In this document: piece after piece, positions 1 through 64,000 of the stretch | Layout of the letters: every line of letters starts with the position of its first letter | How positions within the stretch are numbered: the stretch's first letter is position 1 | Assembly (NCBI GenBank): GCA_964019335.1 | Contig: OZ025665.1 | Coordinates: 310,001 to 374,000 of the forward strand | Direction of reading: 5' to 3' | Length of the DNA: 64,000 nt | Source: Diplonema japonicum | Lineage: Eukaryota; Protista; Euglenozoa: Diplonemea | Translations under genes and position numbers: made by a program | Notes under the pieces: model-generated | The model's database searches: none | What the model was told of the DNA's origin: nothing | Seen by the model: only the letters and a program-made list of their open reading frames with translations

Positions 1-1
1 G

Positions 2-1118
2 GTGGGCCTGCGGCTCCCGGCGGCATCCGTCCATGCGGTACTCCGGGCCTCGGGCGACGGCTGCATGGTCAGGACGACCGAGCGGCGCGGGGGGTACACC
101 TACGTGCCCATCGTAGCGGAGGGGAGGGCGGAGGCCTTCCAGCTGGCGAAGGCACTGGGCGGGTTGTCCCTGGGGGTGGCCCATCGCAAGGGTTGGACCG
201 TGAGGTGCCTGCCGGAGACGGAGCAGCGTCTGAGGGAGGCCCTCGCCAAGCAGAGGACAAAGCGACGGTACCTGCTCACCGGAGCCCCGCTGTCTGTTAC
301 CAGGGCAGCCTTCGACGGGATGATGGACCACATCGGTTGGAAGCCGTCGTCCATCATCCGACGCTCTGACACGGCGTTCCAGGGCACGAGGCAACTCGTG
401 TTCTTCATCGTCGCCGACGCCCCGCCCCCCAAGGCCAGGACATGGCTCTTCGGCTCTCGTCTCGTTCGACTGCACGACGCGGAGGACCACCCGAGCGTCA
501 CGCTCCCGCCCCGCACCAACAAGAAGGCTCCACCCGCGGCTCGGACGCCGGTTGCGGCAACCACGGCCCAGACGCCGACGCCGGCCCCTGGCCCCACGGT
601 GCAGTCCACAGGGCTGCCGAGCACCAATCCGGTCATCTCCACCGAGCTCTGTTGCCCCTCCGCCACTTGGCACTGTGACTCCGGTCTCCTCTGCGGCTTC
701 CCCGACCACGACAACTCCCCGTGACTCCCAGAAGAAGAATCCCGCACCGGAACCTGAGGTCCCGGCGCTCCTCGCGCTGATCCAGTCGATGCAGGCGACC
801 ATCGACGGTCTGCAGGCGACGGTCCGCGACCTCCAGGAGAAGATGGCAGCGTCACTTGGCGCGCCGGCGTCATCTGCAGACGGAGCTGGGCGGACGGCAG
901 TTGCTGGGAAGGGCAAGGGCGGCAAGGCTGGGTCCAAGGCAGGGACGAAGGGGCACCAGGCGCAGGGCGTAAGCACGCCAGGCCCCTACCCGACATCGAC
1001 GGAGCAAGGGGGCGGAAGGGGACGCGCCCAGTCGCTGGCTGGCGACTCTGCTTCCCCCAACGGGGCCGGCCGTGGACGGGCAGCCTCTGTGGGCCCGGCC
1101 CCCGCCCCTGCCAATTGA
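2..1118 (+). CDS. Retrotransposon ORF1 (partial; apparent frameshift near 600-700 joining ORFs 2..724 and 552..1118; C-terminal coiled coil)
   Basis: Lies directly upstream of APE-RT in the same GC-rich element; heptad-like LIQSMQATIDGLQATVRDLQEKM. Confidence 0.6.
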
Positions 1119-1214
1119 AGGGGTCCCGCTGAGCAGGGGGGGCGTCAGATCGACGACCACGCCCCCTCTCCTGGTCTCCCGCGCATACAGCCGAGGAGAC
1201 ACCTTCCACATCAC

Positions 1215-4200
1215 TTGTACGACGTCCTCCCTTCCTTGATCCCTTCCTTACTTGAACGGATGTCGGCCAGGGACCTGCTGGGGCTGCTTGGGCTGGTTGA
1301 GACGAACCCCGGTCCACCTAAGAAGCTCCCACCCCCGAAGCCGAAGGGACTCAGGGTCCTGTCCTGGAACTGCAACGGTCTTGCCGCCAAGTGGTCAACC
1401 GTGTCCTACCACGCTGTCCTACTGACGCTGGATATCATTATGATCCAGGAGACACACCTTAGGGAGGGGCATGAGACACCATACCTGCCTGGATACACGT
1501 CCTACAGGAGGGACCGCACAACACCGGTGACGGACGGCTCTGCGACGAGAGGCGGTGGTGTCATCACGTATGTCCGTGACTGCCTTGCCTCGGAGGAAGC
1601 TCCTTTCGTACTCCCTGAAGGTGACAGTGTCACCGAGCGATTAGACGTGAGGATCTCCTGTGTGAAGCGCGTCCCGGTCACCCTCTCCAACGTGTACCTC
1701 ACGCCTGTGAGTATAAGCAGAGGGACAAGGGACCCCGAGTACCTACGGCCGGGCAGCCTACCTGTGGGGAAGAACACGATCGTTGCTGGCGACTTCAACG
1801 CACACCACAGCTCTTGGGATGCCAAGGTGACAACGCCCAACGAAAGGGGGAACGTGGTCAGGGACTGGCTTGACACCCACGGCTACACGGTCTACAACAA
1901 CCGTGACGAGCCGACGCGGGACTCACCGCCATGCGTTCTGGACCTGGTGGTGGGACGTTGTGCGGAACTGGAGCCGAGGACGTTGGGGACGTGGGGCTCT
2001 GATCACAGCCCGGTTTCCTTCCGCCTGCCGCTTGAGGACGCCTACTGCTCGGAGCGACCCTGCCCTACCTGGAACTTCAAAAAGGCCAGGTGGGACGACT
2101 TCACCGCGGCCGCCGCTGCCCTTCTGACCAAGATCGACACGAAGGCCCACATTGACTCCTTCACGAAGGAGGTAACAGAGGCTCTTCTGCATGCAGCTGT
2201 TCCGCTTTGCGGAGTGCGACGAGGCCCGACCCCCTGGTGGACGGCCGAACTCGAAGACGCCTTCGAAGAACGGAACGCCCTGCGGGATCGCTTCCTCAAG
2301 TCGGCTGAGACTGAGGACGACAGCGTGGCGGCGGTCTACAAGGCGAAGGTCAAGGAGGTAAACCAACTCATGACCGAGTCGAAGCGCGCGGCCTGGGGTG
2401 AGATGGCGGCTGACCTCAGTCGGAGCAAGGACCTCGGGTCTGCGTTTAGGGCGGTGAAGAAGCTGGACGGCAGACACCGCAGACCGCACCTTCCCATTCT
2501 CGAGGGGAGGTTCGTGACGGACAAGGCGAAAGCCGACCGCCTGGGGGCTCACTTCGGCAAGCTCTACGGCCAGGGTGGTGATGGGGACGCGGTGGACGTA
2601 GCTCCTTCGACGAACGTGCTTGGGTGCCACGCCTTTACGGTGTATGATCTCACCCGCGGTCTGGGAAGGATGAAGACACGCAGTGCAGCGGGTGATGATG
2701 GCATCTTCGCGGAGATGCTTCTCCACCTCGACCAACCCTCGCTCGGGGTTCTACTTCTGCTCCTCAATCGCTCATGGCAGGCGGGGATCGTGCCGGGTGC
2801 CTGGAAGAAGGGGGTGATTGTTCCAGTGGCGAAGGCAGGGAAGGACGCCACGTTGCTTGCATCGTACCGTCCCATATGTCTCACTAGCTGTCTTTGTAAG
2901 CTGCTTGAGAGGATGATAGAGGAGAGGCTTACCTTTCTCCTAGACTCTAGCGCGTCGGGCGTTGAGGGTCTCCACGACAGCCAGGCTGGCTTCAGGAGGG
3001 GCCGCTCCACGGAGGAGCAGGTGGCGTCCCTGACCGGGTGCCTGTCGAGGAACAAAGACAGTCGGCGTCTGTCGGCTGCCCTGCTGTTTGACTTCTCATC
3101 TGCGTTTGACCTGGTTCAGCACGAAGCTCTCTTGGGCATGATGCGGAGGAAAGGGATCCCTGAGCCCTTCGTCGAATGGACGCGCTCCTTCCTCTGCGGT
3201 CGTACGGCGGCGGTCACGGTGGGTCGTTCGCGAGGGTCGACGACGAAGGTGAGGAGAGGGGTGCCCCAAGGGTCTGTGCTGGGACCCGTCCTTTACACCA
3301 TCTACGTCGACGAGCTAGCCAGGTTGCTGGTTGGGATGGCGGACCTGTCGGTTCTTTATGCCGACGATGTTGCGGTGGTGGTCTCAGCCGGGCAGGGCGA
3401 CCTGGCTGGTCTTGAGCGAGGGGCCCAGGCTGTGATGGACGCGGTTGAGGGCTGGTGTGGGAGACGGGGCATGCTGCTGAGCTCCAGCAAGTCGCAGGCA
3501 GTGTGCGTTCCCTATCAGAAGCGGCTTAATGTCTACTTCTCTTCGTCGCGTGTCCCGCTTTGCCCGGGGGCCTTCCAGGACCCTGTCCTTAATCTTGGGG
3601 TTGGGGCCTGTGGGACCTTGTCTGGCGTCCGTGAGCTGTCTGGCTTTCGGGTCGTGGAGGCGGGTGGCAAACGGTCCTTCGACATTCCCGCCGCCATCCG
3701 GAGGTCCGACATTGGTTACATGGCGGCTCGCCCCTTGCCTCTGTGTGGGTCGGCGAAGTATCTTGGGGTCACTGTAGACTCTGGGCTCACGTTTGACGAG
3801 CATGCGGGGGATGTCCTGAGGCGCGCTGACAAGAGGCTGAGGGTACTAAGGCTCCTGTCGGGCACGACCTGGGGGTGCAAGAAGGCCACGCTCCGATCTC
3901 TGTACCTCACGTACGTTCTCCCGCTACTCCGGTACTGCATGGGTGTTTACTTTGCCAGGCTCAGGGACAGCAGGGTGGAGGAGCTTGTTGGGCTCCACCA
4001 GAGAGCGGCGGTGCTGATCTCGGGTTGTTGGCACGGCTCGGGCACGGCGAAGGTTGTTGCTGAGGCAGGTCTGCTACCCCTCCGACAGATGGCTGAGGGA
4101 GCTGCGGCGGTGTTGACGGCGAAGTCGTTCTGCTGGAGGACCTCCCCGGTTCACCGCGAGGTCCTTGAGCAGAAGCGGATGGCTGCGTGCGGGTATCCTT

Positions 4201-5397
4201 GCGCTACGACGCTGCGGACTGCAGGGGTGGACGACGCAGGAAGGCTTCAGGAAGTACGACACCTTCGAGCTACTGACTGCCTCGCCCAAAGTAGCACCGT
4301 GGCACGCGTTCCTGGTGGAGTTCAGAACTGCCCTTCCCGGCAGGGTCACGCGTTCGTCGCCGGACGTGGATAAGCGGAAGGCGGCCGTGGAGGCTCTGGC
4401 TGCCCTTCCACCGGGTATCCATGCCTATACGGATGGTTCTGTCGTACGGGACCGCCAGAGGTGGAGGGGCGGTGCCGGGGTCTTCTTGCAGCTCCCCCGC
4501 CCCCACGAACCCGTGTCCGAGAGCTTCGGCGTCAGCAATTTCTGCTCTTCCTTTCGGGCGGAGGGTCTGGCTGTCAAGGTGGCTCTGGACATGGTGGCCG
4601 CGCTCCGGAGCGAGCACACCACGTTGGCAGACAGCCGGCTGTCGATCTGTACCGACTCGCTCTCTCTCCTTGATCAGCTGAGGGCAGGTCCTTCGCGGCA
4701 GAGGGAGAGGCTCGACCACGAGACCTGGGAACTGCTGGTGGCCGCGGCACGTGCACAAGGTGCACCAGTAATTCTCCAGTTTGTGCCGTCCCACTGCGGG
4801 GTTCCTGGCAACGAGGCGGCAGACAGGCTGGCCGGGGAGGGCACGAAGCGCGAGCTGACTCGCCCCTCTCTCGACTACAGATCGGTCAGGGCCCTGGTCC
4901 GTCGCCAGATTCAGCAGAGGTCTGCGGTCATTGTCGGGGAGGTGGCCCCGAGGTACGCGAGGGCCACGGGGCTCCGAGCGGCGTGCTTCCCCCAGTCCCT
5001 CCCCAGGCTAGCGGAGACGGTCATCTCGCGGCTGAGGGTAGGGCACTCCGCTCTCTTCTTCGGCTTCCTGCAGGCGGCTGGACCGAACAGGAAGAAGGCT
5101 GAGCTCAGCTGTCCAGCGTGTGGAGCTCGGATGTCCAGGGAGCACGTTGTTGGGGGGTGCGCTGTGGTTGGACGGGGTTCGCTCGACGCTCCCAATGGAC
5201 GCCCCTCGCTGGTGGAGTGCCTGTCAAAACGCGTGACGCAGGTATTCACCCTCATCGCCGACTCTGGCTTGCTTGACTGGACCAGATCCGGGGTCTTCAC
5301 GTCGCCGTCTGCGGCAACGGCAGGTACCGCTGCCCCTTCGTTCATCCCGCCGGCTGTCTCCCTTGACGCCGGCCCTGCGGCCCCCGTGTTGCGCTGA
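1215..5397 (+). CDS. Retrotransposon ORF2 polyprotein (2A-like peptide, AP endonuclease, reverse transcriptase, RNase H, Zn knuckle); frameshift near 4150-4260
   Basis: ORF 1215..4373 has APE and RT; overlapping ORF 4165..5397 has RNase H and CCHC; LVETNPGP at 1293-1316. Confidence 0.9.
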
Positions 5398-5516
5398 AGT
5401 GAGTAGGGTGAGATCAACATTTCAATTCTTTTAGTGCTTACGTTCCCTTCCCCTCTCTTCCACTCCCTCTCATCCTTTTCTTTATCATCATCCGGCACCG
5501 CAATCGCAGGACGTAG

Positions 5517-5554
<38 letters not shown>

Positions 5555-5744
5555 AACAGAAAAAAGTGAACCAAAAAGTACTAGTGAACCCTCTCCCCCT
5601 CCCCCAGTGTTTCCCATTATTACCCTGTCGTGCACCCCAACTTCTGTCTTCACCTTTCCCCGCCCCTTCACACACATCCCCCCGTATCATTTTCCTTTGT
5701 TTTGATTTTCTAAGGCTCCGCCGCCCAACAAAGCTGGCTGAAGG

Positions 5745-5938
5745 GGATGCCTCCGTGCCAGTGTGCCGCTCGTGAGGGCGAGCACGGACGAGGTACCCCA
5801 CTCCTCAAAAACCCGGAGGTTCGCCCGAAGGGTGCTGGCTTGGGAAGCGGGCTGGAGAGCTGCCGGGGTCACGGAGGTGGGCGAAGTCGCGAACACTGGA
5901 GCCCACGAACCGGCCCCACCTCCGTCCTCGGTACGTAT
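5745..5938 (-). ncRNA. Structured ncRNA candidate (U1 snRNA-like 5' end AUACGUACC), divergent from tRNA
   Basis: GC-rich island with perfect 11-bp stem (5871-5881/5915-5925), C(UUCG)G loop, GUUUUUG Sm-like site about 128 nt from the putative 5' end; strand and identity uncertain. Confidence 0.4.
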
Positions 5939-6103
5939 GGATATTTTAGCGGAAGTTTCAAGGTTATCTCATTCCTTTCCCCCTTTCGTTAGATACAGGG
6001 AGACCCTTGGTCCACCTGTTCTGTCCCCCCCCCAGCCTTTGCTTCGCATGTCAGTGGTTCATTTATTATTATTATTATTATTATTATTAAAAAAAATTGC
6101 AAT

Positions 6104-6185
6104 GCGGACGTATCCAAGTGGTTACGGAGGTGCACTCGAAATGCATTGGGCTCTGCCCGCGCAGGTTCAAATCCTGCCGTCCGCG
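6104..6185 (+). tRNA. tRNA-Ser(CGA)
   Basis: Acceptor GCGGACG/CGTCCGC, anticodon arm GTGCA-CTCGAAA-TGCAT, long variable arm, T-loop GGTTCAAATCC. Confidence 0.95.
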
Positions 6186-6307
6186 AGACTTTTAACCACA
6201 CGAAAAAAGAATTTCACAATGATAGGACCACCAAAAAAAGGAGAAAGAAAAGAATACAGAATCTGTAGAAACAGACATCACAAAAATGCTCTAGAAAGAA
6301 GCATTAT

Positions 6308-8465
6308 TTAAGGAAGGAAGTCATAAATATTGCGTGGCGGCAGGATCGGGTATTCTTCAAGAAGGCTCAAGAACCTCTTCGAGAGGTTGGTCGAACCGTA
6401 TTTCTTGATATAGGTCTGTATCTCTTCTTGAGCAGTTTTTAGGTCTCCGTTTTGATAGTATGAGAACAATTGCGTCCAGTGCTGGAGCTGCTGTTCGTTT
6501 TTGTTGCTGACTGTTTTTCCCGACAGCTCGAACAAGACGGCACCGTCCTTCGAGCCACCCATCATGAGTGTCACGACGTCGACCGCACGGACTGTGAAGT
6601 TCGGTTCTCCTGCCACTGCCTCTGCTGTGGCTGCATCGATCAAGCATCCGAGTCCGTAGTACCGAGCCAGCTTATCCATATGACGGCACAGCGGTAGGCA
6701 CTTCCCCAAGAATACAAATTTCTTCAACGTTGGGATGCCCACATTCCCGGCCACAAGGGCTTCTGTTACGATCCCCATGCTGGGTTTCCCGCCTTCTGAC
6801 TTCAGCTCAGCTATGTCCAAGGCTGCTTTGCACGCGCTCTCCTCACACCTCCCCGACTTCTCGACAAGGTTCCAACATATTGTGATATAGTCAGAAGTTA
6901 CATCCATGATGACCCCGCCTTGCTCTTCTGCGATCTGGTCGATGGCCGAGATGTAGATGTTCATTGCCGTCTCGAGCGTCTTTTGCTTTACAGGCACCTC
7001 TTCTTGTGGCGCCACCAAGTTCAACTGCCCTAGGTTGCAGATCAGAATCGTAACATCTTTCAACGCTTTCATATCCAGCTGCGTGTAAGGCTGCCCTTCC
7101 GCATTCTGAAACCTCTCCGCAAAAATGGTATCTGGAAGGAATTTACGCATTGCTCGTACTTTTGGGAGCGTGCCCATCAGCACCTTTTCTGCGGAAGGAA
7201 CGCCCTTCTGCTTCCCTTGAGGGATTTCGTTGTTCATGTGAACATGGAAAGTGTCGGTGTAATCTTGCATGCGCACTATGGATTTGCGTAGCTTTTCAAT
7301 TTCCTTAGCGGCGGCTCTCACTTGGTGCAGGCTGTTCTTGTAGCTCACGATGTTCCCCAAGTGGATGCACACCGCCCATACACACACCACAATTAAGATG
7401 CATAAGCATATCATTGTTGCCTCCAAGTCTGTCATCCTATCTGATGTCTCGTCGTCGATGGTAGGGTAGTAGGACCTCACGTCTGTATACGCAGCCTGTA
7501 CCTGCTGCCTGCATGATGTTACAATCTCGCTTGTGTTTTGGTGGTTTCTGCGGACCACGTTGCTGGCTGCTTCTAAGTACTTGTGGATGTTGTTCATGAT
7601 GGGGCTTTCCTCCAGAGGGTCGGTTTCTTTAAGCGCTTTTTGGGATGCATACACACGGTACATGGTGTCAGTCATTTTGAGAAATGACCTTGCATGGATT
7701 AGAGCCAACGTGCTGTCATGGGTGCCGGAAGTGTTTGCAGACCAGGCCACAGCAAGTTGGGCACGAGCAGCTGATGCCACTTTGAGAATGCTGCCGAACA
7801 TTGAAATGCGTAAAGTCTGGTACTCGTGCAGAATGGACGTTGTTTGCCTGCCCGCGAGAATGATGAGGTCGGTGCAGACTCGATCGTACTTTTCGATGGC
7901 CTTCTTCATGGACCCCGCGTCTGACCGTGACCCCAAGGAGCGGATCTCTTGAAGGTCAAGATGTTGCAGCACATTTGTGAACCTCCCCAAGTGCTTGATG
8001 TCGGAAGTGTCTTCACCGTTCCCCTTTGCGAAATGGTACTGCGCAAGGGACTTCACAGAAAGGTCCACTTGCTCGTTCGTCTTCTTAAGTTCCGACTGCA
8101 ACGCTGTTTCGTGCGACGTCATTTGTAGCTGTGTATTTTGGAGGAAGAAAAAAAAAAGAAAAAAAAAACTATACCAATATCAGTGACTTTTCTTCCTGTA
8201 GCTTTTCTACTACGTCGCTCGCTAAGCTTATGTACTGCGGTGCTATGTTATCTAGTTCTTTGAGGTCGCTCTGGTTCCTCTCCAGCAGCACCTGTTTTTG
8301 AAAAAGGTTATTTTTTTTGTTTTTTTCACATACCGCAGACATCACCAGAAGCATCAGCAACGCGGGGATGCTGACAAAGGCTGTCTTTGAATGCACTGAG
8401 AGACTGCAAGTACTGTAGCCCTCCTCCTGGTCAGGTTTCACAGAGATCATGTTATAGGACGTCAT
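6308..8465 (-). CDS. Receptor-type adenylate/guanylate cyclase-like protein (two TM segments, degenerate class III cyclase domain); introns 8292-8333 and 8129-8174
   Basis: KDVTILICNL, IAEEQGGVIMDVTSD, MGIVTEALVAGNVG resemble the class III cyclase fold; splicing the GT-AG introns joins ORFs 8169..8669 and 6308..8122 in frame. Confidence 0.75.
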
Positions 8466-8671
8466 CACTGCAGGGGCTTTGCCAGTTAGAAAAGAAAAAA
8501 AAAAGAGGAAAGTAAAAAAAAAGGGGGGGAGGTGAATGGAAAAAAAAAGAGAAAAAAAAAAAAAACGCCCCCCCCGGAAAATAGGGAGAGCAAGCCCCAA
8601 AGAAAGAATAAAAAAAAAGAGGAAAAAAAACCCAAACACTAGAAAAAAAAAGAAACAGTTTCGTTCCATTT

Positions 8672-8991
8672 CTACGCAAGAGACTTCACAACTTCCTCAA
8701 GCTCAGCGGGGAGGGGGACACCTGTTTTGTCGTGTTTAATAAGAAATTAAAAAAAAAAAAAAATAAAAAAATACCAGGTGCGAGTTCCATGGGGCCGCTC
8801 GCGGAGGAATCGCGAGCAGGGGCGTTCCTTGCCTGCATCTCTTTGTACCTCTTAGCGATAGTGAGGGCGTTCCTGTCCCACTCAACCTGGTTGTTGCTGT
8901 ACGCTGAGTTGCCCTTGAAGAAACCGCACACACCAGCGGAGAAGATAATTGCCTTGCTAAGGACAGCGAAGTTGTTGATAGCGAAAGTCAT
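8672..8991 (-). CDS. Mitochondrial ATP synthase subunit e-like protein (euglenozoan type); intron 8722-8774
   Basis: Spliced product ends ...ELAPGVPLPAELEEVVKSLA*; pattern F.A...G..KG.....N...W plus GVP(L)PAEL matches my recollection of the trypanosome subunit e. Confidence 0.65.
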
Positions 8992-9253
8992 TTTTTTTTT
9001 ATTTCCTTCTTTTTTTATTCTCCTTTGTCACGAGAGTTCGTAATTAAATATACAGGAAAAAAAAAAAATGTGCATCAATAATCAAAGCAACGCAACATCA
9101 GGGGCTGTGAAGCAAGAACCAACTACTGGACTGGCGGCGGGGCCTACCAGTCACCCCTCGCGGGACTAAATATACAGAAGAATAAAAGAGGAAAAAAAAC
9201 AAAAAATGAAGGAAGAAAATAAACGGAACACTGCAACAGAAAGCGGCAGACAC

Positions 9254-9316
<63 letters not shown>

Positions 9317-9410
9317 AGACATTTAAGATAAAAAAGAGAAGAATAGCTACCGGATTTGTATTTATATTGTTCAGTTTTAATAATGGTCTGGGGATTTAGT
9401 GTACTGTATT

Positions 9411-9610
9411 NNNNNNNNNNNNNNNNNNNNNNNNNNNNNNNNNNNNNNNNNNNNNNNNNNNNNNNNNNNNNNNNNNNNNNNNNNNNNNNNNNNNNNNNNN
9501 NNNNNNNNNNNNNNNNNNNNNNNNNNNNNNNNNNNNNNNNNNNNNNNNNNNNNNNNNNNNNNNNNNNNNNNNNNNNNNNNNNNNNNNNNNNNNNNNNNNN
9601 NNNNNNNNNN
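9411..9610. other. Assembly gap (200 N)
   Basis: Run of N. Confidence 1.
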
Positions 9611-9669
9611 GTTTCCTGCCAGCATAGCCGCCCCCCCCAGGACAGGCCCCACTAAAATCAAAGCCACGT

Positions 9670-10580
9670 GTGGTGTACAAGATCTACTTTTTGGTTTCCA
9701 TTTTCAAAACAAGGTACGCGGACGCCCTGAAGGCCCAGATAAAGAAAGAGCGGAAAAGACACAGAAGAGAAGCCCTTCTTACTGCTGTTGGTCCGGCTTC
9801 TGTTCCCGTTAGTCCTGTTGCCGCGCCTGGTGCTTCTGTTCCCGTTAGTCCTGTTGCCGCGCCTGGTGCTTCTGTTGTTGCCGGTCCCGTTGCCAACCCC
9901 GTGGCCTCCCCTGCTGCCCCGACACCTTCACAGATTGCAAAATCAGCAATGCTAGAGGTTGACAAAAGGACAAAGATTATGCGTCCTTTTGTTCTTGCCT
10001 GGGGTGTCGAGGCTTACCGCAAGCTAACAATTCGGGCAGGGTTCGCTTACCTTTTTAACGACCTCCCACCCGGGTCTGCATCCGTGACCCCGCCCACTGA
10101 GGACGTTCCTGCGCCCTCGCCTGGCCCTCCGCCCGCCTTCCGAGGTCGAGCTGGTTCGAGAAGCCAGGAGTTGACCCGATGGAGATTGATCCATTGGAGC
10201 CATTGGGACTGTCAGTCGACCCGGAACCAGCACCCGAAGACCCGGACATTGAGATCACTGAGATGTTCAGCAGGCTGGGCACCTCGACATAGAGGCCATT
10301 TCTGATGCGCCTTCTTCTGACGAAGAAGCAGAAGAAGAAGAAATGCCTGACCTCAGCCCCAAGCCAAGCAGCGGCACCAAGCCAAGTGACCCCAAGCCAG
10401 CGAACGAACAACGTGACGAGGGTGCCCTGCCCCAACTGCAGCGCAACCCTCAAGCAGGTTAGAAAGGAGACCAGTTGGGAGTGCACGGAATGCTCTGGTG
10501 AGCATGACATGAGCACCCGCGGGAGGGTCTGCCCGTCCTGCGACTATGTGGTGTGCTTTACGTGCAGGACTGGGCAATAG
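9670..10580 (+). pseudogene. Frameshifted transposase C-terminal remnant with Cys-rich zinc-finger tail
   Basis: SIFKTRY...AW...IRAGF resembles the pogo DDE_1 tail; CPNC..WECTEC..CPSCDYVVCFTC; frame changes and an internal 36-bp tandem duplication near 9796-9880. Confidence 0.5.
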
Positions 10581-11177
10581 TGAACTAAAATTGCGGTAAT
10601 ACCACCCCCCCTCCCCGGCTGGGGTATTTTGTTTTTGTCTTGGGATTTTTTATTTTTAGGGATATTTTCTGAGATTCTTTTTATTTTTGTAATTTTTATG
10701 TTCTGTTTTAATGGTGTTCTGTAAATATTTGTACCCTTTTCGAATTTTTTTGCCCAATTTGGGACTTTTCACATAACAATATAAGTACAAATCCGGTATT
10801 TACTGCCAACAAGTAATGACTTTACCGTTACCTCGAGGTTCCGCATTTTACCGTCGAGGCCCCACTGGGAACCGAACCGAGGCAAAAATTGGCCTACCGA
10901 GGCATATTATTTAACGGAAACCCCCTATTACTTCACGGAAAACAGGCCATTATTTCACCATGAAGTAATGAGATTTAGCGTGAAGTAACGGGCCCCCCAG
11001 TGCGTGAAGTAATTTCTGAAGAGTGAAATAAAAATAAAAAAAAACCGGGGAAAGGGTAAAAAAAAGGGTAATAAGAAAGTGTCTGTGTTCGCAAAACAAA
11101 AAAAAAACAAAAAAAAAAAAAAAAAGGGGGCTCTGGCGTGAGCACTAACAAGAAAAAAGAAGAAAAAAAAAAAACTA

Positions 11178-14100
11178 TTATTGGACAAGGCAAGTACGCG
11201 AGACGACCTGTATTCATGTTGTTTGTTGTTGTTATTCAGTACCTTCTTGTCGTCATTCCGGAGCAGCTGCTTTGCTGTAGTACCAGACTTGGCGGAAGGA
11301 GACAGAAGTCTGGCGGGGACGTTACCATGGCCTCCCATCATACGAGTTCTCTGTTAAGGAAAAATGGAAAAATAATACAGCAAAAGAAGTCAAAAATATA
11401 CCTGCGCCTCCCACGCCCTCTGCAACTCTGCCTCTCGCTGGAACTCTAAAGCCTCTAAGATCATATTATGCCCCAATGTGCATCTCCCCGCCATCTGCAG
11501 CATCATAACTTGCAGCTGTGGCTTATAATACTTTACATGCACAGGCAGCCCCGAGGCATCTAGCATCCCTTGCTCGTGGATCACTCCAGTGGGGTCCTTC
11601 GCCAGAAGTAGCAATATTGTGCTCAGCAAGCTCGCTGTTAAGGATTGCACCTCCTTTTCTTGCAAGAACATGGGCACCCCTTCCTCGTCCCTGTTCAAAA
11701 AGAACTCTCTCAACCCGTGTAGATCCTCCACCAGCTTCTGAAAAAACTCAAACTTCGACCCATGCTTCACCATCTTCCCGCGCATTAGCTTGTCGGCGAT
11801 CAAAGCTGACAGCTCTCCCAGGGTGAAAGACAGGAGCTGCACCCTGTGCGGGGGGACCAAGTATTCGATAAGTGTCGTGAGAGAGTGTTCCAAACAATCA
11901 AGTAACTGGCTCATCCCCCCTTCCTCAGTGGTGTACAGCTTGCTAGTTACGGGTTGAAGGTCGAAGAGCGCGATTTTAACAGCAATGAACTTCAGCAGAG
12001 AGGACACATTCTCCTCAGCACGCGATGCCTGTTGGCGTGCATTCAGAAAAAGAAGGGGGGGGAAAAAAATATACCGAGAGGGCATCGAACATGCCATTCG
12101 GCGCCAAAGGGCTCCTGGGGCTCCTAATGGGTGGCGACATGGGAGACAGTACTTTAAACGACTGCCGTGGTGCGTTGTCACCGTTTTCAATGAGCTTCCA
12201 CGTCACAAGGTGGTACGAGCTGATGGTCTTCGTGTAGATGTCTTTCATCCTCAGCTGGCAAAAGTAGATGTCGTTAGCACGTAACTGGTATTTAGTTCAA
12301 AAAACACAGGCGAAAACTATGACATACCGAGAGCTCCCGCGCGTTCGCCGTCTTGAACAGCGTGGCTTGCTTTGCACGGACCAACCTGAAGTCCGTTCGC
12401 TTGGTATTCCACTCCCCTATATGGACAGCAGCCGTGAGCAGGGAACCGTACTTGCAAAAGGCTCTGTTGAGCACGGCTTTGCATTCTTCCTCGAATTTCC
12501 CGATAAGGTTCTCGCAGTGCGTGCTGAAGTGCTGGCATATATTCTCGTCTGTGAGCCTGCCCGGCGCTACTGGATTGGTGTGGATTGCAACACGCGAGGC
12601 CTTTAGAGCATCCCATGCATTTTCAATGCCGTGTACCACTAGTACTGCTATCCTGTTTGTCATCAGTGTCAGGTCCACGGCACTGGACGAGATCCCTGCC
12701 TCTTGAGATGTTCCCACAGGGTCAAAGGTGTCGACACTCACGACCTTCTGGACATGAATGTCGAGTGCTGTCTCAACTACATGCTTCCAGTTCTTCAGTA
12801 GTTTTGCTTGCAGCGGGTTCAGTACCTCGTTGGTTTTCTCGATGATGCCTGTCGTTTCCTCGTTGCCGTCCCATGTGATGACGGGCTCGGGCATCGACGT
12901 CCCTCGTTTGCACGTAGCGAACGACCCGGTGGACTCTGCATGGTGGAGCACAGACGTGTTGATAGTGGGCATCGTGGAGGAGGGGTTGAAGGGTGGCAAG
13001 TCGCTTTTTTTCTTCGGGAGCAGCTGTGACCATGTTTTGGTCTTCTGCGGTATCGGCTTCTCGAAGGACGTTGTCTTCTTTGAACTCTCCTTGAAATGCA
13101 CGAGGTAAGTGTGTATGTTCGCCTGCAATAGCTCCAGCATCAGCATCGTGTACACAAGGCTTGTGACAAACATAGAAAGGGATACGATGTCGTCCAACAG
13201 CACGATGTTTGTTGATGACCTGTTGACATCGTTGTGGCACCTTGAGGCACGCCCTTCGCAGTTCACTGGGATGGAAGGTGAAGTCGACCTCTTCGGCGGT
13301 GGCGGTGACTTCATGTCCTCGGGATAGTTCTTCAGCTTAGGGGAGCTACTTGGAGTGGAGTCAGAGTTTCCTTCCGCAAGCGTAATGGCAGATACCATGC
13401 GTGTGTCTGTGTCGGAGATAGGGCTGCTGGTGTGAGGTGTCACCGGCCGATTGATTGACCTACCAGGTCCATAAGGCGAAGGCAACGGAAGAGGGAGAGG
13501 TAAGGGCAACGACAGAGTGGGAGATGCGGACGGAATTTGCAAAGATTCCAGCGCCTCGGACATATCTTCGGCTAGAAGGTTGCAATACATATTAAGCACG
13601 ACGGAGACGGCTGACGGCAGGACGCATACTAAAGAACTAGAGTAGTACTTCACATCAGCATGAATCTCGAGCAACAGCACCTCCAAGAGATGCCGCACTT
13701 GTGTCATCGATAGACGCAGCTGTGTGTTGATCTGCTCAAGGGTGAAAACAGAATTTGTTTTGCAGAAACTCTGCGTCGGTGCCAGTCTCGCAGCCCCCAC
13801 ACGTGCGGAGGTGCCTACTGCTGCAGACAGCGACGACAGGCTCTGGTTCGGAATTGCAACGCTGCCTTTTCGCCGCGGCGCTGTACCGACGGCGGTGGTG
13901 CTCAACTGATTCATCCACACATCATACGGCTTCGATGAAGCATTGAGGCCGTCCTTCCTGGAAGTTACCACCTTGTACTTGACACGTATAAAGTGCTTCA
14001 TCGTCGAGCATATAACAAGGCATACCAGCCCACAGTACGTGTCCAATGTGTACCCCATGGACACAGCCTCCTCAACACCGCCACTTTCCATCACCTCACG

Positions 14101-15930
14101 CACTTGCCGTGCTAAGTCTTCTCCAAACGACTTACTGATGTCGCCCAAGCATGCGTTCAGCTTCTTTTCTTGCTCCGAACAGGACTCGCTTTCCCGATCG
14201 GTAATATTCTCCTGCACCATTGTGATGCTATCGGGGTTCTCCGTTCCATCAGACGAGTCTTCGTAGCTGTTGCTGTTGAACTGCAAGATGATGGCGTACA
14301 GTTTTGCGATGAACAGCAGGTCCTCGGGTGCCTCTGCAAGCTCCGCGTGGTAGTCGGCAAGTTTTGCGGTGAAGTCGTCTTTCATGTTTTTAAGAACTTG
14401 CTTTCTGCAAAGCTGCTCGTCAGCGTCTAGCGAACTGTTCTGCACTGTGCAGTAGGACTTGAATCCCGGGTAGTAGTAGCAGTCGATGCTCAACAGGCTG
14501 AACATGTCGGCAACGTCAAGCGTACCTTCGCTGTTTTCCGTGAAGACGACGTGCACGAAGCACGAAGCGTGCAAGAACCCAGTCACGTTGAAAGTCCTTC
14601 TGAAGGAGCTCAGCACGTCCACTACGTCCTTCATCCGGGTTTCCTGCCTGCGCGACCGGTGTACACCTTTCCGCCACTGCGCTTTGCTGACCCCGTTCTG
14701 CACCTCGTTGTCCAGCTCGTCGTTATCAACAAAGAACGTGTGGAACAAGGTAGCGTACACCATCACATTGAGGGGGTGCGTGTATCCAAGAAGCGAAGCT
14801 GTTGGGTTAGAGGGAGCGGGAAACCCTGCTCCTTGCGGCGTGCTCGCAGGCTTTGAATTATGCCCCTGTTTGCTCTCTTCCTCTTCCTCCTGATCACCAG
14901 ACACATTAAGAACTGACAGAGCGGAACCGCTCCTACACGATGCTATCGGCAGCACGGAATTTGCCTGCTCGCTTTCGGTCATGACAAGGTCATCGGTGGT
15001 GCTCGGCCCGTTGAACGTGAATGACGATTCATCAGGCGTGCGAGGGAGGATCTCCACAGCTGGTTCATCAGAAGCTTCTTTTTCCACCTCGACCATGGGT
15101 TCTTCTTTCTCTTTCTTCTTTTCCTCGCTTTCAGGCGCGCCGGTGACAAACGGGTACTGTGTGTACCGCACCACCATACCGGCTATCAAGGCACGCACGG
15201 CCTCACCATGCTCCGTCGTAGGCGACGTGCTGAAGAGGACCAACCTGCTTTTCATCTTCCGCACATCGTAAGAAAGTTGTGCGTGCAGCTTGGTTATGAA
15301 GGACTGTTCGACGTGGTCTGTGTTCTGGCCGAGCTTTTTAATTGCAAATTGTGTGGCGCAAGCAAAGATGGCAAGGTGACGCAGCTCGGCTTTGGGAGTG
15401 GCCTCGAAAGAAGACGGCCGTCCCACACTGAGAAGGATGAGCGTCTCGATCATATACAGCCGGAAGACAATGCTCTCTTGAGGAACCTTGCTTTGAACAC
15501 GCTCGAGCGTTTTATAGTAGATGTTGGAGAAGGTGTGATGAAGCTCTTCTGAGATATTGAGCCTCTTTCGGAGGCCGTGGATGGCACGGAGAGTTGAGTC
15601 GTTTGGGGTGAGGAGAGATGTGCTGTTGGCGATGAGGAGGCATTCGTATGCAGTGTGTTGCAGGTACTCGCTGCTTAAAAGGTACTCATCTTCGTCAATT
15701 GCTTCGCTTAAGCCGAGTATGCTCTCGCCAAGTGACGAGACTGACCGAGTGAACTTTTTCTTGTCCCTCGGACTGTCGCCGCCTCCAACGTCCCTTGCTG
15801 TGATGAACGACTTGCTTCGTGATCCGTAGCTCTTCCGTACGAGTTCATCGTTTACAAAGCTGCGCGCCTTGTCTTCTTCTAAGGGGGCCGCGAGATCCTC
15901 GAAGTCATGTGCAGTAGCTTTTGAAGACAT
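11178..15930 (-). CDS. Munc13-homology / PATROL1 (DUF810)-like protein; introns 12285-12327, 12029-12074, 11351-11401, 11208-11242
   Basis: YTHPLNVMVY, LHASCFVHVVF and D.FDPV..ISSSAVDL resemble DUF810/MHD1; four GT-AG introns join the ORF pieces in frame. Confidence 0.7.
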
Positions 15931-16067
15931 TCTACCCTCGCCGACCAGGGTGTGGTGCCATGCTTCGTGTTCCTGTGTTCGTGCGCCAGTGTTTAGAGAA
16001 TGGCAGTGCAGACGACTAAAAAGATATACAACGAAATAATAAAAAGAAGGGTGGTGGTTGAACATGT

Positions 16068-16110
<43 letters not shown>

Positions 16111-16231
16111 AGAAAGAAAAAAAAAAAAAAAAAACAAAGAGATTCACTATGAACGGGGGGGAGAAGTAAACAACTCACCAACGTAAATATAAAGATAAAA
16201 AAAGAAGAAGAAGAAGAAGAACAAAAAAAGG

Positions 16232-16271
16232 TGTCTTTGAAGGGAACCTGCAGTATGTGACAGGATCGCCT
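16232..16271. repeat. 40-nt intergenic hairpin element, copy 1
   Basis: TGTCTTTGAAGGGAACCTGCAGTATGTGACAGGATCGCCT, identical to 57098-57137. Confidence 0.9.
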
Positions 16272-16516
16272 AAAAAAAAAAAAAAAGGAGAAAATTCATA
16301 GATTCGGTTGTACAGGGGGAAGAAAAAAAAAAAGAGAAACAAAAAAAGAGACCACGTTGGATTTTTGTCTCATTGAAAGTCATATTTATTTTCCTCTTTC
16401 TCTTTTTTTAAAAAAAGATTCAGCGGGTCTGCCAGAGAGGGACGTGTCCGGAGAGAAGGTAGCTTTCGACGCTTGTCGAAGACACCATAATGTCTAAGTC
16501 TAATACAATCACGTTC

Positions 16517-16555
<39 letters not shown>

Positions 16556-16638
16556 CCTTTTTCCTTTTTTTTTTTCTACACAAAAGAAAGAGTACACAAT
16601 TACGCTACTACTGCTACGATACACATCACATGACTGAT

Positions 16639-19121
16639 TCACTGTCCGGAAAGGCTGGCGATCAGCGCAAGGAGTTTCCTCTTCGGCCCGATGGGGATGC
16701 CCATGGCGACGAGGTCAGATTCCCGCAGCAGATGCACGCTTTCCATATCCACTTCGTGCTCCTTGAACACTGGGACATACTTCCCCATGCCCGACTGCTC
16801 GAGCCACTCATCAAGCTTTTTTGACAAATGCGTTTCGCTAAACATAGGTGCCGCCATTGCCCTTAATGGCTCCCTCGCCGCCTCGAGTGTCTCGGGCTTC
16901 GTCTCCTTCTTCGCAACTCTAAGGCCAGGCGGCGGCGGCGGTGAAAACGATTCCGACTCCACCTGCTGCCGTTCTTGCTTCCGCATGGGCGACGGCGATG
17001 TGCATGACATGCACGCGTCGGCTTGCTGTGAGTTGCAAGTATTAAAAATATGAAAAGGTTCATACCTCTGACAACTCGGCCAACGTAGCACTATCCTTGT
17101 TCTTGTTCTGCAGGTAGTCCAAAATAGCTGTGATCCAGGACCTCAGCACATTCACTGCCAAATACGGTGTTGCTACATTCCCTGTGGGATGGTGGTGGTG
17201 GAGGTGGTGGTGGCATCGATGTGGCATACCCATGTGCGGACGGAGCTTGTTGATGTGCGACACGATGTCACTTGAAAGACTCTTATCATCCAGCTTCCTG
17301 TTGCAAGGGGTGGCAGGGCAACGTTCGTTAACATACTTGAGCGCTTCGAGCACCTCCTGAGGCTGGTTCTGCAGAGCTGTGATGCCGACTGACCAGAAGT
17401 CAACTGTCCCATCGGAGGGCGTCTCACCACCAAGCCCGGTGACAACTGTGATAATGGTGACAAGCAACTGAGGAGACATACCAGTAATCCCTTCCACTGT
17501 AGCTTGCACGGAATGCGACAGATGGTTATCCGAAGGAGCATGCGTGGCTAGCAGGGCGAAGTCCCTTGATGTGAGCGTCCTGATGTCAATAAGCGCTTTC
17601 AGCAGTGCGTCTTCGAAGTTCGGGATGCTTGCCTGCTCAGCGGGGACGACAAGTTCGACCTTTTCCTTCTGCTTAACGACAGTGTTCTTTTCTTTCTCCT
17701 TTTTGCTAGTCTGCCTTCCCGCTCTGGGTGTCGTGGGGGCTGCCGACGAAGACCTTGCCCGAGCTGACGCGCTCCTTTGTCTTGAGCCCATTGTTGAAAG
17801 CCTCCCTCTTGAAGAGGCGCGGGGTGCTCGTGGTGTGGTGGTCTTCATTGGTGTCGTGAAGAGTTGTCTCTTTGAGGTTTGTTCCTCAGACTCCCGCTCC
17901 TCCTCACAGATGGGCTTCCCGAGCTCTATCCATTTATCGCTGAAGCACGATACCCAGTTAGCCAAAGCTAGCGCGGCGGGAGATGCTTGTGCCAACTGGC
18001 TGACGTTGGTAGATGTCTCCTGGATAACGTCCAGGTTCTGTGCTGCAAGGGGCGATGTTTCCCAAGCGTCGCACTCGGAAAGTAGTTGGCACAGGGCAGG
18101 CGGCTTGCTGAGCAGCAACCTGAGCCCAGCCCAGAAACCCCCCAGCGAGGCTCTTTTCGATCTGAATGCCTCGGGTGCAGAGTTCACGAGTAACGAACCT
18201 AAAGCCAGGCAGTAGGTTGCAAAGCAGGGAGGGCAGTTGAAAAAACTCGCTAGCCTCTGGAAGTCGCTAGGAGTGACACGCTTGACGGTCCGTGTCGCCA
18301 GGTTACACTTCTGCAATACTTTGTCGAGTGATTCGTTTTTTTTCGAATCGTCCGCGCCAATCTTGAGCGCCGATTGGTGCTCTTCGTTGCGCTCTGCCAT
18401 CAGCTTCATCTTGTCGAAGTCTTCAGTTTGCCGCTGCTTCCTTGCTTCTAGTTCTTCGAGTTGTTTTGTGTGCTGCTCGTAGTCCTCGGGGGCTTCTTGT
18501 GACTTGTCGTAAGGGTCTGGACGCACCATGCCGTCGACCAGGAGGGGCTCGTCGCCCTGTTTGGTCTGGCTGCGCACCCTGACGGGCGAAGAGCTGCCGT
18601 TGCGTAGCTTGCGTTGTGGTGATAGCTGCGAGTGCATGTTGATGTAATGTAGCTGTAGCATACCCAAGCTTCGTCTTTTGCCTTCGTGCCTTCACTCCTA
18701 CTCGAGCACTGAAAATCGTACAGCTTTTTGATGCAGTCCGCAATGGCCAGAACGGACTGCGGTAGGCTTATAGAAATGAACTCGTCCTTGTGTGTCTTGA
18801 ATGGTGTCCACGACATACCTGTGCTACGATCTCACCCAGCTTGCACAGTGTCGAGAAGGGCAGCTCGATCTCCTCCAGTTCGGCCAACCTTTTAATCAAA
18901 ATTGATGACTCAAGGAACTGCTTAGCCACAATGGCTGCTGTCTCGTCCGGGTAGGGGACCTCCGTCCTTGTCAGCAGGCACACAGCCTTCACCACACGCA
19001 GCATGGGGTACGGCATGCTCTCAACATCTTTCAAATATTCCCCCAAGTCGGCTACTACACTCTGCTGCCTTGCGATTACCTTAGCGGCGGCATGCCGGTA
19101 CACCTCGATGCTATGCGACAT
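16639..19121 (-). CDS. Protein with dynein-stalk-like repeats and C-terminal SAM domain; introns 18787-18818, 18626-18663, 17026-17065
   Basis: SAM motif WLEQSGMGKY...FKEHEVDMESVHLL.ESDLVAMGIPIGPKRKLL; in-frame splicing of ORFs 18768..19121, 18448..18816, 17060..18667, 16639..17091. Confidence 0.75.
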
Positions 19122-19309
19122 CTCCTGAAGAGGTGGGTGAGCAAGAAGGTGGGCAGAATCAAAATCAATTAACTTATCAAAATGTTATCACAAGGGCTTC
19201 CGGAAGAAAAGCCTTAAATTCTGAAATCAGAGGTGTCTCAGTTCTCGGGTTTCTCCGCAACAGCGATTCTTTCGGAAAAAAAGGATGGAGAAGCACTGAA
19301 CATAGCGTT

Positions 19310-20285
19310 CTAACCTCCCCAACTGGCGGTCGCAGCAGCACTGTGCGGCCGTGTCTGCGTGAAATGGTACGCCCCTGTTCGTTTGCAAACCTGCATGTGT
19401 GAGTAAACACCGCAACAAAACACTGTAATAACCGCTTTTGCATACCTCGGCACCGAACAAAGGGAGCCCGCATTGCAGGCAAAGTGCAGAAGGAGGGGCG
19501 TAGGTGGGTGTGGGTGTGTGTCGTGGCCGGTGTACAGGTGCTGTAAGTGGCCGTTTAGGTTTTGTTTTTACAGGGATGTCAGTTTGAGGGGGAGTGGGTG
19601 CAAGGAGAAGAGAAGCAGTAACAGCGGCGCCCTTCATCGGGGAAGGAGAGGGAGCCCATTCCCGTGGCGTGTTCTGCACGTTGATGGCTATCGGGGACAT
19701 CGCACTCGCGCTACTGCATTTCTTCATTTGCTTCATGTCGATGGCAGGTGAGCACATCATGTTCAACCGTGAAGGGGGCGGCGGGAGGTCACACCCTGCT
19801 GCTAGCCGCAGCTTCCTCCACCCCATTGTGCAGTACAAGGGGACGCCGAACTGGCCGTCTTTCAGTCGCTGGGTTGCCTCTTCGGTTGTGTGGTTTGCCC
19901 ATTTTTCGAAACTGGTGAAAATGGCAGATTCTTTTGTTTTTTCCGGTTTTTTCGTGGTGAAGTTGACGTGTGTTGGCTTCTCTGACGAGGACATGCTCCC
20001 TCTGGACATTCTGGAAGGTCTACTAAATTTATTGATGAGGTTCGTCCTGTCTATGTCAGGGGGCTTCCATTTTCTAAGAGCGGGTTTAATTTTAACACCC
20101 TTGCTGGTGACGATCTCTGTCGGCGGAATCACAGTGAATGTATCCACCATCTCCGTGCATAGCCTTGCTCTCTTCTCCCCTTTGGGTGACGAGACAGAGA
20201 TGACGAAGAGCTCATTGGATGAATTGGATGACGCGCGTGAACCGGACGCGCGTGAACCAAACGCACCAAAGTCGACTGTAGGCAT
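19310..20285 (-). CDS. Hypothetical protein with C-terminal CxxC...CxxTGxxH motif; intron 19391-19445
   Basis: ORF from MPTVDF; splicing gives CLQCGLPLFGAEVCKRTGAYH...WGG*. Confidence 0.65.
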
Positions 20286-20590
20286 TTTTCTTTCTTCCCC
20301 GTCTCCCCTCCTTTTCTTTTCTAAACTAGAATAAGAAGAGAGAAAAAAAAAGAAAAAAAAAAGAGGAAACCAAAATAAAAGGGGGGGACAAGCTGTAGAC
20401 CGCAATCATCAAGAGTCATTATCCGAGGCAACAAGCTGTCGAGAGGGGTGGCAAAGCTGGTGTCGAAGGTGGAACGCGGAGTTCTCAAAAGCCTTCCCCC
20501 CCAAACCCCACAGCCTTAACCAATCGGCCTATTACCGGTCTGCACGACTTTTGGGCACTATGACATGACTTCTGGCGACTGCGATGTTTG

Positions 20591-20629
<39 letters not shown>

Positions 20630-21026
20630 AAACAAACAAACGAATAACAACAGGCGTACATCTAAAGGCGTGCTAGGTTCTGGGTTGGGGGGGGGGGGGG
20701 GGGGGGAGTAGGTGTTTTAACTTTTTAAATATCATTGATGTGCGCCACAACACGTACAGGGGAGGACGCAGCGAGAAAGGCAATCAACAATAATTCCTAT
20801 TTGTCCTCATACAACCCGTTTCACGAACTTGTGACAGGTGAGGATAATTCAAAACAACGGGGGGGGGGGGGGGGACTCGGCTCGTAATAGTAATCTAACC
20901 TAGCATCTGACATCTACAAGGGGATGGGAGGGTCCAAAAAAAAAAAAAGAAACAAAAAAAAGAGTAAATTATAACATAAAAAAAATAACATTTCTTCTCC
21001 ATTTTTTTCTTTCTTTTATTCATCTC

Positions 21027-23312
21027 TCATTGCGTCGTGACGTCGCCTAGGAGCAGACGTTCGTCGCGAAGTGACGCAGGCCAAGATAGAGTGAGAACTG
21101 GTGAGGCGGAGGGAGCGTCCTGGAAATTTGACTGTAGAATGTTGAACAAAGCATGGAAGGTTGGGGTGGTTGACGATCGCAGGACGGAGGTGAAGGCGTT
21201 AAGTACGGAGGAAGGGCTGTGGTCTCGGCTGTCAACACTGACAACCACGACCTCTGCTGTGGTGGCAGCAGGGGTGCCGTGCGCATCAATAACATGAGGG
21301 ACACCTCCCCTGCCGCTTTGCACTTCATACGGCATCCGCAAGATATCAGCTCCCCCAGGGCAGTCCATCACACACGTGAGCCCCGACCCCCGTGGTAGTG
21401 CTTCACATAATATGGCACACAGCTCATCGCTGTGGATGGATCCTGCTTGGCTGTAGTCACATGGGATTATGCCCAGACCAGCACCTTGAAGCGATTCACA
21501 GGAATGCCCGCTGAAGTATAGGAACAGAGAGTCGGCGGGGCCTACATCTTTAGTCAGCCACCTCAACCCCTTCACGATGTTCTTCTTCGTTGGCAGGTTG
21601 CTCGCGTCATTCTCCGCCAGCACCACAGCCCGCCCTTTCACATGCCGCCCCAATGCGTTCTTCATCAACGTCGAGTGCTCTCTCCGATCCCTCAGCGACA
21701 CCACGCCTTTCCCACGATAGTCACACGATATAATAAGGGCTTTTGATGTCCCGCTGAACCCGCTTGCCTTCGTGGGCGCAGGTTGCTTCATTTCACGGAC
21801 ATGATGATGGCGCTGCCCAGTGAGGCCACAAAAGGGCATCTTGCGTTCATGCCCACATTGTTTGCAGATAGGTGACAAGTGGCTGTCCTTCTCGGGTCGC
21901 CTCCCTTCATCTCCACGTGCAGCACTGTGCTCACTGTCTATGCGTATATTGTTTCGCTTCAAGATGCTAACGCACCTGCTGTAGCCCTTCCCCGTCATGT
22001 TGTCGCGAAGCGTCCCAGGTAGGTCTGCTTGTCCGTAGATTACGTGATACACTTCCTGTGTGTTTTGCCATTTGCGTGGGGTCATGTCTTCCATCACCCC
22101 AAATATCACTCTTTCTGGACCCTCGCGCAGTGCATTGTATATGACGACGGCAGCCTCGTTTGCTGTGCACTCCTCGGTGGGTATGGTGCGCGACTGCACG
22201 ACTTCAGTATTTTCGCTTTTCAAGTAGACTTCTTCGTCGCCGACACGCACCTTCACCTTCTCGCCCCTCTTGTCGAGCACGTGACCGACCGTTCCGTTGA
22301 GGTCGTCCCGCGACCGCAGACCCATTACTCTGATGAGGCTTCCCCTTCTTGGCTCTTCGTAAGACTTATGAGGTGTATGAGGTGTATGAGGTGTGGGCTT
22401 TACGGCAGAACGCGGTATTGCAACACTGTATCTCCTTGAACTCTGCACAGGGCTCGGGCTGCGTGTGATGCTGTGGTTCGTGGTTCGCTGCATGCTTCTC
22501 ATCTTACTATTCCTGCTTCTCCCGAAGCCCTCTACTTCGCGCGAGGTGCGTTCAAACACAATGCCGTTGCACTTGAGGGTATGTTTCACCTCCTCGATCT
22601 CGTCGTAGGCAAGCACCATCTTCACGGTCCTTGTTAGCATGCCGTTGTTGAAATCCGGGTAGCACTCGGAAAAGGTGGATTGAATATCTACCCATTCCGA
22701 CTGTGTGTGGAGTTGTTGGATACACTGCATGAACTTCTGGTAGTTGTAGGGATAGGACAGAGCGGAGTGCATCACAGCTACAATGTCGTAGACATGGGGG
22801 TGCGTCCGTGTATGTCGGAGAGAAGCGGCAGGGGAACGTCCAGAGGCGCTGCGGCTGCTGTACGCCGGGTATGCTTGCATGCCCTGTGTTGAAAGAGGAA
22901 CGGGTCTGACGGGGGAGGCATCCAGTTCGGTGAACCTGTCCCAAGAGTCTGCCAGAGAGACTGATCGTATGGATTCTTCGTCATCACGTGGATCTCGCAG
23001 TTTTCTGGCCACGGGCACAGGCTTGTTGAGTTTTCTGTCCTGCCTGTCGTCGCTGTTAAAAACTGGCCCACTTGGTTCAGCAGTCGTGATCGGTGACATA
23101 GCAAACGGCGGTTTTGTGGGGGCGGGGATGGCCTTCGGTGCAGGTGTCGGCGTGTCGTACGCCCGTTGCTGGCTCATCGCTGCGTCATACCTTCCCAGCT
23201 CCTCCCTCAGCGCTGCCACCTTGGCAGACATACTCTCAGGCTGGCCCGGCGGAGGCGGGCTTTTTGGCATCACTACCGACCGGATCCTGTGCAGCCCTTC
23301 TCCCTCCCCCAT
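21027..23312 (-). CDS. Metacaspase (peptidase C14) with long N-terminal extension
   Basis: KALIISCDY, PTKKNI..GLRWL, DSLFLYFSGH, IIPCDY, VMDC; His-Cys dyad present. Confidence 0.85.
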   Translation of the reverse strand: MGEGEGLHRIRSVVMPKSPPPPGQPESMSAKVAALREELGRYDAAMSQQRAYDTPTPAPKAIPAPTKPPFAMSPITTAEPSGPVFNSDDRQDRKLNKPVPVARKLRDPRDDEESIRSVSLADSWDRFTELDASPVRPVPLSTQGMQAYPAYSSRSASGRSPAASLRHTRTHPHVYDIVAVMHSALSYPYNYQKFMQCIQQLHTQSEWVDIQSTFSECYPDFNNGMLTRTVKMVLAYDEIEEVKHTLKCNGIVFERTSREVEGFGRSRNSKMRSMQRTTNHSITRSPSPVQSSRRYSVAIPRSAVKPTPHTPHTPHKSYEEPRRGSLIRVMGLRSRDDLNGTVGHVLDKRGEKVKVRVGDEEVYLKSENTEVVQSRTIPTEECTANEAAVVIYNALREGPERVIFGVMEDMTPRKWQNTQEVYHVIYGQADLPGTLRDNMTGKGYSRCVSILKRNNIRIDSEHSAARGDEGRRPEKDSHLSPICKQCGHERKMPFCGLTGQRHHHVREMKQPAPTKASGFSGTSKALIISCDYRGKGVVSLRDRREHSTLMKNALGRHVKGRAVVLAENDASNLPTKKNIVKGLRWLTKDVGPADSLFLYFSGHSCESLQGAGLGIIPCDYSQAGSIHSDELCAILCEALPRGSGLTCVMDCPGGADILRMPYEVQSGRGGVPHVIDAHGTPAATTAEVVVVSVDSRDHSPSSVLNAFTSVLRSSTTPTFHALFNILQSNFQDAPSASPVLTLSWPASLRDERLLLGDVTTQ

Positions 23313-23367
23313 CCTGTGCTTTATTACAGAAATAAACATAAAAAAGAGAAAAGAATATTTAAATACA

Positions 23368-24849
23368 TCAAGATCTAGCACGCTCGAATCTGAGACGCAC
23401 GCTTAAAGAGCTCATTAGATTTTCCGTGAAGGTGAACTGGGCTAGCTCTGAGGGAACCGTGGGGTTTTCGTTGTGCAAATAAGCCTGAAAGACCCTCAGC
23501 AGGCAAAGGGAAGGGGTATCATACTGGATGCACCTCATCTTGGGAGGTGGGGGTAGGGAATGATTCGGAGCTACTGAGAATGGAAGATAGAACTGCGGGT
23601 GTGTATGGGGCGTTGGGTCGAAAAGAGGGAAGAGAAGAGACGAGAAGGTGGTCATTGCGTCTGGTGGGACGTAAACACTGAGAGCAGGCTTGGCGCTGCG
23701 GAACATGGAAATGTCGATAACTTCAAGGAAGCAGAGCTCGCAGAAGAACATCAGCAGCTCGTCGACGAACTCGGGTGGCACACTGCTGAAGATGAAGCTT
23801 GTCAGCTGCGTTGTGGGTACTGCGTGTTTTAAACCAGCTAGGATACGTGCCCCTTTTGAAAACCGTAGAACAACAGGCAACGAGAACACCCAGTTCAGCA
23901 CCTGTACCACACCACTCTTCCATTCCATGCTGCGCAACTTCCAGTGCAGAGCGCTTAATGTGCTGTTTGCATCGTCTAGCAAGGCAGCCAAGGGTTCATT
24001 ATTCTTGAGGCCGGAGTAGAAACCTCTCGGGATGAGCTGCAGCAGGTCATGTCCCGAGTCCTGCATTTGTTTTAAAGCTCGTAGGTCAGAATTGTCGATC
24101 GAGTTGCTGTTTTCCCCTAACCCTGACGCGGAGCAGACGAGCCTCCGGCATACTTCTTGTGTACTGGGCCTCCCGTGGGTTTCAAACATTTTCTCGATCA
24201 CCTTTATAGAGCAGTCTTCTCTGAGTAGTAGCGAGGCGTGCTGTGCGATCTCCTCGACAGGCACGGCCATGCGTAACCAAGTAGGCGCGGTGACTCTCGC
24301 CTGTGTCAGGGCACGGTACATCAGCAGCACGCTGTTGGAGTCGATTTCGGGGAAGCAGTACTGCACGAGGGATGCCAGCCATTTCATGTACCCTGCTTCT
24401 GCGGCTGCGAGGATGTCAACAAACTCATCAACCGAGTACAACATGGTGACTAGAAGCGATGTCAGGTCCAAGGAACCATCCCTGATGTACGTGTTTTGCA
24501 AGATTCCGGGTACAGCTTCCTTGGGCACCTGTCTTATTAGCAGCTGTAAGTCTTCGATGCTTGGCTTGTCGTCCACACAAGAAAGGATGTCTCCCACCTT
24601 CTTGATGACTGCTTCGCTGTCAGCTGGTTCACTGCGCTGTGTTGCCTCAGCATGCCACTTGTCAATCCATGCAGCTACTAGCTTCTCCCTTCGCTCTGCG
24701 CCGCTGTCATTCTTCTTCGACATATCTACATGTGCATCGGTCTCAAACACTGTCCGCACGAACTCTCGTGTCATGTCCTCCGTTCGTTCCCTCTCTCTTT
24801 CATCATCCAGATGTCCGAGGTCCTCAAGGAATTCCACACCCCGGTACAT
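23368..24849 (-). CDS. Hypothetical helical protein
   Basis: Long ORF from MYRGVEF after a pyrimidine tract/AG. Confidence 0.75.
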   Translation of the reverse strand: MYRGVEFLEDLGHLDDERERERTEDMTREFVRTVFETDAHVDMSKKNDSGAERREKLVAAWIDKWHAEATQRSEPADSEAVIKKVGDILSCVDDKPSIEDLQLLIRQVPKEAVPGILQNTYIRDGSLDLTSLLVTMLYSVDEFVDILAAAEAGYMKWLASLVQYCFPEIDSNSVLLMYRALTQARVTAPTWLRMAVPVEEIAQHASLLLREDCSIKVIEKMFETHGRPSTQEVCRRLVCSASGLGENSNSIDNSDLRALKQMQDSGHDLLQLIPRGFYSGLKNNEPLAALLDDANSTLSALHWKLRSMEWKSGVVQVLNWVFSLPVVLRFSKGARILAGLKHAVPTTQLTSFIFSSVPPEFVDELLMFFCELCFLEVIDISMFRSAKPALSVYVPPDAMTTFSSLLFPLFDPTPHTHPQFYLPFSVAPNHSLPPPPKMRCIQYDTPSLCLLRVFQAYLHNENPTVPSELAQFTFTENLMSSLSVRLRFERARS

Positions 24850-25096
24850 ATTCTGAAAGTGGTGGAAGGTAGGTGCTGTGCGTAAAATATCTCGGGGGGC
24901 CAATAAAAGAAAACAAGAAAAGCCTTGAACAAGAAAAGAAAAACCCGGGGGAAAAAAAAAAGAGGGGTATGTTGGTTGGGTGATGGGACAGGATTGCCCC
25001 CCGAAAAAAAGAAAAAGAAAGCCACCAACAAAAAACCAAAAAGAAAAAAAGTGGTGGGGAAAAAAAAAAAAAGACACTTTAACTAACGATAAATGC

Positions 25097-25364
25097 CTAG
25101 TGGGCGTTGAGGACCTGGAACCTGTGAAGGGGAGAGCGTGCGTGTTAATACAAGAGAACACACCTGAATCTGTTGGGGTCAACAGGGGTCTGAATGGCAC
25201 GCGATTTCTCAAAGGTACGGTACCTGTGTATATTTATATATTTCCTCCCCTTCCCACGCAACATACGCGAAAGCGTTGGCCACGGTGAAGGTGGTGGCAG
25301 CCCACAGCCAGCCCTTGCCAGTAGACGCGAACCTGGCACCAGGGAACAGACCGCTGAAGATCAT
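25097..25364 (-). CDS. Small 60-aa protein absent from the ORF track; introns 25224-25266 and 25122-25163
   Basis: Exons 98+60+25 nt = 183 nt give MIFSGLFPGARFASTGKGWLWAATTFTVANAFAYRTFEKSRAIQTPVDPNRFRFQVLNAH*. Confidence 0.75.
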
Positions 25365-25465
25365 TTTTTTTTTTTTTTTTTTTTTAGTTAATCACTGAGA
25401 AAAAAAAAAAAATACACCCTCCAGAAACAAAAAAAAATAAAAAAAAAAAAAAGAAAAAAAAATAA

Positions 25466-26209
25466 TCAAGAAGCAACCACAAAACCTGGAGCCGTGCCCA
25501 CCTCGCCCGGCTCAAAGTAATGAGTCCACACACGCTGGATGCGCTTCTTGACATCGCCCATGCGGGATTGTGTGTTCTTACTAGACACCACGGAAGTGGT
25601 ACCATGCAAGGGTGCGCAGGGCGGCTGTGGGATTAAATTAATTTTTTCGGTTTTAACTTTTGCAGCTGGCTGGTGTGGGTGCGCGTCTCGAATAGATAAC
25701 GGAGCCATGGGTGCTTTTCTGACCAACTTTCTGTTGTACCGCTGGACAATCTCCTGTTTCGCCTCCCTGCGGGCCCATCTTGTAAGCGCGTCATGCGGCC
25801 TTCGTCGAGACACGGCCACCTCGCGTACCTTCCTAGGACCCTCATCGTAGTGCCATATTCTGTGAAGAGGCTTTAAGCATGTTAACGAGCCTTCCTTGAC
25901 GGCACTTGTCTTCTCCATATCGAAGATGTTCAGCGACCCCAATGCGTCTCTGATTTGTTTTTTCGGTATCACCTCGCTGCAGATTTCCTCTTCTCTGAAC
26001 AGGTTGAAATGCTGCTTCATTGCAGCATGCTTCCGCACTTCCCTCACCTCTTGTTTTTCATTGTCCCCCTGCATCATGCTCCCCGCTGCTGTGTTCGCAT
26101 CGACTGCAAGAAACGATTTGTCGCCATTGGGCAGGATGTGGATATCAACAAAAGCCGGGTGGCTCTTGTAGTAGTTATTCTCCTTGGTGAGCTGCTTGAA
26201 GTCTTTCAT
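25466..26209 (-). CDS. Hypothetical protein
   Basis: 247-aa ORF bounded by homopolymer-rich intergenic DNA. Confidence 0.7.
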   Translation of the reverse strand: MKDFKQLTKENNYYKSHPAFVDIHILPNGDKSFLAVDANTAAGSMMQGDNEKQEVREVRKHAAMKQHFNLFREEEICSEVIPKKQIRDALGSLNIFDMEKTSAVKEGSLTCLKPLHRIWHYDEGPRKVREVAVSRRRPHDALTRWARREAKQEIVQRYNRKLVRKAPMAPLSIRDAHPHQPAAKVKTEKINLIPQPPCAPLHGTTSVVSSKNTQSRMGDVKKRIQRVWTHYFEPGEVGTAPGFVVAS

Positions 26210-26322
26210 CCCATCTTTTTCTTTTTATAATCCCTTTTTTTTTCGTTGATGTTCTCATGTAGATGAAAAATAGAAATATGAAGGGGGGAAAAAAAGGGGG
26301 GGGGGGGCTCTAATTCTCTAGT

Positions 26323-28188
26323 TTACTCCTCGACAGGCATCCCTTCTTCCTCTTCTTCCTCGTCATCCTCATCGTCTTCCAAGTCTATCAGTGTTATGTA
26401 ACTGCAGTCCTCGCCTCCTCTGACTGCGATACATGCGAGACCTCGAGTGCTGCTGCTCAGCATGGCTTTGTTGGTGCTTTCGAAGGGCATCTGCAGTGTG
26501 AGTATCCCACTGGGTTCCATGTGCAGCTCAACCGGTGCCATGGGCGAGAAGTGTGCCGTGAGGTCACCTTCTGACATTATTGTGTACATTCTGAGAGTGA
26601 GACAGCCGGCTTCGGGTTGTGTCAAGACGAGCAACCTTAGCTCATCTTCTTCTTTGTTTGAGCAGAATGATGTGCTGAGGCACCCCTCCACAGGGAGGTA
26701 CCCCTTCATCGCAGCCCACCGACGGCTGCTCCCCGGTCCCGTGTCCGCAACAACAGTGAGCACAACCTTGTCCTCCTCCACACTGCTGTAGTACCTGCTG
26801 CACGACCGGCAGAGAAGGATCTCGGCATCGCATGTCGTGTCTGTCACCACGTCTGTTGTGTTTTGCAAAGCCTCATGAGATGCTCTCTCTGCCAGCGCCT
26901 CGCCCCCTTCGTCCATGCAGGCATCGATGACAGCCACTGCCGCCATCATGTCTTCGATGTCAGAGGTAGTACGCCGCCACTGTGCAGGTGCAAAGAGCAA
27001 ATCAAGTACCTTCTGCGTGTTGTAAACGGGCGAGTCTTCCACCTGCTGCGCTGCCTTCGGTTTGTTGCAGCACTTGTAGATCTCGAGGAGCCACGAAAGA
27101 ACATCGGTGGCATTGTCTTTGGAGAGTACGACATTGCACGCTACAGCATTTACTTGCGCATGGAGGTCGGCCACCTGCTGCGCCAGCCCACCGTACGCGT
27201 CGTATGGCAGGAGGTTGGTAGTCACCGCAGCCAAGCAGCACATGTGGTCCAGCATCGAGGACACATTGGCGGCAAGCATCTTGCTGACATCAGTGAGGTT
27301 CGTACCCAGCACATCGACGGTCTTCTGCATCCTGCTCGGTTCGCATTTTGCATTGATCCAGTCGTGGTCGTCCTCCGTGGTGGGGCCCTTGATGAAGATC
27401 TCCGTCAGGTCAGGGCTGTTGCCGATCACAGACATCAGCTCCTTCTCTGCCTCCGCAGCTTTGTTTTTGATGTGAACAAGGACACTCCGCAGCACGCGCA
27501 GGGACTCTTTTAGCTGTGCGTGGTGTACGGCGATTCTGCTGAGCTCCTTGAAGCTAAAGACAGGTTTGACGTTGATCCCCCGCATAACACCCTCAGAAGT
27601 GTACAAGACGGACCTTAGGAGATGAAAGGAAGAGATGGAGTCCGCAGACGGAAAGGGCATACTGAGCACCTTCATGACACCAAAAGGGGAAACGTGTGCC
27701 ACGTGATCGTCAGTAAGGGCAAGAACGAAGTGGTAGTGCTGCTGCGACAAGGACGTCATGGCTTCCTCGATGACCTGCCCACTGAGGCAGTTTGCTGTTT
27801 CAGGGGTCTGTTCTTGCAGTGGCAGCAGCAGCGGGTGAAAGTTGGCTTCCAAAAACTGCATTGGACGCTCACCTTTCGTCTCATTCTTCAGACCCGACAC
27901 CCACTTAATGTCCTTGATCCCGCACGACAGGGTCTGGGAGATCATGGCTCCGTCCTCCACGTTGATTAACACCATTCCCTGTGCCGTCCCTACACACAAG
28001 ATTCGCCCGTTCGGGCTCCAGCACATGCACCGCACATCACTCTTCAGCGTTGCCTGCGATATCTTGCTGATTGGCATCCTGTAGAAGGTGACGTCACACC
28101 CGCCTGCCACCGCCACTACATCAATGCTGCAGCACACTGATACAATCGACACTTGTGCCTCCTGCAACTTGTTCTTAAGCTCCTTCAT
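26323..28188 (-). CDS. ANAPC4: Anaphase-promoting complex subunit 4-like (WD40 + helical)
   Basis: MCWSPNGRILCVG...INVEDG and SPFGVMKV match APC4 N-terminal WD40 signatures; acidic tail. Confidence 0.7.
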   Translation of the reverse strand: MKELKNKLQEAQVSIVSVCCSIDVVAVAGGCDVTFYRMPISKISQATLKSDVRCMCWSPNGRILCVGTAQGMVLINVEDGAMISQTLSCGIKDIKWVSGLKNETKGERPMQFLEANFHPLLLPLQEQTPETANCLSGQVIEEAMTSLSQQHYHFVLALTDDHVAHVSPFGVMKVLSMPFPSADSISSFHLLRSVLYTSEGVMRGINVKPVFSFKELSRIAVHHAQLKESLRVLRSVLVHIKNKAAEAEKELMSVIGNSPDLTEIFIKGPTTEDDHDWINAKCEPSRMQKTVDVLGTNLTDVSKMLAANVSSMLDHMCCLAAVTTNLLPYDAYGGLAQQVADLHAQVNAVACNVVLSKDNATDVLSWLLEIYKCCNKPKAAQQVEDSPVYNTQKVLDLLFAPAQWRRTTSDIEDMMAAVAVIDACMDEGGEALAERASHEALQNTTDVVTDTTCDAEILLCRSCSRYYSSVEEDKVVLTVVADTGPGSSRRWAAMKGYLPVEGCLSTSFCSNKEEDELRLLVLTQPEAGCLTLRMYTIMSEGDLTAHFSPMAPVELHMEPSGILTLQMPFESTNKAMLSSSTRGLACIAVRGGEDCSYITLIDLEDDEDDEEEEEEGMPVEE

Positions 28189-28286
28189 TTTCTTTTTTTT
28201 CAATACACTTTTCTCGTGCAAACTCCCTTCTGTTAGATTTCTTTTTCAAATCATTACGATCTAATAAAGGTGGCACAGCAGGATAC

Positions 28287-29174
28287 TTACACAGTGCCCA
28301 GTTGGGCCTCAAGCTTTTCTATCCTTCCAAGGATGTCTGTGGTGGGCTTCAACTCCTTTTTGACTGTTGCTGTGAAAGTTTTCAGCACGTCCTTGAACTC
28401 CTGAGCCTTCAGCCCCTTGAGGTCATCTGTGTGTGTATCGTGTATGGTGGTGAGGGCAGCTTCGTGCATCAAAATGATGAGGCAACGGGAGGAGAGCTCA
28501 GACCACAGGAGGTCTTCAGAGGCGCAGAGGGATTCGAGAGAAGCTTGGCTGGCGGTTGCAAAAGAGGCGAGCAGTGATGCATGATGGTCTTCATTCGGCA
28601 CTGCGAGCCTGAGAGGCAGAGGGACAGGGGGGGCATGGAGGATTCTCTGTTCTTTTACATGATTTATCGTTTGTAAATTTCGCACTGCGGTACGCAGTAA
28701 CCTAGCTCTCCGGAAGAGGCATCTCGTGCAGTGCTGTATTATTACCTTAACATCATACTCACTCATGCCTTTTCTACAGAGCACCTGTGACCATTTCTTC
28801 ATTTCGCCTCCACCTGCTGTCACTGCTTCCTCTTTGCTCCCTTCAGCGTTTATCACAGCCCATGTCACCTTGTGAAGTGCTTGTATCACCAAACACGACA
28901 TTTCATCTGCGTAAGCGTTGCTGCGCACAAACTGCAGATGCTCTTCAAACAAACAAACGAGCCCATCGTTGCGGTGCTGCACGCCAACCTCTTCTTCCAA
29001 ACGTAGCACTTTCTCAAGCACCCCCCGCAGAGCCCTCCCTCGCAGCATCAAAAGACCCTTTGTAAACTCCATGTCTTCTAACTTACATTCATTGCTGTTC
29101 AACCGTTCCAGGTTCAGCATTGCTACCTGTAGTGGAAGTGAGGCTTCGGAGTGGGGGGTGTCTTGGCTTAACAC
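28287..29174 (-). CDS. Hypothetical protein (start uncertain)
   Basis: 295-aa ORF on the cluster strand. Confidence 0.65.
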   Translation of the reverse strand: MLSQDTPHSEASLPLQVAMLNLERLNSNECKLEDMEFTKGLLMLRGRALRGVLEKVLRLEEEVGVQHRNDGLVCLFEEHLQFVRSNAYADEMSCLVIQALHKVTWAVINAEGSKEEAVTAGGGEMKKWSQVLCRKGMSEYDVKVIIQHCTRCLFRRARLLRTAVRNLQTINHVKEQRILHAPPVPLPLRLAVPNEDHHASLLASFATASQASLESLCASEDLLWSELSSRCLIILMHEAALTTIHDTHTDDLKGLKAQEFKDVLKTFTATVKKELKPTTDILGRIEKLEAQLGTV

Positions 29175-29208
29175 TAACAGATCTTACTTTCTTTTGGTAA
29201 CCGATAAC

Positions 29209-30672
29209 TTAGAAAATCTCAGTGTTTGTGTTCTTGCCGCTGGCCGCCCATTTCCCGTCCGATGAAACAGAGATTGTGTGCACGGTGTCGCTGACACTGT
29301 TCCGCGAGGAGAGGAGCTGTCCCCCGAGCGAATAGGTCAGCACGCAGTTGTCGTCGACACCAACGAGGATGCTAGCGCCGAGGAATTTCAGAGACTTGAC
29401 TCGCCAGTCGCTGCATGGGAGGAGGATGGTCTTCCGCACCTTGTTCGTAGTGAGGCAGACGATGCTGACGTAAGGAACGTCGCCGCCCACGGCGAGCCAT
29501 AGGTTGTCGCTGTCAACGTCGATGCAATTCACAGCTGAGGTGGAAGGTGCAAAGGTTTAGATGGCATACCACAAGCGACGATGGTGTCGGACTTCGCAAC
29601 TCCCGACGATGACCTCTTCACACCAGCACGCGCTGTCTCCATCTGCAGGACGCACGGTGCAAGCTGCATGGTCTCCTCATCCTGTTGTCATTTCTTCACA
29701 TCGCTATCATACCTTCAAACCCGTGAACACCACAGTGCAGTCCTGCGACGCGGTGATCATCCTTGTGTCGTCAAACACAATGCCCACTACATTCGAGCGG
29801 TGCAATGCCCATGGCCCGCTGCTCAGCACCAAAGCAGGTCCCTCGTTCTCTCCAATAACATATTTCCACACCTGTCCTGAGGAGTCACCCACAACAAGCT
29901 CGTCCATAGACTCGCACCAAGCTAATGTCACGGCCACGACATCCTTGCAAGGGAGTACCACCGACAACGCTGGCTGCACGGTGAGCACCTCCTTGACCAG
30001 GAGCTCTTCCCTTCCTTTCTTCGCTGCGTCCATGGCTTGGGTTAGGTCCGCTGTGTCGTAACCCATGATGGTGTCGTTCCTTGCTACGAACACCCAGCGC
30101 CCCACGCTGAGGATGTCGCCCACCGCCATGCCGCCGTTCAGAAGCAGGAAGGTGTCAGAGAGCTCGTTGTTCACTTTGTACACATGCACAGCACCGTCTG
30201 TGTCCCCAGTGAACAGGAGGGGCTCTGTTTTGTGGAAACAAGAGCTCACCGCTATGGGGAAAATGCTGCAGACCTCGATGTCAAGTTTCTCCTCTGTCGT
30301 TGTGGTGGGTGTGTCGGGCTGCTTGGGGGTCTGCGGGGTGGAGCTCTGCTGCTGACTGGGTGTGTTGCTGCTATTGATACTGTTGCTGTTGCTGTTGCTG
30401 CTGCTGTTGTTGTTATTCGGGGTTATCCGGGGAGCGTTGTGCCCTCTTGAGTGATACCCCCCACTGTTGTTGTGCCTTCCGTAGTTCCCTTGGTACGACG
30501 ACCCGGGGTGGTTCTGGTAGTTGCTGGGTCCTCGCATCCCGCCATGTGGGTGTGACCGCATTTGTTGTGCCATGTGAGGATTCAGCATCTGTGGCTGGCC
30601 CATGGGGCTCATCCCCATAGGCATTCTTCCTTGCATCCCGAACCTGCCCCCGCCATGTCTGTTCCCACTCAT
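29209..30672 (-). CDS. WD40-repeat protein (THOC6-like) with low-complexity N-terminus; introns 29682-29712 and 29535-29569
   Basis: LFTGDTDGAVHVY, TASQDCTV, DNLWLAVGG; introns restore one frame. Confidence 0.7.
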
Positions 30673-30958
30673 CTTCCTGCAGTGCCGATTGAGAAGAACG
30701 CTTTTGCTTGCGAAATATAATAACTTAACTTGTGCTCCTCCTTTCTTCTTTTTTTCTTTTTTTATTAAAAACCGTCACTTTTCTTTTTTTATCGGTGCGA
30801 CATTAAGAAGAAAGGGGGGGGGGAAGAAAAAAAGAAACAGCTAGAGAAAGTATCGGTGGGCCACAAGGCGTTATCCCCTGCACCCCCCTGTTTCTTCTTC
30901 TTTTTCTTTCTCTCCCCGCTATTTCCTGAAAAACCTACTCATTTCCCGTTCCCCCTCT

Positions 30959-30991
<33 letters not shown>

Positions 30992-30992
<1 letters not shown>

Positions 30993-32645
30993 CAGTACCA
31001 CGAACTCGCCCATTTTTTAGCGGCTTGCCACAGAATGTAGGGTAACTCTTCAAGAAAGTCAGCATCGGTGTTGGAAAAAGAAATCAACAGGAACGATTGC
31101 ATGTAGTGTATACACTGTATTTTTTTTTTTTTTTTTTTACCCCTTCGAAATCCTAGAATAAAACACATACGTAGAAAACAACGGCCTGGGGCCAAGGGCG
31201 GGAGGTCAGAACTTTGCTCTTGCACAGGGGGCAGACATCCTCCTTGAGCAGCCACTGCTGAATGCAGCTCGAGCAGAAGAAGTGCTTGCAGGACAGCTGC
31301 CTTATTGCAGTATCGGGTGTGAACTCTACCAAACATATGCAACACTGCCCAGCACCCTTTGCGATATCCCCTGCTATCATTAACTTGCTGTTCACGTGTA
31401 TCCAGTCGAGGACCCGCTCAGTACGGCGCTCGTATCTCATAAGACACTGTGTTGTATTGTTGTTATTTACCCCACCCCCGCTTCCTCCGAGACATACGAT
31501 TAGCAGCTCCTTAGCCTGCTCTGCAGACGGTTTCTGGTCTCCTTGGCCTATCACCACGCTGGCAGTTGAGTCACCATTCGCCGCCTTTGTCAGCTCCGTT
31601 TTAATTTGTTGCAGTTCACCGGCGGTCTTCCCGTCAAACGCTGTTCGTGTTATCTGCTCCAACCTCATCAACTCCGGTGGGATCGACACGTGGTCATTCT
31701 GTGTATATCCATTTCCCCCCCCCTTCTCCCGGGTTTGCATACCCGTGCCACTGCTGGGAACCACTTCCCCAAGATGCTTGGCAACGCCGCGATTCTAAAT
31801 ATCAGCCAAAAATTCGACCCGAAAAACAGCATCGAATGGGCCGTGTTGTAAACGGTTCCATTGTTGAACCCCCCGCCCATGCCATGCCGCTTCAAGTATC
31901 TCCCCAGTACGCACCCAAGGGACAGCGACACGTTGGGGACAACAAGGTCGCCTACCAGGCGAAGCAAGGCTCCGAAAGAAGCCCAAGCAGCCCCGTGTGG
32001 GTGAAGGGTCGCACTTCTCAGCATATTAATCTTATTGAGTATGCGCCACTCCGTGAGAATCTGTAGTGTGGTTTGTGTTACCTTGAAGGGCATACTGCAG
32101 CAGCGGGCATTTCAGACCTCTTGGTGTGGATAAGCTCAGGGGAAAGATCCTCACCAGGTGAGGCCAGTAATCTAAGCAAGAGGTCAGGGAGGAGCTGGAT
32201 GGCACCGACCGTGGTAAGGGAACGGTACCTGGAAAAAAAAGAATTAGGGTTTTCTTTTGTCGTCATACATTTCTATTTCGCTGAGCCGCCTGCTTGCAAA
32301 GCAGAACCGCACTGCATCGTGGCCGTAAAAGAGGATGGTGAACAGGACACCCCCCAGCCATATGAGGGAATCCACAAGGACGTATCTGTTGCGGTGAAGA
32401 GAAAAGCCAAAGAGGACACACCTTGCAAAACTCCACGTAATGTCTCCTGTGTAAAACTGCGTTAAATACGATTTGAAGGCAACTGTTGCCCACAGCTGCG
32501 ACTGCAGCATCCCAGGGTAGTACCTGTCCGCGATCTGCAAGACATTCCGCACCATCACAAAATAGATGGCCCTGCTCGCTGTGTGCCATACGACGGTCTG
32601 CAAGATAGGGAACCTCCCACGTCCCCTGTCCAGTGTGGGCAGCAT
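30992..32645 (-). CDS. Membrane RING-H2 E3 ligase; introns 32229-32268, 32061-32095, 31699-31742, 31115-31170
   Basis: CCICLVEF...LSCKHFFCSSCIQQWL...CPLCK; hydrophobic N-terminal exons splice in frame. Confidence 0.75.
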
Positions 32646-32788
32646 CTTCTGCGCCCCCCTGGTAGATGATCATGGGAATGGAGAAAAAGGGCAACGGAGA
32701 AAAAAAAAAAAAAAAATAGCACTGGCCCGTAAAAGTAAAATAAAACCTGATGGGAAAATTTTTAGTCGTTTTTTTTCGTATTTGATGT

Positions 32789-33484
32789 CTATTCCTTGGG
32801 GTTGTAGATGGTGACAACGTCGGGTTGGGGCTTGGTGGGGCCCTTGTTGCCAGTAGGGTCCCAGTCCAACATGATCTTAACCTTCAGACCCAGCACACCC
32901 TGACGCATGTACACGTGACGAGTGCAGGTGGAGACGAAGCTGCGGGGGACGTCACCAGAGCTCTTCATGTACCCGTCAGCGAATTTCATGGCCTTCGCCC
33001 TCTGACCCCTAACCTTACCGGCAACAATGAGTTCAACACCCTTTGCCTCAGACTCCATCACGAACTTAATAACACCGTAGCAAGCCCTACGGACAGGGAG
33101 CCCGCCTACAAGCTTGTAGCGCAGCGACTCGGCCTGTGCAATGGCGGAAAGACCCCTGTTGCTCACCCTCTCAGCGTACAGCTCAACGCCTCCCTCAGGG
33201 AAGCCGAACCTCTTCTGGACAACAGATGTCAGCTCACGAATGCGCCTGCCACCCTCACCCAGCACATCCTTTGAGCGGGTGGCCTTGATGATGACCTCAG
33301 TACGCTGGGGGGTCACGCGAACCTGTTTGTATTTTTTTTCTTCTTGCATTTTTTTTCCTCGTACCTCAACACCGGAGAAACCATCCTCAGCAAGCTCCCT
33401 GCGGAGGAATTCACTAAGCTCACAGTAGAACACACCGTCCGCAACGAACTTCCTCTTCCTTGACAGGTTCGCGGAAATGGCCAT
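32789..33484 (-). CDS. RPS3: 40S ribosomal protein S3 (uS3); in-frame intron 33323-33364
   Basis: [45 protein letters not shown]; removing 42 nt restores SGVEVRVTP. Confidence 0.97.
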
Positions 33485-33577
33485 CTTGTTTAATAACTGA
33501 GGGGTAGGTACACGTAAACAGAAAAATCGAAGACGATAAAAAAAAAAAAAAAAAGAGTACAAAAGCTGTCTAAAAAT

Positions 33578-35146
33578 CTAACATCTATTCCGGCGTTCCT
33601 GCAGCGCCACAATTGCAGGCACGTTCGGGTCAATACTGAGCTCTGCAGGCCATCTCCACTTTTGCTGTACGGGGTTCTTTTGATTTGCGGGCTGCGCCTT
33701 TAGCATGTTCTCCTTTTGCTGAAATCTGTTTAGACACAGCACAGGCACCGCCGAAAGCGGTTTCCTTTGGCTTCGCCTGTATCGCAGGACACTCTTGATC
33801 ACCGACACGCAAGCGGCAGTTGCAACAAGCTGGACACACTGCCAACGTAGCTTTTCCAGAATGCTGAACATCTCGCGGGAGAGCCACACCATTTTGTGCC
33901 CCACGGCGTGGCTGCACCTTGTGGCCTTAGTTGCTCCATGCAACATCCTCAAGACTTCATGGGAGTACCTGCCTACAAATTTCTTCTTCTCAATCCTGAC
34001 AGACAGCATGTCCCGAAGGTGGCACACAGTAGGCACAATGTGCAATGCAGAAGCATCTGCTTCAAGATGCTCACCTGTGAGACATCTCACATACTTCCAA
34101 GTGGCACCGTTCAGAGACTCCATCAAGGACCGCATCCCATGACTAGGCAGATGTAGTGTGTTCAGCACCGCGTTCGTCGACACCCATCTGGTGTGCTCTT
34201 CCTGCTCTTCGTTCTGGCTGACGTCAAGCTTACCATAGGCGGCGACATAAAGGGGGTCCTCGCCATGCAGCCCGTCTCGTCTTGCCTCCTCCAATTCTTT
34301 CATGAAAACAGAAAACAGGTACTGGTCTTCAAACACTTTCGAAGCTTTGCTGTGCACGTAGTTGGCATCAGGGGCAATGGCATGCGTGTCAATAAAGTGC
34401 ACTTCTTGCAGGACGCTTTCCCCCATTTCCACAGCTGTGTACCGGTTGAGGCGCACCACCACCCACTGCACCACTGTGTTGTATAGAATGCGCAGTGTCG
34501 ACGGCGTGATATCGACAGCCCCGGAGACGCCAAGGAATCGCCGTGCGCTCGGATTAAGCTTCTGGCTGTTGCTGGCAGAAAGGATGGCAGCTACACATGG
34601 CCAAAGGGCGTCCATCCTGTCTTCAAGAGGCACACCTGCTTGGGCTAGCAGCGCGTCTACGCGATGCGGCGTGCTGCTATGGTGCAGGGGGCGCATATCC
34701 GTGAGAACGTCAGGGAAGCAGGATACCACTGTAACTTTGCTACCTACAATTTCGCCAGCCGATATGTATAGAGTAGTGACGCACGTGGCGCTGGTCACGC
34801 CTTCGATGTTCGACGAGAAGTACTTGACAACCTCAAGTGCCGTCTCCAGCCTGCTTAGGACCCCTTCCTTGCAAACATTCCGCCCGATTACCTGTTTCAA
34901 GCACTCAGCAATGGCAGTCGTTTTCCCAGACTTTCTACTTCCTGATGCTATGATGCATGTCTTTTGATCACGCAGCACTTTCCCGTTCTTGTACATGTTT
35001 CCCACCAGTGTGTCAACCCCGCCACGTGCATGAGCATCGTTGCCTGTGTTAACCTTCACCAACAGCGACCCGATCCACGCGCAGACTGCCGCTGTAGTGG
35101 AGAGAAGCGTTATGACCTCTTCCGGAGCTGCTGCCAAGAGGTCCAT
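33578..35146 (-). CDS. Highly divergent myosin-motor-like protein
   Basis: DQKTCIIASGSRKSGKT P-loop, LYNTVVQWVVVRLN, LMESLNGATWKYVRCL, AVGHKMVWL. Confidence 0.65.
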   Translation of the reverse strand: MDLLAAAPEEVITLLSTTAAVCAWIGSLLVKVNTGNDAHARGGVDTLVGNMYKNGKVLRDQKTCIIASGSRKSGKTTAIAECLKQVIGRNVCKEGVLSRLETALEVVKYFSSNIEGVTSATCVTTLYISAGEIVGSKVTVVSCFPDVLTDMRPLHHSSTPHRVDALLAQAGVPLEDRMDALWPCVAAILSASNSQKLNPSARRFLGVSGAVDITPSTLRILYNTVVQWVVVRLNRYTAVEMGESVLQEVHFIDTHAIAPDANYVHSKASKVFEDQYLFSVFMKELEEARRDGLHGEDPLYVAAYGKLDVSQNEEQEEHTRWVSTNAVLNTLHLPSHGMRSLMESLNGATWKYVRCLTGEHLEADASALHIVPTVCHLRDMLSVRIEKKKFVGRYSHEVLRMLHGATKATRCSHAVGHKMVWLSREMFSILEKLRWQCVQLVATAACVSVIKSVLRYRRSQRKPLSAVPVLCLNRFQQKENMLKAQPANQKNPVQQKWRWPAELSIDPNVPAIVALQERRNRC

Positions 35147-35233
35147 CGCCTGTAGGGTTGAGAATATGGCAAGGCTGGCAAAGAATAATTAAAAAAGAAA
35201 AACAATTCTCAGGTATGGAAAGAAATGAACACC

Positions 35234-35503
35234 TTAAGGCGGTGTGTTCCTGGGTGGTCCGTACTGGTAAGTTGTCGTGTCGCTATTGGCGGCAGACGTC
35301 ACGTTCCCCTTCGTACCGTGAACGGCCTTCGGGCACCCCCCAAGCTCGGCACCCATAAAGGTGCTCATTAGCCCCTTGGAGGCTGCAGGCCACTCCTGAC
35401 ACGTGTTATCCACTTTCGACACAACATGAAAACTGGCTTGCATTTTGCGTGTAACTGAATACATCGATTTGGTTGTACGACCGTATCCTGCACACCAAGA
35501 CAT
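35234..35503 (-). CDS. Small hypothetical protein (89 aa)
   Basis: ATG follows a pyrimidine tract/AG; fills an otherwise empty slot in the cluster. Confidence 0.55.
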   Translation of the reverse strand: MSWCAGYGRTTKSMYSVTRKMQASFHVVSKVDNTCQEWPAASKGLMSTFMGAELGGCPKAVHGTKGNVTSAANSDTTTYQYGPPRNTPP

Positions 35504-35695
35504 GCACTAAGAAGGAGATAGGTGCTCATAGGCTTTAAAAGAAAACAAAGACCGGTATCATCCCTCTTTCTTTAAAGGTGCGGAGCATGATGGACACTGG
35601 CAAGATGGGAGGTGGGGAGGGGGAAACGGTTAGTACTAGAGTAGAGGGGGGGTTTTTTTTTTCATCAAGAAAAGGCTAAAAAAAAGAAATTCTAT

Positions 35696-36487
35696 TCACA
35701 AGGTTTTCTTCTGCATAATATCACATTCAGGAAGGACAGGGTTGGGGTCGGTAGTTCTGTTGGGAGAGGTGCTGGCCTCCCTCCTAAAAGGTTCATCTTT
35801 CGAGGAATCGCTCGGCTTAAGGCGTTTGAGAAGCACAGGGAGAAGGACGAAGATACCGAGAACAAGCAAGCCGGCCCATTCCTTCTTACCAATTGGTGAT
35901 GTCGCACCCGAGGCAATGACATGTCGTAGCATGGCACCTGCATGAACTGCGATAAAGGTCTGGGGTGCAATGCCGATCACAGTGGCCAAGGTTAGAGGGA
36001 GCGCTGCGACACCTACATGGGGAGAGACAACATTAATAAACCAGTTGGGTAGCACAGGCGACACACGGAGAAACACGAGGAACATGAACTTATCAAATGC
36101 ATCATTCTCGGCAACCTGTTTTCTGAACCACGTGACCTTCTCGTTCATGCCCGTTGCTGTCACGATCCGCATAATAAGCTGGCCGCCCCACTTATTCGAT
36201 ATGGTGTAGGCCACCATGGCTCCTACTGTGCCTGCTGTGACACCCACAGCCATGCCTTCCTTGTAACCAAACACACACCCCATTACTACGTTTAAAAATA
36301 TCGACCCTGGTATGTTGAAGGACTGCAGGATGATAAACACGCACAGCACGCACACTAAGCACTGCCAGTAGTTCGCTTCCGCAAAATAGCCCAGTTTTTC
36401 AGCCACGTCGCCCGCCTGCACGAGGTCGCGAGGCAGGTACAACTGGGGTAGAAGCTCTTCAAAAGTAATAGGTGCCGAGGTCTCCAT
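35696..36487 (-). CDS. TMEM41: TMEM41/DedA (VTT, SNARE-associated) membrane protein
   Basis: LQSFNIPGSIFLN..G..FG and FLRVSPVLPNWFIN signature. Confidence 0.9.
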   Translation of the reverse strand: METSAPITFEELLPQLYLPRDLVQAGDVAEKLGYFAEANYWQCLVCVLCVFIILQSFNIPGSIFLNVVMGCVFGYKEGMAVGVTAGTVGAMVAYTISNKWGGQLIMRIVTATGMNEKVTWFRKQVAENDAFDKFMFLVFLRVSPVLPNWFINVVSPHVGVAALPLTLATVIGIAPQTFIAVHAGAMLRHVIASGATSPIGKKEWAGLLVLGIFVLLPVLLKRLKPSDSSKDEPFRREASTSPNRTTDPNPVLPECDIMQKKTL

Positions 36488-36619
36488 CTTCTATTCTTAA
36501 CGGTTACCTGTACAATCTCTTTCCCCACCCGATCCCCCCCCCCCCCCCCCCCCCCGTTTGCGTGGTAACACATAAAGGAAGTCGAACTTTTTATTAACAT
36601 AATGCGTACATGAGGGTGT

Positions 36620-38065
36620 CTAGGACAGACCCGGGACGCCGTTCTGTTTGAGATATTCTTCATAAGCAGCGACAACGTCGTCGTGCTGTTGTTGAGGGTT
36701 TGGCGGTAAAACAAAAAAAAAAAAAGAAAGGGATAATGTGTGCATACCTGTTGAGTTGTAAGGGAGAGCTGTTGTTGGAGCTCCTCGATAACGGAGTTCT
36801 TGGACTCAAGCATGTCTTCAAGCTTTCGTTCGACTTGCTGTGTTGTCGGTTTTTCTTCTTCTTCTTCTTTTTTTTGTTCCAGCCCATACCTGGTACTCTT
36901 GTTCGCCGCCTGTTGTGACAGCCGCTTTCAATACTTCACCCAGCTGTGCGTCCTTCTTCTCCAGCTGTGCTGTGAGCACCTCAACGTTCTTTTGCAGAAC
37001 GACACCTTTAAACACAGCCTTCTGTTGAATCTCATTCATCATCTGCTGGTACTTCTTGAAGATCAGCTCCTTCTCTTCTTGTAGTTTGTTGTACCTTTGG
37101 TCCAGCACCTCGTGCTCCCAAGACAGCGTCTTAAGCTTCTGTTCCAACCCCAAGAGGGACTGTTTCGCGGTGCGCAGCGCTGTTTTGTCGTTCTCGTAAT
37201 CCTGCAGTTCGTGGCGCAGGAGGTTGACCTCCTTCAATGCCTTTGCTAAGGGTTCCGTCAGCCGTTTGTTTTCCTGAGCGATTTCGAACATAACCTTCTC
37301 TTGATACGCCTCGCTCTTCTTCATTTGATTCACCGTCTCCTTCAAAGCCTTGATGTTCTCCAAGTTGTTGCTGGTGATATCGTTGTAGTAGTCCCTGATG
37401 TCTTGGAACGCCCTGTCGTGCTGCGACATGAGATCTTTCACGTGTTCTGTTTTCCTTTTCTCGATGTCGTCGATCTCCATTTTGCGCCGCATTTCCATCT
37501 CTTCCCGCACGTTCTTGATTTTCTTTTCGTACTTGGCTTGGATCTCCTTCATCTGCCGCTCGTACGCTTGATTCAGTATCGTCAGTTCTTTGAACGTGTT
37601 TAGCTTCATGCGATGCACTTGGTCTTTGTGCTCCAGTTCCTGCGCCTTCTTTTCCTTCAGCGAGTGCCGTCTGTCCTTTTTATGGTCGCCTTCCTTCTGC
37701 AGGTGTTCTTCCAACTTGTTTTTTAGCGCCCGCTCGGCTTCTGTTTTCAACTGAGCCACCTGCACCTTGTTCTCGTAAAGCAGATGCCGCACCTTCTGCT
37801 TGTACACCTTCATCTCGACCTGGTGTCTTTCGCGCATTTCTTCTCTTTCTCTTTCCTTGTTCCTCAGTGCCGCCTTCACCGAATCCAGCTCGCGCTTCGA
37901 GATCTCCCAAAACCCGTTAATTTTTGCCCCTTCCAATTGGAAGTAGTTCCGTATCTGTCGTGCCTTCAGCAGTGCATCCCATGCAAGCCTCATGTCAAGC
38001 AGCGCCCCGCCGCTTGGCGCCACCTCCTCGCCCTTTGCTTTCCCACCTTTTTTCCCCTTCGGCAT
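36620..38065 (-). CDS. GAS8: Growth arrest-specific 8 / trypanin (dynein regulatory complex DRC4); introns 36838-36889 and 36686-36747
   Basis: RNYFQLE, HQVEMKVYKQKVRHLLYE, AFQDIRDYYNDITSNNL, ENKRLTEPL. Confidence 0.93.
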
Positions 38066-38099
38066 CTTGTGTCCTGTGATGTTGGATAAGTGGGATATG

Positions 38100-39215
38100 C
38101 TAGCGTGGCAAACAAAGGCATTCCAACAAGTCATGCAGTCCTTCCTGTCCCCATGGAAGGCCTGCCAGTATCTTGCAACACTGGGCAACGACCTCCTTGT
38201 CGGTGATGAGCGATGCCGTGTGGCGGAGGAGGTCGGTCCAGATGGCCATGTTCCAGTTAGAGGCGTTGTGCAGCAGCCACTCGCAGTGCCCGATGTAACC
38301 GCCGTCGGGGTGCTGCTCTTCGAGGAGGTCCTTGACATCCTGCAGCTGGCTGTGCAGGTAGAGCACCTCTGTGCGGAGTAGGTTCGTCATCTTGGGTAGG
38401 TTATGTACTGTGCACCAGTTGTGGTTGATAGAAAAGCAAGACTCCAGGTTCCACACCTGGTGGCCCCATCCGGAGGGCACGAAGACGAGGTCGCTGCTGT
38501 GCTGTGTAAACATCATAACCTGGACATCGTGGCCTTCGAAGGGCAGGTGGGCTATGTGGTAACCGTCCTTCTCCTTGCGGGGGATGTCCGCAAGGTTCTG
38601 GCGATGCTGCTTCATCCAATGCATGGGGGGCTCCCTCCCGAGCTTGGGCATCTCATCAGGGTGCACGAACCACCATTCCTTGACACCATGTATGTTGAGG
38701 GACCAGCTGAAAGAGTTAAAAACGTCAACGTGAAACGGAGTGTAGGAACCCTTGCTGCCGATGTACACGAAGCGGTAGTCGCTCCCATCGCCGAAGGCAC
38801 GTGAGGGGGTCGTGTTGTGCCGACAGTAGCTGTTCAAGTAGTCGGTGCCTAGGAAGGTAGGCACGGTGTAGAACTTTTTTTCACCTAACAGCTCTTGAAG
38901 GTGCCAGTCTTTAAGATACAGTGGGACGTCACGCGGTGTCTCAAAAGCGTCGAGAAACTCTTCCACCGACATGGTCACAGCGGTCTCCTCTTCCTTCTCC
39001 TCGTTGCATTGCATCACTTGCGCCATCGTGCCTTTCGGTAGACTTATAAACTCTTTGAACGCATTTTTATCGAATACATTGTCTTGCGACCATTGTGCTG
39101 CCACCCATTCCTCGTCGTGGCTCACTCCTTTGACGAGGCCGATGTAGTTACGCTTTAGGCATTTCTCGCTGAATTCTTCATAGGTTAGCCCAGAAGATGC
39201 TTCCCATACTTGCAT
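38100..39215 (-). CDS. JMJD4: JmjC-domain hydroxylase JMJD4-like
   Basis: LYLKDWHL, DYRFVYIG.KGS.TPFHVDVF.SFSWS, VFVPSGWGHQVWNL..SINHNW. Confidence 0.9.
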   Translation of the reverse strand: MQVWEASSGLTYEEFSEKCLKRNYIGLVKGVSHDEEWVAAQWSQDNVFDKNAFKEFISLPKGTMAQVMQCNEEKEEETAVTMSVEEFLDAFETPRDVPLYLKDWHLQELLGEKKFYTVPTFLGTDYLNSYCRHNTTPSRAFGDGSDYRFVYIGSKGSYTPFHVDVFNSFSWSLNIHGVKEWWFVHPDEMPKLGREPPMHWMKQHRQNLADIPRKEKDGYHIAHLPFEGHDVQVMMFTQHSSDLVFVPSGWGHQVWNLESCFSINHNWCTVHNLPKMTNLLRTEVLYLHSQLQDVKDLLEEQHPDGGYIGHCEWLLHNASNWNMAIWTDLLRHTASLITDKEVVAQCCKILAGLPWGQEGLHDLLECLCLPR

Positions 39216-39317
39216 GGTACTATGGGGAGTTTGGAGAGAGAAAGGTAAAGGGAGAAAGGGGGGGGGGGGAAGCATGTGTAAAAAAAAAAAAAAAAATCGT
39301 TTTCTATTTCTTGTAAC

Positions 39318-39479
39318 TTAGAACCATTTTCGTTTCGCTGCGCCTTTTCCAGCACACTCGTCGTATTTGTCGCTCCATAAACAGTGGAATTTGCTCCCTA
39401 AGCACGCATTTTTCGCCCTGAAACTGTCACACGGGTTCGAGGATTTGTCGGCTGCAAGTAGATCACCATTGTTAGGCAT
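39318..39479 (-). CDS. Small Cys-rich protein (53 aa)
   Basis: MPNNGD...C..C...HCLWSDKYDEC...KWF*; coding-like composition between homopolymer flanks. Confidence 0.55.
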   Translation of the reverse strand: MPNNGDLLAADKSSNPCDSFRAKNACLGSKFHCLWSDKYDECAGKGAAKRKWF

Positions 39480-41126
39480 TCCTTGATGGGTGTGGAGAAA
39501 GCGTATGTGGGAGAGGAATAGTAATGAAAGAAAAGAGGCACAAGTCGAGGGAAAATAAAAAAAAAAAGGGACCCATGAAAGGAGGGGAGGGGGAGAAGAA
39601 AATAAGGAGTAGAAACAAAGTAACGAAAGGGGGGAGGAGAAGAAAAAAAATATCACTATGATGAGGAGAAATGCTTGGAAAACCTACCAAAAAAAAAATA
39701 AATAAATAAAAGAAATGCGTGAGTCCGGCGTATGCCTTCGTCGATGTGTTTTCGGGAAAAAAAAAAAAAAAAAAAAAGGGAAGAAGAAAAAAGTGCGAGC
39801 GGTTCAAGATCACCCACCGAAAATATCTTTTTTTAAAAAAAAGTTCGGTTTGTTGTTTGTGCAAATGGGAAATAAAAAAAAAAAGAAAAAAAAAGAAAAA
39901 AAAAGAAAAAAAAAGAAACCCGCCTTGTGGCAATTACACGTAATTTCAACCTTTTACGCTGAGCTGGAGTGCTGCCCCGGTTACCACAGGTGCACATTTG
40001 TGCGATTTCCTTTTTTCAAAAATTGAAAATGTTTTTTTTTTTTTTTGTAGCGTTAGTTTTTTTTTTTTTTTTTTTTTTTTTTATTAGGTTGTTATTAGGT
40101 TTTTGATACTCGAGCTTTGGTGTCCCTGGGCGGAGCTCTTTTGATTTGGGTTAAGCACTATTTCTCTTTCCCTCATCAAACCGATAAAGCCCTACTCCAG
40201 TAGCCCCTCTTCCCTCATAAGCGGTCCCAGAAGGGACAGGCATCGCCGAGGAGAGCCCGTTACAGCTTATGCAGGGAAGGGGGGAGGGGGTGAATAGAAA
40301 AATAAAACTGAAGGGAAGGGGGGTCTTTTTTTTTTTTTTTTCCTTTTTTTGTGGAGCACGACATCACCTCTATGTATATAGAACCCTAAAAACGGGAACT
40401 GGGCTAGTGAGGCGGGTGGGGCGAAGCAAGAAAACTCATTTTTTTAATAAAAAAATAGAATGAGGGTATTAAAAAAAAAAAATGTTTAGAGGACATGTTT
40501 AAGCGGTTACATTTTAAAAAAAAGGGGGCGAGAGAGAGAGGAAAGATGAAGAGAAAGAAAGAAAGAAAAAGCAATGGAACGAGATGCAGGCATGTTACTC
40601 TGTTCAGCGCTGCACGCTGCAGCCGCAAACTTGGTCTATAACCCCATAACAAAATTATATTTCAGTTCGTAGAAAAAAAAAAGAAGAAGAAAAGAAAAAA
40701 AAAACTCAGTTCCACTTTCTTTCTCTTCATTTCCCACCCTCCCTCTTTTATTTTTTTTATTTTTTCCCATCACGCGTTCCCCTATCTGGTTCGTTTCTGT
40801 TCTAGCTACAAATCACGTTGCTATCCATACACAGTTTCTACGAGGGAAGAAGAAGAAGAAGAGAAAAAAAAAAAAAAAAACTTCTACGTTCTTCGTCATT
40901 TCTTTCACTGTTTTTGTTTTGCCTCCTTCTGCATGGGGGGAAATGTACCCAACCCCTTTAAAAAAAATTCTTTTTTCTTTCTCTGGGATTGTTTCGACTT
41001 CACTACTTCTGACAAGTGCTTTACTTGACGACAGGTAAAATGAGAAATTAAAAAAAAAAAAAAAAAAAAAAAAAGAACGAGAAAAAAAAATCACTATGAT
41101 AGGTTATGAAGTGAAACCGCCCACAG

Positions 41127-41174
<48 letters not shown>

Positions 41175-41503
41175 GAAACGAACCATTTTTAACGAGCCAT
41201 TTCTCTTTTGTCGGCTAATTGTATTCTTTTTTTTTTTTTTTTTTTTTTGCATTCTCTTAAGTCCCCTCTTAACTAAACGGGTCCCCCCCCACTTTTTTTC
41301 GACATTCTTCAGGAAATAAATAGTAAAAAAAAAAGAGATATGTGTGTGGGAAAAAAAAAAAAAAAAACATTTTTTTTAAAAAGAAGAGTCGGCAATTGTT
41401 GTTTGTACAATCCGAGAAAAAAAAAAGAAAAAGAAAAAGAATGTGCATATTCTGCTTTTGTTTTCTTTTTTTTTTTTAACCTTACTGATCGGAGAACAAA
41501 TGA

Positions 41504-41534
<31 letters not shown>

Positions 41535-41931
41535 CTCAAGCCAAAGAAAAACGTTTCCAGCACGCACTAGATGGGCTGTTAGATACAGGGAGAAGAGGAA
41601 TACCCGCTTTTTTGTTTTTTTTTCTTTTTTGTTTTCTCTTGTTTGTATAGGGCAATGTCCACAAATTCAAAAATCCTAGTAAATCTTTTCAAAAGAAATA
41701 TCTATCACGTTTCAGGGACACAGTGCTTAAACAGCACCAGATAGTACTACACCCACTCTTAACACAGGAACTCGATCTCACAGATATAATTGGCATCCAA
41801 CAATCTGGTGAAGAGGTGTAGAACTTTCCCTTTTTTTTTTTTTTTTTTTTTTCTTTTTTTTTTTGCCGTTCTTCCGTGACATGAGCTTTTTAGCCCAGTT
41901 GTCGGAAGGGGGAGGGGGAGGGTGAAAGAGA

Positions 41932-41969
<38 letters not shown>

Positions 41970-42485
41970 AGAAGACGACGATGTCTAAGGACAAATCCCA
42001 CTTGACAACTGCCCTCATAAAAAAAAGGATTGAAAAAATGTGTGGGCCGAAGCCAATATGAAAATAAAAAAAAGGGGGAGGGGGGAGCGAGGGGAAATCC
42101 TGTGGGAGCACTCCATGAACAGTAAAGCACTGCAGCAAACAGACTTTCCAGTGGACATTTCCAGTTCCTTATTTTTTTTTATTTTTTTTTTCTCTTCACC
42201 CACCTATCTTTTTTAAACAACTTCCCTTTACCATTCAAAATCATCGATCTTTCGAAAAAGTCAGTGGCTTTCTTCCCTGCCCATGTAACGAAAAGACCTT
42301 CACCCACAGCGAATAGATCCTTTCAGGGCCACAGACCACGTGACCGATCTTGAGAACACAAAACAGAGACAGGAGACACGGAGAGTGCTAGATGAGGACT
42401 GGGGAATAAAAAAAAAAAAGAAACATCAGAAAAAAATACACAGATCTCAAAAAAAAAGGGGGGGGAAGGGAAAAGGAGGAGGGGG

Positions 42486-42544
<59 letters not shown>

Positions 42545-42631
42545 ACAAACACACGCCGCAACTTTTTTTTTTCTTCTTCTTGGGAGCTTAAAAAAAAAAT
42601 AATGATCTCACCCCAATTCCCTTATAACCCT

Positions 42632-45600
42632 TCATTCAGCGGAACAAACATCGACTTTTCCATTACCATTTATATTGACAGGGCTGTCAGCTGAGTCCTC
42701 ATCCTTAACATCGTCATCGCCCTCAACGTTCTTCTGAACACTAAGCAAGGCCTTGTAAGGGCAGCGTGCCACCTGAGACGCGTGGCGGGATTCAATCAAG
42801 TGCTCTGCGTACTTCCAGGCCACGAGGTAGGCGACATTCGAAGCAATCGCAGCCGCGAAAAGAATCCAACAACCCTCCACAAGAACCGCCTTCACAGTAA
42901 AACAAGTATCGTCGACATCAGTCATGTAGCCCAACGGGTGCAGAATATTGGCCATCGCAGCGTTGATAGGAATACAACTGTTTCCGATTAGAAATCCGGC
43001 GAACTTTCCAATTTCCATCAACACGGCGATCAAAACTACGATGAACACCTCAAGGCAGCACCATGCTGCGATCACTTCGTTGGCAACAAAAAGCATCTTC
43101 TGCTCTTTCAAAGTCAACGGCAGCAACCACAACGACAACAATGCGAGAATCTGTGCGATGGGCAGCACAACAGTGAACAACATAAACCCGATAACTAGGT
43201 ACAGGTACTCTCCTAACAAATTTGTAAGCGGGGCCTGGCTCATGACACCATTGGCAAGCCCGATGATAGAATATTCGCTTTGTGATGTACCCGCGCCTTG
43301 TAGGTTTAACGCCCATGCAGCTAGGCCTTCAATTTCAAATGTGAAAATGTTGACAGACACACCAGCGATCAGAAGGGACAGCGACAGGACAAGAAGACCC
43401 ACCACACCTGCGCTCCTCCACCACATTTTGTTCTTGTCCTCGTCCTCGTCGCAGTGGAGGCACAGCTTCACACGTTCGTCTGAGAACTTAGCAGACGCAT
43501 CTTCGAACCAACCGCCGCTTTTCCCACCGCTTTCATCGTAGTCAATGCAGTGTCTGTTCGCCATGACCATGATGTGGTTGATGACCAACGCCATGATCGC
43601 GGCGGTCATGAACCCGAACAACCCCCAGTATGGTGTCACAACCACGTCCAACACGAAAAATTTCGGCGGGAGGTACTGCTGATCGGGGGGGAGCAGGATG
43701 TGCATTCTGAAGGCGACCATCATCATGACCACCATGAAGGAGTCGATCAACGACCATTTCCCTAAAAAGTCGACCGCCTGCAAAATCTTCCCCCTCGTCG
43801 CCGGCGACACCACACACGGGGGAACGCACCACGCCCAGATCAAAATGGCCATTTTGGTGTACGGCCACATCCCACTAAACACTAGCACGATGATACTAAG
43901 CGGGTACACCGCTCCGTTCCACATGTCACGAATTGTGTTTGCAAGGGCATATGTGAACAAATTGTTGATTTTGATAAGGGAACCAGCTAGCCATAAACGA
44001 GCGCGGACGACAGCACCAACACCCTGCGGTGGGGTGTTCGATGTGAGGAACAGCGCGACGGTTCCGAACAAAATGAACACGACGCCCCAACGGAACCACG
44101 CAGGCAGCGCAGGGTGCAGGACGAGCGGGTAGTGCTCAGGCTTCGACATCAGAATAACACCCTCCTCCACAAATATCTCCTTCTTACGCTTGTAGTACAG
44201 AATCGGCGTCCCCACCATAAGGATCAAGAAAATCCCACCGGAAAAGAGAAAAATGGTCAAGTACGCTTTCGTGTTGGTCATAACACCACCTGTATCTTCA
44301 TGGTGGTCCACTGGTGCGGGTGTGATATTGTCGTCGCACTCAATCCGTGCTGTTACGAGCTTCTTCGCAATATAGTCCTTGGTGACGTTGTTTGTCAGAA
44401 TGTGGTTGATCTGATCGAGGAGCCATTGAACACCCTCGTTCATTTGCTGCACACCGGTTGGGTTGTGCAAAGTTTGCTCCGCCTCGGGATATTGGTTCGA
44501 CTGGCAATCATTGCAGCTCAAACCCACCCCGAAATTCTTAATCTTCGCAAGCGTGTAAGGCGACCCCAAGTAGTCGAACATAGCGGTGATGCACCCCGCG
44601 ATGGAGAAGTCTTTAATAGGTTTGGAAAGAAGCCTTTCGGGCTGTATGACAATGTCGAGGACATCTTGGAATATAAACGAATCAGCACTGAACGCCAGCG
44701 TGAAATTGTCATAAAAGTCTGTCTGATCAGCACCAGTGATCTTATAGTAGATCACCATACTGATATTCATGTTCTCGACTTCGATGTAATTGTCAAGCTT
44801 TGACGTCTCGTTAGGTATGAGCAGCTGCATGTCGGTGACCACAGGGTGCCCCACATAGTGCATGTTATTAACATCAAGCGTTATGTTCCCAACGTACTTC
44901 GGAGCGTGGATGGCGATGTGCTTGTCGAGGTGGAATTGGCTGAAAATAGCATGAAACCAACCATTGATGCCCCATGATCCCGTGGTGCCGACAACGTCGT
45001 TCACAAGAATGTCAATTGCCTTGATGAGTTTTGATGATGAATAGTTGAACGACGACACAGGCGGTGAAGTATGAGAAGTATCAGCGCATGGGTTCGGACC
45101 TTCGATGTGAGGGTAAACATGCATAGCGTCGTTGATGACCGGGAGCGTCTCGTTGAGAACACCATGAATCAGCGCGTTCATACTGTTCGGGAGGAAATCC
45201 ATGAAAATCTTGAACAAATTGTCCGCATCTCGCGACACATCCTCCGAGATAAGGTTTGTGTTCAAATCGTAATTGTACAGGTTGACGTTGAGTGTCGACA
45301 CGTTACTTCCGTGGATCGGGTACTGCCCCCAGCATTCGATGGTTTGATTGCTCACCCACTGCATCAAATCGTCGAAGGCCATCACTGCCGGCGGGTCGAA
45401 AAGCGACCCCAACGGGAGCTCACCGTACATGGTACCGTTCGCAGCCACCATAAACGAAATGTTTAAGTCCATCACTACATTCTCCAACGTTGCATTAACC
45501 TCCTGGTTGAACACATAGGTGTGGTCCACATTGTTCAAGGTAACGTTAGAAAGGACGTCGATGGAGGCGTTGGAGATCGTCATCGAGAGCATCATGGAAT

Positions 45601-46486
45601 GCTTCTCGACAGGGATTAAGATCAGCGACGAGATGTTCACGTTCCGAAGAATAAACTCCTGCAATGTCACAATGTTCCCGCTCTTGTTGATCAACGTTAT
45701 GTTTGTTTTCAACGGTGCTACGGTGTAGTATGACACCGCCTGCCCCAACGCAGTGTTGCCGGTTGCATCAACCGCCCCGTAGATATCGTTCACAATGAAT
45801 TGAACAGCTTTGAACGCAGTGTTATTTTTGAACTCGATGAAGTCGGGGGACGTAAACGGTTCTTCAAGGGTGGTGGCGACCTCCCACGGGTTGGGCACAA
45901 CGTGCGACGTTGCATTCTTCGCCAACTTCGCCATCATCGATGTGAGGTCCGTGGATATGGAATTCATGATTTCCGTTTTATGATCGTTGACGTACTTCAA
46001 ACCAGTTTTCACGAGATCATCGCATATTTTTCCCACAGGGAGGATCCCCCACGTAACATGACACTCGAAGCTACCAGCATTAATTTCCAGATCAAGCATT
46101 TCAGCTTGTATAGCATCACCTTGTTTAATGGTTTCGTTGGGGTTTGATAGGTTGAAGCTTGCTACGAGTGGTCCGGCGTTGGGGAATGTAATCCCGAGCC
46201 TGGCCTCGAATAATTCACGGACGTCGAGATGCAGTTTGAACGCGATGCTGGTGTTTAGGAAAACTAGTCCGCTCCTGTCGTCCGGTGCAAGGCTCTGGGA
46301 AATGTTCAGGTCGTTGAGCTCCAGTTCGCTCAACTCAATGTGTGTCAACTTGGTTTTGCCGATTGTCATGTCTGGGATCTTGATCACCAACCCCTGCAGC
46401 AGCTTGTTTATAACACCCTGGCCCCCCGCCTCCTTCCCCGTCGTGATGCATGCGGCCACCGCCACCAACAACAAAATTGCCCTCAT
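42632..46486 (-). CDS. Large membrane glycoprotein with signal peptide and C-terminal PqiA-like multi-TM region
   Basis: MRAILLLVAVAAC signal; FSGMWPYTK, DFLGKWSLID motifs; many N-x-S/T sites. Confidence 0.8.
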   Translation of the reverse strand: MRAILLLVAVAACITTGKEAGGQGVINKLLQGLVIKIPDMTIGKTKLTHIELSELELNDLNISQSLAPDDRSGLVFLNTSIAFKLHLDVRELFEARLGITFPNAGPLVASFNLSNPNETIKQGDAIQAEMLDLEINAGSFECHVTWGILPVGKICDDLVKTGLKYVNDHKTEIMNSISTDLTSMMAKLAKNATSHVVPNPWEVATTLEEPFTSPDFIEFKNNTAFKAVQFIVNDIYGAVDATGNTALGQAVSYYTVAPLKTNITLINKSGNIVTLQEFILRNVNISSLILIPVEKHSMMLSMTISNASIDVLSNVTLNNVDHTYVFNQEVNATLENVVMDLNISFMVAANGTMYGELPLGSLFDPPAVMAFDDLMQWVSNQTIECWGQYPIHGSNVSTLNVNLYNYDLNTNLISEDVSRDADNLFKIFMDFLPNSMNALIHGVLNETLPVINDAMHVYPHIEGPNPCADTSHTSPPVSSFNYSSSKLIKAIDILVNDVVGTTGSWGINGWFHAIFSQFHLDKHIAIHAPKYVGNITLDVNNMHYVGHPVVTDMQLLIPNETSKLDNYIEVENMNISMVIYYKITGADQTDFYDNFTLAFSADSFIFQDVLDIVIQPERLLSKPIKDFSIAGCITAMFDYLGSPYTLAKIKNFGVGLSCNDCQSNQYPEAEQTLHNPTGVQQMNEGVQWLLDQINHILTNNVTKDYIAKKLVTARIECDDNITPAPVDHHEDTGGVMTNTKAYLTIFLFSGGIFLILMVGTPILYYKRKKEIFVEEGVILMSKPEHYPLVLHPALPAWFRWGVVFILFGTVALFLTSNTPPQGVGAVVRARLWLAGSLIKINNLFTYALANTIRDMWNGAVYPLSIIVLVFSGMWPYTKMAILIWAWCVPPCVVSPATRGKILQAVDFLGKWSLIDSFMVVMMMVAFRMHILLPPDQQYLPPKFFVLDVVVTPYWGLFGFMTAAIMALVINHIMVMANRHCIDYDESGGKSGGWFEDASAKFSDERVKLCLHCDEDEDKNKMWWRSAGVVGLLVLSLSLLIAGVSVNIFTFEIEGLAAWALNLQGAGTSQSEYSIIGLANGVMSQAPLTNLLGEYLYLVIGFMLFTVVLPIAQILALLSLWLLPLTLKEQKMLFVANEVIAAWCCLEVFIVVLIAVLMEIGKFAGFLIGNSCIPINAAMANILHPLGYMTDVDDTCFTVKAVLVEGCWILFAAAIASNVAYLVAWKYAEHLIESRHASQVARCPYKALLSVQKNVEGDDDVKDEDSADSPVNINGNGKVDVCSAE

Positions 46487-46777
46487 TTTTATTTTATTTT
46501 CTCTATTTCTTTTCTTTCCCCTTTCTTTTCTTCTCCCCTTTCCTCCTTTTTTGTTTTTGTTCGAAGGGAAGGGGGGGAGAAGAGAAATAACAATGGGAGG
46601 GGGGGGGGGGGGAGAAGGAAGCTCTAGCACTGTTTTTTTTGTTTACTGACAAGAACTGTTTGTATGTCTCCCCCCCCCCCGGTTCTCTTTTTCATACAAA
46701 AAGGGGAGGGCGAGGTACAACAAAGAGAGAGAGAAAAAAAACAAGAAAAACTCTATTTATTCGACAGTATCTAACGT

Positions 46778-47947
46778 TCAAAACCCCCAGATACCAGGAG
46801 ACTGGTTTTGGTTCTGGGGTGTGGGGGGCGGGCGGGTGACACTCCGAGGTGGAGGATTGCGCGGGACAGACGACCCCAAAGAGTAAGGAGAAGAGGCCTG
46901 CGGGGGCCCCTTCTGCAACGAGGTGTTGTAGATGCTACGCTCTGGGTAAGCCGCCTCGGGCTTCGCCGCGACTGCAGGCTGTTCCTCAGCCTGCGTAACA
47001 GGCGTCAGCCACATAGGAGGAGGCCCCGCAGGAGGCTTCGGTTCCGACATATCATTCCACATCCCACTTCCTGAAGTGCTTCCTGCCCCCAAAGGTGCCC
47101 CAACACTGGACACGGCCGTTAAAGCAGTCCCCCTCCCAACTCCGGTACTCATGTTGGTCGTCAGCCTGCTCATTTCTTGTTTTAAACCGGTGATCTCGTT
47201 TTTCAGGACCACCTCGGACATTTCAGCGCCCTTCATTCTGCTCTGTACCTCGCCTTCCAACTCACGGATCCTAGTGCGCAGCTCTTCGTTCACATCAGCC
47301 TCCCTCATCATGTCAGGACTTGCTGAGCGTAACAAATGGCTTTGCTGGCTGACATGGTCAACTACAGGCGGAGGCGGCGGCAATGGTTGCTGAGGGTGAA
47401 TGACGTGAGCGGGTTCGGCAACCTGTCGGTGAAGATGCCCCATGCTGCCCATACTGCCCACGCTGCCCGTGTAGACCGTGCATTTCACCGATCGCTGCTG
47501 TTGTTGTTGTGCTTCCTTAAGCTGAAGGAGGATCATCTTGTTCCCGGGGGCATTCGGGCTGTACAGAGCTCCAATAGTCCGTATGAAGTCGAGCATGCTG
47601 CTGCCTTGGCATAAAACGTCGAATTCAGTGAAGGGGCCGAGCAGGGAACGCATTTCTTCTCTGGGCAAGGAGACTTCCTCGATCTTGCTCACCATCACGC
47701 ACCTGGTCACGCCCAAGTGGATGTCCGAAGAATAGTCATGCAAGTCGACGATGGCGAAGGTGCGCTTCTGCCTGTGGACGTTGTCGATGCGCTGCGCGAC
47801 AGCTTCCACCGTTTGAAAGAAATGCAATACTGCACCATTGTGCTGACTGCTTGTTAAATAACTCACCTTTACTGAATCCTTAAGCTCTGAAGGCATGTCG
47901 ATGGGCCCACCACCACCTAGAGGCAACGTAATGTCGCCCACTGCCAT
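46778..47947 (-). CDS. Hypothetical protein (PH-like N-terminus, coiled coil)
   Basis: About 390-aa ORF from MAVGDIT; exact ends may be altered by small introns. Confidence 0.65.
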   Translation of the reverse strand: MAVGDITLPLGGGGPIDMPSELKDSVKVSYLTSSQHNGAVLHFFQTVEAVAQRIDNVHRQKRTFAIVDLHDYSSDIHLGVTRCVMVSKIEEVSLPREEMRSLLGPFTEFDVLCQGSSMLDFIRTIGALYSPNAPGNKMILLQLKEAQQQQQRSVKCTVYTGSVGSMGSMGHLHRQVAEPAHVIHPQQPLPPPPPVVDHVSQQSHLLRSASPDMMREADVNEELRTRIRELEGEVQSRMKGAEMSEVVLKNEITGLKQEMSRLTTNMSTGVGRGTALTAVSSVGAPLGAGSTSGSGMWNDMSEPKPPAGPPPMWLTPVTQAEEQPAVAAKPEAAYPERSIYNTSLQKGPPQASSPYSLGSSVPRNPPPRSVTRPPPTPQNQNQSPGIWGF

Positions 47948-48618
47948 CCCTGTGTGAGGTTGTAAAATGGAAGTGAGGGGGGGGGTGGGGGGAAAATAAT
48001 TGTAGGTCCCCATTTTTTTTGTTGTACAAAGATCCTTTCCCGTTTTTTTTTTTTATAAAAAAAACCCCCAATTTTTTTTTTTCCATCCTGTTAACAAAGA
48101 AAAGAGGGGATGGGAAGAAAAAAAAGGGGGGCGGGGGCTGTTTTTATTTAATCGGTGTCACTTTTTCTTTTTTGTTCTTTCTTTTTTTTTTCTTTCTTCT
48201 CTCTTTCCCCCCGTTTGAAGTGGACATAATAGCTCTTTATTTTATTCTTTCTCGTTTCTTTTTTTCTTCTTCTAGAAAGGTGGGGGGGGGGGGGGGGTGG
48301 AGTGCCCCCCTTTTTTTTTAAAATTCCCTTTACTTTCTGTAACACAAAATAGAAAGAACAAGATGGGAAGAAAAGAAAAAAAAAAACATTCGTCACACGC
48401 TGTCACTCAAAAAGAATTCCACCCAATTGGGTGCGGGAAAAAAAAAAGAAAACAAATAATGAAACACAAGGAGAGGCAGTGAGAGATAAAAAAAATGCGA
48501 GTTGAGCGCGCAAGAAGGCCCATATTACACGTGGTTGTATTTAAGAGTAAATCCCATTTGAGGACCACCCAAAAAAAAAGGGGGGGGGGGATGGTAGTAG
48601 TTTTATATATGTTTTTAT

Positions 48619-48652
<34 letters not shown>

Positions 48653-48760
48653 AAAACTGGAAAAATCGCAACACGAGTGGGGGGTTTTAATTCTTCTGTT
48701 TCTTCTTTTCTTTTTCTCGGCAGTATTTTTTTTTCCTCTTTTTTTTTTTCATGTATGCTT

Positions 48761-50870
48761 TCATTTGTGGTTCTCAAGAAGCCACTTCATCTCGTCCACC
48801 GCTCCCCACACTGCATCGGTGTACTCCCTGTGTTATTTTTTTTTTCTCTTTTTCCCCTCCACCGTTTTACCTGCAGTTCCTTGTGTAGCTAGTAACGCCG
48901 AGGAAGAGGAGAGAAGGTGTCGGCGAGTACCCAACACCAAGCCCCTCGGGATGGACAGGAGCAAAACCTCCCAAGCAGAGACAGTCATTGTAAAGCGTGC
49001 TTGTCGAAATAATGTTCTCATTAAGCACCTCGTACCTGAAAAAAAATCTTTTTCAAAAAAAAAAAAAAACATACCCCCTGTCAGAGAAGACCTCCGGTAC
49101 AGGCATGTTGCTCTTCTCAGCGATCTTCTTCAAAGCGAAGAGGTGCCTGTCGGTGCCCTCACCAGAGAGCGCAGCCTTCGTCAAAGCGTGGTGCTTCTTC
49201 ATGGCTGTCTGGAGCAGCTCGTGTCGTTTGCTAGCGATGGTCGCGTCGTTCAGCATTCCATCGCAAAACATCTTCGATTCCCACGAGGCAGCCCTGATGG
49301 CCTCTGTGCGTCCGTGCCTGTTGTGTTTTGAGTAAAGTAGAAAGTTCAGAACATACTTGAAAGCAGATGTCGAAGCTGACTCGTACGTGGACCTGGTCTC
49401 GTTGAAGAGCCTTCTGAAACCAAGCTGGAAGGCCTGCTGCATGAACCCGTCGGGCGACACGCCAAGCTTCTTCAAGCCCTTCTTCCCCAGGTCGGGGTAC
49501 ACAGACACGTCGTAGTCCATCCTGTCAACCTCGTGCTGGAAGGAAGCCACAGCGCTTTTAATCCCATTCTTCACCTTGTCACTCAAAGCGAAGTTTAGTT
49601 GCTGCGGTTTCTCCGTCGCCTGTTCCGGTTTTGGGAGGGAGCGCGATTCCGCTGCTGTGTGGAAGACGTCGTTGGCCCACCTCATGACGGCAACACCGTC
49701 GCCCCATGAGTGCTCGAAGTTGCAGCTGATGTACCCGTTCTTTGAGACAAGGAGCGAGAAGGATTTGTCCCACCACCTGTTGCCCTTCTGCGGGCTGCCG
49801 TGCAAGAACTGCCTCCCCATGCTCGTCACTGCTTCGGAGCTCGAGAAGTCGGCGTTCTCATCATCAAAGCACACGACGAAGGCAGCAGAGTCGATCTTCT
49901 CCAGCATCGCCTTGTTGTTCGCTTCCAGCTCGATCTCCTCTCTCATCTGCGACCACACCGTCCTGTCAACCGCGGTGAGCGAACCGATAGGGTGCTCCGC
50001 CTGTTCGATGGGGGTGTCGAACAGCAAGGTCGTGAGCCTCGCGGTGATCTGGTCCACGGAAAGCGGTTCGCCGTTCTTTGCAACGTTGACGACGAAAGGG
50101 TGCCCCTTGTAGAGCACAACGATGTGGTCTGATTTTTGTGCTGTCTTGAGGTTGTCCTTCAGGTAGCCGGGGACACGGGTTGTGTTGAACATGGAGGGGA
50201 ACTGCGACATGTCGAGAGGGTACCCCTTGGCGGCAATCGAAACATATGTAGCCATGAACTGCGGGGCGAGGGACACCAGCTTCTGGAACCATGGAGCTTT
50301 GCTGACCTTGGGGTTGAGGTGGAAGACCTCAGGTGCAAGGGTGCCCTGCTCGAGGCAGGCACGCCACTTGAGCGAGGCGTTGATGAAGGTAGCGGTCCTG
50401 AAGGCTTGGGTGTTGCGCTCCTCGACAGGGTCCTTTCTGAAAACGAGGAAAGGGTTCCAGTTGAGAGGGAGAGGCGAACGCGCAGAGAGGTACATGTCAA
50501 ACCAGTCAGCAGAGAGGTACGACGTGTGCTTGTTCATCTTGTCCTTCGCCAACAGCATCGCATGGAGGTCCTTGCCCTCCTTTGCCTCGAACTCCTTCAC
50601 CATCTTCGTCGTCTGCTGAAGTTCCGCGTCCGAGAGGAGCGACTTCACGCTCTGCAAATAGTTCTTGCACGTAGTCTCCAGCTTAGGGATCGGCATCCTC
50701 AAAAGCGACTTCTGAAAGTGAAGTGTGGGGACAATACTTTCGTCAAGGGTTCCCATTTCGATTTTAGGCGGCGCAGTCTCAACTTTCAGCGTCGCAGCAA
50801 GCTCATCGGGTGTGAGGCGGGAGGCCGCCCGCGTGCCCTGCTTCACCACATTGCTATGGATGCGCCTCAT
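48761..50870 (-). CDS. CPT2: Carnitine O-palmitoyltransferase 2-like (mitochondrial); introns 49318-49356, 49036-49074, 48828-48870
   Basis: PTLHFQKSLLRMPIPKLE, NRWWDKSF, EHSWGDGVAV, TYESASTSAFKHGRTE after splicing, DRHLFAL, STSTL, GGFAPV. Confidence 0.92.
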
Positions 50871-50998
50871 TTTGTTTTCCTACATGATTGTATTGTATTG
50901 CATGGTGGATTAGAATAAGAAGAAAGAAGTCACGAAGACGGATACTGAGTCACGACACGGGGTGTGGGTAAATGAAAAGGGTGTATGCATCCCTTTGA

Positions 50999-52330
50999 CT
51001 AACTGATATCTAACAGCTGTGCGAACGCATCTTGAGCAGCTCTGCAGTTCCCCCCATGTGCTGGGTTGCCCCATGCCAGCACCTCTCCAGTGCGCTTCAC
51101 GGCGGCAAAAGCTTTATTGTTTGCGGCTATGCTTGCAACCCCTCTAGTTAAAGAGGTTCTGCACTCCACACCTGGTTCGCCACCAAAGTGCTTCGATCCC
51201 CAGCACGCCACTTGCCCGTCGCCCATCAGCACGGCGAAAGCACCATAAGTGCTCACCACGTTCACGACACCTTGGATCACAGGCGCCAGAAACTGCGGGA
51301 TGGTCCCTCCCTTGTCAGTTCTTCCCCACGCTGCAACGAGGCCCCCTTCCTTTAGAGCACAGAAGGCCGCGTGCGACGAGTACACCTTCACGATGGACGA
51401 CGACAGGAAAGCGGCAGCACCAGGGTCAGGACGCCCCCCATAGTCTGGCGACCCCCACACGGTAACCTTTCCGCATGCATGCCTTGCCGCCACAGCCCCA
51501 TATGTGGTCGTGAGGTCTACCACGTCTGTCAGCACGGCCCGAAGCTGCTGGTCCAAGGCACAGCCCATCCCCCACACGACCACCCTGCTGGCAGCTGTTA
51601 TGGCTGCGAAGCCGCTCCCAAAGCCCACCACTTTTTTGATGCCTCGCAACGCTTCCTGCACGGAGCTAGAGTCACCGCCGAAGAGGGGGTTCCCGCAAGT
51701 GAAGACAGTGCCGTCACTGAGCAGAGCAGCAGCGGTGGTGCACGAGCCGTGAGTGACGGCGACATCAACGATGGGCTTTGTGATGGTGGTGAAGGGCAGG
51801 AGAGAGGGTGTCGTGGGCCACAAAAGAAGGCTGCCGTCGGACTTGACGAGCAGGGCGCCCGTTTGGAGGTTGAAGGTGCGGACCACCTCTGAAGCGTCGT
51901 GCAGCTGCACCTCGTGGTCGCCCTCTGTGATGAGGACGTGCAAGTTAGTTTTTACAACGATGAGAGAGTGCTGCGACAGCACTGGGTACTTAACGTTGTA
52001 TAGCTTGATATTGTGCTTGCCCCAGCTCACTAGGTTATTGTTGTGCACTGCCACAAAGGTCTCAGCACCGCCATACAGACTTATATCGAAGGCATGCGTC
52101 ACGAGCACCACTTCCGTCTCGCTCCCAACTCCTGACTGACACAGCTGCCCTTCCATCTCTTGGCCGTCACACAGCAGCATCTGATCCTTGGCCTTGCAAC
52201 CGACGATACCTTCGATGTACTGCTTCACGTCGTACACGCTCCAATCCCACTCTACCTCAACGGGCTCGATGTGGCCTGTCGCGGCCACCTTTACATACAG
52301 GGTCATCCCCATCCTCCTACCTGTTAGCAT
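50999..52330 (-). CDS. Ubiquitin-like domain + RCC1/BLIP-II repeat protein
   Basis: MTLYVK...SVYDVKQYI ubiquitin-like N-terminus; repeated AFAA..G.V.WG...GG. Confidence 0.85.
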   Translation of the reverse strand: MLTGRRMGMTLYVKVAATGHIEPVEVEWDWSVYDVKQYIEGIVGCKAKDQMLLCDGQEMEGQLCQSGVGSETEVVLVTHAFDISLYGGAETFVAVHNNNLVSWGKHNIKLYNVKYPVLSQHSLIVVKTNLHVLITEGDHEVQLHDASEVVRTFNLQTGALLVKSDGSLLLWPTTPSLLPFTTITKPIVDVAVTHGSCTTAAALLSDGTVFTCGNPLFGGDSSSVQEALRGIKKVVGFGSGFAAITAASRVVVWGMGCALDQQLRAVLTDVVDLTTTYGAVAARHACGKVTVWGSPDYGGRPDPGAAAFLSSSIVKVYSSHAAFCALKEGGLVAAWGRTDKGGTIPQFLAPVIQGVVNVVSTYGAFAVLMGDGQVACWGSKHFGGEPGVECRTSLTRGVASIAANNKAFAAVKRTGEVLAWGNPAHGGNCRAAQDAFAQLLDIS

Positions 52331-52465
52331 GGGTTATTAGAAACACTGGAAAACAATCACTATGAAGGAGAGAAGTAGTTAGCAACAACCCAACAAAAAA
52401 AGAGATGCGGGCGTCCCGCCCTTTACACAGCACCTCAACAACAGTATCTAATAAATTACAGGATA

Positions 52466-53614
52466 TCAGAGAACTTTGCAGACTACGTCTGCGTCACCTG
52501 AGGAGACATCAAGAGAGGTACCTACTAACACGCGCACCTCGTGTTCCGTGGGTTTGAATATATAACAAGACTTAAAACAAGGCTCAGAGGACACCATCAA
52601 GTGCTGAGACAGCTGCGTGCAATAAGGGATGGAAAGCGTGTGGTAATAACTAGTGAGGTCAGACGCGACAACGGGGGCGATGCGACAAGAAGGTATGGAG
52701 GGGGGGAAGTTAGCGATGAGGGAGTACACTGCAGAAGGCGTAGCGGGCTGCTGCGGTTTAAAAAGGACATGCGAATTATAATTACCTGCCATCTGCCTGG
52801 TATAAAAGGGAGACACACCCCGCAAGTCATATGCCACACTCCTGCGGTGCGCAGTATGACCTGCACGACACAGCCACCAGCTCACCACACGGGCTGCAAA
52901 AGAGCACTTCTCCGCATCAGAGGGATCGTCTTCTGTAGTTTGGTACTCAGTTGGGCAGCCGCCCCTGAAGATCAACCTTTTCATCCATGTAGGAAGGTAC
53001 ACGTGCCACGGGAGCCTTTCTGAACTCTCGTCCTTGCTTATCCTCTCGGGTGTGAGGGGGACAATGGGGTGCCCGCGGCCAAGCATGTTCATGATGGAGT
53101 AAAAAGTGTAGCTGTCGGCCACCACGCGTGAAAGAGACACCATGAGGGCATAGCCTCCCTCTGTCTCCCATGCGTATAGGTTGAACAGGTTATGTGTTGT
53201 CTCTTGCTGCTGGCTGAGAAGGTCCTCCAGACGCGGGCGGAGATCGTTGAAAGGGAGATCGTGAAGGTCCCCCCCCTCCAGGATAGTCAGGAACCCATGG
53301 TCGTAGGACTCATGTTGTAGAGATGAGGCCCATACTAGCTCACGTCCTACGATCTTGCCGCTCAGCCAGGGGTTCTCAGCCACGATGCCTAGCACCCTCT
53401 CTTGAAGGTACTCCTTCGGGATGGTGCATCCTCCTTCGCTTGAAAAATATACCACCATGCCCCAATACTCGCCGTGGTACACCCTGTCGCTCTTTAACAG
53501 TTTCGTGCTGCAGTCGTACCTCTCATGCATCTGCCTGCTCACATAACGCGTGTAGCACTGGTGCCCGACTGCTGCGGCACCGGAAAAAGCGACAGTCCCG
53601 ACTATGAATCGCAT
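52466..53614 (-). CDS. CoA-dependent acyltransferase-like protein (HxxxD motif degenerate)
   Basis: NPWLSGK, VSLSRVVADSYTFY (cf. SHxxxDG), AGNY. Confidence 0.6.
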   Translation of the reverse strand: MRFIVGTVAFSGAAAVGHQCYTRYVSRQMHERYDCSTKLLKSDRVYHGEYWGMVVYFSSEGGCTIPKEYLQERVLGIVAENPWLSGKIVGRELVWASSLQHESYDHGFLTILEGGDLHDLPFNDLRPRLEDLLSQQQETTHNLFNLYAWETEGGYALMVSLSRVVADSYTFYSIMNMLGRGHPIVPLTPERISKDESSERLPWHVYLPTWMKRLIFRGGCPTEYQTTEDDPSDAEKCSFAARVVSWWLCRAGHTAHRRSVAYDLRGVSPFYTRQMAGNYNSHVLFKPQQPATPSAVYSLIANFPPSIPSCRIAPVVASDLTSYYHTLSIPYCTQLSQHLMVSSEPCFKSCYIFKPTEHEVRVLVGTSLDVSSGDADVVCKVL

Positions 53615-53730
53615 TCCCTCCCTTCCCCCCCTTTTCCTGCAATTTTCTTTTCTTTTCCACACAAAATAATCAAAAATTTCTTTTAAAAAAAAGGTACAAT
53701 TTCATACAATTCCCCCCCCCCCCCCCCCCC

Positions 53731-54156
53731 TCAAAACTTGTTAACATATGTTTCAAGGTGTTGAAGTTGGAGGCTAAAGCGAGCAAATGGGGATGGTGGA
53801 TTTCGGGGGGGTATCAACCGGTGGGGTGTTTGAGGGGCTCGTGGTGTGTACGGTGTGACCAACGGGTGGGGGTAGGTCTCACGGCCAAGAGAGGGCAGCA
53901 AGTGAGAGATGGCTTGGTGCAGGCTAGGGTAGTTCTCAAAGCCAGGAGGGAGCGAGAAGTACCCGTGGCGAAGGAAATTCAACAGATGGATGAACACTGT
54001 TCCGTCAGAATCGATAAAGACTCTCCCTTCAGGGTCCCAGACACAGCTGGCCCTGCCTTCCATGATGTCCCGAAGGACTCCTGCGTGGGAACAGAGCGTC
54101 GCTATGGTAGTGTCGTAGTGTGCACCACCCACATTCAGCTGTACAACTTTTTCCAT
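53731..54156 (-). CDS. BTB/POZ (KCTD-type) protein
   Basis: VQLNVGG.HY.TT..TL, FIDSDG..F.HLLNFLR.G. Confidence 0.9.
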   Translation of the reverse strand: MEKVVQLNVGGAHYDTTIATLCSHAGVLRDIMEGRASCVWDPEGRVFIDSDGTVFIHLLNFLRHGYFSLPPGFENYPSLHQAISHLLPSLGRETYPHPLVTPYTPRAPQTPHRLIPPRNPPSPFARFSLQLQHLETYVNKF

Positions 54157-55157
54157 ATTGCCCCCCTCTTTTAATATGTGTTGAAATCGGTATTATTGAA
54201 AAAAAAAAAAAAAAGAAAAAAAAAAAAGAGGGGACAGAAGAGGAAGGGACGGGATGGGTATATGGGGAAAACAGGATGGGGAAGAGAGAACAATAGGAGA
54301 TCCACAAGCGTACCGTGCAAAAGAAAAAAAAAAAAAGAAAAAAAAAAAACATGGGGTGGAAGAGGTGGGAGAGGGAACGGGGGGTTTTTTTTTTCGCAAA
54401 AAGGGGGAAAAGAAGAAGAAGAAAAAAAAGAGATGGACCTTCGGAGGAAATGCGAGGAGAGGGTCTGCCAAAAAAAGAGAGCGAGAATTTTTTTTTTTCT
54501 TTTTAGAAAAAAAAAAGAAGGAGAGAAGAAGAAAAAACAGGAAAAGAGGCCAAAGTGACGAAAAAACAGTCGTTTTTTTCCCCCTTATTTCTTCTCCCCC
54601 CCCCCCCTTTTTTCACTGGATTTTAGCCGAGGGTCGTGAACCAACCGCTCGAAAAAAGAAAGAAAGAAGAGGGGAAAAAAAAAAAAAAAGGTATCTTCTG
54701 TACCCTCTTTTTTTTCCTTTCTTCTCATGTCTTTCTTTTTCTTTTTTTCCCCTTTCAAGGCTTTGAGAAAAAAAATAACAACAAAAAAAAAGGGGGATGG
54801 AAATACAATTTCTTTTTTCTTTTTCTTTTTCAACATTTTTTCCTTTTTGAGAGGCTCCTTTCCACAACGCCCGTCTTTTCCTTTTTTTCTTTCTCTGACT
54901 TTTGTCTAAACAAAAAAAAGGGGGGGGGGAATCGGAGATGCGTAAAACAACGTAGTTTTCCCATGTTTATATAAACTTTTTTTTTTCTTCCTGCACTGTC
55001 AATTCCTTTGTCTTTTTTTAAAAAAAAAAATGGGGCAAAAAAAGAAGATGGGGTAAGATACATACAAAGAAAATTCTTTTGGGAGACAAAAAAAAAAAAA
55101 AACACTTTTGAATCTGGATCCACACTTCAAGGGGAAAAAAAAAAAAAAAAACTGAAT

Positions 55158-56863
55158 CTATTCCTCACCTCTTCTCTGCCTTTCAATCTCGTCCTGTTTT
55201 CTGTCCAGTTCGCACTCGGCTTCCAGGGTCTGGTGGATGTCAGACAACTTGCTGTGCACCACCCTCCATGATGATGTGTTAGAATCCCTGATGTCGATCC
55301 AATCAGTCAAGTCATGAATCTTCTCCTCATACTCATCCTTGCGGTGGTAACCAACACTAAAGGCGTTGAGCTTCTGGCAGAGGAAGGTCAGGTCGGACGT
55401 AATCTTGCATTTTTTTTTTAAATTTTCACTTTTTCTTCCATACCGTTTTCTTCAGGTACCTGTAATGGTCATTTATAACTTCCATCCTCACATCGAAGTC
55501 TGAGATGTGCTCTGAGATCAGTTGGTGCGGTGCGTACTCGCCCTGCAGCGCTTTGCACATATCGAGCACCGGCCTTACAATGTCCTTGGACGTTGTTTCC
55601 TCGGGGGTCCTCAGCAGCTCTTCAACCATATCCAAGAATTGCTTCACATTCTGCGAAGCCCACTGTGCGTACCGCGTCGCCTCCTCCTTCAGGCCGCTCT
55701 TTACATGCTCCTCGAGAATCGCCTCTCTCAGCTTCTCATACGAGAAGACCTGTTTAAAAAAAAAATATATATATATATATTTCTTCTTTATATATACACA
55801 CACCTGCAAATCAATCCAGCATTTGCTCACATCTATCAACACCTTTTCCACCAGCTTCTGCTGCGGTCCCGGGATGAGGTCCTCACCCATACCAGTCAAT
55901 ACCGAGAAGTTTTCTTCCTATTTTTTTTTTTTTAAATTTGTTGCGGGGGGGGAATACCATGGTAGGGATCCTGCCCTGAAGCGACGCGCAGAACTCCTGG
56001 ACGTTGTCGGTGGCGGGTAGCTCCGACAGGGTTTTCTTCTGCGCCTTGCACCAGTCGATGAGCCTGAGCTGCTCTTTCATGAAGTCGTCCACACCCGTCT
56101 CGTAGTTCACCCTGCGCTCCTCCTCTGCCTCGAGCTTCTTTTTCCACACGTTGAAGGCTTCCTCGCACTCTGCGTACATGTTGGTGATGTCAGTTGTTGA
56201 GACCTCGTGGTCTGCGCCCACCTGTTCGAGCTTGCCGGCTAGCTTATCCAGTATCTTGAGCTCCTCTGCGGACTGCTTGAGGGATTCCTCGAATTCTTTG
56301 GCCTCTTTGGTAAGGTGCCGCATGGACTTTTCGTCTTCTGAGGAGCTTGATGCTGCCCAGTCTTTGGGGTCAATAACAGAGAGAGACTGGAAACGAATGG
56401 TGGCGGAGTGAAGCATAGCGGCTGTGCTGCCTCTGCCGGTGAGGAACCTGAGGTACATGCCACCGTTGTCATAGGGGAGGGTCGGTGCTCGCTGCTGGGC
56501 TTCGGCTTTGTTTACCAGTTCGGAGTACAGCTGCTTGTCAGAGTTGATCTTGTGGAGATCGAGCTTCTTCTTCTCTCCGTCCTTCTTCGCCCTTTCTGTG
56601 TCGTCTTTCAGGGCTTTGATCTCGCTGCTCAGGGTTTCCTTGTCGTTTTCGTTTTTCTTCACTATCCCGTCCTTCTCGTCCAGCTCCTTGTCCAGCGCAA
56701 GCGCCTCTTCCTTCATCGTCGTTACCTCCCTCACAATCTTGCTCGGGGCCGTCGTCATCACCTCCTTCATCTTCTGGCTCCTGCTCCGTGCCTCTGCGAC
56801 ATCGTTAAAGTCCACCTCCCCATCGATCAGCTCCGCTTTCAAAAGGATTATTTGATCCGTCAT
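55158..56863 (-). CDS. Coiled-coil/spectrin-repeat-like protein; introns 55918-55957, 55750-55803, 55404-55443
   Basis: In-frame splicing of ORFs 55883..56863, 55426..55899 and a final exon ending ...RRGEE*. Confidence 0.75.
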
Positions 56864-57097
56864 TGTGCCTGTGTTTTTGTTGTTTTCGTTTTTTCTTTTG
56901 TTGGTCGTATAAGTCGAGATGATGAAGGTACTTTCTTGAGACTTAAGAAGAAAATAAAAGAAGAGAAAAGAAGAGTTTTGTTTCTTTTTTTTTTTTTTTG
57001 GTTCGCTTATTAAGAGAGGAGAGGGGAGAAAAGAAATGCAGGAAAAGGGAGGAATATGTAAGCCACAGAAAGAAGAAGGAAAAGAAAAAAAAAAAGA

Positions 57098-57137
57098 TGT
57101 CTTTGAAGGGAACCTGCAGTATGTGACAGGATCGCCT
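57098..57137. repeat. 40-nt intergenic hairpin element, copy 2
   Basis: Identical to 16232-16271. Confidence 0.9.
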
Positions 57138-57270
57138 TTAAAAAAAAAAAATTGTAAATGAAAGGGGGGAAAGGGGGGGAAAAAACAAGAACAGAAAAAA
57201 AGAAAGAAAAAAATCTTAAAAAAAAAAAAAAAAAATGGGTTTCTTGGAAAAGATACCCGTGTCCAAATAT

Positions 57271-60200
57271 CTAACTCAGACCGGAGGCCCGCTGCCCAGG
57301 GAGGGCGACAGCGGTTCTAGTTTCTTCGACTACGGCAGGGGGCATGAGGGAGGCGGTTAACCCCATTGACACGCCTTCTGAAAGCGCATCCTGGGAATCG
57401 TCAGAGAGCGAGGGCCTTGAAGGCAGGGCAGTGTACTTGTTAAGGGTAGAGGGGCCTCGAGGCTGCGGGGCAGACAGATTATCCCTCTCATCAACGGCAA
57501 AGATGCGTTCCTCGACCTCGCGGTGCCGGTTGCGAGGGTTGAACTGCAGCTTGGGGCTCAGCTCCCTGTTGATGCCATGGTTAGGGGTGTCGTTGTCTAA
57601 GTTGTCGTGAGGCATGGCTGGCGGTGCAGGCACAGGCACCGGGTTTGAAGTCTCGTCTTGAGACCCCTTCCGCCCTTCGTAGCCGACAGAGTTCTTCTTC
57701 TTGAAATTCACTACAGAACCATTCGCCCTGCCGCGTGCTGCTGCAGACGCTTGCTGTGCCTGATGAATTTAAAAAAAAAAAAAAAAAGAAATATTAAAAG
57801 CATCTCACACCGCAGTGGCTCCTCCGCTCCCGTCGAATTTCTTCGCTGCCACGCTCCTACGCCTGTCGCCTAGGCTCTGTTATGTTTTTTTTAAAAAAAA
57901 AAAAAAAACTTTTTTTTAAAATACCAGATCGCTGTTCTTCTTTCTTAGCGCGTCGTCTTGTTCTTGTTCCGAGTCTGCCAGCCCTCTTGTCCGTGCTGCC
58001 TTCGACGCTCTTATGATGTTGCTGATCTCGTCTCTGTTCATGTCGACGTCCCGGTTTATGTTCTCGTCACGCAGCCTCTTTAAAGCGTCTTCCTTCATCT
58101 CTTCGAGCTGTCCCCGTAGCGTCTCCGCTTCAAGCACCTTCGTGTCGTAGCGCTCCTTGACCTTTTGCACAGAGAGATGGGCCTTCTTTAGTTTTTTCCT
58201 CATCTGGTCTAGTTCTTCCTCCTTTCTCAATATCAGTTTGTCGTGTTGCTGGTTGCCTTCTTCTATGCGTTGTGACTGGTATCGTGCCCATTTCGCCTGC
58301 TCTTGCTGCAGGCGGTCGTTGAACTTGGACTCTGCTTGCTTTACTTCCACACCTATGGTGTTTAATTTGTTGAGGGCTTCTGATTCGGTTTGCTTGTGTT
58401 TTTCTAGCAGCTTGCTCTGGTTGTTGTACATGGCGCGTATGCTCTTGATGATGTCGTCCTTCTCTGACAGTCTCTCGTGTGCCTTGGCGGAGGAGGCGAT
58501 GGCCGTGTCGCGTTCCTTTTTCAGTTTCGCGCTCGTCCTCTCGCTGTGGTTCAGCAGCTGGGTCACTTTCTTCACTTCGTCCCGCAGCTCACCCGTCTCC
58601 CCCGTCGCCTCCTGCAGTCTCTTCATGTCCCGCTGGTGTTGATCCCGGGCCATCTCCTCTTCCATCCCCATGCTCTTCACTTCTCCTGTCAAGTCTGCCA
58701 TTTCCTTCACCATATCTATTTTCTCCGCCTTCAAGTCTTCCATCTCTTGTTGCGTATCCTGTAAAGTTGCTTGTAAGCTGTCTCATGCATACCTTTAGCT
58801 CTTGTGCTAGCTGTTCCGTATTGCTCCCTTTAGCTGCCTCTTGCAAGCTATGGTACTCTTCTCTCAGCTTCTTAGTCATAGCCTGTTCGTTTAGAAGCTT
58901 CTGTGCTGACAGCTCCACTTCGCACCCGAGGTTGGCAGTTGTCTTTATGCTCTGGCGTAGTTCCTGTTTGAGTTCCATCAGTATCCCGTTATCCCCCTCC
59001 TGAGGCTCGGACAGCATGGTTTCAAGCTCTCTGATCCTTGTCGATGCCTCTTCAAGCCGCTTGAGCGTGTTGGTATCGTCTTCGGCAGCGTTGATGTTGA
59101 TGGTTCCTGCGGAGGACGTGCTGTTTGCAAGCATCTGTTTGTTCCTGTCGGCAAGTTCTAATACTGTTTTTGTCGCCTTCTCGTGCATCTTACCTACTTC
59201 TTGGTTTTCCTTCTGCAGCTCTGCAGTCAGGTAGGCAACAGTCTGCTTGAGCTTTGCAACCTCGTCTGGCTCGCCTTCCTCCGGCTGCACCATCAGTGAC
59301 AGCAGTCTGTCCCTGTCCTCCGTCAGCGCAACGTATCTTGTAGTCGATCTTTCGATTTCGAGCACGAGCTCCTGCCGCAAGGTGTCCAGTGCAGCATCCC
59401 GTTGTGTGATGCCTGTTTCCAGTGCCTGCGCCTTTGCTTCCATGTCTGCCTCGAAGCAGTTTTCCACTGCTTCTGCCGGCAGAGCAGCAGCGATCTGCTT
59501 CATCTTCTCCTGACCCACTTCCAGCCCACGGCACTTCGAAGCCAGCCTCATGGCTTTCTTCTCCTCTGCTAGGCTGCTCTTTTTCACAGTTTGCAGTTCT
59601 TGTGAAAGCTGATCTTTCTCTGTTCTCAGAGTTGACAAGCTGTTGTGCAGCACGTGAATGTCCATCTTGTACCTCCTCACGGCCTCGGTGTCATTGTCGC
59701 TGTTGTTGTGCTGTTTACATTTATGTGCATACCACGGTTCCGTGACTATTTGTCGCAACCTGTTGACCTCCTCGAGGGCTTCTTCGTGCGAAGTTTTGTT
59801 TTTCTGCAGGTGTTCTTTGCAAGTTTGGACTGTCTGTGACTCCTCATCTTCTCTGTTTTTGAGCTCTTCTTCCAACATCTTGATGCGCTGTTCTAGCATG
59901 ATGGTGTCCTGCTTGTTTCCGATCAACTCCTGCACACCCTTCAGTTTGTCCTCAAGCTCTGCGATGTCAGCATCCCTCTTCGAGGATACCTGCCCCTGAT
60001 GGTTCTGCTCTGATCGCACTGTTGTAACTTCCGCTTTGTGATCCTGCTTCATGGCTTCTATCTCTTTCTTGTGGGTAGCTGCTTGCGCCTTTCTGTTCTG
60101 CTTCTCTTCTTTGTACGACATTCGTGTGTCTTGCATACTTTTCTCAAGTTGCAAGATCTCTTCCTTTAGTGCGGCGCATTGCTCAGCGTGCTGCTCCTGT

Positions 60201-61741
60201 TGCTTTCTTCCCTCTTCTTCGAGTGTTTTTTCGCTGCAGCTGTTGAACATGTACTCTTTGATGGACTGCAGTGCACTTCTGATCTCGTCAAGTGTGTTTG
60301 GTGCAGCGTCCTTCTCGTTCACCTCGCTCAGGAAGCTTATGGTGATGTCTTTGATGTCAGCCACTTCTGCAGCACTTTCCTCAACGGTGTGCATCATGAG
60401 TTTCAGGTTGTCCTGTTCTTGTTGCAGGCTCTCCTCGAGTGCTTCGTACTTGCGCCGCAGCTTGTCTAACTCCTCTTCTTTCAGGTTCAATGACTTGTTG
60501 TGCGCGCCCACGGCATCGCTGAGCTCCTCCCTGGCAGCCGAGAGCTCGGCCTCAACAACGCAGATGCGTTCTTCCAACCTCTCGTTCTCCTCCTCTAGGT
60601 TGGGGCCTTCGTTGTTTTCGTACTGCTTCAGCTTGTCTTGCAGGTCTTGCACCTTGTTCAGGAGTTCCTGTATTTTCTGGTCCTTCGCATCCATCTGCAT
60701 AACAGGCTTGTTTTTAATCTGCTTAGCACGGTCGGCAAAGCGCAGTGTCGACACCGTCTCCGAGATATTGGAGTCTGCGGGGTTGATGTTGGCGAACATG
60801 ACCGTCTTGCTAGTCCCGCCTAGCGAGTCCTTCAAAAGCATGGTCAGCGGAGAAGACCTAAAGGGGATGTGACCCTTTCCCTTCACAATGGTGTCAATCA
60901 CGGTGCCCAGTGCCGACAAGGAGAGGTTGATATTGCATCCTTCTTTTAAAGTGTCACCCGAGGCACGTGTTTTGCGCTGTCGCTCGCTGCCTGCCAGGTC
61001 AACAAGGTTGAGTTTTGATGTAACGGTCCTGCATTCACCGTCTTCGAGGTTTTCCACCATTTGGATGGCAACCGTGAAGATCGAGTGGGAGCGTGACGAG
61101 TCAGTGTTCAGCTCCGTGGCGGCGACCTGCCGTCTGACGTTGCCCTCCTCCATGTGCCCCAGGAGGTCCTGCACGAACTTCACCTGTGGGGTCGAAAGAT
61201 CGTTCACGTAGAAGGTCTTGTCCTTCGATTCTTTGATTTGCAGCGACACCTGCTGTTTGGCAAGCAGATCCCGTATCTTGCCATTGTAAAGCTCGAGGAA
61301 GGAGCAGGAGAGGGAGTATGTGATGTTCGGGTTGCGCTTTTCTCTGATATGGTTGAAGATGTATGTGAAGGATCGGGGGATGATGCCCCGCAGCTCATGA
61401 TCCTGTAACGCCCCACCACTCATCGTGTATGTCTTGCCGCTGCCAGACTGGCCGTAAGCAAAGATGGTCGCGTTGAAGCCTTCTAGGGCAGAGTCGACCA
61501 AGGGCTGTATGAACTGGATGAAGATGTCGTTCTGGCTGAACGTATTATTCACGACCGCGTCGAAAGTCCACCTGTCAGGGGCACCGCACACGTGGTTCAC
61601 AGTCACCGTCCCTTCGGTCAGGTCCAGATCCACTGCGTTCTGCATCCCCATGTCGAGCTCCTTGGTGTTTAGGGGCCTGCTCCTCACCAGCACTTTAATG
61701 TTCTCCGCTTCATCTCTTTTCTGGCTCTTGCCTCGCTTCAT
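57271..61741 (-). CDS. N-terminal-motor kinesin with long coiled coil; introns 58759-58792, 57877-57924, 57760-57810
   Basis: GQSGSGKT, NTDSSRSH, DLAGSE, HIPFRSSPLT; three introns join ORFs 58589..61819, 57916..58743 and 57271..57711. Confidence 0.93.
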
Positions 61742-61865
61742 TTCCTTAAGTGGACCTGGTGCAGAGGAGTGACTGAGAACCTGCAGAACAATAACAAAAA
61801 GAAATCCGAAGAAAAACACTTATTATAAGAGAAAAAAAAAAGAAGAAGAAATACTAACCGTTTTC

Positions 61866-63306
61866 TTACGGACCTGTGGAGCTGAGCCTCTCTTTCTCCT
61901 GCAGAGAAGGACAAGGACTATGGTGAGAAGCCCGCGCGTGCGCGGAAAATGGCTGTGATGTCGAAGAGCTGCTGCTTCGTGCTGCGAGGCAGTGTCCGCA
62001 TGTGGCAGGCAACAGAGTCACCTGCTGCTTGGGGTTTGCTTTGTCAAACTATATTACCTTAGTTCGCAGGCAGCCCCACTTTTTCACGGAGGTCTTGCTC
62101 CATTTTCCTGAGCACCTTTGTGTGTTCCACCAACGTAGCTATTGTGTTGAGCGGTATGTGTGACGCAGAAGGAAGGTCCATTGAAGGCAGCGAGGCATGG
62201 GTGACACCGGGGAGCAGCAACGCCAGCTGCAAGCAGTGCATTGAGAAGTCCAACCACCTGTCAACGGCAGACTGCATGCATCTTAGAAAAACAGCGTTCT
62301 CGCCGTGTGCCAACTTGTCCTTCTCATGGTACTGCGTGATGTATGTAATGTTGGAAACCAGTAAAGGTGCCTTAGCTTGCTGGATTAGGTGTAGCAGCCC
62401 GTTAGTCAGCACTGACTCATTGATGTTGTCCTCGGCAGGCATTTTCCCCATGGAGACGAGGTTCACGATCCTGCAGCAGTTGGACATGCAGATCAGTTTG
62501 TCGAAAGGCGACTTGTAGTCGTTGACCGCTTGCAGCTGCTGGATGGCCTCGTGCCACCTAGGGTGGTTGCAGGCATTGGTTACAGGAAGCACGTGCGGGC
62601 TAGGGTTGGCATCGTACTCACGGAACTTTCTCTGAATTTCTTGGTCCCTGCTGTACACATCTTCTGCCCTGCCGAAGATATGCGGGTGGACTTTGCACAG
62701 GACGTATTTCTCCATCCCTTCTTTAGCATGGGTAAGCTCTTCGTCAGAAGCCTCTGCCCATAAGGAGTTCAACTGCAGCTCTTTAAAAATATCATCGAGG
62801 AAAGAAGACACACGGTTTGGTAGCGCAGCTTGAAACTCTCTATCGCCTGACCCTTTCTCTTGCGCCTCCATCCCGATTGTGCTTATGAACCGTTTGATCG
62901 ACCGTACCAGAGGCATAGCCTTCGCATCCTTCATCTTTGCTATGAAGGATTTATATCTGACGTCCTTCGCACCGCCAACTTGTTCTGTCGCTACCACAAG
63001 GGATCTTACTAGGATTTGTCGCCCGCCGACTGTGATGGTCTCTTCTTCTCTGGTGAGGACCTTCTTTTCGCAGTCCTTGAGCATGATTCGGCTCTTGTCT
63101 CCGTTCCACGTTCCTTCCCCGGTCCCATCGAGGTATCTTAGCCCTTTTGTGTCTTCTTGTAGCACACGCTTTCCGATGTTCTCCACCGTTATCTTCTCAG
63201 AAGAGTCCTTTTCTTTTATCAGATACCATTTCTTGTTTGGGTCTTGCTTGAGGTTCAGCAGGATATCCTGCAATACTTCGTCACTCTCAAGTTCGGGCAG
63301 GGGCAT
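61866..63306 (-). CDS. VPS9-domain (Rab5 GEF-like) protein; probable intron 62049-62079 extends it past the ORF-track stop
   Basis: GMEKYVL.K, YKSPFDKLIC..NCC, LVSNITYI..Y; downstream frame open for 60 codons to TAA at 61866. Confidence 0.75.
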
Positions 63307-63391
63307 TGCTGTGTTGGTATAGAGGGAGAGAGGAGGGGAAAGGGGGGGGGGTACGATGACTTTAAAAAAAAAAAAAAGCAAAAGAACTTTT

Positions 63392-63685
63392 TCAATTTGT
63401 TTTCTCTTCGAGTATTTTGGTCACGATGCCTCCGATCCGGCCTAGTGACACGCTTTGTAAGTTTTGCATATCTTGCATTTTGCTCATTGTCTGTCGGATC
63501 TCTCTTGCTGCTTGCAGCACCTCTTGGTGGGTGTGCGCCATCATCTCCTGCCGTATTATTGTAATCAAAAACAACACCGCCAGCACAGTCACTGCGAAGG
63601 AGAGCAACGCCGTCATCTTCTGTGCTTTTTCAGAGCTCGCTGCAACCTTTTTTAAGGCGCTGGACTCAGGCATGTCCCCACCCAT
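63392..63685 (-). CDS. Small single-TM protein (97 aa)
   Basis: MGGDMPESS...LLSFAVTVLAVLFLITII...EEKTN*. Confidence 0.65.
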   Translation of the reverse strand: MGGDMPESSALKKVAASSEKAQKMTALLSFAVTVLAVLFLITIIRQEMMAHTHQEVLQAAREIRQTMSKMQDMQNLQSVSLGRIGGIVTKILEEKTN

Positions 63686-64000
63686 TTCTGTGGCAACAGG
63701 ATCAGCAAGGAAGGGATGAAGGAGAAAAAAAAAATAACGCTTAAAACACAAAGAGAGCGAACCAAAAGAAAAAAAAAGGAGGGTGGCTGGGGGGGGGGGG
63801 GGGGTGAAATGGAACAGACAGGATGCGTAGGTAGGGCGGGAGATCCAATTATTTTCTTTCCCCCTCTTTCTTTTTAAAAAAAAAAACTTTTGCACAGTTT
63901 TTGGAGAAAAGAACGAAGAAGGGAAAAAAGAAAAAAAAAAAACGAAACAAAAGAAAAGAGGAGAGAAAAAAAAAAAACTGCGCAACCAACTCCGTTTATA

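Follow-up and report, generated by a model that had tools for sequence, protein, structure and literature searches.

How ORF2 is translated from the RNA of two-ORF LINEs is an open question in the literature. A LINE retrotransposon of Diplonema japonicum, at the 5' edge of the 64,000-nucleotide stretch of DNA analysed here (the window), poses this question within a 200-nt junction cassette, for which readthrough, reinitiation, and skipping predict different, directly testable outcomes. Its parts lie on the forward strand in the order ORF1, UGA, spacer, 2A-like motif, APE, reverse transcriptase (RT), and RNase H.

The window holds the 3' part of ORF1 (2-1118; 64-66% identity to P0017, a 951-aa ORF1); the ORF1 start and the 5' end of the element lie upstream. 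ORF1 closes at a UGA (1116-1118; context AAU UGA AGG) that is in the same frame as ORF2. There follow an AUG-free spacer of 47 codons, open in the ORF2 frame (1119-1259), and the sole ATG on the stretch from the stop to the APE domain (1260-1262), which is position 1 of a 19-residue 2A register. The 2A-like peptide, MSARDLLGLLGLVETNPG/P, occupies 1260-1316 by its register match to F2A, with Leu at the D12 position and a predicted skip site between Gly 1311-1313 and Pro 1314-1316. Downstream are the APE endonuclease domain (1359-2006; PF03372, E 8.7e-14; PF14529, E 6.4e-12), the RT domain (2856-3542; PF00078, E 8.2e-32), and the RNase H domain (4420-4845; PF00075, E 7.5e-10, and tblastn against P0001). 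The stop, the ATG, and the arms of a GC-rich stem (GGGGGCGT, 1138-1145; ACGCCCCC, 1159-1166) stand where a preliminary description of this DNA had placed them, as does the single frame, open from 1119 over 1084 codons across APE and RT.

The same description had ORF1 ending at TGA 1116; judged from the runs compared, this holds for the family and not for the window assembly. The window copy of ORF1 has a frameshift near 630, and 2 extra letters there in 4/4 runs compared mean that the upstream ORF1 frame is joined to the frame ending at 1116. In ORF2, the assembly shows a frame change near 4177-4196, ahead of the RNase H domain, a call that comes from tblastn relative to P0001. No second copy of the element lies inside the 64-kb window. 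No Pfam family matches ORF1; its protein-atlas leads are RRM clusters at 0.77-0.78, under the 0.9 threshold, and its single-sequence fold (pLDDT 33) is unusable.

Two relatives inform the junction. The sister family consists of ORF1 P0017, called complete, and ORF2 P0001, which are separate ORFs within one Trinity gene. X13 record 2 is a single contig of depth 13, RNA by guess only, with 88% identity to the window across 1030-1345 and zero gaps; the overlap of X12 with the junction is restricted to 1269-1337. Scanning of metagenomes and genomes turned up 82 distant loci with 20-43% identity, uninformative on the junction; a 2A-like motif occurs in 6 of the 82, and a long in-frame ORF ahead of the preceding stop in 0 of these 6. 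A query of spacer plus 2A at near lengths gave no match. A profile-free search over the junction gave 15 weak matches, all to the low-complexity ORF1 tail or the APE start; the lack of a credible fused ORF1-ORF2 relative among these 15 is weak evidence.

Is the stop a property of the family or an accident of one copy? X13 has no listed change at 1111-1132, TGA included, and X1 record 4 and X3 record 14 cross 1116-1118 unchanged. Sister ORF1 P0017 terminates at the aligned Asn, which makes the stop common by position in a protein alignment, where stop codon and ORF2 frame are not readable. Because the TGA is unchanged in the X13 lineage and the sister ORF1 stops at the matching position, these alignments identify it as a family feature, not decay. 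Alignment of other copies had been set in advance as the test that could overturn a recoding proposal; the copies retain stop, frame, and spacer length, and the only spacer indel among the matches listed is 6 nt long and keeps the frame. Among 25 long host frames of the window, 15 end in UGA, one of them with the identical UGA AGGG; UGA-A is not known as a leaky stop context.

An open stretch of 47 codons is by itself unremarkable, arising in 31% of shuffles. Within it, the one X13 contig has 13 changes, of which 9 fall on third codon positions (p=0.0058) and 7 are synonymous in the ORF2 frame (p=0.0495), as against 1/13 and 3/13 synonymous in the other frames; pN/pS is 0.29 in the X13 spacer, near the value of 0.24 in the ORF1 tail. 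All five X13 changes closest to the stop are silent (p=0.012, with the split chosen after viewing the data), and since they sit 40-60 codons ahead of the skip site, they fall outside the 18-30 residues that a 2A requires. In the sister family, second positions account for 1 of 12 differences at 1228-1257 (p=0.012, from 30 letters only). The 3' part of the spacer gives no signal in X13 (2 silent and 6 replacement changes, pN/pS 1.0), and its amino-acid identity to the sister (6/10) is not significant (p=0.14). Coding signal reaches within 22 nt of the stop on either side, which leaves no room for an intron. The pattern is that of a spacer evolving as coding sequence in the ORF2 frame, upstream of the only ATG. 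One criterion for programmed readthrough, a conserved in-frame stop followed by sequence under coding constraint, is seen here in a modest sample (13 + 12 changes). Because coding-type substitutions lie between stop and ATG, they favor ribosome entry at the stop; readthrough is the simplest form of such entry and, in our estimate, probably the route into ORF2.

The hairpin (1135-1169; 11 predicted pairs, 13-nt loop) had been proposed to stimulate readthrough. Its z score is -0.66 for 1116-1200 and -1.71 (14/200 shuffles) for a segment drawn around it, and 6 of 152 nearby 46-nt segments are equally stable, the hairpin itself among the 6. X13 keeps the core with one G-C turned to G-U; the loop-closing pair and two outer pairs are broken. 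Since its stability is ordinary, outer pairs are broken, and no compensatory change appears in the X13 comparison, a role as stimulator is not supported by folding or sequence. A long-range stem (1121-1135 / 1261-1276) was dropped: its pair probability varies from 0 to 0.45 by fold window and falls to ~0 for X13, and the arm finds a better pairing partner at 12 or more other sites of the element.

The 2A-like motif lies before APE as first described, with Leu at the usual Asp: DLLGLLGLVETNPG/P at 1272-1316. [VI]ExNPGP occurs a single time in the 127,996 six-frame positions of the window, and the peptide shares with the F2A register D5, L6, L7, L9, G11, V13, E14, N16, P17, G18, and P19. Leu at p12 departs from the core (D/G/C/N)(V/I)ExNPGP; (V/I)ExNPGP with G11 and an upstream leucine cluster in register is present. 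Listed changes in the VETNPGP core (1296-1313) are silent in 5/5 cases for the sister and 3/3 for X13. LINE 2As are positioned 40-80 aa from the ORF2 start, a range that includes the 65-codon leader measured here from UGA to skip; from ATG1260 the leader is 18. Given that the motif is translated, we consider skipping rather probable on its residues and register.

Our preferred, still tentative, reading joins the two steps: ORF2 may be reached by minority readthrough of the UGA, with probable release, at least in part, at the 2A-like NPG/P. Most ribosomes would terminate at the UGA and yield ORF1p, and a minority would read through, translate the 65-codon linker, and release the chain, at least partly, at NPG/P. 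The minority products would be ORF1p with a 66-residue tail and a free APE-RT-RNase H protein beginning with Pro. Such a scheme would parallel the gag-pol readthrough of gammaretroviruses, StopGo doing the work of the protease.

Readthrough might also proceed without effective skipping, if the D12L motif skips weakly, stalls, or attenuates; the product would be an ORF1p-ORF2p fusion like Gag-Pol. This fits all the spacer evidence, and the sensitivity of 2A at position 12 speaks for it. In F2A, D12 contacts rRNA and D12A abolishes activity; in P2A and F2A, no substitution at D12 reached threshold; and in the available part of a survey of single-deviation 2A peptides, 139/1969 are highly active and Leu12 is absent from the functional variants. 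Several LINE 2As are inactive, and protein level dropped with the majority of the 2A-like peptides assayed from retrotransposons (for ORF2p 59%, in the available part of bioRxiv 10.64898/2026.06.17.732966). Non-canonical NPGP motifs also precede APE in the unrelated elements P0025, P0026, P0027, and P0035. Against a fusion, the upstream leucines and the residues V, E, N, P, G, and P hold an exact register, with silent changes only. The p12 variants in the accessible portion of the 2A literature are D/G/C/N and more rarely T/V, with Leu absent, yet the rare natural variants, Val included, are ~90% active there. We judge the fusion outcome unlikely.

Termination at the UGA with reinitiation at ATG1260, the spacer being an inter-ORF region whose frame is inherited, is quite unlikely. 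That ATG is the only one between stop and motif in the window and is kept in 3/3 lineages (window, X13, P0001), sister similarity jumps at 1258 (12 differences in the 30 nt before, 2 in the 40 nt after), and reinitiation has been proposed for L1 and SART1. However, it leaves unexplained the third-position bias upstream of the ATG, which arose with the stop in place; X13 has an overlapping out-of-frame ATG at 1159, open past 1260 and awkward for scanning; and the 18-residue 2A would be put at the very start of the protein. Nor need the Met of ATG1260 be a start, because a Met at a similar place in P0002 falls within an internal 2A-like repeat.

A new chain could instead begin at a non-AUG codon just 3' of the UGA, through AUG-independent reinitiation or an intergenic IRES, with linker and 2A unjoined to ORF1p; we hold this to be decidedly unlikely. 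The coding-type spacer fits it equally well, an intergenic IRES that starts at a non-AUG codon has been suggested in the literature as one option for LINEs, and single-ORF 2A LINEs have N-terminal leaders to which a leader of 65 codons corresponds. However, it has no need of an in-frame stop, yet one is present; X13 differs from the window at the in-frame near-cognate codons 1215 and 1236; and Rfam returned only tRNA above threshold, with no IRES, ribozyme, or other family (SECIS scope 1-6300).

Spliced-leader trans-splicing within the spacer, giving a separate ORF2 mRNA from ATG1260, is improbable. According to the literature, a spliced leader is found on practically every mRNA of Diplonema papillatum, and the spacer has pyrimidine-rich tracts (1161-1180 and 1225-1253) and AG at 1189, 1194, and 1197; but CAG 1188-1190 is gone in X13 through a silent change, X13 (RNA by guess only) runs across the junction without joints or loose ends, and the codon-phase pattern is left unexplained. 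That the TGA is a nonsense mutation of a single-ORF element in decay, or encodes selenocysteine, is very improbable and largely refuted: the window copy has two frame breaks, but the stop is common to several lineages, the break near 630 is absent in 4/4 runs, and 1-6300 has no SECIS family match.

With minority readthrough and StopGo release as the preferred reading, the parts are known singly: a 2A before APE is well known in Ingi/CR1 elements, in the sources as far as available, and LINE readthrough has been proposed. Their combination in a LINE was not found in the published literature searched, nor was anything on point for readthrough in trypanosomes or diplonemids. The earlier view that the arrangement was new to LINEs is therefore right for the combination and too broad for its components. 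In Paramecium tetraurelia Group 3 non-LTR retrotransposons, ORF2 was suggested, from consensus sequences, to need readthrough of the ORF1 stop (PMC5405496); these form a separate ciliate clade, and the available text mentions neither a 2A nor a selection test on the linker. A 2A-like peptide stands between ORF1p and ORF2p domains in Cordylochernes scorpioides, there in single annotated proteins with no intervening stop reported in the accessible part (bioRxiv 10.64898/2026.06.17.732966). The exceptions that combine ORF1 with a 2A (CR1-26_BF, CR1-53_BF, CR1-1_LG) are not described as using readthrough in the portion of the source at hand.

Viral systems offer partial likenesses. MoMLV uses a UAG, an 8-nt spacer, and a proven pseudoknot, and separates its products by protease; the element here has a UGA, no supported RNA structure, and a separation predicted to occur by StopGo. 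Both have a single frame, a leaky stop, and an enzyme made as the lesser product and split off later from the structural protein, the leakiness and the enzyme product being predictions for the element here (PMC13517186, PMC5009743, as far as available). Cardioviruses, RNA viruses, likewise set the structural:enzymatic ratio by two serial recoding events, with StopGo first and then a -1 frameshift instead of readthrough (PMC5009743, available part).

Ingi/L1Tc-type LINEs have a 2A-like peptide before APE, and Ingi is described as lacking ORF1 (Odon et al. 2013, PMC3708506; Luke et al. 2013, PMC3894237; available text). The element shares with them a 2A-like peptide, of predicted activity, directly ahead of APE, a leader of 65 codons where 40-80 aa are reported in the part available, a single protein with APE, RT, and RNase H, and a poly(A) tail. 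It differs in the Leu for Asp in its 2A core and in having more than a single ORF: a long ORF1 (951 aa in the sister, homologous to window 2-1118) is in frame with ORF2. The junction could be a two-step switch with no conventional stimulator, an ordinary stop context, and an active StopGo bearing Leu at the supposedly polar D12, yielding extended ORF1p and free ORF2p per ribosome pass and forming an evolutionary bridge from two-ORF LINEs to single-ORF 2A Ingi elements; we regard this fuller proposal as possible and doubtful. If true, it would mean that a LINE uses a gag-pol-like strategy in which StopGo does the separating, suggest a role for the 40-80-residue leaders ahead of LINE 2As, extend the 2A core so that it takes in Leu at position 12, and provide a natural counterpart of engineered leaky-stop/2A reporters. 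The 3' end of the element (5395-5552, forward strand) comprises the ORF2 stop, a TGA, a short pyrimidine-rich 3' UTR, and the poly(A) tail at 5517-5552.

The LINE occupies window positions 1–5552 with its 3′ part (5.5 kb); its upstream portion lies outside the window. On the forward strand are the 3′ part of ORF1, ending at TGA 1116–1118; a frame that stays open past this TGA and holds APE, RT, and RNase H domains, identified by domain matches; and, behind ORF2, a short 3′ UTR with a poly(A) tail reaching 5552. The closest ORF2 and ORF1 proteins, P0001 (78% identical) and P0017 (64% identical), are Diplonema japonicum transcriptome proteins of a sister family, ascribed to one Trinity gene by the source naming; P0002/P0003 of D. 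ambulator are 43% identical. These relatives point to a diplonemid host. P0017 is long for an ORF1 (951 aa), and a long Ala/Glu/Lys-rich repeat region (residues 110–360), likely a coiled coil, precedes its conserved domain. The window copy has 2 frame breaks, near 630 and near 4177–4196, the former absent in all 4 sequencing runs.

The preliminary description placed the stop, hairpin arms, 2A-like motif, and ATG correctly, as rechecking confirmed, and its reading of the TGA as the end of ORF1 holds for the family: contigs from runs X1 and X3 cross it without change. A diverged lineage from run X13 (record 2) spans 1030–1345 as a single piece with 38 differences and 0 gaps; none of the 29 differences listed and counted falls in 1111–1132, and we infer that the 9 left out sit no more than about 30 nt from an end of the piece. 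In protein-level alignment, P0017, called complete, terminates GRSASMGPSN and the window counterpart GRAASVGPAPAPAN. By these comparisons, TGA 1116–1118 reads as a genuine stop. UGA is also an ordinary stop codon in the host: it terminates 15 of 25 long minus-strand host frames in the window (some of which may end in introns), once followed by AGGG as at the ORF1 stop.

The 47 codons between this stop and ATG1260 (1119–1259) appear to be translated, and comparative support for this is modest but consistent. By itself the open run means little, as it is found in 31% of shuffles. Among 13 spacer changes in X13, third positions account for 9 (4.3 expected, p = 0.0058) and silent changes number 7 (3.9 expected, p = 0.0495), with expectations obtained by placing the same change types randomly on the same bases; read in the other two frames, the silent counts are 1 and 3. 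For the spacer, pN/pS comes to 0.29 (Fisher p = 0.02), compared with 0.24 for the ORF1 tail. The signal is uneven under a split chosen after the data were seen: 1119–1199 has 5 of 5 changes silent, and 1200–1259 has 2 silent and 6 replacement. A second, independent look comes from a 30-letter loose end of the sister family (1228–1257), which reads LIPTLLGRM versus LIPSLLERM; its 12 differences, counted by hand, comprise 6 first, 1 second, and 5 third positions (second-position sparing p = 0.012; amino-acid identity 6/10, p = 0.14). Combining the two stronger tests gives p = 0.0007; combining the two weaker ones gives p = 0.04. The sole listed spacer indel, of 6 nt, is in a minor 5′-truncated copy. 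Loose ends in X3 and X7 at 1107, 1148, and 1237, with AT-rich or T-run flanks, look like 5′-truncated insertions starting inside the junction.

Since the stop is common to the window family and X13, the spacer changes most simply arose after it was already present. In the window, the spacer offers a single ATG, ATG1260; with coding-type change upstream of it, ribosome entry appears to lie farther upstream. Readthrough is the simplest entry route and the probable one, and a non-AUG restart adjoining the stop would leave the identical sequence pattern. Coding signal within 22 nt on either side of the stop leaves no space for an intron. Leader trans-splicing within the spacer, the host's normal route (PMC10161547), is a less likely source of ORF2, and the best acceptor is gone in X13, where AGs at 1194 and 1197 are still there. 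Reinitiation at ATG1260, the alternative offered initially, gains support from retention of the ATG in 3 of 3 lineages and from the climb in similarity between families at 1258, but is weakened by the coding signal upstream and by an out-of-frame ATG at 1159 in X13, open beyond 1260. Several of these routes could operate together.

The hairpin proposed to stimulate readthrough folds as described (1135–1145 with 1159–1169), and its start 16–19 nt 3′ of the stop is compatible with known stimulators, which start at least 8 nt after the stop (PMC13517186), but its stimulating role is unsupported: fold stability is unexceptional (z −0.66 for 1116–1200; −1.71 for a stretch drawn around the hairpin), X13 turns one G-C pair into G-U and breaks the loop-closing and two outer pairs, no compensatory change occurs in X13 record 2, the loop-closing pair is also lost through a variant common in X3 and X7, and pair probability in X13 varies from 0.01 to 1.0 with the stretch folded. 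A long-range stem was tested and dropped.

Numbered as in F2A, the peptide at 1260–1316 reads M1 S2 A3 R4 D5 L6 L7 G8 L9 L10 G11 L12 V13 E14 T15 N16 P17 G18 P19, agreeing with the F2A reference at 4 of 6 places of the FDLLKL helix and throughout the core except position 12 (PMC12846837). All changes in V13–G18 are silent (5 of 5 listed in the sister family, 3 of 3 in X13), which indicates selection on the peptide. Against activity count the hydrogen bond of D12 to rRNA and the abolition of F2A by D12A (PMC12846837), the finding that no D12 substitution in P2A or F2A reached threshold, and the high activity of only 139 of 1969 single-deviation peptides (bioRxiv 10.64898/2026.09.24.754024); in its favor, natural variants with C, T, N, or V at position 12 are about 90% active (PMC12846837). 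Leu there is not named among the variants in the available portions of these two sources. Readthrough with at least partial skipping at the predicted site is best held tentatively, as somewhat short of an even prospect.

Within the peptide, 1268–1297 (ten mostly fourfold-degenerate codons) is identical letter for letter in the window and sister families and unchanged in X13; this may reflect an RNA signal, gene conversion, or chance, one such 30-nt run within 4 kb at about 80% identity being, by estimate, not unexpected. P0002 residues 1–125 hold three tandem 2A-like motifs, with a partial APE-start duplicate between the first two. P0025, P0026, P0027, and P0035, further LINE proteins, resemble the window LINE in what immediately precedes APE: a hydrophobic stretch together with a non-canonical NPGP motif and a run of prolines.

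A 2A preceding APE is established in Ingi, L1Tc, and several CR1 elements, most of which lack an ORF1 (PMC3708506; PMC3894237); ORF1-stop readthrough has been suggested for Paramecium Group 3 (PMC5405496), reinitiation described for L1 and SART1 (PMC5972666), and ORF1p-2A-ORF2p proteins found in a pseudoscorpion (bioRxiv 10.64898/2026.06.17.732966). The literature searched, mostly outside subscription journals and Repbase, yielded no LINE with readthrough then 2A and no description of diplonemid LINE junctions. The element would work like Ingi-type 2A LINEs, but with a leaky, gag-pol-like stop. It is not assigned to Ingi because the single-ORF feature is absent, a placement made by features rather than by a tree.

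A tRNA-Ser(CGA) gene, recognized by tRNA match (6103–6186, forward strand, as the LINE), sits 550 nt behind the LINE poly(A). The gap closes with (ATT)n plus an A run (about 6061–6096), resembling the tail end of another short element stacked before the tRNA; the window holds no second copy of this putative element. Between 6300 and 63500 the long host frames all lie on the minus strand, opposite to the LINE and tRNA, the one-strand arrangement of euglenozoan polycistronic clusters. Two direct repeats, at 16201–16285 and 57069–57151, form an 85-nt pair with 91% identity.
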